Of a stretch of DNA of 64,000 bases, positions 1-64,000 are shown in pieces. The notes under the pieces are model-generated. The model did no database searches. It was not told the DNA's origin and saw nothing but the letters and a program-made list of their open reading frames with translations. Position 1 is the stretch's first letter; every line of letters begins with the position of its first letter. The position numbers and the translations under genes are program-made. This DNA comes from Tubulanus polymorphus (lineage: Eukaryota > Animalia > Nemertea): contig NC_134031.1 of the NCBI RefSeq assembly GCF_964204645.1, positions 15,053,807 through 15,117,806 on the forward strand. The letters run 5' to 3'.

Positions 1-1996
1 TCACACAGTATCGGTTTCCCTGAATTAGTGTTTCCCGCAGTCTTGCAGGTAAGCCATTAAATAGTGAAATCCAGTCTCCGCTGATTGCTGATTGAAGATT
101 TTTATGGACTCTCTCGACTTTCACTTGACAATTTTCGTAATGTGGTAATGATGGTAATGATTGAAATTTATATAGCGCAGGTATCCTGACCTTAGTGAGT
201 TCAGATGCGCTCCAAATTTGGTGTTATCACCCCCAGCCTCATCATACATTTCATGTATCAATCATGGAGAGAGGCAATGAGGATACATATCTTACCCGGG
301 ATTCGAACCCATGACCTGGCTTCTCACAGTCGAACATTCTAAAACATGTCAATGTCATTGTTACAAAAACCAATACAACTCCACATAGTTGTTCATTATT
401 ATCTCCTTGCTTAACCCTTTCAGTGCGTCTACACCGCATCACCGCAGTGCGGTGTATGAATCGATGATGGATTTTGCTAGTACACCGCATTGCAGTGTAT
501 TGATGTAATTAGTTTTTATCTCTATTGAAAGATGGCAGCACCTGTCAAACATAGTGAAATATGAGTAACTAACGATACACTGCGTCGCGGTGTAGACGCA
601 ATATAGCGGTATTCCCATTATTCAACACACTAGGGTGGAATTTTTCAAATTATCTCCAGCGCTATAGGGTAGTCAGCACTGAAAGGGTTTAGTACCTTTG
701 TGTAAATTTAAGAGAATACGTCTTAAGAATTTGGTTTGTCGAAATTGTTTTTCAGTTGAAGACGTTCATCAAACAATGCAAAGTCGCTAGTTTTACGAAG
801 CAGATCAAACAGATCGTCGACAAGGTGCAAGAATCGAGCAAAACGATTCAGCAACGCCGAAAATCCAGTTCGATCGACATCACCGACTCGTCTGCGGTCG
901 ACAATTGGGAAATCGCGATGAAACAGGAGGGAACGCCGCTCGGTAAATTCTATTCCAGTTGGCGTAAATTGAGAGATCGAGAAAAACAGATGGAAGCAGC
1001 CGGAAAAGACCAGGTAAAACTCGTAATTTACTCGAGCTGGGGATTGATGAGAGGTTTAAAACCAGACTTCTATCATACAGTAGACTGTGTTTACCCCCCT
1101 GAGTCGATTGCCCATCGACAATAAGTTATAAATTTTCCAACTCCTCCAAGATGGCGCAACAAAACGCTGGGTTATATGTTGTGAGCATCAGTTAATTTTC
1201 AATTAAATTTGAACTTGACTTTTAGGCCGCCAAATCTGAAAATTATCTGTACTGTAGATCTGAGGCAACCTCCACAGTCTATTGTAGATCAGAGGCCACA
1301 CTGTCTACTTTAGATCAGAGGCAACCTCCACAGTCTACTGTAGTTCAGAGGCAACTGCCACTGTCGACTGTAGATCAGAGGTAACCGCCACAGCCACAGT
1401 CTACTTACAAATATGGTGACACTGAATGTTTATGTATTTGAACAGATTGTAGGAAGCGATAATCTACCGGTGATTGTACGCCCGAATGGTCCGCTACGAG
1501 CGACGCCCGAAGAGAGGAAAGAATTCTCCGAGATTTTCGACGCATCAAGTGACGAGGACGGCGACGATGAAACTAGATTCTTACTGAAATCTGAACGACC
1601 CACAACTAAAAAACATAAAACACTCACCAATAGCGACAGTGACGGTGATGCTGACAGTTACAGGTATTCATTATTTGCACATTAATTGACCAAGGGACGT
1701 TTTGATGGTCAGAGCCGTCTGGTGGATCCACACTTGCCGCAGTTGTAATTTGTTTATTTTTTTTCAGTGATTTCGACGAAGGCGATTTGGATCAACTGGC
1801 TGGTTCAGCTAGTGAAGAGGAAGGTAGTAGTGGTGGTGAGGAGGAAGGAAGTGGTGATGAAGAGGAAGAACTTAGTGATAACGATGATGATGATGATGAA
1901 AGTGAAGATGAAATGTCCGATATTCCTGAAATGGAAGATGTAGTTGAAGATTTTCAATTCACAGATGATGATGATTCTTCGTGTTTGAAAAAATAA
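1..1996 (+). CDS. NOC2L: Nucleolar complex protein 2 homolog, 3' exons (1-48, 756-1013, 1446-1663, 1768-1996); the gene begins upstream of the window
   Basis: GT-AG exons join in frame to give SHSIGFPELVFPAVLQ|LKTFIKQCKVASFTKQIKQIVDKVQES...EGTPLGKFYSSWRKLRDRE. This matches the NOC2L C-terminal region (IGFPELVLP, EGTPL..Y..WRKLRDRE) and is followed by an acidic D/E tail. Confidence 0.9.
160..340 (-). mobile_element. tRNA-headed SINE fragment
   Basis: The minus strand reads gttcgactgtgagaagccaggtcatGGGTTCGAATCCcgg (B-box). The same head occurs at about 42450. Confidence 0.45.
411..690. mobile_element. piggyBac-like MITE
   Basis: Terminal inverted repeats ttaaCCCTTTCAGTGC ... GCACTGAAAGGGtt. 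Related copies lie at 38838-39130, 44936-45112 and about 60585-60720. Confidence 0.7.
1248..1404. repeat. ~30-bp minisatellite (ctactgtagatcagaggcaacctccacagt, about 5 copies) in a NOC2L intron
   Basis: The tandem periodicity is directly visible. Confidence 0.75.
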
Positions 1997-2271
1997 ACAG
2001 TATTTTAATATTTAATACACAACTATGTTCTCAACTGTCATCCTGTATCTTGATCAGGTTTAAGGATTTGAGGAGAAATGACCCCAGCAAGTATTCTGAT
2101 CCGTTTGTAGAAAAGAGTCCTCGAGTCCATCCACTTCACGAATTAACAAAAATAACCTCTCACTTCGATGTCAGGATTGAAAAAGATGAAAAGTTTATTT
2201 TAGAAATGATATAAATATAAACATTTTTAGAGCTAGATATGATTGTAACTAATTTCTGGAGGGCGGATGAT

Positions 2272-3416
2272 TTAGACGTAAAACGATGGATCTCTTAAAC
2301 TAGAAGTATCGTCGTTCTCGGTATCCTCGATTCGTGATCCGTCTGCCAAGATTAAATCTCTCTCCCATAGATATTCGCACAGTAGATTCAGAATGGGGGC
2401 GACCTCGCCAAGTTCGGAGCGAGTTTCGCTCGGATGAAACACCGGAACGTTCTTCACTCGTAAAACCGGAAGTTTCCACGTGTCTTCGAACTGTTTCAGT
2501 TCGCGAAGTGACACCTCGCTGTGAGCGTGCTGGTCGAATCTGTCGTTCGAATTAAGGATTCGTAACAATATCAACCCAATTTAATTCAAGTTCATTTCTA
2601 AAAAACGGTTAACTGCTTCTTACTCGTGTAGAGGGACCGAGAGCTTCAAGTTTAATATCTTGGAAATGGTCAGGTTTTTTTCCATGATTAATTAACCCTG
2701 TTTTATTTAGAACTGAATTGTGAAACTGAGTGGACTCTGAACTGTGGAACTGGATGGACTTTGAACTGTGGAACTGGATGAACTGTGGACTTGGGTGGAG
2801 ACTGAAACTGTGGAACTGGGTGGAGACTTAACTATGTGGAACTGGGTGGAGACTGAACTATGTGGAACTAGGCAGAGACTGTACTGTGGAACTGGGTGGG
2901 GACTGAACTGTTGAACTGGGTGGAAGGTATTTGATTAAAAGGATACTTAGTTCCGATAATGATTTTACACATGTTATCTTTAGGTTCCGTTATCCGTGAC
3001 ATTTGTTTCTTTAAATCTTCGCAACTCGATTTATCGACGTACGAGAACAGAAAGAGCACGCAATCTAAACGGTCTTTACAAGCCTGAAATACGCAACACA
3101 TAAACATTTACAACTAGTGTCTCATTTCTTCTCGGAACTGGTGACGTGGACTCCTGGATCCAGTTCAACATTTGTGAGTTAAGATTCGACTCGCAGTTAC
3201 CTCAGTGAAAATGAAATGATTTTAACTCTGATATAACTCACAACCGTGGAACCGACTAAAATTTTTTATTAAAATTAGATTTAAATCTTACGGGTAAAAT
3301 GTGGTCATATTTTTTTATAGCCTGAGCTCCGGCGTCCCAGAACTGTAGCTGAAACATCACCGGTTTATTGCACTGTTTCACGAACGCCGGCCAAAATACA
3401 TCGGTAGCTTGAATAC
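2272..3416 (-). CDS. CPLANE2: Ciliogenesis and planar polarity effector 2 (RSG1 small GTPase), last three coding exons (3292-3416, 2947-3083, 2272-2539)
   Basis: The spliced translation is GIQATDVFWPA...MFQLQFWDAGAQAIKKYDHILP|ACKDRLDCVLFLFSYVDKSS...IIIGTK|FDQHAHSEV...WKLPVLRVKNVP...VAPILNLLCEYLWERD. It matches RSG1/CPLANE2 (FWDCGE.ALKKFDH, FLFSF.DR.SF, IGSKFDQ, LPLLRVKSVP). The P-loop exons were not found. Confidence 0.85.
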
Positions 3417-5946
3417 CTTCAATTGAATACATGTATTACAACAAAATATATTTATTTTGATTACAGTAGACTCTTAGCGACCTCAGTTTAGGCGTCGTCC
3501 CGATGGCTATGTACAAAACGCTAACCGTTCATGAAATATGAGTCCCACAATCACAGGATCGAAAAAGATTTTAAAACATCAAAACTATCAAAATTTATGA
3601 AAACCTCAAATTTTCAGTTTTACACTAAAAAACCATTTTCAAGAGTGATTTGATTTCAATAAATTTTAAAATCGTTTTAGAACCATCCTGTGATTGTGGG
3701 ACTTAAAATTCATCTTTGTCTCTCGCGATTTATCGCGTTGTTTTATCACGTTACTAACCGTAAATAACACTAGCCCCATATAGTGAAAACGGTGAACTAA
3801 ACTGCATTTAGACCTTAGACTCTACTGTAAAGCAAGATTATCGAGTAAGACGGATTTTATTTATTCGAGATTACCCGGTGTTTCACTGTGAGTTGATGGT
3901 ATTTCTAATCCGGCTAGTTTTGCGATCAGGCTCGTTTTTCCCACTGCTGTTTTTCCGCATACGAATACCTTATATTTGTATTCATCAATGTCTGGCTGTG
4001 AATGGACGCTTGGTCTCTCCAATAGACCTACACGTAAAAACCGATGAGGAACGCATCAAAAAAATAACTAGGCCTAACTGTCTACGGGTACGGGAGTCTT
4101 CACTGTATATAGCATGGGTGAAAGAATAGGGTCAGGGTTGGGTTATAAATGAATTAAATTTCGTTTTTTATTAATCCTCCAGTAGTGTTCTGTGGCTAAA
4201 GTCTAATTAGTACCTAGCCGGAACAGTAACGATTGGTATTCATTGTAGTTAGTTACCTAATCGTTGGTGGTAAGCTTTTTATAATCGGATGGGCTTATAC
4301 CAACGTTAGGGATGACAAGGACCAAAACACGGTTGAAAAAGTAACACTTCAAAAATATACTTTATATTCACTTCAGTCCAAAATTAATGGCTTAATTCAC
4401 AATCTAACATAGGTACCTTTCGAAATAATCCAATTTTATGTATGTTTCGAGTGGTTAATCAACATTATTTTGAGAAATTAATTAATTTCTCCACCAATTT
4501 CGCCATTGGCCGCCATTTCTCTGTATTGCACATGTGGCATGATAAGACAAGGGGACCTACAAGGATTTATATAAAACTTCCAAGACGAAACGACAATTTT
4601 TATTTTTGATGGTTTTCCAACTTATATTTCAAATCTTCAGGTTTTCCATATTAAATTATGAAATAATAAATTCTGGTAAAAGAAAAATGTGAATAAGTGT
4701 TGATTTCTTAATTTTTTTCAATTTCGTCGTTTCGCTTCGTTAGTTTGTGCTGTTGTCCTGGCCTCAGTCCACAGGTGCCAGCACCTCAAGTAATTTTCAA
4801 AATGGCAGCTGTTGACCCGACGGAAATTTACTCTCACTTTACGGCCGATTTGCACATGGATTAAGATCGTCAGGTGAGGTGTTATAGGTATCAGACAAAC
4901 TACGAATCTGTTGTGCGTCGATTACAACAAAAATTAGACGGATATCTTAAGAGGCAATGAAATGCCAGGCAAATTACTCGTCAGTCAAATTGGCTGACGA
5001 AGATTTCATACAAAAATGACCTTCCCATTCCTGACTGTGGTTTGTGAAAATATCCGATTGTGAAACTAAACCACAGACAGGTTACTGACTATATTCATTG
5101 CAGACCACTGTGCTGTGGTTAACACTAGAGATATTTTTTCATTTCTTGATTTCGGATCCCAACACTACAAGTCAGAATTGTGCACGTGCTAACTGGAGTT
5201 CTGTAACCGCAACTATTGCACTCTGTCAACACGGCCAATAAACATCAGCTGACAGTACACCCGAGAGTGAGAGAGAGAACTGCAAAAAAGACTGATACGT
5301 CGAATCGAAGAGGATTTTAACTCGATTTTATGTTTTTTTACCGAAGTATTTCCTGTTTTGTTGATCCTTAATTGTCGCCTGCATGACATCTTTAGCTTCA
5401 GATGTTTTATACCAGTTGTGATCGATGTAACTGCCGGGAATTAACATCGTTACTTATTTATCGAAATCAGATCGCGGAACCCTTCTTCAATAATGTTTAC
5501 CCGGTGTCACAGTACAAGTGGTATCCCACTCAATACAGGCACCCCCTGATTGCGCATGCGCGTGGGATTCCACTGCTTGTTTACCGCAAACGAGTAAAAG
5601 CCATCCCCGTACTAGAGGCATCCCCTTCTTTTGTACCAATTCAATTCAATTTATTGATGCTTTGATTCATCAAACAATTACCAATTATTTACTGTTTGTT
5701 TTTGAATAAAATCACTCGCAATGAAAAAAATACTACGTAACAATGCATTCAGTAATGAATGCTTCGGCAGTTGCATTTTATAAGCATCAAAACCGTAAAT
5801 TTAAAAAGTAATCAGACCATTCCGTTTTTTCAAATACTAAAATATATTTTATTTTCAATATTTAACGATATTTACATATCCAGTAAAACATAAGAATAAC
5901 GCATATAAACATGATAACATAAATGATAGTATCTATTAGTATCTAT

Positions 5947-8600
5947 AAAACATGATATTAATGATATTTTGAATAAGATACATTCTGATTAACCATTACT
6001 TATGACTTAAAAGGAGGGGATGCATGTAATACCGTACCATCTGACAGTATTAGAGCTACCCCCTAACAGATTGATATTAAAACAACTATTGCAATTATTA
6101 ACTTCAAAATCTATAATAAAACATGATATTAATGATATTTTGAATAAGATACATTCTGATTAACCATTACTTATGACTTAAAAGGAGGGGATGCATGTAA
6201 TACCGTACCAGCTGACAGTATTTGAGCTACCCCCTAATAGATTGATATTAAAACAACTATTGCAATTAATAACTTCAAAATCTATAATAAAACATGATAT
6301 TAATGATATTTTTAATAAGATACATTCTGATTAACCATTACTTATGACTTAAAAGGAGGGGATGCATGTAATACCGTACCATCTGACAGTATTAGAGCTA
6401 CCCCCTAACAGATTGATATTAAAACAACTATTGCAATTAATAACTTCAAAATCTATAATAAAACATGATATTAATGATATTTTGAATAAGATACATTCTG
6501 ATTAACCATTACTTATGACTTAAAAGGAGGGGATGCATGTAATACCGTACCAGCTGACAGTATTATAGCTACCCCCTAATAGATTGATATTAAAACAACC
6601 AGGGCAATTAATAACTTCATAATCCAAAATAAAACATGATATTAATGATATTTTTAATAAGATACATTCTGATTAACCATTACTTATTACTTTAAAGGAG
6701 GGGATGCATGTAATACCGTACTAGCTGACAGTATTAGAGCTACCCCCTAATAGATTGATATTAAAACAACTATTGCAATTAATAACTTCAAAATCTATAA
6801 TAAAACATGATATTAATGATATTTTGAATAAGATACATTCTGATTAACCATTACTTATGACTTAAAAGGAGGGGATGCATGTAATACCGTACCAGCTGAC
6901 AGTATTTGAGCTACCCCCTAATAGATTGATATTAAAACAACTATTGCAATTAATAACTTCAAAATCTATAATAAAACATGATATTAATGATATTTTGAAT
7001 AAGATACATTCTGATTAACCATTACTTATGACTTAAAAGGAGGGGATGCATGTAATACCGTACCAGCTGACAGTATTATAGCTACCCCCTAATAGATTGA
7101 TATTAAAACAACCAGGGCAATTAATAACTTCATAATCCAAAATAAAACATGATATTAATGATATTTTTAATAAGATACATTCTGATTAACCATTACTTAT
7201 TACTTTAAAGGAGGGGATGCATGTAATACCGTACTAGCTGACAGTATTAGAGCTACCCCCTAATAGATTGATATTAAAACAACTATTGCAATTAATAACT
7301 TCAAAATCTATAATAAAACATGATATTAATGATATTTTGAATAAGATACATTGTGATTAACCATTACTTATGACTTAAAAGGAGGGGATGCATGTAATAC
7401 CGTACCAGCTGACAGTATTATAGCTACCCCCTAATAGATTGATATTAAAACAACCAGGGCAATTAATAACTTCATAATCCAAAATAAAACATGATATTAA
7501 TGATATTTTTAATAAGATACATTCTGATTAACCATTACTTATTACTTTAAAGGAGGGGATGCATGTAATACCGTACTAGCTGACAGTATTAGAGCTACCC
7601 CCTAATAGATTGATATTAAAACAACTATTGCAATTAATAACTTCAAAATCTATAATAAAACATGATATTAATGATATTTTGAATAAGATACATTCTGATT
7701 AACCATTACTTATGACTTAAAAGGAGGGGATGCATGTAATACCGTACCAGCTGACAGTATTATAGCTACCCCCTAATAGATTGATATTAAAACAACCAGG
7801 GCAATTAATAACTTCATAATCCAAAATAAAACATGATATTAATGATATTTTTAATAAGATACATTCTGATTAACCATTACTTATTACTTTAAAGGAGGGG
7901 ATGCATGTAATACCGTACTAGCTGACAGTATTAGAGCTACCCCCTAATAGATTGATATTAAAACAACCAGGGCAATTAATAACTTCATAATCCAAAATAA
8001 AACATGATATTAATGATATTTTTAATAAGATACATTCTGATTAACCATTACTTATTACTTTAAAGGAGGGGATGCATGTAATACCGTATCAGCTGACAGT
8101 ATTAGAGCTACCCCCTAACAGATTGATATTAAAACAACTATTGCAATTAATAACTTCAAAATCTATAATAAAACATGATATTAATGATATTTTGAATAAG
8201 ATACATTCTGATTAACCATTACTTATGACTTAAAAGGGGGATGCATGTTATACCGTACTAGCTGACAGTATTAGAGCTACCCCCTAATAGATTGATATTA
8301 AAACAACTATTGCAATTAATAACTTCAAAATCTATAATAAAACATGATATTAATGATATTTTGAATAAGATACATTCTGATTAACCATTACTTATGACTT
8401 AAAAGGGGGATGCATGTTATACCGTACTAGCTGACAGTATTAGAGCTACCCCCTAATAGATTGATATTAAAACAACCAGGGCAATTAATAACTTCAAAAT
8501 CCAAAATAAAACATGATATTTTGAATAAAATACATTCTGATTAACCATTACTCATGACTTTAAAGGGATGTTATACTGTACCAGCTGACAGTTTTAGAGG
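5947..8600. repeat. 171-bp tandem satellite, about 15.5 copies
   Basis: The motif catgatatta recurs at 5951, 6122, 6293, 6464 ... 8174, 8343 and 8512. The period is 171 bp, and 169 bp in the last units. Confidence 0.97.
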
Positions 8601-8799
8601 TATCGCATTATAGAATGACAGATAAAATGATATCAAAACATAAAGGACATTTTTTACTGTCAAACTACCTGACCTGACGATAGTATAGCTCAAAATGATA
8701 TCACAACTAATTATTAGAATTCATAACTGCAAAATAAAAAAATCAACTATGATAATCTTTGGATTCTTACGAAGATACATTTTGTAAAATGACGAAGCA

Positions 8800-11130
8800 T
8801 TAGTACGTTGGTTTTAAGCCCTTTTGCAAAATTTCAATACATTCTTCATCAGATATAACAACATCTGATGGCATAAAGATATTTCCATCAAATTCAGGGT
8901 ATTTTCTCAAAATACAAGTGGCGTTAGGGTGGAAATAACCAACTCTCCAGGAATCCCTCTTGCTGGCAGATCTTTTATCAAAGAATTGATAATTTCCATA
9001 TGAAGCCACAACCAGTCTCGATTTAAGATCCGTAGGGCAGCCTTGGCATCGCTTTATTCTCGTCGATCTTTCCTTCATGTAAAATGGCGCTGAAAAATAA
9101 TACATTATTGATATGTTAAAGCGCTAAAATGAGACGTGTTACAGCTTTCATGTCGTTATTTTCAAATTACCTATATCTTTTTCTTGTTTACTAGTTCTTT
9201 CCTTTTTCGGTAACTCCATCTTTCCGCCTAGAAAAGTCAATGTAATTGTCAAAAATAACCGATACAGATGTAATAACTAAATTCAAATCTGTGAAAAGTA
9301 TACCTGTTTCTTTTTTCTTCTTTTTTACAGCTTTTCGCATTTTCGTACCTACTAATTGTACACATATATGTATATACAAGACCATACCTCTCCTACTTAA
9401 TTCGTTATATACGAACATAATTATGTTCGTGGTCACAAATGCGCTACATCAAATTAGTAATCTGATTGAATAGAATTAAGAAATGCAGAATTAACAGACC
9501 TGCAGTTTTGTTGTCACATGCAGTGGTATTCTCGAACTCAAAATCACTCGTTTTTCTTCGTTTTGGTGGAACTATGTCTGGTAATTCATTATCTGTAATA
9601 TAGAAAAACAGGGTACTTTAGGACGACTCTATTTCATAGTACTAACTTTCTACTACAGTAGGCCTATCATAATGATTCCTTGGCGAATGTTTGTCTCCAT
9701 CTGTAATCCATCTTGCAATAAATTATGGACATTCCCGGTATCCTGACATATTGAACTTACTAGTAACGAACTCTGCATCATGAAGCTCATTTTCATTTTG
9801 GACGAGGGACGCATCAGGAAGGTTACCTGAAGAAAAGTTTCTATTCAATTTATCCTCATTCTCCGTTGGTCTTTTACTCTTACTTTAAAATTAGGATTGT
9901 GCGCGCGACATGTGTAGTGAGTAGATACCTCGGAGCTAGAACCAACTTAATTATTTCTCCTTAGTCTTAACTAAGTACACTGTGAAAAAATTATCATTGA
10001 TTTTCTTTCGTAAGATTTTTCATCAAATTATCCTAAGACTTTAATAACTCCTATAATAATATAATGTTATAAATGGAATCATTCTGGGTAAACCAGGTCG
10101 ACCAAATGAATCATGCCAGCCAACCGATTGGAGTCTTCCCAGTCTTCCTCAAAGTTTGATACATTGTTATGCAACAGCAATTCATTATAACTCACCATTT
10201 CCTATAGGATTTCCTTGATTTTCTTGTTCGCCTGAATAAAAATGAATGCAAATATATTCATTAAAGAATTAATATAATAGATAGAAAAGATATTCGCGAG
10301 ACTGATCTTTGCTTACTGTCAATAGCTTTGCAGTACTTGCAAAAAAACATCACACTGCTTGCAATGTTGCTGCCTATCAGGGGTATTTGTCTGTTGTAGC
10401 AAGCTAGGTGAAACCACCTAAAGCATCTATCACAGCCAATCTGATTGAAAATGATAAATCAAATAAACTGGGAACATTTCTAAACATTCACCACGAATAG
10501 AAGAAAAATTGTATAATATCAATTAGTGTCAACGGAAACTTACCCAATCGGTAACATGAATTGAGCTTGCATGACAACATAGACAGCACATCTTTGAAGG
10601 ATCTGTAGCTATTGAATGAAAATACACTGTAATTTCAATTTCAGGTAAAGGAATGTGTATATCTTTATAGCGTACTGTTCACCTTTCTTACCTATCGATC
10701 CCATGAGCCACATGGCTATCTCAAATCGGTACTGATCGATCGCAGAACTAGTATTGTCAAACTCAAGGGTTTCATTTGCCAAAATACTCTCTGCAAACTA
10801 CAGAATATCGCAGAATATAATCAATTATAGTGTGAGGCCTATTTGATTAACAAACACGGTCTCCTGCAAGTTATTTAGATACAGGGTATACCATAATTAA
10901 ACTTGTTAATATCAATAATATCCCTGTATATAAAGTCCTTTCATATACCTTGAGAACAAAGACTCCACATGATGATGAATCTAGCTGCTTTGAGTGTTTG
11001 ACGGTCCTCAACCTCCAGTTTCCCATTGACTTGACACTCTTGATGGCGATTGTGTTTTTAAAAACGGTTATCAATTCCTCTTTTAGTTCGCCCAATGAAT
11101 TGCCTCCACATGCCTGTACCCGTTTGAGAC
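8800..11130 (-). pseudogene. Spliced Ulp1 (C48) protease C-terminus + PHD finger + downstream Cys/His zinc-finger-like ORF; probable DNA-transposon accessory gene relic
   Basis: Exon ~10949-11110 encodes HSKQLDSSSCGVFVLK (Ulp1 catalytic Q..C motif). Exon 10692-10797 encodes FAESIL...YRFEIA. Exons 10544-~10608 and 10317-10440 encode CCLC...WIGCDRCFRWFHLAC...FFCKYC (PHD). ORF 8800-9105 has CQGC...H....C. Stop codons occur in the intervening region and the 5' part is missing. Confidence 0.65.
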
Positions 11131-11991
11131 GATTTCACCGAGAAATGAGTAGCTCCGAGAATATCCAAGTCAGGTTATCCATATCGCGGCAGTTTGTTTT
11201 TTTTGGGCAGTGATCTCAAATCCAGGGAACATCACCGAATAATATCCATATTGGGGAATTATGTTCTATTAAATCGCTAAAACGTTTTATTAAACGCACG
11301 ATTTTTTTTAGATTGATAGTAAATTAGCGCAACCCACGCGGCCTAAATCGAATAGATAATCAATAATGAAACAAAATGACAAAATAGTCACGTTCACATA
11401 AAATCATTTAAATCTGGCAGAAGATTTTGTAGTTTTATTCATCTTATCTTAGAATTTCTGACCCCGCTGCCCGCAACCATTAGTGACAGACAGTTACCGT
11501 TCTGCCCTTACGTTAGCGATGAGTGAACTAGTCAGCTGGTATTCGTACTGTGGCAAGTAACTAATAGTTGGTTCGCATTTTGACCGCTAATGGTTAATAC
11601 AGGGGCAGCACTTGGCGGTTTAAAAGTACATGAAAAATCGAGATACGTTGAGATAATCAATAAATCGAACGGTCAAGTTGTAATCGGGTCATTTATTTAT
11701 AATTGGTAAACAATCAATTTCCCACGGAAGTGTAAATTCAAGCATAAAACATATTTAGGCTTCCGCTAAATGTGCCACATATCTGCAATGAAAGAGAAAG
11801 CTTAATCAAACGTTGCTATCATGATTCTACTATTGGCAGATTGATGGGTCCCGGGTTCGAATCTACAGTCGATAACAAGGTTTAAACACGGTTAAAACCA
11901 GGTTGAAATGCCTCGAGTTTCTCAAATAAAATCTAATAATTAAATTAATGATAAAATTTAATAATTTTCGCATATGATTCCAATATGTTGC

Positions 11992-12234
11992 TCACCCGCA
12001 TTTTGTTGCTGAATTCGCTACTTTGTCGCATTTGCAGCATGTTGAGCCGTTACAAACGCCGTTTGGCACAACAACTTCATCGTGATCACACCCTTCACCA
12101 GGTCGGCACGCAAAGTAAATCTCTTCTCCTTTTACTTTGTAGTTGCAGTCACTGTCACCTCGTGCCGTACCAGTGACGGCCAGCAGCAACGCCATCAACC
12201 AGACTAGAATAACTGTACGCGGGATACCTATCAT
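11992..12234 (-). CDS. Secreted 8-Cys beta-defensin/toxin-like peptide, copy 1 (80 aa)
   Basis: A splice acceptor tttttacag|A-ATG precedes a hydrophobic signal peptide MIGIPRTVILVWLMALLLAVTGTARG. The mature peptide is DSDCNYKVKGEEIYFACRPGEGCDHDEVVVPNGVCNGSTCCKCDKVANSATKCG. AATAAA lies at about 11695, and a paralogue is at 19756-19995. Confidence 0.8.
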   Translation of the reverse strand: MIGIPRTVILVWLMALLLAVTGTARGDSDCNYKVKGEEIYFACRPGEGCDHDEVVVPNGVCNGSTCCKCDKVANSATKCG

Positions 12235-12653
12235 TCTGTAAAAAATGTCAACGTTTTCTATAAGTGTGGGGTGAGGTTCCACAGTTCTGAACCCAGTTTC
12301 ACAGTTCTGGAACCACTTCCACAGTTCTGAACCCAGTTCCACAATTGTGAGTTAAAATTTAAGAGTTATTTGATAGATTGTCCAAGAACTGATCAGCCTA
12401 AAGAAGTTATTGGAGTTATGAACTGGATCCTGAACTGTAGACTGGGGCCTGCCTATCTGATATCGGAGTTGATGATATAGTTATATCTGTTATAGTTTAC
12501 TCATATTTGCCCTAATCAGACTCACTGGACTCGCTTACTGTGTATAGGATGTTTATACATTCGATATCAATTCCGCTTTCAGTGTAGATACTGTATTTTA
12601 TATAAAATAACATTTATTCGAAAAATCTAACACATTCCAACGATAACGAGTAA

Positions 12654-13287
12654 AGTAATTATAAATGTCTTGTTCTATACCAGAGGTCGAAAGGTCGAGC
12701 TCATAAAAAATTGAAAATAAATTCTCGCACGCTCGAATTTATTTTTATTTTTATTCACTCAATACTCTAATGTGATTTTGATAATGAATTTAAAAAGTTT
12801 AATCCTAATGAAAAAGTGTATTGTTATTGTGGTGGTAAATATTTAAGATCACATAAATCAAAGCATTATCAAACAATTAAACATATCAATTATGGAAAGA
12901 ATTATAATTCAATATTGAAATAAGATTAAGCTGTATGTTTCAAATATATGATAGCTAAATATTGTGAAATAAGTTAATGAATAACTGTTAAATTGTTAAA
13001 ATGTTAAATTGTAAGACTGTTGATATGTTAAATTGTTAGACTGTTGAAATGTTAAATTGTTAGACTGTTAAAATGTTAAATTGTTAGACTGTTAAACTAT
13101 CAAATTGTTAGACTGTTTGAATAGTAAATTATTAGACTGTTAAAATATTAAATTGTTAGACTGTTGAAATAGTAAGGTTGAGTGAATAAAAAATGAAAAT
13201 AAATTCGAGTGTGCGCGAATTCATTTTTCATTTTTTATGAGCTCGACCTTTATACCTCTTGTATAGAACAAGACATTTATAATTACT
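12654..13287. mobile_element. 634-bp non-autonomous TIR element with AGT...ACT termini (Polinton/Maverick-like miniature element)
   Basis: It has ~105-bp imperfect terminal inverted repeats (agtaattataaatgtcttgttctatac... / ...gtatagaacaagacatttataattact). It is absent at the paralogous site (~20550). Internally it carries a ZnF relic and a 24-bp tandem repeat. Confidence 0.75.
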
Positions 13288-15184
13288 AACAGTGTACACA
13301 CTATCGGGTCGATAATCGGTGTTAAATCGACCCGAGAGAGTGAAAACAGAGCAGATGCTTTTAAGACTGGAAATCGGAAATACAGCGTCCATAAGAAAAG
13401 GCAATGAAATCCTCGCCGAGACCCGATGCAAAAAGGCAACCGCATAGAAGACATCGCCCAAAATGGTGCACTGGTCCCCATACGCATCAGGAGGCAGCAT
13501 CCAAAATGGGAAAACGTTCTCCTTTTTCGGAGACACCACGGTCCAGACTGGAAAATTGGAATCACCTGACTCCGAGAAGTTATAGGACCCCCCAAGGCCC
13601 TCTCCTAGCTCCGCCCTGACTACGGTATTGATAGTTGGAGTATGGAAATTTGTTGAATCGATCCTTGAATCGAGTTAATAGGCGACGCAAAGAGAGATCA
13701 CTGAGCGGGTTACTGAGATGAAAACGGATTTTAAGCAAGACATGTTTTATATCAGTTTGTACACGGCGTGCACATAATTGCGAAAATAACTACCGAGATA
13801 CGAAATAACTCCATAGACATTTTCAACCGAAAATAATTTTGATGCCGGACCTGGATTTAGGAGGTGGAATTGGGGATGTCCGAGGCAGGTAACGCGAAAC
13901 TCTAGTTGTTATTTTTTTCGATATTTCTTCGTTCATAAAATTCGTCTTGTATAGAATTCGACATCTAAATGTCCACAAAACATATTACAAACGCTGACAG
14001 AAAGTTAACGATCTGACCTGAACACATACATATCTGTATAGTATATTAGCCTTGAATTAATTTAGCGAAAAATCGCCGATAACACCGATTAGAATGAAGG
14101 AATCATCATGCGTAAATAGTTTACCGGTATTCCTACAAAATTTGCCCAACTACAAAATCTTTGAATTTGAAAATCTCTTCGTGAAAGTGGAACTTTTTTC
14201 ATGTAAGTGGTACTTCTTTTTTTTCTAAATAGTAAAACTTTTTGTAACTTTTTAGCGTGTACACGCTGATGTCGGGTCGTGGGAGTTCTCGCGCAGAAAA
14301 CCTTTGAAAATGAGATGCAACAAGTGCAATTTCAAGCATATTTGGGGTGAAAATTTTGCTATACTCTTTCCTACAATTCGACCTCCAAATCAACTTATGT
14401 AAGATTGAAAGTCTGTGCATATTTTGAAAGAAAAACGAATTAGAAAGTGTTAACGATCCTAATGCAAAAAATGGTGAATTGTAAATGTATTATTAGGAAG
14501 GCATAGTTTTTCGATATTCTTGGATCCGTTCTTCCCATTATATTCGTATATTCAGCGAATGTAATTGAATGTAATGAAGCTATCTTATATAAAAGCGACA
14601 ATTGTTACACTCTGACGCTTGGCTGATTTAAACGACTTATTCATGCTCATGAACGTTATGTTATGAACGCCGTCCATGTGGGTTTATGGGGTCCCTGCAA
14701 CATTTCAACTAACCGAACATCACATTTCTGCGGATAATTTCAAACATCGTAAACATTAAACAGTAGATTTTACTTACGCGTTTATAATTTTCAAGCGAGA
14801 AAATATCGACGTCAGTTTGTAGATCGGAGATCACAGCTATAACCACAGTGAATTCTACCCATCTTTTATTCCTTCGAGTTAAAAGTCACCTGTTTGTCAG
14901 CAGAAATCCACCTGTTCGTGATATTGGCATTCGCGAAATGAAATCGTTAATGGCAAGTGTCAAATCGACACTGTTGAACTGCACCAATTGGACTCCACGG
15001 ATTCTAGTATTTAATTCGCACTCGCGTTCAGTTGCTTAGAAATTGAGGTTGGCTCCTTCACCAAATGAGCTCTGAATAGGTTGATATTTAAGCTTTATGC
15101 GGTGCTTAGAAATTAGAATGTTGAAGGTCACAAAATCAGCATCAGTCGCCCATGTATGTGCTAATCATTTAGGCTTCTCGTTAA

Positions 15185-15727
15185 AGAGCCGTTAAGTAGG
15201 AAGATTTGAAAAAGCAATAGGGAACCTTTCTATTGGGTGCTTCAAAGAACCCCCCCCCCCTGACAGTTGCTTTGAAGAAACTTTAGGAACCACTTGTTCT
15301 ATATCCAATAAAGCTTGAAAGAATATCATAGTCCCCCCTTCTAACCAAAAACCCTTTCGAATTAAAATCACCATGTCAAAAAATCCACCCGATCTATGAC
15401 GAAAGTCCACAGTACTTCTTAAAGCGGGAATATGCAATAAAATTGCATAAAAATCCAACTTATTTTTCAAAATAGACCCAGATCCCCTGCATGAGTATCG
15501 CGCGAGGTGTAGTTAAGTGCCCTTGTCATATGAGATGAATCCCACTCCCTTTCATTTCAATATGTGTGTCATCTCTGATGATTTCAAGGAGCACTCAACG
15601 AGATGGGTTCTTCGGGTAACCTTACTATGGGGTTCTTCGAAGAACTTCCTCGGCAGCAGTGCTGTTACCGACCTTAAGAGGTTCCTCCACAGAGGCAAAG
15701 CAAAAGAACCATCAGTCTTAAGAGTGT
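15185..15727. mobile_element. Probable CACTA/EnSpm-type non-autonomous fragment
   Basis: The right end reads CACTCTTAAG...GGTTCTT on the minus strand, with repeated agaacc/ggttct subterminal motifs. Confidence 0.35.
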
Positions 15728-16308
15728 ATATCTAATGAAGCTTGAAAGATAGCTCTAACGGTTCCTTGTTCAAATGTTAATTGCCCGAGATATATTTTTG
15801 AACTGACTAAAATGCATATCTTTGTATAATGAAGCAACTACTAAATGCGTCAGCCTATTACATATGTCCGGTTCAGGTGTCTGGGTTATCATTTTTATTC
15901 TATAGATTATTACGATTGCTAACCGAAATTACTTATATTCCCAGTATCATTAACTCGTAAGTAAGAAATACATTTAAGAATCTGCCGAATTATCTTGGCG
16001 TTTCGAATTAATCACTTTTATTACCCCTTTTTGGTGATCCAGCTGTCATCAATCACACCTGTAAGCAGTTCTTATAGTATATTAGAGTTTCTTTGATATG
16101 TATAGGGTTGGAAACAATAATGATTTTAATAATTAGTTACTGCCTTCATGTATAACAAAGCTTGTTATATCAGTAATGAAATCAAATTCAAGTCAGGAAT
16201 TTTAATAACAAAGAATAGATTATCAAAGAAGCTTCATAGCAAATTATCTTTTTATTTCATACAGCCATGTGCATCAGGAAAATCGGTTGAAGGGCGGGTG
16301 AGCTTGAT

Positions 16309-16993
16309 AAACCCATCCTCCCTCTGCAGGGACTCGAACCTGATGGCATCGCTACACTCAGCCACGGCACGAACCCCTGCATCAGTAGACCGGGTGCACA
16401 GGTACATGCGCAGCTTTCCGAACGAAAACTGGCGGCACCAATCAGATTGCTCGTTGTATAATCGTTGAGGCAAATTTCAAGGAAGAACTCATCCTCGCTT
16501 GCCAGGGGTCCGGTATCACTCCCGAACTCGCTTCCACCAGCCACCTGGCCTCACGAAGCGTGATTTCAATACTGGCGCTGTTGCGCATGACGTCATATAT
16601 CGATTTGCGAAATACTTCCTTGTTCGGTAATACGTTCGCTGATTGGTCAATTTAACGGGAAACCAACAGAAGTCTACTGACGGTTTGTTACAAGCACTGT
16701 GATTGGAACGACCGGATTCTGGTCGGCTAGTAACGACTCCAACGACTCGTGAGGTCAAGGGGTTCGGGGAACAGCTTTAGCGTAGTGGGTTCGAATCCCT
16801 TGACGGGTGAAGATGGGAAGAACTATAAATGGGAAAACCCGGGCTAAAATAAAACGGGATATCTGATTGGCTAAAAATCACATCATCTGAACTGCGCATG
16901 TATCTGCGCACACGGTCGATTATGGCAGGGTTTCGTGCCGTGGCAATCTCGATGCCATCAGGTTCGAATCCCTGCCGGGGGAGGATGGATAAA
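16309..16993. repeat. Imperfect inverted repeat (16309-16447 / 16861-16993) enclosing a B-box/CCAAT-rich island
   Basis: ccatcctccctctgcagggactcgaacctgatggcatcg...catgcgcag is the reverse complement of ctgcgcatg...cgatgccatcaggttcgaatccctgccgggggaggatgg. Confidence 0.7.
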
Positions 16994-17682
16994 CTGTGTT
17001 CAACTTATCTCACGATATAACGGTAGAAAATAGGTGGGGAGTCCATAAACCGGCTATAAACACGTAACTGTGTTATGGAGAATATTGTCTTCTGTTGACT
17101 CTTTTTGTTTTTATCTTCGTTTGTCATTGCCACCCAACTTGGTCATGATGAATGAAAAAAAGATCTCAGTTTTTCAACCATTGCAGGAGACTTGCCATAC
17201 ATAGAAAAAACAAAATATAGTCAGGGGAGTTTCGAGGGCCCGTCATATGAATATCAATGATTATTTTGCCTGAGTGTTTGGCTGGTTTGACTAAAAAATC
17301 TCTCAAGACTTTTGCTAGCTCTGAGTGACTGGGTTATGCGCGATCTTTATTAAAATCATTCTCTTATACGTGATATATTCTAATTGTTGTATGCACTGTA
17401 TAATCGAGGCATCAAAAGCGAAATTGCGCGTATACACCTGCTGGTAGCTTTCGCATATCAAATGGATATCTTGTTGAAAATCCGATCCTCTCTGTCACGT
17501 CAAAACTATTGATTCGAAATGTATATCTATGCGCTGCCTGACAACACTTGTGAGTTCAGATTTGTTGCGAGTTAACTCATTTAAAATGAACTCCCAACTG
17601 TGGAACTGGGCCCCGTAGACTATCAGGCTATCATCAAGTTGGTACAAATACTGAGTAAGAGTTTGTGAACCAGTAGGCCTAA

Positions 17683-17955
17683 GGCGCGTTCACACGACGA
17701 AATTTAGACCGGTCCAAATTTGGTCCGGTCCAGTTTAGACTGGACCAAGCGTTCACACGGGGAAAATGCCGTTCCAAATTAGACCGAGGACAGAGGACCG
17801 AATTGGTCAAATGAAGAATGTCTTGCTCTACTTGGAATCTGGAAGCAAGACTTCGTCCAGGCGCAATTAATTATTTTAGCAGATGGTCTAGATTTGGACC
17901 GGACCAGGTACAGACCCATTTATACCGGTCTAACAAGTTGTCGAGTGAACGCGGC
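17683..17955. mobile_element. PIF/Harbinger-type MITE
   Basis: TIRs ggcgcgttcacacgac ... gtcgagtgaacgcggc follow a TAA, with internal ggaccggtcc repeats. Confidence 0.55.
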
Positions 17956-18200
17956 TCTAGACTCTGTCTCTTACTGCGGTAAAGCTGAGACTTGTTAAAT
18001 TCACCCCGAATTGGTGTCACTGAGCTTGTGAAATAACAGAGTTTGTGAAATCATGGACTCCATGGTGAAATACAGTAGATTCTGCGAGAGATTCTGTGTC
18101 TTTTACAGCGGTAACAACAAGTTAAGCCTGGTAAAATTCTACCCCATGGTATCACAGGGGCTCGTATTACCCCATTAAATTCTACCCCATGTTATCACAG

Positions 18201-18361
18201 GAGCTCGTATTTGAAGTTTGGGAGTGAACTGTAGCTTAGATCATCCAGTATCCCTGGTACTATATATATATAAAAAGAAGATATTTCTTATTATATATAT
18301 AGTACCAGGGATATTGGATGATCTAAGCTACAGTTCACTCCCAAACTTCAAATACGGGCCC
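18201..18361. mobile_element. Near-perfect palindromic MITE
   Basis: cgtatttgaagtttgggagtgaactgtagcttagatcatcc...ggtacta is inverted to tagtacc...ggatgatctaagctacagttcactcccaaacttcaaatacg. Confidence 0.7.
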
Positions 18362-19755
18362 ATGTGCATGGTATCAAATACTCAGAAGGAACAAGTGAAA
18401 TACTACCCCGAGTTAGTTTAGAATACTGTCAGAGCGTTTGTGAAATCCACACGACTATGTAGATTCAGATTTACATGTACCGATCGATCAACAGTAGGCA
18501 TATAGTAGATCGCTGAAAATCCATCTGTTCGTGATTGACTTTATTCCAACGCTGCCGTATTAAGTCTTTTATTTTTCGTGGCTGATTCAGCGGTGTTGTC
18601 ATATCGCGGAATTTTTTAAAAACAGGGAATTTCTCCACTTTCACTATGAATAGTAATTTTACCCACGGGGATATGCGGTGTCGGATTAAGGCACCGGACC
18701 AATCGATGCTCTCAGTTAGTTTCGAATCACACTGTTAGCCGCACAATTTTATCTGACATTATTCTATGATACCGTTCACTGGCTACGAGTTACCAGCTGC
18801 TGCAGCAGCAGTCAGAATGTAGTCGGACAAAGAGATCGGTGTCAGGTCAAGCATCAGTTATCGAAGTTAATCGACTTTTTGCGATCTATGTAGATTTGAG
18901 CACGGTCGCCCTGTTGGTTCGTAGTTTCAGTTGATTGCAAACGTGAAACGTGCTACTACCAAAGATGTACTGCGGTTCCTTGAAAATCATTCTGATAGAA
19001 ACCATAAATTACTCTTTTTCCTCCACATACCATGGAAATGGTTGGAATCATAGGCGTCCCCTAGGGGGCGCAGGGATAGCGAACTTTTCAAGATAGCTTA
19101 CTTCTCAAGTTACTATGTAATCAATGTTCAAGATTTTTCTTGCCAATTTGACTAGTCTTTTAACTCTAAAAGATTCATTTAGATCAGAGCCTGGAAAACG
19201 TCTCTAAAGACTCCAATTTTCAAAAAGTTTTTTGGGGGGAGACCCACCAAACATCCGACATTGTGCATGGATACTGGATTGATGCTTATTTGAACCACCT
19301 ATGAAAATTCCTGGGGACGTCTATGGGAATGCGATTAACATTTGTAATCGTATTCGTACACGAATAATGAAGATACGTTGAGATAATCAATAAATCGAAC
19401 GGCAAGAATCGGGTCATTTATTTTTATGGTAAACATCAATTCCACAGAAGTTTGAATTCAATCATAAAACATATTTAGGCTTCCTTCAAATGTTTTACAT
19501 ATCTGCAATAAAAGAGAAAGCTTAATCAGGGTTAGTCCTGGGAAACCAAGATCCAAACGACGTAAAGCCAAATAAACAAACAAACACTGCCCCATCAAGT
19601 GCAGTAGAATAATCCCAGGTTCGAATCTACAGTCGATAACAAGGTTTAAACAAGGTTAAAACTAGGTTGAAATTACTCGAGTTTCTTAAATAATGTTTGA
19701 TAATTAAATTTATGATAGAATTTGATAATTTTCGCATATGATTCCAACAAGTTGC

Positions 19756-19995
19756 TCACCCGCATTTTGTTGCTGGATTCGTTTCTTTGTCGCATTTGCA
19801 GCATAATTCGGGACAACTGTCGTTTGGCACAACAACTTCATCGTGATCACAGCCATCAGCAGGTCGGCACGCATAGTAAATCTCTTTTCCTTTTACTTTG
19901 TAGTTGCAGCCACCGTCACCTCGTGCCGTACCAGTGACGGCCAGCAGCACCGCCATCAACCAGACTAGAATAACTGTACGCGGGATACCTATCAT
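19756..19995 (-). CDS. Secreted 8-Cys beta-defensin/toxin-like peptide, copy 2 (79 aa)
   Basis: It has the same acceptor/ATG context and signal peptide as copy 1. The mature peptide is DGGCNYKVKGKEIYYACRPADGCDHDEVVVPNDSCPELCCKCDKETNPATKCG. Flanks ~19371-20790 are homologous to ~11641-13770. Confidence 0.8.
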   Translation of the reverse strand: MIGIPRTVILVWLMAVLLAVTGTARGDGGCNYKVKGKEIYYACRPADGCDHDEVVVPNDSCPELCCKCDKETNPATKCG

Positions 19996-21159
19996 TCTGT
20001 AAAAATAATTGGCAACGTTTTCTATAAGTGTCGGGGCCAGGTTCCACAGTTTTTAATCCAGTTCCACCAGTCTGTTCCACAGTCAGTTCTGTATCCACAT
20101 CCACAGTTCGGGAACCCAGTTCCACACTTTCTGGACCCAGTTCCACAATTCCGGAACCAGTTCCACAGTTCTGGACCTAGTTCCACAGTTCTGGACCCAG
20201 TTCCACAGTTCTGAGTTAAAATTCAAGAATCTTTGACTAGATTTGGTCGAAGAACTGAGCCTAAATTAGCAGTTAGCGGAGTTAAACTTAATTCAGATGT
20301 GTGGATGAATTGTGTCCTGAACTGTAGAACTAGGGCCTGCTTTTTTGATCGGAGACGATTTGAATAGATGATGTAGTTTACCTGATATAGTTTACTCCTA
20401 TCTGTCCTAATCAAACTCACTGGACTCGCTATTGTGTATAGGATGTTTATATATTCGATATCAATTCCGCTTCAGCTATCAGTGTAAATACAGTATTTTC
20501 TATAAAATAAACAATTTATTCGAAAAATCAAACACATTCCAACGATAACGAGTAAACAGTGTACACAGTGTCGGGTCGATAATCGGTATGGAATCGACCC
20601 GAGCATGGAGGTGTTTTAGAGACTTGGTACACAGCATTCGGTCGTGTTTTGGGGATCCAGATCGAATACTGGGAAATCGGGGATATGGGGGTCCAAAAAG
20701 AAAAAGTGATCCCCGCCACACAGAAGACCTGATCTGCGAAAGGGCAACTTCATAATAGACATCGTCCCATATATCAGTTTGTACTTGGCATGCAGAAGTT
20801 CTCTTAAGCCCTAGCTCCTCCTAAAAGCAGGTTCCTCCTATTTGAGACCAAAGGCGTGAGTCTACAGTGGGACCTCGGAAATGAAGATTTATCGGTTTTT
20901 AAAATCTTAGAATTTCATCCCAGGATGATTTAAATGATCTGGATATAGACAACTGTTAGTTTATTATAACGAACAGATTTCTTGGCCCCTTGAAGTTATT
21001 TATAACTAGGTTCCACTGAGAGTACCGGTCACAGTGCTAGATGTTGACCGTCAAGTGCTGCCCCTCTTTATTTACATAGCGGTAACTGATCCTGGAGAAC
21101 TTAAATATGACGAAACTGTGGTTTAACCAAGGCTCGAATCGTTAATTAAACAGGTCCCT

Positions 21160-22065
21160 TAAATCCCTTCGCGTCAATATCCTCAATTCATTGGTTAGAC
21201 CACATAAATGACTCATCAATTCCAAAGCTCCGCTCCTACAAACTTTTCAAGGAGCGTTTTTGTTTAGAAAATTACATCGTTTCTGTACCTTTTGTTAAGA
21301 GGAAAGAATTTACCAAATTCAGAATCAGTTCTCACCACCTACAAATTGAATCATACAGATATGCACGACCCAAAATCCATGTGTCAAATAGATTCTGTTT
21401 ACTGTGTAAATCTGTCTCCAGTACTAATGGTCAGGTGGAAGAAAAACACTTTATTTTAGACTGTTCCACGCTAAATTCGAGAGAGTTCTTTTTTATGATA
21501 AAATCCGGGAGTTTGTTGATTTCGACGCTCTCTCATCTGCGCAACAATTTAGCTTCCTGTCGTCATATAATTCAAACGACAGCGAAATAGGGAGCATAGT
21601 TTGTGATCTAGTAAATTCTTTAATTTCGGAACGGGATTTTGTATTTTGAAATCCACGTAGATTCCCGGGTCTATCAATTCGATATTATCATTCGGCTGTT
21701 TTTTGCTCTATTTGGTTTTTCTTTGTTTTTGTTTTTGTTTTTTTTTCTTTTTGGATTGTGTTCGTATGACTGTATCGTATACTGTATGCCACGTTTAACC
21801 TCTTATCCTCACCTGACCGTCTCTCCCGCCGAAGCCCATTCATTCATTCGGCTAGGTCGTCGGACTGTGGCAAGCGAGGACGAGCCAATTGTATTGTATG
21901 TATATACCCTACCGGTCTCTTCTTGTGCTCGTTTTTGTTTGTTTGTGTTTTGTGTTCTTTTTATTACACTTTCTATATTTTTGTACTGTGTATTGCTTTA
22001 TTGTACTTCTTCTACCGATGATGTTATGTAACATTAAGGAACAATACATTTATTGAATTGAATTG
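21160..22065 (+). mobile_element. 5'-truncated non-LTR retrotransposon (LINE ORF2 C-terminus plus 3' tail)
   Basis: The frame reads KLRSYKLFKERFCLENYI...RKEFTKFRISSHHLQIESYRY...RFCLLC...VEEKHFILDC, the typical post-RT CCHC end of RTE-X/L2-like LINEs. It ends in an attgaattgaattg tail. Confidence 0.75.
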
Positions 22066-22664
22066 GTAAATTTGTGCACTAACGTATTGCTCGCATACCG
22101 CAGTAGGAATTAGTTAGTTCATATTCACCGCTTATGTTATTTCTAGTCGCAGCACTGAACGGTCAATACCAGACATCGCTGGATGCGGGTGCCGGGACCA
22201 TAGACAAAAATGCAGCAAGTTTTGGGCTGACGGCACAAAAGCTGTCGAAATATTTTGTGTAAATAAACGAGTGAATTTTTATAGTTTTTTCTTATGTCCA
22301 TCATTTTCAATTATACATATATGAACTATTTTCGGTAAATGATAATACATACAGTGGTGAAATCTAGTTAGCCAGAAGTCCTACACTTTATGATTATCGT
22401 AACTAGAAAAGAATATTGACACTTAATTTTAGTTTGTGTACACCGAGGCACACTTCAGTTCAATCAGTATCTTATCATCAGTCGGTTAAATAGTATCTTA
22501 TCTAGACTAGTGTTCACCAGACAACACGGTTGATTCTTAGTCAAAAACTTTATATTCAAAAACAACACATGACATAATGATAATACATCGTTAAATTGTT
22601 TTAAAGAAGCTCGCTGGGGGTCAGTCAGTTTAATAGACTAGGTACTTTAGAACTCGAGTTGCGT

Positions 22665-25371
22665 TTATTCAACATTCATGAATTTTCGGACGCATTCGCA
22701 TATTTTTTTCATAGCCACAACTTGTTCGTCATAAACCAAACCAGCGATAGAAATCCGGAATTTATTCAGACACACACCAGTCGAGGAGAACCTGACGGAA
22801 AAAACAAATCATTCATCGAATTTCATTACAAAATCTCAATATCAGTTATATAAGAATTACGATAATCTGTTTTAGAATTACCTGCGACCAGCGTAGAATG
22901 TCACACCGAATTCTTCATTCGCTAATTTCAGTAAATCCTCCGCATTTCTGTCTTTTGGCAATTCCAACCAGATAAAATAACCTCCCTATAATTCAACATC
23001 GAATATCATTGATCATTAAACATTCTTACACAGCAGACCGTTCCACAGTTGTGAGGTAGAATTAACTCTGAATTAAGGTTAGTTCATTTTCGATGAGTCA
23101 AATCTTAACTCGGAACTGCGGAACTGGACCCAGAGGATTAACTCACGTTTGGTCTCGTATATGAAACAGTTTTAGGTAAAAGTTCGTCAAGAATTTCTAG
23201 AGTTTTCGCCATTTTGCGCTGAAAATAAAATATTGGATACAAAACTATATAGTTAAGGAGCAACAGAATGAACTGAAGCCGAAGGAGGAAGATATTCAAA
23301 CCTTGTATTCATCTCGAGCAATTTGAACTTGTTTTTGTACGAGTCCCATTTGTAAAGCGCTAGTAATAATTGTCGACGTATATTGACACGTATTTCCTCC
23401 GCTCCAACATAAAGACCTTATATAGAGAAAATATGAATCAATATTTATCAGAATGTTTTGAAACAATTTGAACTAAATCTCTCAATTCAAATTCCGATTC
23501 GAAACACACGTGGCAGCGATGAATTTAACGATCTCGGTCGGAGCCTCGATCCAGCCGCATCGTACTGACGGAGCCAACAGTTTAGAAAACGAACCGCACG
23601 AGACAACGTTGCCTTCGCTGTATTCAACTCCCGGACTGAAATGAACGTCATTATCAATATCAGTAATTAGATTATATCAGCACCGAACCTCAGTCATCGC
23701 CATCACTGGTTCTGTTTCCCCAGCAGACGCAGACGTCCTGACGAAGCAACCAGTCTCTCAGTCACCCGGTTAAAGTAAACGCGAGCAATGATTGATTTAT
23801 ACTCTTTTTTCATTTTATATCTTTAAGAAAAAATTACCTGGAATCAAATTCTATGAGTCGTTTCGGAGCCCGCGAACTGCCATCAAAATATAGCAAATTG
23901 TAAATATCATCACCGAGTAACAAAGAGTTTTGTTTACGGGCGAGTTTTACCAGTTCCCGGCACCGATCTGAAATATCATACAACAACAGTTGAATCCCCC
24001 TATGACGTCATCAAATTACCTACAGCACTAAGAAAAAATCACTAGTGGATTTCATGATGTCATAACGAGAGGTAGAAGGCGGCCATCGTTTTTTCTACAG
24101 AGTCCATAGATAGAATAAGTGTTAGGCAATTTGGATATGACGTCATAGTGATCTATGGTGGCAGCCATTGATTGATGATGTCATCAGGATTATTGTTATA
24201 AGATTAGCGAAACTGGATGCACTGATGGACGTAGGCACATAATACTTACCTTCTGAATATGAGAATCCGGCAGGATTATTAAACACGGGAATCATATAAA
24301 TCAAAGATTTATAAAGTTTCTTCGCGGATTTCTGGAAATTCTGCGGACAATGTTTGTTGATTAACTTCTCAAGTTCGTCAATGATCATTCCCTGGCTGTC
24401 GCAGGGAACTGAAAAAAGAAACCAACAAATGAAATAATGCACGAAATTTAAATTCGAAGTTTCTAGAAATTGCAGGTGCGTGGAGGGCGTGGGGATATCA
24501 TACCCGGTATGACTGTGTATCCCAATTCGGCCAACATTTCAATGATCAGAAAATAGGTTGGTTCTTCTACAAATATGGGTACATCTTGCCGGAACAGCAG
24601 AGATAACAGCATGTGAATGCCGTGAGTGCTACCGGCAGTAGCCAACAAATTATCACTGCGTGAAAGAGAAAATATGAAGACGGTCAAACAGTACTCTATT
24701 TCTGAGTATTTGCAATCATAACAATTCAACTAACTAAGTGCAAGTCGTCAAGATATTTATCGTTACTACAAAATGTTCCACGATTTGAGCAGTTTCATTG
24801 GGTTTCATTCAATTGAAATCGATTTCTAAAAAGGGCGTCCTCTAAATTCTAAATTCAACGGACGCGGCAAGAAATGTCTACACGAACCTGACAACTTTAG
24901 TACCATATTCGGTGGTCAAGAATTTCGCCAATTCTTCGAGGAATTCCGGATCTCCCTGATTCGGGCCGTAGTTGAATGACAATGCCTTTCTGGTTAGATC
25001 CAAAGGCTAGTAAAAAACGGAAGCAATAACGACGTCAATTATAAAGATGATTCGCAGAGGCTACGAGATTTAGAGACGTCAAGGTCGGATCCAGAGGTAC
25101 TTGTGAGACCTGTCCATCAAATTTTTTTTCAGTGCCTTTTTCATTTTGTCAACGAAGATAGTAGGTGCATTTCAGTACAGGAGTATATTATATACTTCAT
25201 ATTGCCTTTATGGACATCGAAGTGCCTTTTCCGACAAGTCCTTCAAAGCTGGGGGATCCGCCTCTGGATGTCGATGTAACTTACGATTCGATGTTGGGTT
25301 GCTTTTAGCATTATTTCAGCTGATAAAGTGCGCAGGTAACTGTCCGGGTAACCGTCTCGTAAAGACAACAT
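22665..25371 (-). CDS. PLP-dependent class I/II aminotransferase (YER152C / 2-aminoadipate transaminase-like), paralogue A, 10 coding exons
   Basis: Motifs across GT-AG exons: MLSLRDGYPD, YGPNQGD, AGSTHG, VEEPTYF, IPVFNNPAG, GDDIYNLL, SFSKLLAPSVRCGW (PLP lysine), GGYFIW, FRISIA. The stop is at 22665. Confidence 0.85.
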
Positions 25372-26022
25372 TATGAAGCTGATTGTTTTCCACACCTATG
25401 AGGAATAATGAAACAGAATTTACGGATCAGAGCTGCGTGAATTCAAACCGCGACTGAAACCCTTTATTGTCGAGTCCATCATTTTTCACTGTTACTGACC
25501 GAAATAATGCATTCGGTCACTGGCACGACTTACCAGATCACAGTTAATTTAGTACAGACCCCGATTACCATGCCCTGTCACCAGAAACCTTTTAGCAGCG
25601 TCCACTGCAAGCCTGTTATCAGATATCCCTACGTCGATGTACTGGTTCGCTACTATGTATGTATTATAGATTTGCCCTGGTTTATATAAATTATATGAAA
25701 ATCCTACCTGTTTAATACAGCTCTAATACTGTACGCGGCTGGTTGTGTACTGATCTCGCAACAACAGCCCCGATCTCCGCGTGTGTGTATGTCTCTCTCT
25801 CTTTACGTCACGAGTACTTCTTTATCGAATTTAGGGGGTAAAGTACAAAAGGGTCAAACCTTTAGATAATGGCGCTGCTGTGAAGAGAGCAAAGTTCGTT
25901 CTCGTGTGACAAATTTTCATCGCAAATTGACCCGCGGTCTAGCTGCAGAGTTCGCGTACCCTATCAGCAACTGCACCTTGGAATCAAAAGCTCTATTTAT
26001 CCTGTTTGATCATTGGATAAGT

Positions 26023-26121
26023 CTACAGTCAAAGCTCGTTATACCGCCATATTTTCACATATTCGTTGCCGCCAATATTTCCACTCTCCAATGGCTGGCT
26101 TTATAACAAGCTTTGATTGTA
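26023..26121. mobile_element. Tc1/mariner (pogo-like) MITE
   Basis: TA-cagtcaaagctcgttata ... tataacaagctttgattg-TA. Confidence 0.55.
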
Positions 26122-26440
26122 CTATAGTTTATACGTGTGGTTTGATTGAGATCGGATCATACATGAAGCAAAGAAAAAATGACTAGCAGAAACTGCCAGG
26201 GTGTATTTTTCTATCCAGAAACCGATTTCGTTTATTTGAATTCACAAATTCATTATTTCGATATAACCAAATAATGTAGATTAAATAAAGTTTTGTGTAT
26301 TAAAACTTTTGAAAACATTTTGCGGTAGATAATATCGATCGATAAGTAATATCGATTATCCAATAAACCGTGCTGTAAGAATGTGTGACTATGTTTAAAC
26401 AGAGAGGACATGTTCTCTCTGGCATTTCAATCGTTGCAGT

Positions 26441-29400
26441 TTAAACTTGTAAGAATTGTTTGATAGATTTACATAATCTCGTAGCACCAACTACCAGGTC
26501 ATCGTAAACTAATTCAGCAATGGAAATTCTTAACTTGTTACTACACGCACCAGTCGACGAGAACCTACAAAATATCAATGGAAAAACTCCTGGTTCACAG
26601 AAATTCAAATATTAATAGAATCTAGATATCAACCAATCTTACTTGGTGCGAAGCAAAACAAATCAGGATTTCAAATGTAATTTTGTATTGTGTTGTATTG
26701 TTATTTTTATTATAGTGACATTGGACGACATGTATACATACATATAAATTAACGTATAAGGCGATCCAGCGTACCGAGCCATGTATGCCTTACAAGTCAC
26801 TTTGACATAACATTTAAATTAACAAGTCTTACAAATATGATCATCAAATCATATTAGTTGCTCTGTGTTTTGCTTTTTTCAGTTAATAATTTCAATCTAT
26901 TTCAGGACTATACCTGTTTCCGAGGTAGAATGTCACACCAAATTTCTCTTTTGAAAATTTCAATAAATCCTCGGCATTCTTATCGTTTGGCAATTCCACC
27001 CAGATAAAATAACCTCCCTATAATTCAATATCGAATATCATTGATCAGTAAACATTCTTACACCGCAGACGATATTGAATGAGCAGAGGATTAACTCAGG
27101 ATTTACTCACGTTTGGTTTCGTGAATGAAACAGTTTTAGGTAAAAGTTCCTCAAAAATATCTAGAGTTTTCATCATTTTGCGCTGAAAGTGAAATATTGA
27201 ATATGAAACTGTAGTTCAGGAGCAGCAGAAGGAGTAGGAGAATGGAGCTGAAAGAGGAAGATTATCAAACCTTGTATTCATCTCGAGCAATTTGAACTTG
27301 TTTTTGTACGAGTCCCATTTGTAAAGCACTAGTAATAATTGTCGAGGTATATTGACACGTATTTCCTGCACTGTGCACCAAAGACCTATCAAATGAATAG
27401 ACGGGAAACGGATTCTTAATGATACATAGAAAAACAATTGCAGATTGTTAGAGTAATTGAGACGCTGAATTGGCGCGACTTACGTGTTTGAAAGGTGTTT
27501 TATAAGACCAGATGGCGCTTCGATCCAGCCACATCTCATCGATGGAGTCAACAGTTTAGAGAATGAACAATTTGAAATTACATTACCTTCCGTATATTCA
27601 ACATCGCCACTACAATAATAACAATTATAAGTATAAACAAAAATACAAAATCCTCTTTATGTGTTTTTGATATAAATCATATAGGTTAACGAATTATGAA
27701 TTTTGAATGTAACGAAATTACTCGAGACTGCATAAGAATACTATCATTTTATACCGTCCCGACAGAAATAGATATTCCCCGACACAAATCCATTTTTCAT
27801 ACTTTATTTCTTCTACGGATATAGTTGGATCGGTAGGAAAAAATGCCACCGGAAAAAAATCCACTGGAAAAAACAGCGAAAATGACAGTAGGAAACATGC
27901 CACCAATGTTTTTTTCCAACAAAAAAATACAATACCGTTACAGTGGAATATAAGTTAGATATCAAAAAGAAAGAGATCATCAATAAGATGTTTGATATAT
28001 AGTTATAGCAGTTTAACCCATGTATTGAGATAACTCGATTTTCTACTGGTGGCAATTTTTCTACTGTGCAAAAAGTGATATTTTACGGCTGGCATTTCTT
28101 CCGGTGGCATTTTTTCCGTCCGTATACCGGTGGATCGAGGTCAAGTGTCGGCGATCCAACGGTCGGGGCTAGAATCCTGCTGGATGGAGGCGTGGACCTT
28201 TCGGGGGGTTGTTTTGATATTATTGGAATCACCTGGAGTCGAATTCTATAAGTCGTTTCGGAGCGTGGGAACTTCCATCAAAATTCAGTATATTATAAAC
28301 GTCATCAGCCATCAATAACGAGTTTTGTTTACGGGCAAGTTTTACCAGTTCCTGACATCGATCTGCGAGATCAATACGACAACAGTATGAATTCTGTCAC
28401 TCTGTCCCAGTGTCTAACTGGGTCGAAACTGCGAGTGTTGGTCCTCACCTTCAGAATATATGAATCCTCTTGGATTGTTGAATACCGGAATCAAATAAAT
28501 CAACGATTTATACAGTTTTTTGTTGGATTTCTGAAAATTCTGCGGACAATGTTCGTTGATTAACTTTTCTAGTTCTTCGATGATCATTCCCTGACTGTCG
28601 CAGGGAACTGGAAATGTGAACACAAAAAAGACTCCAACTTAACAGGATAAAATTCACGATTTTACTGACTAATGTTAAAACAGACGTCGTATAGTTGATG
28701 TTTTAAATAAACTATGAATGCGAGAACGGGTATGAATATAATGCGGGTGTTTGAGTGGCTGGGCTTTATGCAGTATCAACCACTTGGGCCACGATGTAGA
28801 CCAATAGAACTAGTCCACTTGGCCAGTGATTATACAGGTATGCGTTTATATGCGTACATATTACATATATTATTCGTTATATCAATTGTATCATTATTTA
28901 TAAAACATGATTACACAATCATTCATGTATAGATATATTTTAAATCCTGTCGCCCATGCAGGATGACGTGCCGCGATCAATTCTCCACCAATAAAGTGAC
29001 GAGGGTGAAATAACGCGCGCACTCACCTGGGATCGTTTTAAAGCCGAGTTCCAGTGATATTTTTATCGTGTGTATATACGTCGGCTCTTCTAGAAATACC
29101 ACATCTCCGCGAGTGAACAGCAGCGACAGTATCAGGTGCAGCCCATGAGTGGCACCTGCAGTAGCGAATAAATTGTCACTAGAATAGAAAAAAATCTAAT
29201 TGGGTTTTTATTTTCGGGAGGATGCTGTACCAAAATGGACATATGTGAATAGGTCTTTAGTTTATGATAGAATAAACATTTTATATCTAAAGTGATCCAG
29301 TTCCCATCGTGATTTTATCCCTGAATATAATCACTGGGCTAAAAACTGACCCCCTAAATAAAACGCACCTGCCAACTTTAGTTCCGTATTCAGTTGTCAG

Positions 29401-29722
29401 AAATTTTGCTAATTCTTCGAGAAATCCAGGATCTCCTTGATCTTCGCCGTATTTAAACGAGATCGCTCCATTCTCTTTATCACGAGCCTATAATACACAA
29501 TATTATATACTCTCAGATATATTCAGTGATTACATTCAAATCATGAACGGCTTTATGAAAAATCCCGAACAAAATCTGTTCAAAAAGCATCGGTGATGTC
29601 TTAAAGCAACTTACAATTCTATGTTGTGTTGCTTTAAGCATAAGATCAGCAGTGAGACAGCGCAGGTTACGATCCGCGCATCCTTCACAAAGTGATAATA
29701 TTCCATCGTTGTTGGTCGCCAT
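26441..29722 (-). CDS. PLP-dependent class I/II aminotransferase, paralogue B
   Basis: MATNNDGILSLCEGCAD...QHRI|, YGEDQGD, AGATHG, LEEPTY, IPVFNNPRG, ADDVYN, SFSKLLTPSMRCGW, GGYFIW, LRISIA. The intron positions are the same as in paralogues A and C. Confidence 0.85.
27826..28128. mobile_element. Intronic MITE
   Basis: Inverted ggaaaaaatgccaccggaa ... ttccggtggcattttttcc. Confidence 0.55.
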
Positions 29723-31282
29723 CGTCGTCACTGCCTACATGTGGTCATATCGACAAGTTTTCAAATAAAAGTTATAGAAATAATTATAATCGTTTAAAAC
29801 AAATTGGCGAGAGCGACCACAAGTTTGCAAAGACGTAGGCATGGTAGGTCAACTTGAGACACCACGGGGTCGATGGGATATGAGGCAAGAAACACTGTGT
29901 GATACCAAAATTCATAACATTCGTATAGTATCCGATCGTGAAGAAATTCGTCTAACTGAGAATGAGATTCATTTTTCGTAGATTGACATTCATTTACCTG
30001 AGATTAACAGATCGACTTGCAGGGCGCAGTTTTGTCACACGACAAGCTAGAGCATTTCTGTTTAGATACTGATAACCTACTGGTAAGCATATTTTTTTTA
30101 TCCACAGTGCCTAAAAGGCACCGTCGCGACTGTAGCGATAAGAATATTGATTTTGGTCTTGAACTTGTGTTAGTGTGATAGATACAAACCTTAACTAATA
30201 GCCCGGAGAGTTCAATATCCAAATTTCAATGTCTTCGGACCATCAACGAGTTATTGGATTAGCCTAGATAAAGTTAAACGCAGAGTCCGATCGTTGGGCA
30301 CCAATCCGTGTAGAAACAGTGGCGCCGACCAACTCACCTAGTTTCAGCTGTAAGCCCAGACATGATCTGAGAATTATTCCCAGAAGTTTTATTGGCAAAG
30401 ATATAACATCATAAAATTCACTATTCACTATTCACTATAAACTATTCTTGGATACTAGACTAATAAGACAATAATGACAAATGTTGCAAAATGTTTTCAA
30501 AGGTCTGAAATTGTATGCTACCCCCTGATAGTCCCACTTGTGCATATTTGTATGTTTTCGTATCTATAATATATCGTTAATATATTTCAGTAATAACGGG
30601 AGAAAATAAATGTCCCCAATTGCCTTAGTTTTATAGGCCGATAAGAACGGCTGTCACTAGTCTTAGACTCAATTCGTCTATGTAAACCGCGGGGCGCCCG
30701 TTAGAGTCACCTGCGCAGGCCGTGTGCACGAATTATCTCGGGCCACACTTCCGACCCTGCCACGACGTTCAATGATGCTTATTCAAATGTTCATTCAATT
30801 GTTCTTACCTCAATTCACAGTTAGAAATGATTCCGTGTAGTCGGCAATCTGGAGATCTGTCGACCCGCCCGCTTCGAACATAACATATCTATGAGTCCGA
30901 TTCCGGATTTTACAAATATAAGTCTAATAGGCTAAATCCGTATTGTACCAATAGCCTCTTAATGACGTCATTTCGGAAAACCCGGATATGAATATAGTTT
31001 TGACGTTTACAGTTCACCCACCCTCAAGCATATGTCAGTTGAGCTTTATCTATTGTATCGTGTGTCAGGTGTTTGTGGAAAGTGGTAGTAAGGTATTGGT
31101 TATTCTTTATATCGTTCATACCTTGAACTAGTAACAGCCTACAGGCTTCGTATACCACAACTGCAACAAGTGCAGGCCGCTGTCAATGTCGTCAGTGTCT
31201 CAGTCAGTGAGATTGACTGTGACAGTGTGTTGTTGATCGAATAATAAAATCTCACTCGAATGTTCTCTTTTAGAGTAAAATC

Positions 31283-34147
31283 ATGATGTTGTCTCTTTGT
31301 GCTGGATGTCCCGATAGCTATCTGCGCGGTTTAGCTGCTGAACTCGTCCTCAAAGCAACACAGCACAGAATTGTAAAGTTCGAATTTTGTATTTCAACCT
31401 CGATCAACAAACAGATCGATTACCGGTAAAGTTTTCATCGATAAATCTTTTATACACTGTTCACTGTTTTACTTTCAGCCTCGAGATATAGCGAATAAAA
31501 CATTGTCGTTCCAATACGGTGAATCACAGGGAGATCTGGAATTTCTCGAAGAATTGGCAAAATTCCTGACTACTGAATACGGTACTAAAGTTTTGAGGTT
31601 CGTAAAAATCTGTTCCTGTTATTAAGAGAACTGGCTTATATTCTCTTAAATATACCTCAAGTGTCTAGAAATTGTATGAAAATGCTCTGAAATTTCTAGA
31701 TTCTCGTTTTGAATACATGGACAGCTAACTAACTTGCCCTTTTAATTTCTTCGTGCTCCTGTCGAAGCCCCTGCATTTATCGTCCTTATTTCCAGTGATA
31801 ATCTGTTCGCTAGTGCAGGTGCCACTCATGGGCTGCACCTGATACTGTCGCTGCTGTTCAGACCCGGAGATGTCGTATTCATAGAAGAGCCGACGTATTT
31901 TTACGTGACCCAAGTCATTCCAGATCTGGGATTTAAACCAGTTCCGGGTAAGACCTCCGTAACTCGCCCTGATACAATCATTTAACATCGGAACTCTTTT
32001 TAATTTACGCGTAATTATTTCCAGTTCCCTGCGACAGTCAGGGAATGATCATCGAAGAACTTGAGAAGTTAATCAACAAACATTGCCCGCAGAATTTCCA
32101 GAAATCCACGGAGAAACTTTTTAAATCTATGATTTACATGATTCCTGTGTTCAACAACCCTGGAGGATTTTCCTATACGGATGGTAAGTGTAAAGCTACG
32201 TCTACACTTGCTTCTTGTAGCAGGGTTATGTGTTGTTACGAGTTTTCCACAAAAACCGCGCTTTAGAAACTCTTTTTGAAAAAGGGGACACTCCGCGCTC
32301 ACGTAAAACTCTGCATATTCCCTAGTGTAGATGGTAAACCCACGTTTAAATGCAGGTTTCGGGTGCCACAATTGACCTTGAACTCGATTCTTACAACCGA
32401 AACTGCGTTAACTGTAAAGTGAACGCAGGTTTTCGTCGAACTGAGGTACATTGAAACCCGGGTTCAACGAGCTTGTGAAGACACGGTTATTCATTAGATC
32501 CAGTTTTAAGGTAATTCGGTTTGCGTTGTCTATATCTATGAATTGCTACGATTTTACAGATCGATGTCAGGAACTGTTGCAACTCACCCGTAAACAGAAT
32601 TGTTTAATCGTCTCAGACGATGTTTATAATTTACTTTATTTTGATGATCGTTCTCAAGCTCCGAAACGACTGATAGAATTTGATTCCAGGTAATTCCCCT
32701 TACCACCTCCCAGTGTGTCCAACTCCCTCATCGCCATGTATCCCTCCTCTCCATATCCCTCCCCTTGTATCCCACTCCCCTCCTCCCCTAGTATCCCACC
32801 CCATGTATCCCACTCCAATCCTCCCCGTGTATCCCACTCCTCACTGTGTATCCCTCCCCATGTATCCCTCCTCTCCTCCCCATGTATCCCTCCTCTCCTC
32901 CCCGTGTATCCCTCCCCTCCTCCCTGTGTATCCCTCCCCGTGTATCCCACCCCATGTATCCCACTCCAATCCTCCCCAAGTATCCCACTCCCATCCTCCC
33001 CGTGTATTCCTCCCCACTTATCCCATTCCCCTACTCCCCGTGTATCCTACTCTGCGTGTATCCCTCCCATGTATCCCTCACCTCCCCATGTATCCCACTC
33101 CCCTCCTACCCCTTGTATTTCATATCTCATGAGAAGTATCCAATTCTAATCGTTTCTCTTTCTAGTCACGGTGCTGAATATAAAGAAGGAAATGTTATCT
33201 CAAATTGTACGTTTTCTAAACTATTGGCTCCGTCGATGAGATGCGGTTGGATCGAAGCCTCAACAGAAATCGTCGATTTCATTTCTAACTCGTACGTACC
33301 TATTCAACCCACAACGGATTTAAATGTTCATCCTCAAATTCTGATGGTGGATTACGATTTATCCTCTCACTGCTAGTCGCGTGCGCCATTAAAGCGTCTT
33401 TAAAAACGCTAACGACATCTTAATTAATATGATAATTTAACACGGATAATTGTTTTTCTATTATTGAGAATCTGTTTGACAGGTCTTTGGTGCAAAGCGG
33501 AGGAAACACGTGTCAATATACGTCGACAATTATTACTAGTGCTTTACAAATGGGACTCGTACAAAAACAAGTTCAAATTGCTCGAGTTGAATACAAGGTT
33601 TGATAATCTTCCTCTTTCAGCTCCATTCTCCTACTCCTTCTGCTGCTCCTGAACTACAGTTTCATATTCGATATTTCACTTTCAGCGCAAAATGACGAAA
33701 ACTCTAGAAATTCTTGACGAACTTGTACCTAAAACTGTTTCATTCACGAAACCGAACGTGAGTAAATTCTCTGCTCTTTCAATATCGTCTGCTGTGTTAG
33801 AATGTTTAATGAATGATCAATGATATTCGATATTGAATTATAGGGAGGTTATTTTATCTGGTTGGAATTGCCAGACGATAAAAATGCCGAGGATTTATTA
33901 AAATTTGCCGAAGAGAAATTTCATGTCACATTCCACGTTGGCAAGAAGTAAGATTGATTGATATCTAGATTCCATTGATACTGAAGTCTTATTTCGGTGA
34001 ACCACAGTTTTGTCCTTTTGTAGGTTCTCGTCGACTGGTGCGTGTAGTAACAAGTTAAGAATTTCCATTGCTGAATTAGATTACGATGATCTGGTTCTCG
34101 GTGCTACGAGATTATGTAAATCTATCAAACAATTCTTACAAGTTTAA
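31283..34147 (+). CDS. PLP-dependent class I/II aminotransferase, paralogue C (exons 31283-31372, 31479-31597, 31796-31947, 32025-32183, 32560-32689, 33166-33291, 33483-33597, 33686-33757, 33844-33947, 34024-34147)
   Basis: All GT-AG junctions keep the frame. Motifs: SLCAGCPD, YGESQGD, AGATHG, EEPTYF, IPVFNNPGG, SDDVY, TFSKLLAPSMRCGW, GGYFIW, LRISIA. Confidence 0.88.
32695..33120. repeat. C-rich degenerate minisatellite (ccatgtatccc) in an intron
   Basis: Repeated ccc(a/g)tgtatccc motif. It accounts for the Pro-rich spurious ORFs here. Confidence 0.8.
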
Positions 34148-34449
34148 ACCAGCGATCGAAATACGAGAACCTCGTTTTATAAATCAGGGTTAACTGGCTC
34201 CGGGCTCGGTACGACAGGCTTTAATAATCTATAATTGTTTGGTGCTATGTTCTCTATACAGTCAAACCTCCTTAATCCGGATTTTGGTCCGGATATTATT
34301 TCCAGTCCATTTGTTCATTAATATACAACAAAATGACTTTTAATCTGCATTTCCCATAAACTGGATGAATTTTCTTGATCCTAATGATCGAAATAAAGCG
34401 AGATCTACTGCTCAAGGAAAGATTCTCACTTGGTTTTAATTTTAAGTAA

Positions 34450-34606
34450 GGATCATTTATTTATTACGTACGCATTAGGGGAAGGGTCAGTGAAATTGCG
34501 TACTGTAGTGCTTAATGTGTATGAAAAAATGGCAGATATTGCACACAGAAGGGAGGGAGGGTTGAAAAAGTTAAATTTCATGCGTACGTAATAAATGAAT
34601 GACCCC
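34450..34606. mobile_element. MITE (Harbinger-like)
   Basis: ggatcatttatttattacgtacgca ... tgcgtacgtaataaatgaatgacccc. Confidence 0.55.
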
Positions 34607-35350
34607 GTGGTTAATCTTACATAATTACTGGTACTGCTAAGAGTATATTTTACAAAATATCTCTATGTATTTCATAAACGAATGCTTTATCAAATATATT
34701 CCATTTTTATCAGCTATATCCGATCTTCGTCGTTCGTCATTGCTTGGTTCAGTTCTGACTTCAATTCCTCTTAATGGCTTTACCAGCAATCCACATAAGT
34801 CATTAGACGTATTACCTACGTACATAAGTCATAAGACGTTATATGAAAGCAAAGCCACAATTTATTATTATATCACCAATCACCAATACATCCAGATTTT
34901 ATATCGTTACATTTCACGAAGAGCTGATACTACACATTATTATTGATACATTTTAGCGTATATATGAATCCTATATATCGAAAGCATGCCGTTTATAATT
35001 ACGGGTAGTGACTATAGCATTGCATTGATTATCATACAGAGAATAATCAATAATATTGATTCGTTATAATTTCGCAAAACGTGGAATAGCTCCCCAAAAA
35101 GTGAGCCCTAATTATTACTGACGCCATTCATCGACGAAGAATTAAAAATTTAATGAAATAATTTCACACGAACTCCGAGAATTTAGGGTTTTCATAAATA
35201 GCAAGGTTTATTCGAACACTAAGACAATGATTAAATATTACCAGAAAGCTACTAGATAGCTACCACGGTACCAGACAGCTAGAATAGATCAAAGCTACGC
35301 AGTGTTATCTACGGATAAACACTCGCTATTCAATATTGCGTGTATAAATA

Positions 35351-38300
35351 TTAATTAGCGAATAATGAATTTGTGAAATCGGTGTAGTCCCACGCATCCA
35401 TCAGCTCGTGACCGGACTTATCCGTGTACGGCTTCATATGACGCAAACAATAATCGGCCTGTTCTTTAGACAGATTCTGAAAAACACGAAACGGACAATG
35501 GTATAAACAACTGAAAATAATATTCAACATCAAGTTCCGCAGTTTACAGTCTTCAAACCCATTAATGTCGACCAAAGGCGAATTTATTGAAACGTACCCA
35601 ATTCTGGGTACGGTACTTGACGAGTATAGGGTACCCAATTCTGAGTATTCTTAGTGGAGTCGTTTTGTTGATTTTCGTTGCAACAAACTAAATGAGTGGC
35701 CGCCATTTTCTTTTCTCGGGTATACCAGTGTTTTCAATAAGAAATTAACAAGCCAGGTCCCTTTGAAAAACAGGAGGGTCCCATAATATGTCGCAGTCCC
35801 GGAAATGAAAGCTGGTTTGAAAAAACAGGCGGGTCCTTTACAAACAACATGGACCTGGGACCTGGCTCTTATTGAAAACACTGTATACTCACACTGTATA
35901 CTCAGCCTCACCATGCTCTTGAGCATGGCAAGTACAGTACCCAAAATTGAGTATACCCTTAGATAAATGTGCCGAATACCAAAACGAGTACATGCGTCGA
36001 TAACTGCGCAGACGGGGTACTCGGCTACGAGTACGTTTCGATAAAGTCGCCTTCAAGGTCGACTGAAGTGGAATCCGGCACACTGGCGACACCTGGTGAC
36101 TCGCCGCTTGCCACATATACTTACGGCGTATAGCTCGTTCGTCGTTATATACGGTTTCTCGTCGGATGTAAGAGCGCGGAACGCCTCGATGATCTCTTGA
36201 CTCGTTTGTACGTTCTCCGTCTCGCGACTGATCATGAACGCCATGTATTCTTGTAACGATATATAACCATCCCTGAATCGGAAATAAATCGGTAAATTAC
36301 AGTTCGTTGACCGTTCAACTCGACCAGCTGTAAGTCGCAATAACAGAGGAGGGGCAAGGGTTAGATGCTGACCTGTTCGGATCGGTTGAGTCTAATATGG
36401 CCTGGAATTCTGGGTCTGTCTGTCCTTCTTCCACCATCGGTAAATCGTAACCAAGAGCTCGGAGACATGATTTAAACTCGTGATGGTCCAAACGTCCGGA
36501 TTTATCCTTGTCGAAATGTCTGAAACATTCAAATAATTACATGTTGTAACATTCAGTTTAGATACCACAAGTAGGAATGCTGAAACATTCAGTTTAGATA
36601 CAACCAGTAGGAATGTTGAAATGTTTAGTTTAGATACCCCCAGTAGGAATGTTGAAACTTTTAGTTTAGATACACCCAGTAGGAATGTTGATACGTTTAG
36701 TTTAGATACACCAGTAGGAATGTTGAAACATTCAGTTTAGATACACCAGTAGGAATGTTGAAACATTCAGTTTAGATACACCAGTAGGAATGTTGAAACA
36801 TTCAGTTTAGATACCACATTAGGAAACTCACTTGAACATCATGCTGAACTCTTTCAATGAGTCCTCCGATACACCACTCTGGTTTCTAGCTTGTATTTGT
36901 TGTTCGAGGTTATGCTGCATTCTCATTCCGAGCTGATCCAGTTGATCCCATTGTTGAGCTAATCCTACCGTACTGTGTTCCGTGTACCTACAACGTAACA
37001 ATACAAACATATCAGTTTTACATTCACAACTCAATGAAGGTTAAACGGAGCCAGAGATGGTCTAGAGGGGTAAGTGATGGGGAGGGGTGTCAAAGACGAG
37101 AGAGGGGGGCAATGAAGAGGGCGTCAGTACCTGTTATCCAGGATCAGTCTCTCCTCCAGCGAAGCTCCCAAATCCTCGATATGTTTCAGTTGACCTTTCT
37201 GCGCTCTGACCTCCGCCGACTTGCGTTTAGTTTGTTCGAGCTGTTCCTCGAGCGAACCGGTCGCTTCCATCATCGCCGTACGCGTATCCGTCAGCCACGA
37301 GTGGAAGTGATTGGCTTTGTCAGCGAACTGTATCCTCAAACGATCGTTCTCCTCCTGTCGCTCGCGCTCGCGTTCCAACTCCTGGTCGCGTTCTTTGATG
37401 ATTTTCTGCAGGTTTTTCCACGTGTCGTCGAGCGCTTCCATCGTAAACCACGTATACGGATTCGGACCGACGTTGAAACTCTTGATCTGTTTGTCGAGTT
37501 CGGCGAGTCGGTCGAAATCGGCCTGAGCCGTTCCGAGCGACGCTTTGAACTGTTCGTGCGCTTCGTGAAGAGCCTTGAAATCGAAAACCACATCGATCAG
37601 TTCATTGTTATGTGAATATACAGATGCAGTAAGTTAATCTTTAAAATATTAAATTTCTAAGTCATTTTCTGTGAAAACTGACTCAAGATAGTAGTAACCA
37701 AGTTTTTCCTATCCCTCAAACCACTGTATTCCACGCCAGAGGAATTATGAGTTAAGTAGAAAATTTCTTTTTTATGCGAGAAAGAGGGGCCAGAGAAGAA
37801 CCTATTCGCCAAGGGAACTCTTTCCTATCACAAGAATTCAAACCTGGGAACCATTGTGGATTGTTGAGACACCAGCCACCGATTACATTATAAACCAGGG
37901 GCGAGTTGCTCAAAAGTTGGTTTAAGATAACCGGTGGATAAATACCATAGTAAAAATGAACTTTCAATTGTCTCCGCGTCATCTAGCCACTGGTTAACTT
38001 TAACCAACTTTCGAGCAACTGGCCCAGGTCCTAAAATAAAGTAACCGCCCCGCCGGGTTTGGTAAAACCCGATATATAAACTCACTCTGATCTCTTCGAT
38101 CGAATTACAACGAACTGGATCGGTCAAATCTTCCTCGGCGTTCTCGAACCAGCTGTTAAACGCCGAAGCCCTCTTAGCGAACGTCAGATACAGATCCTCC
38201 ACCTGACGATACTGATCCTGTAACCGCAGTAAACGCTGTTTACGAGACTCGGAATCGGCCAACAATTTCTGCCATCTGAAAAATCGAATTCAAATAGAAA

Positions 38301-41300
38301 ATTTAATTTAGATCCACACAAAAATGAGGCTCAGACCGGGCTTCGCACAGAGCGCTTCACAGATCAAAAGATCTTTTGAAATACCCTATAGTAATCAAAA
38401 TTTAATTCCGAGAAATGAGATCTTGCGGCCGTTTTACCTTCGGATGACGTCATCGTATCGTTTCTCAATAGCGACAGTTTGAACGTGTTCGGCAGCGACG
38501 AGCTGATCTTTAAGAGCGGTGATAGTCTGTATTCCTTCCTTCTCAAACGCCTGTAAACCGGCGTCGAAAGTTTCCTGTTTAGTGAGAAGGGTTTGAACCG
38601 ACGAGAGATCGCGGCCATAGTCTTCAGAGCGAACTTGAGTTTCCTTATCAGCTATAAACATTGGAGAAAATCATTATCAATCTTTTGAGATTCAACAACA
38701 TAAGTGAATTCAACAATACAGGTGACCGCGATTCAACAATACAGATGAAACCGGTTCAACGATACAGGTGAACCCGATTCAACAATACACGTGAACCTAG
38801 TCACAAAGTTGTTTGTTCATTTCCAATGATTAACGTGTTAACCCTTTCAGTGCTGACTAATCAATACCCTATAGTGCTGGGGATAATTTGAAAATTTTGA
38901 AAAATCCCCTAGTGTGTTGAATAAGGGGAATACCACTATAGTGAGTCTACACCGCGGCGCGGTGTATCGTTAGTTACTAGTATTTCACTATGTTTGACAG
39001 GTGCTGCCATCTTTCAATAGAGATAAAAACTAATTACTAATTACACCAATACACCGCAGTGCGGTGTACCAGTAAAATCCATCACTGATTCATACACTGC
39101 ACTGCGGTGTATACGCACTGAAAGTGTTAAGTCAAATTCTTCCCCAGAACAGTGGAATCAAGTGTAAAATCTATCTCTTACCGATCCAACTTTCAACTAC
39201 GTCCGTTTTCCAGATGAATTGAAGGAACGCCGAATTATCGATGAGTTTAGCTTTACGTCTGTCAGCGGCGGCCATTAAATCCTCGAGTTTCTCTCTGAGA
39301 GCCGAACAACGAGCCGAAATACTCTCCGCGTTATGATTACCCTAAAACAAATTCAATTCATCTTTACTAATATCATTTTCAATTTCAATATGTATTGTAA
39401 TTGTCTTTGCCATGACAAAAGCCCCTACTGTCAGTCACACCTGCTCTCCATGCGACGTTTTGGTCCGTAATTTCATTAATAAACAGTTTATCTACCTTTA
39501 TTACGCATCAATTTGTTCAGTGTGGAATTTGCATTCAGAAATAAACAACAATTTTTACTAAAGTTGTTTTTGTTTTCATTTATAAGTGATAGTTTACTCC
39601 GCATACGCTCGCGTAATGCTGAAAAATCCGCTCAGCAGACGCTCGGAAATGTTACAGTGACGTCATCACCTGCTCATTAGCATATCAAAATACAGTGGGT
39701 GGCGCCACGTGATGGGCTGTAAAAGCCGTTTTTAAGCATTATGCGAGCGTTTGCTAGGGAAACTATCGCTGATAGATGAAAATACAAACAAATCTATGCC
39801 ACTTCATGATTTATTTCTGAATGCAAATTCCTTACTGAACAAATTGATGCATAATATTTAGAGATAAACCAATTATTAACAAAATTACGGACCGAAACGT
39901 CGCACGGAGAGCATGCGTGACAGACAGTAGGCTTTCATGGCCTCCTCTATTTAACGGCTATACAGTATGTTCACTATTATAATTTGTATTTCTTCATGTG
40001 TTTAATGAAACATAAATCATCATCAATATTACAAACAATGGATCAACCGCGGTAGCCATGGTTATGACGGTTGGAATCGTTGTATTTTGTTACCTCTTCG
40101 ATCAGTTTGTCTCCTTCCTTGTAGATTTCTGTGCATCGATCTTGATGAACTTGGAAATCAGTAGCGAAAACGTCGTGTTTCTTAATCAACCCCTAAAATA
40201 AACGCAAACACATGTATATTCCATCAGTAAAATAATCATTCCGATTCATTACTCACTCACGGATTAAACCGGGAATACAACGAATGGTTCGTAAATCATG
40301 AATATTCGAAAAATCATTTAATATGCTTCGGGCTAGTTAGTTTAGATTCCGACTATCTGAGAATTGTGATCAAGTTATTCGTTAAGTACGCACTCATTTT
40401 GTAAAGCGAAAATTAGATTAAAATCGTGCAGGACCCGGTTCCACAGTCGTGAGTTCGAGTTAACTCTGAGTTGAGATTAGTTCATTTCGATGATTTAATT
40501 CTTGAGTCGAATCTTAACACGGAACTGTGGAACTTGGTCCTGCTGATTAACCGAGAAAGCTGGGTTCAAGTGAAAAGGCTCTTATATATACGGTTTAATG
40601 TTCTTATAATGTTATCTTCTGTATATATACACCCTCCGTTTTTAGTGATAAAATCACACCTAACGTTGATCTTTAGGGTAAGATTGAAACGTCGTGTACT
40701 TCATTTTAGATTTTTTGAATAAATAAATTCTCGATTTTAAAATTCTTTCAATTTGTACATAGTGGGTTTTTATCTTATTATACCGACGTACTTTAGAACG
40801 AGGAAAAATTGTTCTTCAACGCAAATATTTCAAGATTAAACAAAGTGAGACGTCGAAGCAGATGAAAATGGACTCGAAAAACCTTCTAAAGATCAGGGTC
40901 CGGTTCCACAGTTGTGAGTTAAAGTTAAATCAGAGTTAAAATCAGTTCATTTTCAATGTTTTAACTCTAGAATCAAATCTAACTCAGAACTGTGGAACTG
41001 GAACCTGTCAATTGAAGATGATGATGATGAATACCTGTACTGCGGCAAGAGTATCCCCGTAATCTTCGCCGGAGAGCAGATGTTGTTTCTCGTTGATCCA
41101 CGACTCTTCTTCCTCAATACCAGAACAGAATTCCTGATACGCGAGCGACTCGTCCAGTTTCTGACCGCGCGTCGTCGTCATCTCTTTCAACTCGTCCCAG
41201 TTTGCGCTCAGCTGGTCGATACGCGTTTGGATCTCCTCCGACCCGAGTGTCGTCTCCTCCATCAACTGGCGGCCCATCTCCTGAACGTGAGTGATCGCCG

Positions 41301-44300
41301 GCTCGTGGCTCGTGATCTCCGCGTCGAGGCGTTTGTGTTTCTTACGTAGATTCTGAACACCGGTTAAATCTTTACCGAAATCATCCGAACCGACCAGTAA
41401 TTTCTTCTCTCTACAAACGTTAAAATAATATCATCATCAATATCATTGTTTTATAAGCTGAACCTAATCTAAACTAGGCTTCATTCAGAACCTAGATCCC
41501 AGTGGCTCGAAAGTTCAAGAGTCATATTTAATCAATGTAAGTCAATCTAATCAATAACAATCAACAACTCAAGATTCCCCAGAACGCAAAGCATTAAATG
41601 TAGAAGATCAATTATTTTCAGTCTTTACCTGATCCAAGCTTCTTCATCATCAACATCTCGGAAGAATTGATGTAAAGTATTCGCTTCATTCAATCTGACT
41701 CTTCTGTGCTCGCATCTCTCTTTTACTCTGAAAATACAAATCCACCATTGTTCAGTTCAACCCGTCGTGAACTCTGAGTGAACGTGCAACTCTTCGCGAA
41801 CTCCGAGTGAACATTACTATAGAAATTAATGAACTCCGAGTGAACGTTTCTATATGAATTAATGAACACTTACGTCTCGTAACGTTCATTAATCGTTTTC
41901 TTGCGTTCGAGAATGGCGTCCGCGTCGCCGACCCCGGATTCGATGAATAAATCGGCGTGATTATTCAAATCGTTCAATCGATCCTCGTGCGCCTCGACCT
42001 CGGCTTCAATGATCTGATGTTTCTTCAGTAGATGTTGAACGGACGACAGGTCCTTGCCGTAGTCCTCGCTCTCGAGCATGTGTTCCGCCTCGCCGAGCCA
42101 GAATTCCATATCCTTGACGGCGGCGTTGTAAACGGCTTGACGATTCGCCTCTTTCAGTTTCTCGCTCTTCTCGCGGGATTTAGTGATCAGATACTCCCAT
42201 TGTTCGGTCAGGTTTACGATACGCGAATTCACGGCGTCCTCCGAACCCAAACATTGCTGACGTTCTATCAATTCTATACACGATAAACAAACACAATCTC
42301 AGTTACTAAAGATTCAATGATCTCAGCGAAATCACGTTTATCTCAAAGGATGAAAATGTAGCAATCTTTTCTAGAACTTTATCGAGTGGTTGTATCACGG
42401 TAAAACCTATGGAAAATATAGAGTGAGGGGTGTGGGGGAATGATAAGAGCGTTCGACTCTGTGAAGCCAGGTCATTGGTACGAACCCCGTACACTACTGT
42501 AGTGTCCTCGGGCACAGCACTTATCATTGCCTCTCTTCACCCACGAGTAAATAAGTACCCGGTCTGATAGATGACTCCTGAGCGCCTAGCAGCAGCAGCT
42601 CAGATGTTACATCTCCCCAGTAAGAGATGACTGATAAATGGTTAAGAGTTTATAGGCCGGGGGCAATATTACTGAAAAGTTGAGTACTCAGAGCTTAGTT
42701 GTCGAATAAACACTATAATCCGTGTATACTGTAGATAAATGAAGAAATCCCACACTTCGAATTTAAAATTATACGATCAAATTTATTATTATGAAACCAC
42801 AACGTTTCGGCTGTTGACTAACAGCCATCATCAGGTGGAATGGATCGTATAAATTTAAATTCAAAGTGAGGGATTTCTTCATTTATCTAGCTTAGCTGGA
42901 TTTAGCGCTATATAAGACACATCTTTATCATTTTTATTAGAAAGCTAGAGGGGAATATAAACTTACTTTCTCCGGCCGACAGAACTTGTTTCAATCGATC
43001 GGAATTAGCCGCCAACTCAGCTTCGAACGCCTGATGTTTTTGATGTTTCGATTGGACGTTCGTCGGATCTCGATAAGACTCTTCGGTCGCCATCTGTAAA
43101 CGTTCCGTTAACCAAGCTTCCATCTCATCGGCGTCGCGAGAGAATGATTGCATCGTCTGAGCTTCATTCAGTTTGCTACGGTTCTCGATCAATTGTTCTT
43201 TCAGGTTACTCCATCTATTCAAATATAAATATAACGCTCGGTCGTCAGTTTTATTTTACATCTTAACTTTCTTTTATCTTCCATCCTGCCCTCTCCCTCC
43301 TTTTTCATCCCTCTCCCTCTCTGTCTCCTCCATCCCTTTCTGGGCCCAGTGTCACAAAAATGTTAAACTAAAATTTTTGGTGTAATTGCTATATTTGGTT
43401 ACGTCATATTTTCAATGAGGACAACAATTCAAACTTAACTGAATTAAGCTTAAACTTTTTCATGAGACTGACCCCCCTCTCTCTGCTGCCCACTCCCTAA
43501 ATCCTCTCTCCCTCTGCGTCACCCCCTATCTGGCCCCTCTCTCACCCTAACTTTCTCTGTCCCTCTCTCCCTAACCTCCCTCTCTCCTTCCCTCACTTTC
43601 CCTCTCTCCCAATATGTCTCTCTGCCTTCTCCCTCAGTCTCAGTCTTCCTTCCTCTTTCCGCCCTTTAACCTCTCTTCTTTCCTTCACCTCTCTCTCCAT
43701 TCCCATGCCTCACTCCACCCTTCTCTCCTACTTTCTCTTACCTGTCAAGAACCTCTGCTTTCTTGGCGTCAATCTTATCGCCGTCGTAGTGATCGGCGGC
43801 GGTAAGCTGATCGGCGAAATTCTGAAGCGCCGATATTTTCTCTTCCTGAACGTTGATCGCTCGGTCGAAATCTTCGTGTTTCTTAATCATGCTATCCACG
43901 TTTTCGCCGTCGGTGTTATCACCGCTCAACGACGTCTCGCGAGTCGCCATCCACAACTCGGCCTGTTCGCAATCTCTCAGGAACAACTGCATCTCTAAAC
44001 ACTGGTCGAGTTTAGCGCGACGCGCGACCCACGCTCTGAAAATATATCGATACATCAATTGCCTGTAACTGGATTCATAGAATGGTATCAACTTGAACCT
44101 GGGGGCTAACTCAATTCATAGCCAATTGAGTTAATCCTCAGGTTAAAGTTGATACCAGTCTATAAAACTGGCCCCTGAGGTCAGCTTTTTACTACCCCAG
44201 ACTACCCTTAGCTCCTGGGACTGGTTTTATAGACTGGTATCAACTTCAACCCGAGGCTAACTCAATTGATTGTCAATTGAGTTAAACCCCCGGGTTTAAG

Positions 44301-47300
44301 TCAATACCAGTCTATAAAACTGGGCCCTGAGGACAGCTTCTTACTACCCTAGCCTGGCTTAACTCCTGAGATCAGCTTTACTCAGCCAAGTTTATAAACT
44401 AGGAGGCTACGGTAGCTTTGATAACTACAATTTAGGCTTAGGAACTAACGAATTGAGGGGTTGATTATATGAATCGTCGATGTTTATAAACGTACTTTTC
44501 GAGGTCCTCTCTAGCGTTTGCGAGTTCGTCGAGTTTATCTTTCACCTCGTCGCTGGCGTAGTGATTATTCTGTAATAGTTGATTACCGAACATCTCGAAT
44601 GCCTGGAACGTTCCGGCGCGAGCGTCAATCTCTGTTCGGTGCTCCTGAAATATAACATCGATTCATCGTTATAGTCGTGACTCAATCTCAGCTCATCTAA
44701 CTGGCCAGCTGTATGATACTGGATCCAATTCCACCGTTTCGAGTAATGCTAAGCTCAGGTTGACTTTAGACCTGATCATCTCGTCGGGAAACTTTTCGAC
44801 GAGTTTACTTACAACCGCGACGAATAGATCGCAGACCCGTCGTAAGCCAAATCGCTAGGATAGAACAAGTACTATTTTCTACGACCCAATCAGATCGTCA
44901 TAGCCAATCAGCGACAATTAATGCGTCACATGACCTTAACCCTTTCAGTGCTGACTAATCAATACCCTATAGTGCAGAAGATAATTTGAAAATTTTAAAG
45001 AATTCCACCCTAGTGTATTGAATAACAGGAATACCAGTATAGTGCGTCTACACCGCGGTGCAGTGTATCGTTAGTTACTAAGCACTGCACTACTTAGCAC
45101 TGAAAGGGTTAAACTGTGTGATGATCGAGTTGTAGTTGACCTGAGTGCTCCTACAACGATGCGACAAACCAATCGGCAATCACGTGTTTATTACTAACAG
45201 TTCCTAACTAAAAGTTCGTAAGTCAACCTGAGCTTAGCTTTAGATTTAACTCTTGAGTTGATATTTGTTCATATCCAATGTTAATGACTCTTAATCTAAC
45301 TCGAAACTGTGCAACTGGGTCCCGGACTCATTAATTCTATTTAAATGTATTTTAGGTATTTAATTTCTACATACATCTGATTCGATTTAAGTTGATTTAA
45401 GAGTTAAACTTTAACTGAAACTTGGTACTGATATTTACAAGTCTTTTTTTTATATTTTCAATTTTATTTTCATTCATCTTAAAAACTTTGAGGTTACGTT
45501 TAAATATTTCTAGTATTTCTGACGACGAAAACGAACAACATTGAAATCTATTATTTAACGGGGACGAGGGTAATTCGTATTGAGAAGGAATTTCATTATC
45601 TGTGGTTTTTTCTGTTTGTCATTAACTAATTCATCATCACAAATTAATTACACCAGCAACTCAAAAACAACGATCGATAATTTTTCGATTTTTCAAGAAA
45701 GTAAAGGACACGACAAATGAACGTACAACAACACGCGTCGATCGAGAGAACGAGAGTCAGTGGCATCTTATAACACACATCTAACACGAAACACGATTTT
45801 AAAACTAAATATTTCTTTAAAATATTTTAAATGATGAATTCAATCCGATGAATTCCTCGCGTCGAGAAACGGTCCATTCTCCGAATGAAACATTCGCGGC
45901 TATTCAGTGACGATCGTAATCGTAAACGATGCCGATTATTAAGAAGGCTGCTACTACCATATCTCCTGATGACATCATCGAAATGAGTAAATAATCGAAA
46001 GGTATATTTCGGATATCCAGGGTTTCCGTGATGGTTAAAAAATCATTTCACAAATCTTCGGAGTAATTTTTCAGCATCTGGGGTTAATGGGACCACTTTT
46101 GGCTGGGGCAAAATGTACGTTCAACGGTGAAAAAAAAACAGCCCCATGGAAACCCTGGGTATCGATACGAGCAGCCATCTTTATCACGGATCGATGATTC
46201 TGTAAAGGAAGGCGGAGAAAGGGAGGGAGGGAGGAGGGGGGTAGGGTTTAATGAACTGAATCATGCCACGCTTCTCGTTATAATCAATTATCTCTACCTG
46301 ACCCAATATTGAACGACTGTCGAGATCGACAGAGAAATTCTGCAAAAATATTTTCAACATTTAATAACGTGAGGTTAAAACGGCACCGGTGCAAATAGGT
46401 CAACTCTGTCTGTCAACTAGTTCATCGCACAGTCCATTAGAGGTCTCTCCATTTACAACATCGAAAGCAACATTTAAATCTTTTACCAAAGATTATGCTT
46501 CATTAAGATCATTTTTCATGTTTTTTTAGCCCGAGAGTCATTTTAGCACATCGTATTTCAAATTGAAGTATTTTATTTCGCCGTTAAAATCAATATTGTT
46601 TCATTGATGTTAATTCGATATTAATTCTTCGATTACAATTCCTAAAGTTAGTATAATTACTAGAGGTAGGTACATGTTAAATGTTAGTATTTTTCAGTTC
46701 ATCTTGAGGAAAGTCGATGTACGCGATTTGCTCACCTGGTGGCGCTCTAGCAGAGCCTCGGCTCCCGTGACGTCTTTAGCGAGTTCGTCCGAGGAGACGA
46801 CGGACATCATGCTGTTAATCCACGACATCAAATCTCTGAAATCGCTGAGGAATCGTTGAAGATCGTACGAATCCAATAACTTTGATTTCCTCGCATCGGC
46901 CTAAAATTAAAACATTAACGGCTTCAAATTCTCTACGTCCAGTTTGAGTAAAATATCGAGAAATACAGTCAACTGCTTGAACTCAGTTCCACAATTCATG
47001 CATAAAATTTGATTTATTTTTAGGGTTGAAACATCAGAAATGAACTGATTTTGGCTCAAGAGTCGAACTTAACTGTTGAAGTTTGACTCTAGCCGTAAAA
47101 TAAGCTTAATTTCAAAATATTTCAACTACCCGATAGTTGAAGAATGGGTTGCGAACAGTGGAACTGGACCAGAAACTGTGCAACTGGGTTGTGAACAGTG
47201 GAACTGGATCAGAAAATATGGAACTGGGTCACGAACAGCGGAAATGGACCAGAAACTGTGGGACTGGGTTGTGAACAGTGGAACTGGCCTACTAACTGTG

Positions 47301-50300
47301 GAACTGGCCTACTAACTGTGGAACTGGGTCCAAAAACTGCGGAACTGGGTTGTGAACTACGGAACTGGCCCACAAACTATAGAACTGGGTAGTGAACTGC
47401 GGAACTGGGTAGTTGTAGTACTCACCTTGCCAGTAAGACTGTTCCATTTCTCATTGAGATCAGTTTGATGATGGTAAATCTGTTCGGCCTGATCGGGATG
47501 CGTTTGCATCAGACGGTTAGCGGTCTCGTCGAGGACGCGTACTTTATCGCCGAGCGCGGCGAGGTCTCGTTCGACGCCCTCGTGTTTACGCTGCAGACGC
47601 TGCACGGTTGACAGATCGTTACCGACGTTATCGGTGTTCAACGCGTGGTCTTTCTCTTCGATCCAATCCAACGTTTCATCGACGTCTCTACAATCAAAAC
47701 AAAATTTGATACTATAAATAAATCAGGGACGAGAACCAGGGATTATGAAAAAAGCAGGACTTTTGATGAAAGTTTCTGTTAATTAGGCACTAAGCTCAAA
47801 GTGGGGGTTCCCAGCATGATTTCCTCAACAGCCCCATTTCAATTCTAGATGGCAGCACGAACTGGTTATTTTTTCACAGTAGTTTATATTAGCGATACCA
47901 GATGGCAGCACCTAACGAAAATCTTTGGGCGAAGTACCGTCGCATGCTAAATATTCTTGTGAGCCGAAACACAATGCTAGACACAGCAAAGCTTCCACCC
48001 CCCTCCCCCATCAATTTCTCAACGGATCTGGACAATTTGGAAAGCTTGTTTCTCATCACAAAAAAGCGGGAACCGCCTAAAAGCAGGAAATTCTCATCCC
48101 TGATAAATAGATGAAACTGGATCAAAATTCCCTAACTTTACAGGAGTCAGAATTCCCTGATTTTCCCTGCAAGGAAAAATAATTCTGAAATTCCCTGATT
48201 TTCCGATCTGTAAGAAACCAGTCTGGTGAATCATTTAGAAGTAGAATAATGGTCGTTCTTGAAACCCCCAATGACATCCTTAATCAAATAGCGCTGTTTT
48301 AGAGGATAAAACAAGGCCTTAACCATGAACTCAATAGATTATCCTCCCGTTGGTGGCCGCTATAAAATCCCCAAATGACATCATTAAAGCGCCGAGTCAT
48401 TTAAGTAGAATAACGGCCATTCTTGAATCCCCCTATGACATCATCAATCAAATAACGCTGTTTTAGAGGACAAAAGATGTCCTTAACCACAAACTCGAAT
48501 GATTATCCTCCCATTTAAGATGGTGGGCGCTTTAAAATCCCCCTATGACATCATCAAACAGTCGAGTCATGTAAGTAGAATAATGGCGGTTCTTGAATCC
48601 CCCTACGACATCATCTAAACGAACCTGAGATATCGTTGTACTTCGTGCGAGCTCATCAGATTATCGGCTTTCTCTTGCGTCACCTGTTCCAACGCGGTCC
48701 AACGTTCGTTCAGGTTCTGCACGTGCACTCTCATCTTGTCGGCCGACTCGACCTGACCGAGGGCTTCCAGCGTCTCGGCGATCGTGTTCATCTCCATCAA
48801 TCGCGCTTCGTTCGTTTTCAGGTCCTTCTGGAAATCTTCGAATTTGCGCTGCTGGTGTTCGACGTGCTCCAGATCGGTCGGCACGACCTCGGTAACGGCG
48901 ATCGTCTCCTGAAATACCGCGACGATAACAACACGAAATCAGTTACTAATTCGAATTTCAAACGCACCCCAAAATATCGTTTACTTAATATCAAGATTTT
49001 ACGAAGGAATCTTTTCCATTTAGATTTACTAATTCGTTTTTATCGAAAATATCTTTTTGCACGAAAACCATGCGTTTAGTCGGAATAAACACGCCATTCA
49101 AATCGAAGGATTCAATCATCCAATTCTAAATAACCATACAGTAACCGGTAACCATGAATCTAAAAATCAACTCAATTCCGGGCAGTTTACGGAACGATTA
49201 ATTCTGATTGGTCTAATCTATTCTATGTGCACTAAACTCCGCGGGTAATTTAATTCGATCATGATCATTTTCGATTTGATTCGGATGAATTTGTGCAGGG
49301 GATCGTTAAACGAAAAAAAAAAAAGAAGAGAACCAGACCCTGAAACGATGGAAATTTCTCGTAATAAACTTCGGTAAAAATAACCGTCGATAATTAATAT
49401 GTATCTCATGCTTAGAGCGCGTGCAAAATAAAAGCTATTTCAAACGTCTAAAACAATGATAACAATAATATAATCAGTTTGCGGTGATTTGTTATTGAGT
49501 GATTCAGAGATCACGTAAGCGTGTGCAACTCAGGGAGAAGCATCTTAAAATACTTAGGGGTCATTTTAGACCCGTTTTATGGTCATTTGAACGGTCAGCT
49601 CTTTGGGTTAATTTTTTTTTTGTCTTTTTAAGATTCTCAGGTAATACATACATGTGTATTTATAAACATATATATAGATATATATACATATCTGATATTG
49701 AAAGTTTTGGAAGCTAGTGATTTTATAGACATCCACAGAAAAACAATAGTTGCTTCCGTAATTTCAGCAGATACATGTATAAACATGAAACACACACGTT
49801 TCTTTATGTTTTCAGAGAAGAGAGAGAGAGAGGGAGAGAGCAGAGAGAGAGAGAGAGAGAGCACAGTAGTAATGTTTAGTTTAAGATGCGCAGCTATAGG
49901 ACACAAATTCTACAGGATTTTTATTACTCCATCACAGAAAAAACTCGATAGAAATACGAACAATTGTGAAAATTCTTCTGTTATTTGAATTCGCACAAAC
50001 GTCGAAATCTACCGAGTTTTTTTCGCGAAAAATAGACAATTTTGACGAGATTTTTTTTTGGGGATAAAATCAGGTTCTTTTTTGTCTATTTCAACTACTA
50101 AAGTTCTGTTAAATATAAGCTAAAAACCGCACCAGATTTTCCATCAAAAATTAGAACAAAATCTCAGTCGATTTTTTTAGATTTTTTCCCCTCAAAATTC
50201 GTGGAAATCTGACACAGTTTTTTCTTCTAAAGCTAGAATGACAACAACGTAAATAGTAATGAATACTTCTACACAGAATATAAAAACAACTAGAGACCTG

Positions 50301-53300
50301 AACTTCCTGCAAATAAATAAACAAATCAAACATTTAAAAACAATGAACAACAAACAATAACAGTGTGTGGTGTGAAAACAGAGTCAAATGACTCTCGGAG
50401 TCACTGCCGGTGAGGAGTGAGGGAACTGACAATCTTCGTAACGAGTGAAATCGCTGTGAGGACGATTTCCGATTGGTCGAACGCATTCGAAATCCGACCA
50501 ATCGGCGTCAAGCTCTGATGTAATAAACGCACACGACCTGTTCGGAGATCGACATGATCCTACTGTACGAGACGATACCACCGGCGACACCTGGTGTTAC
50601 TTCGGCACCGGCGACACCTGGTGTTACTTCAGCACCGGCGACACCTGGTGTTACTTCTGCACTGGCGACACCTGGTATTACTTCAGCACCGGCGACACCT
50701 GGTGTTAGTTCACCACCGGCGACACCTGGTGTTACTTCCGCACCGGCAACACCTGGTGTTAGTTCACCACCGGCGACACCTGGTGTCGATCGATGATATG
50801 TAACGTAATACTCGTTATCGGAAACGTAATGTCGAGTCGGATGCAGTTCCATGGTTACCGAGGGCGACAGAATCGACCAATCGTACGACTCGTCCTCGTA
50901 ACTGTTAATCTGCGGTCGCAACAAAATATAACCGATTATGAAAACCGGGGTCAGGCCGACCCGCGGGCGGGGAAGGGGCGGACGACCTAGTGTTAAATAC
51001 AGACAATATTCACGGCGACACGTAGCGACACCTGGTGAGCGAATGAATGAACGATCGATCGATACTTTTTTTTAAGCTCTACGTACGACAAAAATCTACA
51101 GAAAATCTACTACGATGTAAAACATTTATGATAAAAGCTTGCGGCGCCGAGATAAGAAGAGACAGAGAGAGAGAGAGATACAGAGGAAGAGAGAGTTTAC
51201 CTTCTCTGAGATCCATTGAGTTAATTCGCTAGCCTCACGCACTAACTGGAACGCACGATTCGACTCTTTCAATTTGTTCGTTCTCTGCTGACCGAGATCG
51301 AGCAAATTCTCATATCTGCAAATAATCGATTACAATCTATAGGTTTGATCGTTGTTTCAGAATGCACCTAATTTCACGGTTTACTTTGTATCTTCCAGTG
51401 AAGTAACATTTACAGTATGAATCACGGTAAATATGTTGCAAGAGAGATTTTTGAGTTTAATTTCGGCATTTCATGTTTTATAAATCAGTGACACAATTAA
51501 CACTAACCATTTCTAGAAACATTCATGCCTCTACTTTATAACTGAGATGACGAAATCCCAAAATCCATACTCTAAACCTGTGGACCTGTATATTTTTTTG
51601 TCAGAAATATAACATACTCTAATTTCGAACTACTATAAACTGTAATTTTATCAATTTCTACATGTATCTTCCAATGAAGTAACATCTACAGTATGAATCA
51701 CGGTAAATATGTTGCAAGAAAGATTTCAGTTTAATTTCAGCATTTTATGTTTTATAAATCAGTGACACAATTAACACTAACTATTTTCATATAGAAACAT
51801 TGATGCTTCAAGTTTATAACTGAGATGACAAAATCCGTACTCTTGATTTTGAGTTTGGTGAGCATCATTTGCAGATACGATCAGTTTATTTCAAATGTTA
51901 TGACTCAAAATAACTGTGGACCTGTATGTTATGTTGTCAGATCTTAATTCATGCCTACTACTAACTGTAATTTCATCAATTTTCATATGTATCTTCCAAT
52001 GAAGTAATATTCACAGTATGAATCACGGTAAATATGTTGCAAGAAAGATTTCAGTTTAATTTCAGCATTTTATGTTTTATAAATCAGTGACACAATTAAC
52101 ACTGACTATTTTCATATAGAAACATTGATGCCTCCAGTTTATTACTGAGATGACAAAATCCATACTCTTGATTTAGAGTTTGGTGACCATCAGGACCCAG
52201 TGAGTTCTACAGTAGTTGATTTGGGATCAAATTGGTTATTTTCAAATGTTTAGACTCAAAATAACTGTGGAGTCGATCTGTTTATTGTATCTTGATCTAG
52301 ACCTACTGCTAACTGTAATTTCATCAATTTCTACATGTATCTTCCAGTGAAGTAATATTCACAGTATGAATCACGGTAAATATGTTGCAAGAAAGATTTC
52401 AGTTTAATATCAGCATTTTATGTTTTATAAATCAGTGACACAATTAACACTGACTATTTATATATAGAAATATACATGCTACTGGTCAGTTTCAGTTACT
52501 GCCCCAGACAGGTCTAATGAAGCCTGGACAGTTCGGGCAATATGGGGGCTATAGGGGCTCCTATCTCCCCAGTTAACCCGATTCGAAGACGATTTTAAAC
52601 TTACTGATTTTCGATTTGTCGCTGTCTCGTCGATACGGTGTACTCATCGGCGAGATTGGATTGACTCGATGAAAGGGCGCCCTCTGTACGTCTGACGTAA
52701 GCCGCCGGTACGAAACCTTGTCTGTCGTTTACTTCCACTTTCCACCAATCCTACAATACATATACATACAATACAGGGCACGCCTACAAACGGGAGGGAG
52801 TCAACAGAGTTAGTGGCATTCATGGGCAAATATCGCAGTGCAGTGTTCTCCACAACAGTTTTTTTGAAGGCTGCCACCCCTTTCATATTTACATCCACCC
52901 CTCTGAAAATCAGCCACCCCTTATAAAATATCGGCTGCCCGTACCAGAGCGGAAATCAATATTCTATCGATGCCTACAAATGCTTTGAAATACATTGAGC
53001 TAATTGTGCAAAATATCACACCAAAATTAAGCTTAATTTTCTGGGTTTTTTTTTTTAGGGGATTGGAAGCCTTGCTACTTCAGCAGCCCCGATGTCATAC
53101 ACTTATCAATGAATGTAGCCCCTTTAAAATTCCAGCATATGGAGAACACTGCAGCGGTGCTGGAAGTGCAGCGACAAAGGCCTTGGCAATTACTTACTGA
53201 ATGACATTTTTTTTTAATATCACATTTTTGACGAAATTGAAGTGCCGGTGAATTGGCTGCGGTTACATATCAGAACTTGTCAAAAATTGGCAATTGCTTC

Positions 53301-56300
53301 CAACGCGCCTGTATTGAAAGCCTTTTCTTGGGAATTTTGATAACTGAACCCCTTAGGGTGGAGTTTAAGGTGTTTTACCAATAGATGGAGCCTCAATAAG
53401 GGAGACTGTGCGACTCAACGGTTGACGACGTACCTTGTTCGCACTGTTCAGCAAAACCAATACGTCTCCTTTCTTCATGGAAACTTCACGCGGGCTTTTC
53501 TCTTGGTAATCGTACAGGGCGAACACGTATTCTTTACCCTGATCGTCTAACAGCGGCGCCTCCTGTTGCTGAAATCGTCAATTAACAAATCCGTTAAGTT
53601 ATTCGACAGGAGCGTGGAAGGGTTCGATCGATGAAATCGAGAGATTATACTTACCCGACAGTTTTCGGCTTCATTTCGCAACGCGTCGATACTAGCTCGA
53701 TACGCGTCGATATCGGCCATTAGAGCTTCGTGTTTCTTCAACAACGCCTGAAATACACGCAATAACACGCTACCGAATTACGAGTGACAGGGGACAGGAG
53801 TAGAGCAAGGGGGTGAGTGAGACGCTTACCTCGCTAGAATCCTCGTCTTTACCGTAATCCGTACTACCGACGATCGGCTCTTTCTCTTTCATCCAAGATT
53901 CGGCTTCGTTGGCGTCTGCGAAATACTGCTGAGCCTGCATCGAGTCGTCCAAATCCTGCGTACGCTGATTAGCTTTATCCTGTAATTACGACAAACGTAC
54001 TAACATGAAGCAAATAGTTCTGTGAAGTAAGTCGTACTCAAATCTTTAACAGTTTACTATTTAAAACCCTAAGCCGATCCAGTTTTGAATCGGTTATTTA
54101 GAATCGGTACGAATACTGAACCCGGTTCCACGGTGAACTGGATGGGTGTGGAACTAGATAGAGTAAGGAATGTCATACTCAATCTTTAATAGTTTAAAAC
54201 TTAACCAGATATGGATCTAGTTTTGAATCGGCTATTTAGAATCGGTACGAATACTGAACCCGGTTCCACAGTGAACTGGGTGGATGTGAAACTGTGGAAC
54301 TACGTGTGTGATAGAGTAAAGAATGCTATACTTACGTTGAGTCCGTTCCATTTTTCCTTCAAATCATCAATTTGTCGTCTGATATCATCGGATGCGTAAT
54401 GTCCGTTCAGGATCATTTTCTCTCCTTCGTCGTAAACCTCTTCGATTCTGTTATCATGACCGTTTAATTCGGCTTGTAGAGCGGAGTGTTTCTTAATCAG
54501 GTTCTGAACTCCAATTAAATCACGTCCTAAACACAAAAATACCAATGTTTATTGAGTAAATATATAAACCTCCTCATAAAGTAGCAGGGTTCAAAACTAA
54601 TCGAGTCTGCAACTTATTAAATATATAAACCTCCTCATAAAGTAGCAGGGTTCAAAACTAACCGAGTCTGACACTAAAAGAGTTAAACTGTATTTGAGAG
54701 CTCATATTTCTAATCTAAGAGATTGAATGATCGATTTGTTAAATGTGATCGGGGAGGGCATGAGAGGGGGCATGAACATGTACTTCTTTTTAATTAGATG
54801 TAGCTATTGAAGGGGGGAGGGGGAGGGGGAGGGGGGAAGAAGTACCTCTATTAATAGACGTGGCCACTGAAGGGAGGGGTGAGAAGGGGTGATAAGTACC
54901 TCTATTAGTAGATGTAGCCACTGGTTCTTTCTCTTTAATCCAGTCCTCCTCGTCCTCGACATCCCGGTAGAACTGCTGCAGCAGAACGGCATCCTGTAAC
55001 CGGTCTCTACGTTTAGTCATCGGAGCCTGCAGCGTCTGATACCGCTCTAAAACGACGGCCTGTTTCGCCGTGATGTTCTCCACGTCGAAGTGACCCTCCT
55101 CGGAGAATTGTTTCGCCTGCTCGGCGATACCGTCGATGCGATCCTGATGCGATCCGATGTCGGTCTCCAGCAGAGCGTGCTTCTTCTGCAGGTTCTGCAC
55201 GTTCGATAAATCTTTGCCGTAATCTTCGGACATCAGTTGACCCTCGACCTCCGACAGCCAGATCTCGATATCTTCGACGTTTCGGTTATACTGCTGTTGT
55301 CCGCTCGCTTCGTTCAATTTCTTTCCTTTCTTTTCGCTCTGATTGAGAAGTTGTTTCCACAATGAGTCGATCTCATCCAAACGATCCCTGAAAACAACGA
55401 ACATCGCATGAACAAACATGGAAAACTGAACTAAACAAACTGAGTTAACATTTGAATGGCAGGACGAGCTGACTGTAACAATGTGATATGAGGTCATGGA
55501 GGTGAGGGAGAGGTCAGGAGAGGTGAGGTTAGAGGTAACGAGAGGTCATGGAGAAGTAAGGTAGGGAGATGTTACGGAGGTGAAGAAGAGAGGTCAGGGA
55601 GAGGTCATGGAAGAGGTAAGGAAAGGACAGGTCATGGAGAGAGGCGAGGCAAGAGGTAAGGGAAGGAGAGGTGAAAAATAGGTAAAGCAGAGGCAAGGGA
55701 GGGAGAGGTCAGAGAGAGAGAGATAGAGGTAACTCACTGGATAGTGTCCGTTGCGTAATGTTGATTATCGATAAGCTCAGTTCCTGTTGTGTTCACTGAT
55801 TCAATGCGACTCGCGTTCGCGGTCATTTCAGCCTCGAAATTCTGATGTTTCTGAACTTTACCCTGGAGATTTGTCGGGTCGGTATAGTTCTCGTCGGTTG
55901 CCGCTTTCAGTTTCTCGTTGATCCATCCTTTAGTTTCGTCGCAGTCTCTCTCGAACATCTGCAGCCGGTACGAGTCCTCCAGCAGGTGTTTCCTCGTCGT
56001 CGAACGTTCGATCAGGACGGTGCGTCGCTGTAGCAACTGAAGAGAATCGATAACAATTGAAACCATTATAAATTACGGTTCAAAATTCACCTCGGTTTAA
56101 TACATTTGTTACGCTTTTTCAACTGGTGAATCAGTTAAGAAACACAATATCCATGATAAGACTCGGTGAGTAAAAAATCCCACAAAGTTTGAACGAATCT
56201 AAAAAGTTTACTTAAAAATTAGAAATATTTCGCGTGGTCACTACCACGCTTCTTCAGTCTAAAATAATTCTAGACAGAAGAAGGGTGTTAGTGAACACAC

Positions 56301-59300
56301 AAAATATTCCTAATTCTTAAATAAACTTTTCAGATTCGTTCACACATTGTGGGATTTTTTACTCATTTTCAACTGGTGTGATTATTGAAACCCGGGCAGT
56401 CGAGTTTAAGGATAAGTCGAAATTAATAATTTAAATATTTTCAACCGCTACGATTATCGGCGGTAACCGCTGGCGATTCTTACAGCGTCTCTCCTCTGAG
56501 CGACGTCGTCGGCCGCGTAGTGCTCGCTTTCGATCAGCTTCGTCGCGAAGTCGTCTAAAGCTTTAACTTTCTCCTCCTGGGCGGTGAGAGATTTCTCGAA
56601 ATCCTCGTGTTTCTTAATCAACGCTTCCACGCTGTCGAGAGAGTCGCCTAAATCTTCGTTCGTCAGGAACGCCTTCGAATGATAAAACAACAACGCACGT
56701 CAGAACAGGAAAACCGGCAAGGCTACTGAGGGAAGTGAGGATTCAGCAATAATACTGGGTTATCGCGCTTAAATTTCTTCTACATTTCAATTAAATTTGA
56801 GTCAACGTTTCTGATGAATGAATAAATTTTCAGTGAAATCATTACCATACACTCAGTTATATCTATTCGATGACTCGTTTGATAATTTTGGATTTGGCAG
56901 CCTAAAAATTCAAGTTCGAATTTCATCGAAAATTAACTGATTTTCACAACGAATGACCCGGTGTTTTGTTGCGTCATCTGGTGTTGCCTGTATATCCCAT
57001 TATTCGCAACCTCAACTTGGCACCATGTCGATACAACTTACACTTAGTAAATCGAATTTGAAATATAGATTGGGCATCAAAACTAGAGATGACTTCAGTC
57101 AGTGTTCTCCACAACAGGTTTTAGAGGGGCTGCCTACCCTTTTTCATTTTTACATCCACCCCTCTAAAAATCAGCCACTACCAGAGTGGATGTCAATATT
57201 CTATCCATGCTTTGAAACATATCGAGCTAATGTGAAAAATAGAAGATCACACCAAAAGCATCAAGTTACTTCAGCAGCACACTTAACAATGACTACAACG
57301 CTCTTAGAATTCCAGCATATCGCGAATACTGTCAGTAATGCGATGACTTAAAGAAGGTACTATTGACAGGGATGAAAACGGCCCATATTGAAAAAGTCGG
57401 AAAATATTTTCAAAAAAAAAGAATTTTTTTGGGGAACAATAATCAGTAACTTTAAGCCAAAAAACTTACTTCCTTTTGGTCAAAATGTTAATAGGTTGGG
57501 CCTGAATTAGAGCCGCTTTTTGAATGAGACGCCATAATGGTTTCTCCGACTCCACAGTTGTGCTAACAACTGCCGAAAACCGTCTTAAGGAGCACTCCTA
57601 ACTACGGAGCGCTCCGATGTGACGTCCGCGATTGAGGTGATTTACACTGTTCTCAGGAATAAAGAAAATGTTAGAAAAGGTCGGAAATCCGTCTATGGTC
57701 GGAAGATTTTCATCCCTGTATTGACCGTGCAGCCATCCGTGTACAGGGATAGGAAAGGGGGGGATGATATAGTAGACATACCTCTTGTTTACCCATCCAC
57801 GTATCGGCCTGTTCGGTATCGCGATAGAACAACTGCAAATCCATGCACTGCTCGTAGAGGATTCGACGTTCCTCCCACAGTTCGAGTAAACTTGTTTTAT
57901 CATTCGCCAACATCACCAGTTTCTCCTTAACGTCGTCGACGGCGTAATGATCGGACTCGAGGAGAGCTTGACCGGCTTCAGCCGTAGCGCGGAAACTATC
58001 TTCACGAGCGTCGATTTCACCCTGCCGACAATAATCATATCACTGACAATCATATATACACAATCATATACCATTAACAACAATGATTTACTCTATCTTA
58101 AGATATCTTATGAAGATAATTTTACTTCAAGGCCTGGGTCTTGTTTGACTCAGGGTGTTAACTCAATATATTTTGAATTGAGTTAACCCCCATGTCAAAG
58201 ATAATACCAGTCCATAAAATTGGACCGTGGTTTATAGACTGGTATTAACTTTAACCAGGGGGGGTGGGGTCTTTTTCACTTGAGTGAGCCCCCGGTTAAA
58301 GGTATTACCAGTAGATAAAACCAGCCCCGAATTTTTATTGTCTAAAAAGGTAAGTTTTAAGATAACATTTCAAAGCTCTCCATAGACAGTTTTAGCGACA
58401 GACTTCAATGGATTCAGTTCTAAAGACAATTCGTCATCGATCATTATTACAGTTCTACGGAAAAACTTCCACTCAGACTCCTACGGTTTATATCAATGTA
58501 TTCAAGCGCTTACCTTATGCTCGTGGTGACGCTCGAGTAACGCCTCGGCGCCGGTGACGTCTTTCGCCAGATCATCCGCCGAGATGACGGCCTTCATGTC
58601 ATTGATCCACGTGATCAATTCGCGGAAGTCGGCGAGGAATCGATGCAGATAGTACGCCGCGTCGAGACGGCCCTTACGCGACTCCGCCTTACGCTTCAAA
58701 CTATCCCAATTCGAATCGATCTCGCTGCGCTTGTTATGGATCTGATCGCCGCATTCTGGGTGAAGGTCTTCTAAACGTTCCGCCTCCGTATCCAACGACT
58801 CCACCTATCGAGAGATCATCGCACTACGGTCACTTTTCATATACAAAGGAAGTGTAGGCACTTATGAATTCTACACCAAAATTAATTAAAATTGGTCCCT
58901 GAGATACAGATAGGGGTCAGGGTACAATAGACTCAGTCTCTGTCTAATTTGTAAAGACCAGTTAATTTCAGCATCATTAAAACATATTTGTTGATATTGA
59001 CGATATTATCATAGAGATACATGTTTTTTATATTATCATTCATTTGTATTTATCTATATCAGTCAGTAGTTGAGTGAACAAATCCAGCCTGTGATTGGCT
59101 GAAGCTAGTGACCTAGTATGCAAATAAGTCTATAGCTGATCAGTTAATCTACATAACAGTAAACCTAACCCAAGCGGCTTAAAGCAGGTCACCCAATATC
59201 TAACAAATAGCCCCACCTAAGGTTAGCACATTTCTACCAATCCTAAACCTAGCTTCTGATCTGGCTGGAGCTGGTCACCTCATATACAAATGAGTTTTAG

Positions 59301-62300
59301 TCGCTGAAACTGCATAACACAAACCCTAAACCTAGCCCGTGATTGGCTAAAGCTGGTTACCTAGCATACAAATAACCTGGCTCCTAGAATAAGTTAATGG
59401 TTTCTCGAACGTACAGTGTACTCGACTCCATCTCTGACTCAGATAGGTATTAGATTATGGTCTAATTAAGATGGTTACTGATACTTGATACTTGAGGCCT
59501 TGATACTAATGTTTATGGTCTAAGTAACTGGGCCCAGTTGCACAGTCGTGACTTAAGTCCAAAAGTGACCTTATATCTTAAGACTGGTCTTAAGTTGTTA
59601 GATTAGCCATAGAACTAAGTTGGTCTTAGACTGGTCTTAAGTCTAAGCCATAACTATGCAACCGGCCCCTGAGTTTACTTTTTCTGTCTTTTCTTAGTCT
59701 CGGCTTACAGTAAAGACTGTTGAACATTCTACGCGAAGTTATCGATTGATTAGAACCCTAACCCTAATCAATTCTACCACAAGGAAAGTAGTTGATCGGA
59801 GGAACCTAAAGTTGAAGGTAGACAAGGCCCAGCATACTAACCCTGACCCCAATGCTACGTACCTTTTCCCCGAGCGCGGCCAAATCTCGTTCGATAACCT
59901 CGTGTTTTCGCTGCAAAGCTTGAACGCTCTGTAAATCTCTGCCGTAGTCGTCGCTGGACAGAGTGACGTCTTTCTCGTTGATCCAAGCGATCGTTTCGTC
60001 GCAGTCGCGGTTGAAATGTTGTATTTCGCGAGCGCCGAACAGTTTCTCTTGTCTCTGTTGAGCCAACGATTTCAATCGCATCCAAGCTTCGTTTAATTCC
60101 TGCAACGCACGGAAACAAATAAACCCTTTAATCACAATTTATCAACGCGATGCTCTAAATCTTGTCTGATTTGAGATCGATATCAAAGTTGGCCGATACA
60201 TAGACTCTGTTTTAGTGAGGATTCAGTTTCAACCCTTAGTTTGTATGACTTCTGATAACTTGTTTAGTCCTTTATTCAGGATTCAGTTTCAACCCTTAGT
60301 TTGTATTACTTCTGGTAACTTGTTTAGTCTTTTATTCTGGATTCTGTATATCTTTCCGTTGTTACTCTACTCAGTATTCCTGAAGATGACTATCAGGAAA
60401 GTCGAAACATCGAATAAACTACTGGTACTAGCTCGAGGAAACATTTTCGAAGTTTATATATTTTTTCGTTATTATTGTGGGATTCTCTTTTTTTTCATCG
60501 TTACAACACGGATGTAGTGTTTTATGAATGGTTTTCCATCAGTTCTCAGTTAATAGTAAAATCTCATTCTTAATTTGGTCTTAGGTTGGCAGCACCTGTC
60601 AAACATAGTGAAATACTAGTAAATAACGATACATTGCGCTGTGGTGTAGACGCACTACAGTGGTATTTCCGTTATTCAGCACACTATGGGGTATTAATTC
60701 GTCAGCACTGACAGGGTTGAGCTAATGCTATTGGGTACAGGGCAATGTACAATTACCTGGGAACGAAAAGGTTACGATATCATATGAAACTGACCTCTTT
60801 CTTTTTCTCGATGGTTTCAGTTTCGGGATGTTCCTCGCCGATCAGTTTGTCTCCCAACTCGTTCACCTCGGTCACTCGTTCCTCGTGGCTCAATAAATCC
60901 TTCTGAAACTCGTCGTACTTCTTCTGCAACAGCTCCACGTGTTCGAGGTCGTGGCCTAGCTCTTCAGACGTTACGAAAGCTTCCTGCAACGGAAAAACCG
61001 CAGACAACTCTGATCAGAAATCGGACGCGACAATACCACAGAAAACTGTTTGATAAATTTTACCAAATTACCTACTAACTTATTTTATCAATTTCTACAT
61101 GTATCTTCCAGTGAAGTAATATCTACAGTATGAATCACGGTAAATATGTTGCAAGAAAGATTTCAGTCTAATTTCAGCATTTCATGTTTTATAAATCAGT
61201 AACACAATTAACACTGACTATTTTCATAGAGTAACATTCATGCCTCTAGTTTATAACTGAGATGAAATCCTAAAATTTAGAATCGATCAGGAATAGTTGT
61301 TTCAGTGTGGACCTAATTTCACGGTTAACTTTGTATCTTCCAGTGAAGTAATATCTACAGTATGAATCACGGTAAATATGTTGCAAGAAAGATTTCAGTT
61401 TAATATCAGCAATTTATGTTTTATAAATCAGTGACACAATTAACACTGACTATTTTCATAGAGAAACATTCATGCTGCTTGTTTAACTACGATGACAAAA
61501 TCCTAACTCTTAATCTAGACCCATGAGTTTAGTTTGCATCACGACCCAGTGAGTTCTACAGTTGTTGATTCCGAGTTAAACTCAGTTCATTTCGAATGCT
61601 TCGAGTCAAAGAGTAACCGAATCAGAAACAGAAGTAAATACCTTGTCTCTAATCCAGAACATGACCTCCTCGCATTCTCGCAGGAACTGGACTAGTTTCA
61701 AAGCCTGTTGTAATCGCTGTCCTTTCTCTCCGAGCTTCAACATCAACAGATCCCACAATCGGTGCAACTCATCCAGCGTTTTCTGAATGGTCTCCGACGC
61801 GTAATGCTGTTCGTTGATCATCTCGTAGCCGATGTTGTCCAACTCGACAATGGCGTTGGCGTGAGCCTGCACTTCGGCTTCGAACGCCTGGTGCTTCTGG
61901 ATCTTAGCCTGAAATAGAACGTCACAATCTAATAGTAGAGAGACATCTATATTCACTCTCAGTACAAATCCAATTCATGTAGATTTTGAGACTTAAATTT
62001 TAAGTTGCATTTATGTAAACAGAGCTTCAATATTCATGCAAATGTAAGTTAAATGAAAAATGAATTATCATTATGAATCTGAAGGTATGACGCATCCACA
62101 GTTCAGCACTCAGTTTCTACTAACGTAACTAAGTTTAAAACTCTTTATTTGATGAAATGAGTTCATTTTTAATTAGTTAACTCAAACTGTTGCAGTCAAA
62201 TCTTTACTCATAACTGTGGAACTGAGTAACTGTAATGTAGAACCAGGGGCTGCAGTTGCTTGAAAGTTGGTTAGAGTCAACCAGTGGATAGGTGACATAG

Positions 62301-62923
62301 ATAATTAGAAGTTCAATATCACTACGACATCTATCCGCTGGTTATCTTCTTTGTATCAACTTTCGAGGAAAAGGCGCCCCTGATATTAGGAACAGGGTCA
62401 GCGCATTTTCGTTCCTTCATTATTCCTAAAATATCTGGGGGCTGCGGTTGCTCAAAAGTTGAGTGGAGTTAACCAATTGATATAGTTGACATAGTGACAA
62501 TAATTGAAAGTTCACTGTAACTGGGGGAGGTTAAATTAGTTCATTTTCAATCAGTTAAATCCGAGTCAAATCTTAACACAGAACTGTGGAACCGTGTCAT
62601 GGTATTTTAAACTGTCGATTTTCTTTTACCAGGGCTTGAATCTCCCCCCCCCCCACAACGGAGAGTTTTAAGCTTACCTGTAAGTTCGTCGGATCTCTGA
62701 AGCTCTCGTCGGAAGCCGTCTGCAATTTCTCCAGAATCCAACTCTCCAACTCGTCGGCGTCGCGTTTGAAATACATGTACCGTCGAGCATCCTCGAGTTT
62801 CTCCCGTCGCTCGTGGGTTGCTGTCTTGAACGCCGAATACCGCCCGAGCACCTGATCACGTCGCTCCTGGATATCCTCGGGAGTCTCCAGTATCTTTATC
62901 TCTCTCGGCTGAATCTCCACCAT
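35351..62923 (-). CDS. SPTAN1: Spectrin alpha chain (non-erythroid type), complete multi-exon gene; first coding exon 62678-62923, last 35351-35476
   Basis: The N-terminus is [26 protein letters not shown]. It is followed by successive spectrin repeats, an SH3 domain ([19 protein letters not shown]|[19 protein letters not shown] at ~53435-53569 and ~52605-52750) and C-terminal EF-hands ([31 protein letters not shown]), ending [12 protein letters not shown]. Confidence 0.97.
36545..36820. repeat. 35-bp minisatellite (agtaggaatgttgaaacattcagtttagatacacc, about 8 copies) filling a spectrin intron
   Basis: ccagtaggaa recurs at 36711, 36746 and 36781. Confidence 0.85.
38838..39130. mobile_element. 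piggyBac-like MITE (inverted copy of 411-690)
   Basis: TTAA-CCCTTTCAGTGC ... GCACTGAAAGTG-TTAA. Confidence 0.75.
39409..39941. mobile_element. Foldback element / long palindromic MITE
   Basis: Arms of ~250 bp are imperfect reverse complements (cctactgtcagtcac...tgcgacgttttggtccgtaattt vs aaattacggaccgaaacgtcgca...gtgacagacagtagg). Confidence 0.75.
42440..42715 (+). mobile_element. tRNA-derived SINE with conserved central domain
   Basis: A tRNA-like head is followed by gtgtcctcgggcacagcactt...cacccacgagtaaataagtacc, which resembles Nin/Deu-domain SINE cores. Confidence 0.5.
42797..42838 (-). ncRNA. Minimal type I hammerhead ribozyme motif (Penelope-like element)
   Basis: ccac CUGAUGA u ggcuguu-aguc-aacagcc GAAA C GUU gugg. 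It sits in the loop of an inverted repeat (42732-42778 / 42843-42889). Confidence 0.75.
44936..45112. mobile_element. Internally deleted piggyBac-like MITE
   Basis: TTAA-CCCTTTCAGTGC ... GCACTGAAAGGG-TTAA. Confidence 0.75.
47150..47412. repeat. ~20-bp tandem (actgtggaactgg) repeat
   Basis: The same motif is dispersed across the window (2720-2925, 12275-12350, 20040-20215, 23040-23130, 40435-40540, 40898-41007), often as inverted pairs. Confidence 0.75.
50581..50787. repeat. 27-bp GC-rich minisatellite, about 7.6 copies (ccggcgacacctggtgttacttcagca)
   Basis: Units start at 50581, 50608, 50635 ... 50770. Confidence 0.9.
51384..51530 (-). ncRNA. Box H/ACA snoRNA copy 1 (predicted guide for 18S rRNA U1174-equivalent, SNORA40-like target)
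   Basis: The structure is hairpin - H box AAAUUA - hairpin - ACA. The 3' pocket UUGCAAC / UACUUC is complementary to 18S GAAGUA-U-G-GUUGCAA. Confidence 0.8.
51660..51808 (-). ncRNA. Box H/ACA snoRNA copy 2
   Basis: As copy 1, with a compensatory basal stem agcau/augcu. Confidence 0.8.
51985..52133 (-). ncRNA. Box H/ACA snoRNA copy 3
   Basis: As copy 1. Confidence 0.8.
52333..52481 (-). ncRNA. Box H/ACA snoRNA copy 4
   Basis: As copy 1. The H box variant AUAUUA still fits ANANNA. Confidence 0.78.
56220..56261 (-). ncRNA. Minimal type I hammerhead ribozyme motif (Penelope-like element)
   Basis: uaga CUGAAGA a gcguggu-agug-accacgc GAAA U AUU ucua. It lies within palindrome 56168-56363, whose other arm carries a decayed copy. 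Confidence 0.75.
60376..60415 (+). ncRNA. Minimal hammerhead-like motif (variant), antisense to spectrin
   Basis: auuc CUGAAGA u gacu-aucaggaa-aguc GAAA C AUC gaau, followed by aataaa. Stem III has a C-A mismatch. Confidence 0.5.
61097..61245 (-). ncRNA. Box H/ACA snoRNA copy 5
   Basis: As copy 1, in spectrin intron 60984-61641. Confidence 0.8.
61329..61477 (-). ncRNA. Box H/ACA snoRNA copy 6
   Basis: As copy 1, with H box AUAUUA. Confidence 0.78.
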
Positions 62924-63870
62924 CTTTACGTCGTTTAGATTTACTTCTTACTGAAAAAGACACAAACACGCGCTCAAGGTCAGCCGGGCGGATAATGCGA
63001 ATAGAAATAATCTACCGACGTCAGAAGAATTTTTTCAATATCGTTAACTCCCGACGAACAAGAAATTATTCGCAAAGATTTTCAGACTTAAATCGTGAGA
63101 AGATAATAAAAACATTGCAAAAAAAGACATTTCGAGAAGAATCTTTCATGATCTGATTGTTGCAAATAACCCACTGTTAAATGGGGAACCCGCAAACCAG
63201 CTATCCCTAGCTATCCCGAGCTACCTCGTTGTCAAAAACTTTGAACTGGATTTTTAGAATCCTGAATCCATACACTTTCACAGGACTCACCAAATATGAA
63301 ATACTTTCATTCTTCTAATCAGAAATCGATATAGTTTTTTTTTCCATAAATAATTGATTCATTTAAGAGAAAAGTTCATTCAGATTTAATTGAAATGTAG
63401 AAGGAAATTGAACGCGGACGACCAACTATCTACTAGCGAACCCTGGCGGATCCTCGCTTGCCATACGTGGAATCCTCACTTGCAACAGTAGCACTGCGGG
63501 TACCCCATTACTGCAATAGCCTACATAGATCCAAACCTCACCTAACTAATTATTATTGCAAACAAATTAGCATTCTCGGTGGACTAATTAATGTTCATAA
63601 TAACCGCTAGCCGGAGAGGGGGAAGGGGAGCGCACCTACCTGCTAGACTGAACTCTATCAGATAAACTACTACACAGTAGACTATATAGAATACGATATA
63701 TCCGAACAGTAATAACAGGATGAAAACCGCGAATACATCTGGATAATCAGCAAGGAACGGACACCTTTGCATCAGAAATCAATATATTCACTCCTCGTAG
63801 CAGCAGCAGCAGGTACTGAGAGCTGAGACGATGCTCGTAGACACAGCGAGCCTGCATCACAGTAACAGCA

Positions 63871-64000
63871 GTCTCAACTCAGGAGTCCCTGTCTGAGTAG
63901 CATATAAAACAGCCAGAGAAGTCTTAACTCAGGAGTCCCTGTCTGTGTAGCATATAAAACAGCCAAAAAAGTCTCGACTCAGGAGTCCCTGTCTGTGTAG
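63871..64000. repeat. 50-bp tandem repeat running off the window end
   Basis: aggagtccctgtctg recurs at 63881, 63931 and 63981. Confidence 0.8.

What the first reader, a model, noticed from the sequence alone, without database searches (positions are those of the whole stretch)
51384..61477. Six box H/ACA snoRNA copies hidden in alpha-spectrin introns, predicted to guide 18S rRNA pseudouridylation
Seen: a ~147-nt unit occurs four times in intron ~51317-52604 and twice in intron 60984-61641, always on the spectrin sense strand. Each folds as hairpin 1 (ggcau/augcc base, agucagug/cacugauu top), H box (AAAUUA or AUAUUA), hairpin 2 (ucuuuc/ggaaga base, auauuuac/gugaauau top), then ACA 15-16 nt after the pocket. 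Copy-to-copy changes in the stems keep pairing (GC>AU compensatory, AU/GU swaps), and the pocket cores UUGCAAC and UACUUC are invariant. Established: these strands are complementary to 18S rRNA ...GGAAGUA U G GUUGCAA..., leaving an unpaired U-N. From memory, this is the site equivalent to human 18S U1174 assigned to SNORA40/ACA40. Inference: these are functional guides. A cytoskeletal host gene and several snoRNAs per intron are both atypical for animals, where one snoRNA per intron in translation-related hosts is usual. This implies endonucleolytic or unusual processing, or recent snoRNA amplification. I could not assign a target to the 5' pocket.
Basis: partly seen in the sequence, partly recalled or inferred. 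Interest (0 to 1): 0.8.

Follow-up and report, generated by a model that had tools for sequence, protein, structure and literature searches.

The report
Six-copy H/ACA snoRNA in spectrin introns
Two introns of this invertebrate's alpha-spectrin gene carry six well-kept copies of a small guide RNA that should convert one conserved uridine of 18S ribosomal RNA to pseudouridine; it is a convincing new example of a known kind of gene, in a layout already described in flies, and no RNA data exist to show it is expressed.

Summary
Six ~148-nt units lie on the window's minus strand, the sense strand of alpha-spectrin: four in intron 52604-51316 and two in intron 61641-60984. They are the only copies in the 268-Mb genome, so they are not a SINE or MITE; a real MITE in the next intron gave over 500 candidates with the same tool.

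The consensus fold and five of six single folds give hairpin, H box (AAAUUA/AUAUUA), hairpin, ACA. Units are 92% alike, while their 60-nt flanks are at background (65-68% against 64%). ACA never varies, and the three bases after it all vary.

The 3' pocket pairs 6+7 perfect base pairs around U1206 of the animal's own 18S, and 16 nt separate the upper stem from ACA. That U corresponds to human U1174, the SNORA40 site in helix 27.

Weak points:
- No RNA run was available.
- There is no Rfam match, SNORA40 included.
- Covariation among such similar copies is not significant.
- The 5' hairpin has no target.
- Conservation in other species could not be tested.

Several H/ACA genes per intron and cytoskeletal host genes are described in Drosophila. 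Unchecked notes of this scan report many multi-copy intronic snoRNA arrays elsewhere in this genome. Verdict: real, new member of a known kind, moderate-to-low interest.

The parts
61329..61476 (-). H/ACA snoRNA copy c6 (first of two in intron A); H box AUAUUA; one U-U mismatch at the top of the basal stem of hairpin 1
   Evidence: 177.8 bits
61097..61244 (-). H/ACA snoRNA copy c5 (second in intron A), 84 nt after c6; its 3' end lies 113 nt before the 3' splice site
   Evidence: 174.8 bits
52333..52480 (-). H/ACA snoRNA copy c4 (first of four in intron B), 124 nt after the 5' splice site; similarity to the other copies begins exactly at the 5' stem; its single MFE fold is not canonical
   Evidence: 170.4 bits
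51985..52132 (-). H/ACA snoRNA copy c3, the reference copy: hairpin 1 52132-52064, H box 52062-52057, hairpin 2 52049-51991, 5' guide strand UUGCAAC 52042-52036, 3' guide strand UACUUC 52006-52001, ACA 51990-51988
   Evidence: 178.7 bits
51660..51807 (-). H/ACA snoRNA copy c2
   Evidence: 176.8 bits
51384..51529 (-). H/ACA snoRNA copy c1, the most divergent (87-90% to the others): 4-nt deletion in hairpin 1 and a C-A mismatch in the basal stem of hairpin 2; its 3' end lies 68 nt before the 3' splice site
   Evidence: (157 bits)
60984..61641 (-). Intron A of alpha-spectrin (GT at 61641, AG ending at 60984), host of c6 and c5
   Evidence: flanking exon is a spectrin repeat
51316..52604 (-). Intron B of alpha-spectrin (GTAAGT from 52604, AG ending at 51316), host of c4 to c1; it follows the exon that ends the SH3 domain
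   Evidence: the 52601-52738 ORF reads [14 protein letters not shown], the SH3 C-terminal half; it has no Pfam hit of its own; SH3_1 on the preceding exon, 53365-53526
51126..62923 (-). 5' part of the host gene, alpha-spectrin (N-terminal exon near 62923, spectrin repeats, SH3 insert); the gene continues below 51126 and was not traced further

Best explanation
These are six paralogous genes for one box H/ACA small nucleolar RNA, carried in the sense orientation in two introns of alpha-spectrin.

Inferred mechanism. The host pre-mRNA is transcribed. Dyskerin/Cbf5, Nop10, Nhp2 and Naf1/Gar1 assemble on each two-hairpin unit. The units are then freed from the spliced intron and trimmed to the edges of the particle. 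With two and four units per intron, this needs cuts in the 84-200-nt spacers as well as trimming from the ends.

In the nucleolus the pocket of the 3' hairpin binds 18S helix 27. The 3' strand UACUUC pairs with 1200-1205 and the 5' strand UUGCAAC pairs with 1208-1214. U1206 and G1207 stay unpaired at the base of the upper stem, and U1206 is isomerised to pseudouridine. This is the same site that SNORA40 serves in vertebrates (human U1174). The 5' hairpin is nearly continuous stem and probably serves only for particle assembly.

The family grew by local duplication, including one transfer between the two introns, and has been kept by selection or gene conversion.

Shown here: sequence, fold, copy number, conservation pattern, complementarity. 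Inferred: expression, processing, the modification itself.
For: - Copy number and placement: six copies and no more in 268 Mb, by BLAST and by covariance model. All are on the host's sense strand inside introns. As a positive control, a MITE in the next intron gave 527 candidates on all contigs and both strands.
- Fold: an unconstrained consensus fold gives hairpin, hinge with ANANNA, hairpin, ACA. Five of six single folds agree, and the opposite strand does not.
- Conservation: units are 0.92 identical, against 0.68 and 0.65 for the 60-nt flanks and 0.64 for shuffled 60-mers. Variable columns: hairpin 1 17/69, hairpin 2 5/59, ACA 0/3, the three bases after ACA 3/3. c4 loses all similarity exactly 5' of the basal stem, and two flank types diverge right after ACA.
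- Variable positions: the three in the upper stem of hairpin 2 are A/G opposite U. The single pocket change lies outside the rRNA-pairing part. The H-box change falls on an N position.
- Target: 6+7 perfect Watson-Crick pairs around U1206 of the animal's own 18S. The next best site in 18S-ITS-5.8S-28S scores 7. Three of 5000 pocket shuffles reach the observed score. Sixteen nt lie between the upper stem and ACA (sequence).
- Site: it equals human U1174, from the offset of 74 to the helix-31 uridine. This is SNORA40's target in helix 27 (PMC8881200, PMC6466398), called a highly conserved position (PMC6984369).
- Other guides: no other place in the genome combines these guide strands with an upper stem flush to the pocket. 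Pattern matches elsewhere are at control level (read by eye).
Against: - No RNA evidence. The only runs holding the stretch look like low-coverage DNA (even depth, contigs crossing the exon-intron border), and the one possible RNA run is empty here.
- No Rfam family matches, even at E<=10, and the SNORA40 model finds nothing in the genome.
- Covariation support is not significant (229/500 shuffles), and fold z-scores are weak (-0.4 to -1.6).
- The 5' hairpin has no rRNA target above chance, and its pocket would sit 19 nt from the H box.
- c1 and c6 have stem mismatches, and c4 misfolds on its own.
- Conservation in other species is untested. The spectrin contigs I could fetch come from distant animals and hold no copy.
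Confidence: 0.8

Rival explanations
1. The units are real H/ACA RNAs, but the intron products are not, or not only, free snoRNAs. With two or more units per intron, trimming from both ends would leave RNAs capped by an H/ACA particle at each end (sno-lncRNA or SLERT-like), or some copies are decaying pseudogenes while one or two do the work.
For: Two and four units share one intron, with 84-200-nt spacers. Spacer blocks are shared between the two introns (D16). c1 has a deletion and a stem mismatch, c6 a U-U mismatch, and c4 misfolds on its own.
Against: Most spacers have decayed to background similarity, which speaks against a conserved spacer function. All six copies keep both guide strands, the H box and ACA intact. 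Drosophila intronic H/ACA clusters are reported as an expression strategy for snoRNAs (Huang et al. 2004, title cited in PMC5932544).
Confidence: 0.1
2. This is a neutral local duplication of intron sequence that only resembles an H/ACA RNA and is not made into a stable RNA.
For: No expression data, no Rfam match, insignificant covariation and weak fold z-scores.
Against: A neutral duplicate would decay like its flanks, yet units are 92% alike and flanks are at background, with sharp edges at the 5' stem and at ACA. A 13-bp bipartite match to a known pseudouridylation site at the right distance from ACA is very unlikely by chance.
Confidence: 0.07
3. The unit is a short mobile element (SINE or MITE) that landed in the spectrin introns.
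For: It is repeated, AT-rich and intronic.
Against: There are only six copies in the genome, all in one gene and on one strand. No terminal inverted repeats or poly(A) tails show in the alignments. The same search readily finds a true MITE family.
Confidence: 0.01

Closest known systems
Vertebrate SNORA40 (ACA40; Rfam RF00561)
   Same: A box H/ACA guide whose pocket places the pseudouridine at the conserved helix-27 position of 18S (human U1174) (PMC8881200, PMC6466398, PMC6984369). The site here, U1206, is the same position.
   Different: There is no detectable similarity to the Rfam model, so common descent is not shown. The human gene sits in TAF1D (PMC6466398) and not in spectrin. Human SNORA40 also serves 28S U4546, whereas no second rRNA target exists here.
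[quoted passage not shown] 2004, J Mol Biol 341:669; Huang et al. 2005, RNA 11:1303; both cited in PMC5932544)
   Same: Several H/ACA snoRNA genes, often isoforms of one guide, lie inside introns of a protein-coding host. Cytoskeleton and cell-division genes are preferred hosts in flies (PMC5932544).
   Different: A different phylum (earlier scan notes call this genome the ribbon worm Tubulanus polymorphus; I did not check this), a different host gene and a different target. I could not read the two primary papers, only their titles and how they are cited.
Multi-copy intronic snoRNA arrays elsewhere in this genome (scan notes: PSMD3, RPS18, EF1-beta, RPL8, DDX6; mixed C/D + H/ACA introns)
   Same: The same layout: tandem copies of one guide in one or two neighbouring introns of a housekeeping gene.
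   Different: The arrays that were followed up are box C/D. This one is H/ACA and sits in a cytoskeletal gene. Those notes are unchecked AI notes.
snoRNA-ended long non-coding RNAs (sno-lncRNAs; the H/ACA-ended SLERT) - from my own knowledge
   Same: Two snoRNA units in one intron can protect the sequence between them.
   Different: Nothing here shows a stable spacer RNA, and the spacers are poorly conserved.

Membership tests
Box H/ACA snoRNA (class) | Two hairpins joined by a single-stranded hinge that carries an H box (ANANNA) | tested here: met
   Consensus fold and 5 of 6 single folds. The hinge carries AAAUUA or AUAUUA 1 nt after hairpin 1, and the change falls on an N position.
Box H/ACA snoRNA (class) | ACA directly after hairpin 2, three nucleotides from the mature 3' end | tested here: inconclusive
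   ACA is invariant and abuts the basal stem in all six copies, and the next three bases all vary. The mature 3' end cannot be seen without RNA reads.
Box H/ACA snoRNA (class) | An internal loop (pocket) whose two strands pair with the target on either side of an unpaired U-N | tested here: met
   6+7 perfect pairs with the animal's own 18S, 1200-1205 and 1208-1214, leaving U1206-G1207 unpaired; 3 of 5000 shuffles reach this.
Box H/ACA snoRNA (class) | Target uridine about 14-16 nt from the ACA (or H) box | tested here: met
   For the 3' pocket, 9 pocket nt plus 7 stem nt give 16 nt between the upper stem and ACA (sequence). The 5' hairpin fails this test (19 nt) and has no target.
Box H/ACA snoRNA (class) | A stable ~130-150-nt RNA bound by dyskerin/Cbf5; pseudouridine present at the predicted site | not testable with these tools
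   No RNA run holds the stretch, and no modification data exist.
SNORA40 (Rfam RF00561) | Score at or above the family's gathering cut-off (51 bits) against the covariance model | tested here: not met
   No match at E<=10 in the intron or in the whole genome. I therefore file it as a functional counterpart, not as a shown member.
SNORA40 (Rfam RF00561) | Guides the helix-27 uridine of 18S (human U1174) | tested here: met
   Offset of 74 nt to the helix-31 GAC-U-CAAC uridine, human m1acp3-pseudouridine 1248 (established knowledge), and the SNORA40 target lists (PMC8881200, PMC6466398).
SINE / MITE | Many dispersed copies in both orientations | tested here: not met
   Six copies, in one gene and on one strand; the control MITE gave 527 candidates.

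The most novel reading that the evidence does not exclude
In this ribbon-worm lineage, polycistronic intronic snoRNA arrays are the normal way to make snoRNAs. That would need a dedicated endonuclease step in the spacers, as in plants and yeast. Failing that, introns like these would yield H/ACA-capped spacer RNAs with a role of their own, possibly coupling spectrin expression to ribosome modification.
Probability: 0.12. Interest if true: 0.55.

Novelty: new member of a known kind. Interest (0 to 1): 0.3.

Why it matters
It adds a well-defined H/ACA guide for a conserved 18S helix-27 pseudouridine in a phylum whose snoRNAs, as far as I know, have hardly been described. It also gives a clean H/ACA example of the many-copies-per-intron layout that this scan keeps meeting in this genome.

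Taken together, such arrays could show that the vertebrate rule of one snoRNA per intron is not general for animals. They also raise a testable question: how are several snoRNAs released from one intron? Taken alone, the finding is a useful annotation and not a surprise.

Tried and rejected
- Rfam at gathering cut-off on the whole window, and at E<=10 on intron B and E<=1 on 30000-64000: no H/ACA family match on the units. The weak SNORD74, SNOR75 and CRISPR-DR hits are chance-level.
- The SNORA40 model against the whole genome: nothing.
- A target for the 5' hairpin in 18S-ITS-5.8S-28S: best scores equal those of shuffled pockets. snRNAs were not searched.
- RNA evidence: the look-up of sequencing runs listed two runs that hold the stretch, neither on record as RNA, and one possible RNA run of the same species label. 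When laid, X1 and X2 behave as DNA and X3 gives nothing.
- Other species: one exon (by reference, not joined to others) gave spectrin fragments of at most 78% identity. Five contigs were fetched. The covariance model, a guide-motif scan and Rfam all found no copy in them, and the matching intron of L012 holds no match. The animals are distant and the contigs short, so this says nothing either way.
- A hit named as a human protein fragment was not fetched, compared or searched with.
- A metagenome scan for a degenerate core of hairpin 2: no match.
- A crude C/D-box scan of 30000-64000: nothing.
- The paper by Huang et al. 2005 was not held under the PMC id I tried. A fly snoRNA name that I guessed for the same site gave no paper.
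Full report
**What is there**

A repeat search of 50000-64000 finds one family with six members, at spacings of 276, 325 and 348 nt in one place and 232 nt in another 8.8 kb away. Read on the minus strand, each member runs from a GCAU stem to ACA. The units, from 5' stem to ACA+3 on the minus strand, are:
- c6 61476-61329
- c5 61244-61097
- c4 52480-52333
- c3 52132-51985
- c2 51807-51660
- c1 51529-51384

**Host gene**

The minus strand also carries the host gene. The exons translate to spectrin repeats and an SH3 domain (Pfam). One exon finds proteins that their sources name 'spectrin alpha'. The SH3 insert within spectrin repeats marks alpha-spectrin (established knowledge).

GT and AG in the sequence set the two introns at 61641-60984 (658 nt, holding c6 and c5) and 52604-51316 (1289 nt, holding c4 to c1).

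**Not a mobile element**

BLAST of one unit against the whole 268-Mb assembly returns exactly these six places. A covariance model built from the six, which could reach more divergent relatives, also returns only these six.

As a positive control I searched with a 311-bp element from the neighbouring intron (52841-53151) whose ends are inverted repeats of each other. It gave 527 first-look candidates, and the 40 that were scored lay on eleven contigs and both strands.

**Fold**

RNAalifold, given only the six sequences, predicts two hairpins, a single-stranded hinge and a single-stranded tail. Five of the six single-sequence minimum-energy folds agree. c4 alone prefers a long-range alternative, and the + strand of c3 gives no such shape.

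The hinge holds AAAUUA in four copies and AUAUUA in two, one nucleotide after hairpin 1. The change is on an N position of ANANNA. ACA abuts the basal stem of hairpin 2.

Hairpin 2 has these parts, from base to tip and back:
- a 7-bp basal stem;
- an internal loop of 7 nt (UUGCAAC) on the 5' side and 9 nt (UACUUCAYU) on the 3' side;
- an 8-bp upper stem with a small extension;
- a loop.

Sixteen nucleotides separate the upper stem from ACA, the spacing expected of a working pocket. Hairpin 1 is almost continuous stem with small bulges.

Fold energies are only slightly better than shuffles (z -0.4 to -1.6), which is usual for AU-rich snoRNAs and is no evidence on its own.

**Selection**

The copies are 87-97% alike (mean 0.92). 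Their 60-nt flanks average 0.68 upstream and 0.65 downstream, which equals the 0.64 that shuffled 60-mers reach with the same aligner.

The edges are sharp:
- c4 loses all similarity exactly 5' of the basal stem.
- Two different flank types (c1 and c6 against c2 to c5) diverge right after ACA.

Variable columns by region are hairpin 1 17/69, hinge 5/16, hairpin 2 5/59, ACA 0/3 and the three bases after ACA 3/3.

In hairpin 2 the three variable stem positions are A/G opposite U, so pairing is kept. The only pocket change is the Y of UACUUCAYU, outside the part that pairs with rRNA. One change, in c1, breaks a basal pair.

One pair at the base of hairpin 1 shows AU, GU and GC in different copies. 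The formal count is 98% paired cells, one compensatory pair, seven one-sided pair-keeping changes and five broken cells. The shuffle control reaches this in 229 of 500 trials, although slid registers pair only 35-49%. So the stems are real in the sequence, but covariation among six near-identical paralogues proves little. The flank contrast is the stronger argument.

Some flank similarity survives: c2-c3 upstream 0.92, c3-c4 downstream 0.77 and c1-c6 downstream 0.76. This shows that the family grew by local duplication, with one transfer between the two introns.

**Target**

The genome's rDNA was found with the eukaryotic SSU model, and one unit was fetched.

I scanned 18S, the spacers, 5.8S and 28S for U-N sites flanked by complements of the two pocket strands. 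The best site has 6+7 perfect Watson-Crick pairs around U1206, and the next best scores 7. Only 3 of 5000 composition-preserving shuffles of the pocket reach 13.

U1206 lies 74 nt 5' of the uridine in GAC-U-CAAC of helix 31. In human 18S that uridine is m1acp3-pseudouridine 1248 (established knowledge), so U1206 corresponds to human U1174. This assumes that the intervening, near-universally conserved stretch has no indel, which is my recollection of the human sequence and was not tested here.

SNORA40 is listed as the guide for 18S U1174, in helix 27 (PMC8881200; PMC6466398). Its 18S site is called a highly conserved position in vertebrates (PMC6984369).

The pocket of the 5' hairpin finds nothing above chance in the rRNAs.

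A genome-wide pattern search for the two guide strands followed by ACA gives 28 matches against 37 for the reversed control. By eye, none of the 22 matches outside spectrin has an upper stem flush with the pocket. These six are thus the only evident candidates for this exact guide, though a guide with shorter complementarity would have escaped.

**What is missing**

- No Rfam family matches the units at any threshold tried, and the SNORA40 model finds nothing in the genome. This is expected for invertebrate H/ACA RNAs, but it means that homology with SNORA40 is not shown.
- No RNA data could be brought to bear. Two of the three listed runs hold the stretch, at shares that fit about 0.4-0.8x DNA coverage, with even depth and contigs that cross the exon-intron border. 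The third, a possible RNA run, lays nothing.
- Spectrin contigs from other animals (at most 78% protein identity) hold no copy. They are too distant and too short to count against the reading. A metagenome pattern scan was blank.

**How it compares**

The arrangement is not the vertebrate textbook case, but it is described. [quoted passage not shown] 2004, cited in PMC5932544). [quoted passage not shown]

Earlier unchecked notes of this scan report many multi-copy intronic snoRNA arrays in this same genome, mostly box C/D, and call the animal the ribbon worm Tubulanus polymorphus. I did not verify either point.

**Verdict**

This is a real six-member H/ACA snoRNA family that most likely guides pseudouridylation of 18S U1206, the SNORA40 site. 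My confidence is about 0.8. It is a new member of a known kind, in a layout known from flies. Release of several units from one intron implies cuts in the spacers; that step, expression and the modification itself remain to be shown.

Noticed in passing
window 52841-53151 and 57100-57331: A ~311-bp element with inverted ends (it begins CAGTGTTCTCC and ends GGAGAACACTG) sits in two spectrin introns. It belongs to a dispersed family with at least 527 first-look candidates at 76-84% identity, on many contigs and both strands, so it is a MITE-like repeat.
   Followed up: partly
window 50552-50811: A 27-bp minisatellite of about nine to ten units, just below the spectrin exon at 51126-51315. ORFs on both strands read through it as TPGVAG-type repeats. 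I did not determine whether it is coding or intronic.
   Followed up: no
window 51532-51562, 51808-51838, 52133-52163, 61245-61272, 61477-61503 (minus strand): A block of ~30 nt (GGATTTTGTCATCTCAGTTATAAAC...) directly 5' of five of the six units is better kept than the rest of the spacers, and c4 lacks it. It may be a remnant of the duplicated segment or a processing signal.
   Followed up: partly
window 52176-52221 and 61525-61570: A 46-nt spacer block, 87% alike, is shared between the two snoRNA-bearing introns (upstream of c3 and of c6). It supports a segmental copy from one intron to the other.
   Followed up: no
window 54076-54293, 54557-54675, 59080-59375, 60211-60330: Further short tandem or near-tandem duplications (58-80 nt, 83-95% alike) lie in other spectrin introns. 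None matches Rfam or a crude C/D-box scan, and their nature is unknown.
   Followed up: partly
window 63859-64000: A 50-bp tandem repeat (at least three units) runs off the window's end, upstream of the spectrin start.
   Followed up: no
window 42711-42908 (-) and 44072-44168 (+): Long hairpin-like stretches give sub-threshold Rfam hits to unrelated miRNA precursor families (42 and 35 bits, far below gathering). They are probably inverted repeats and not microRNAs.
   Followed up: no
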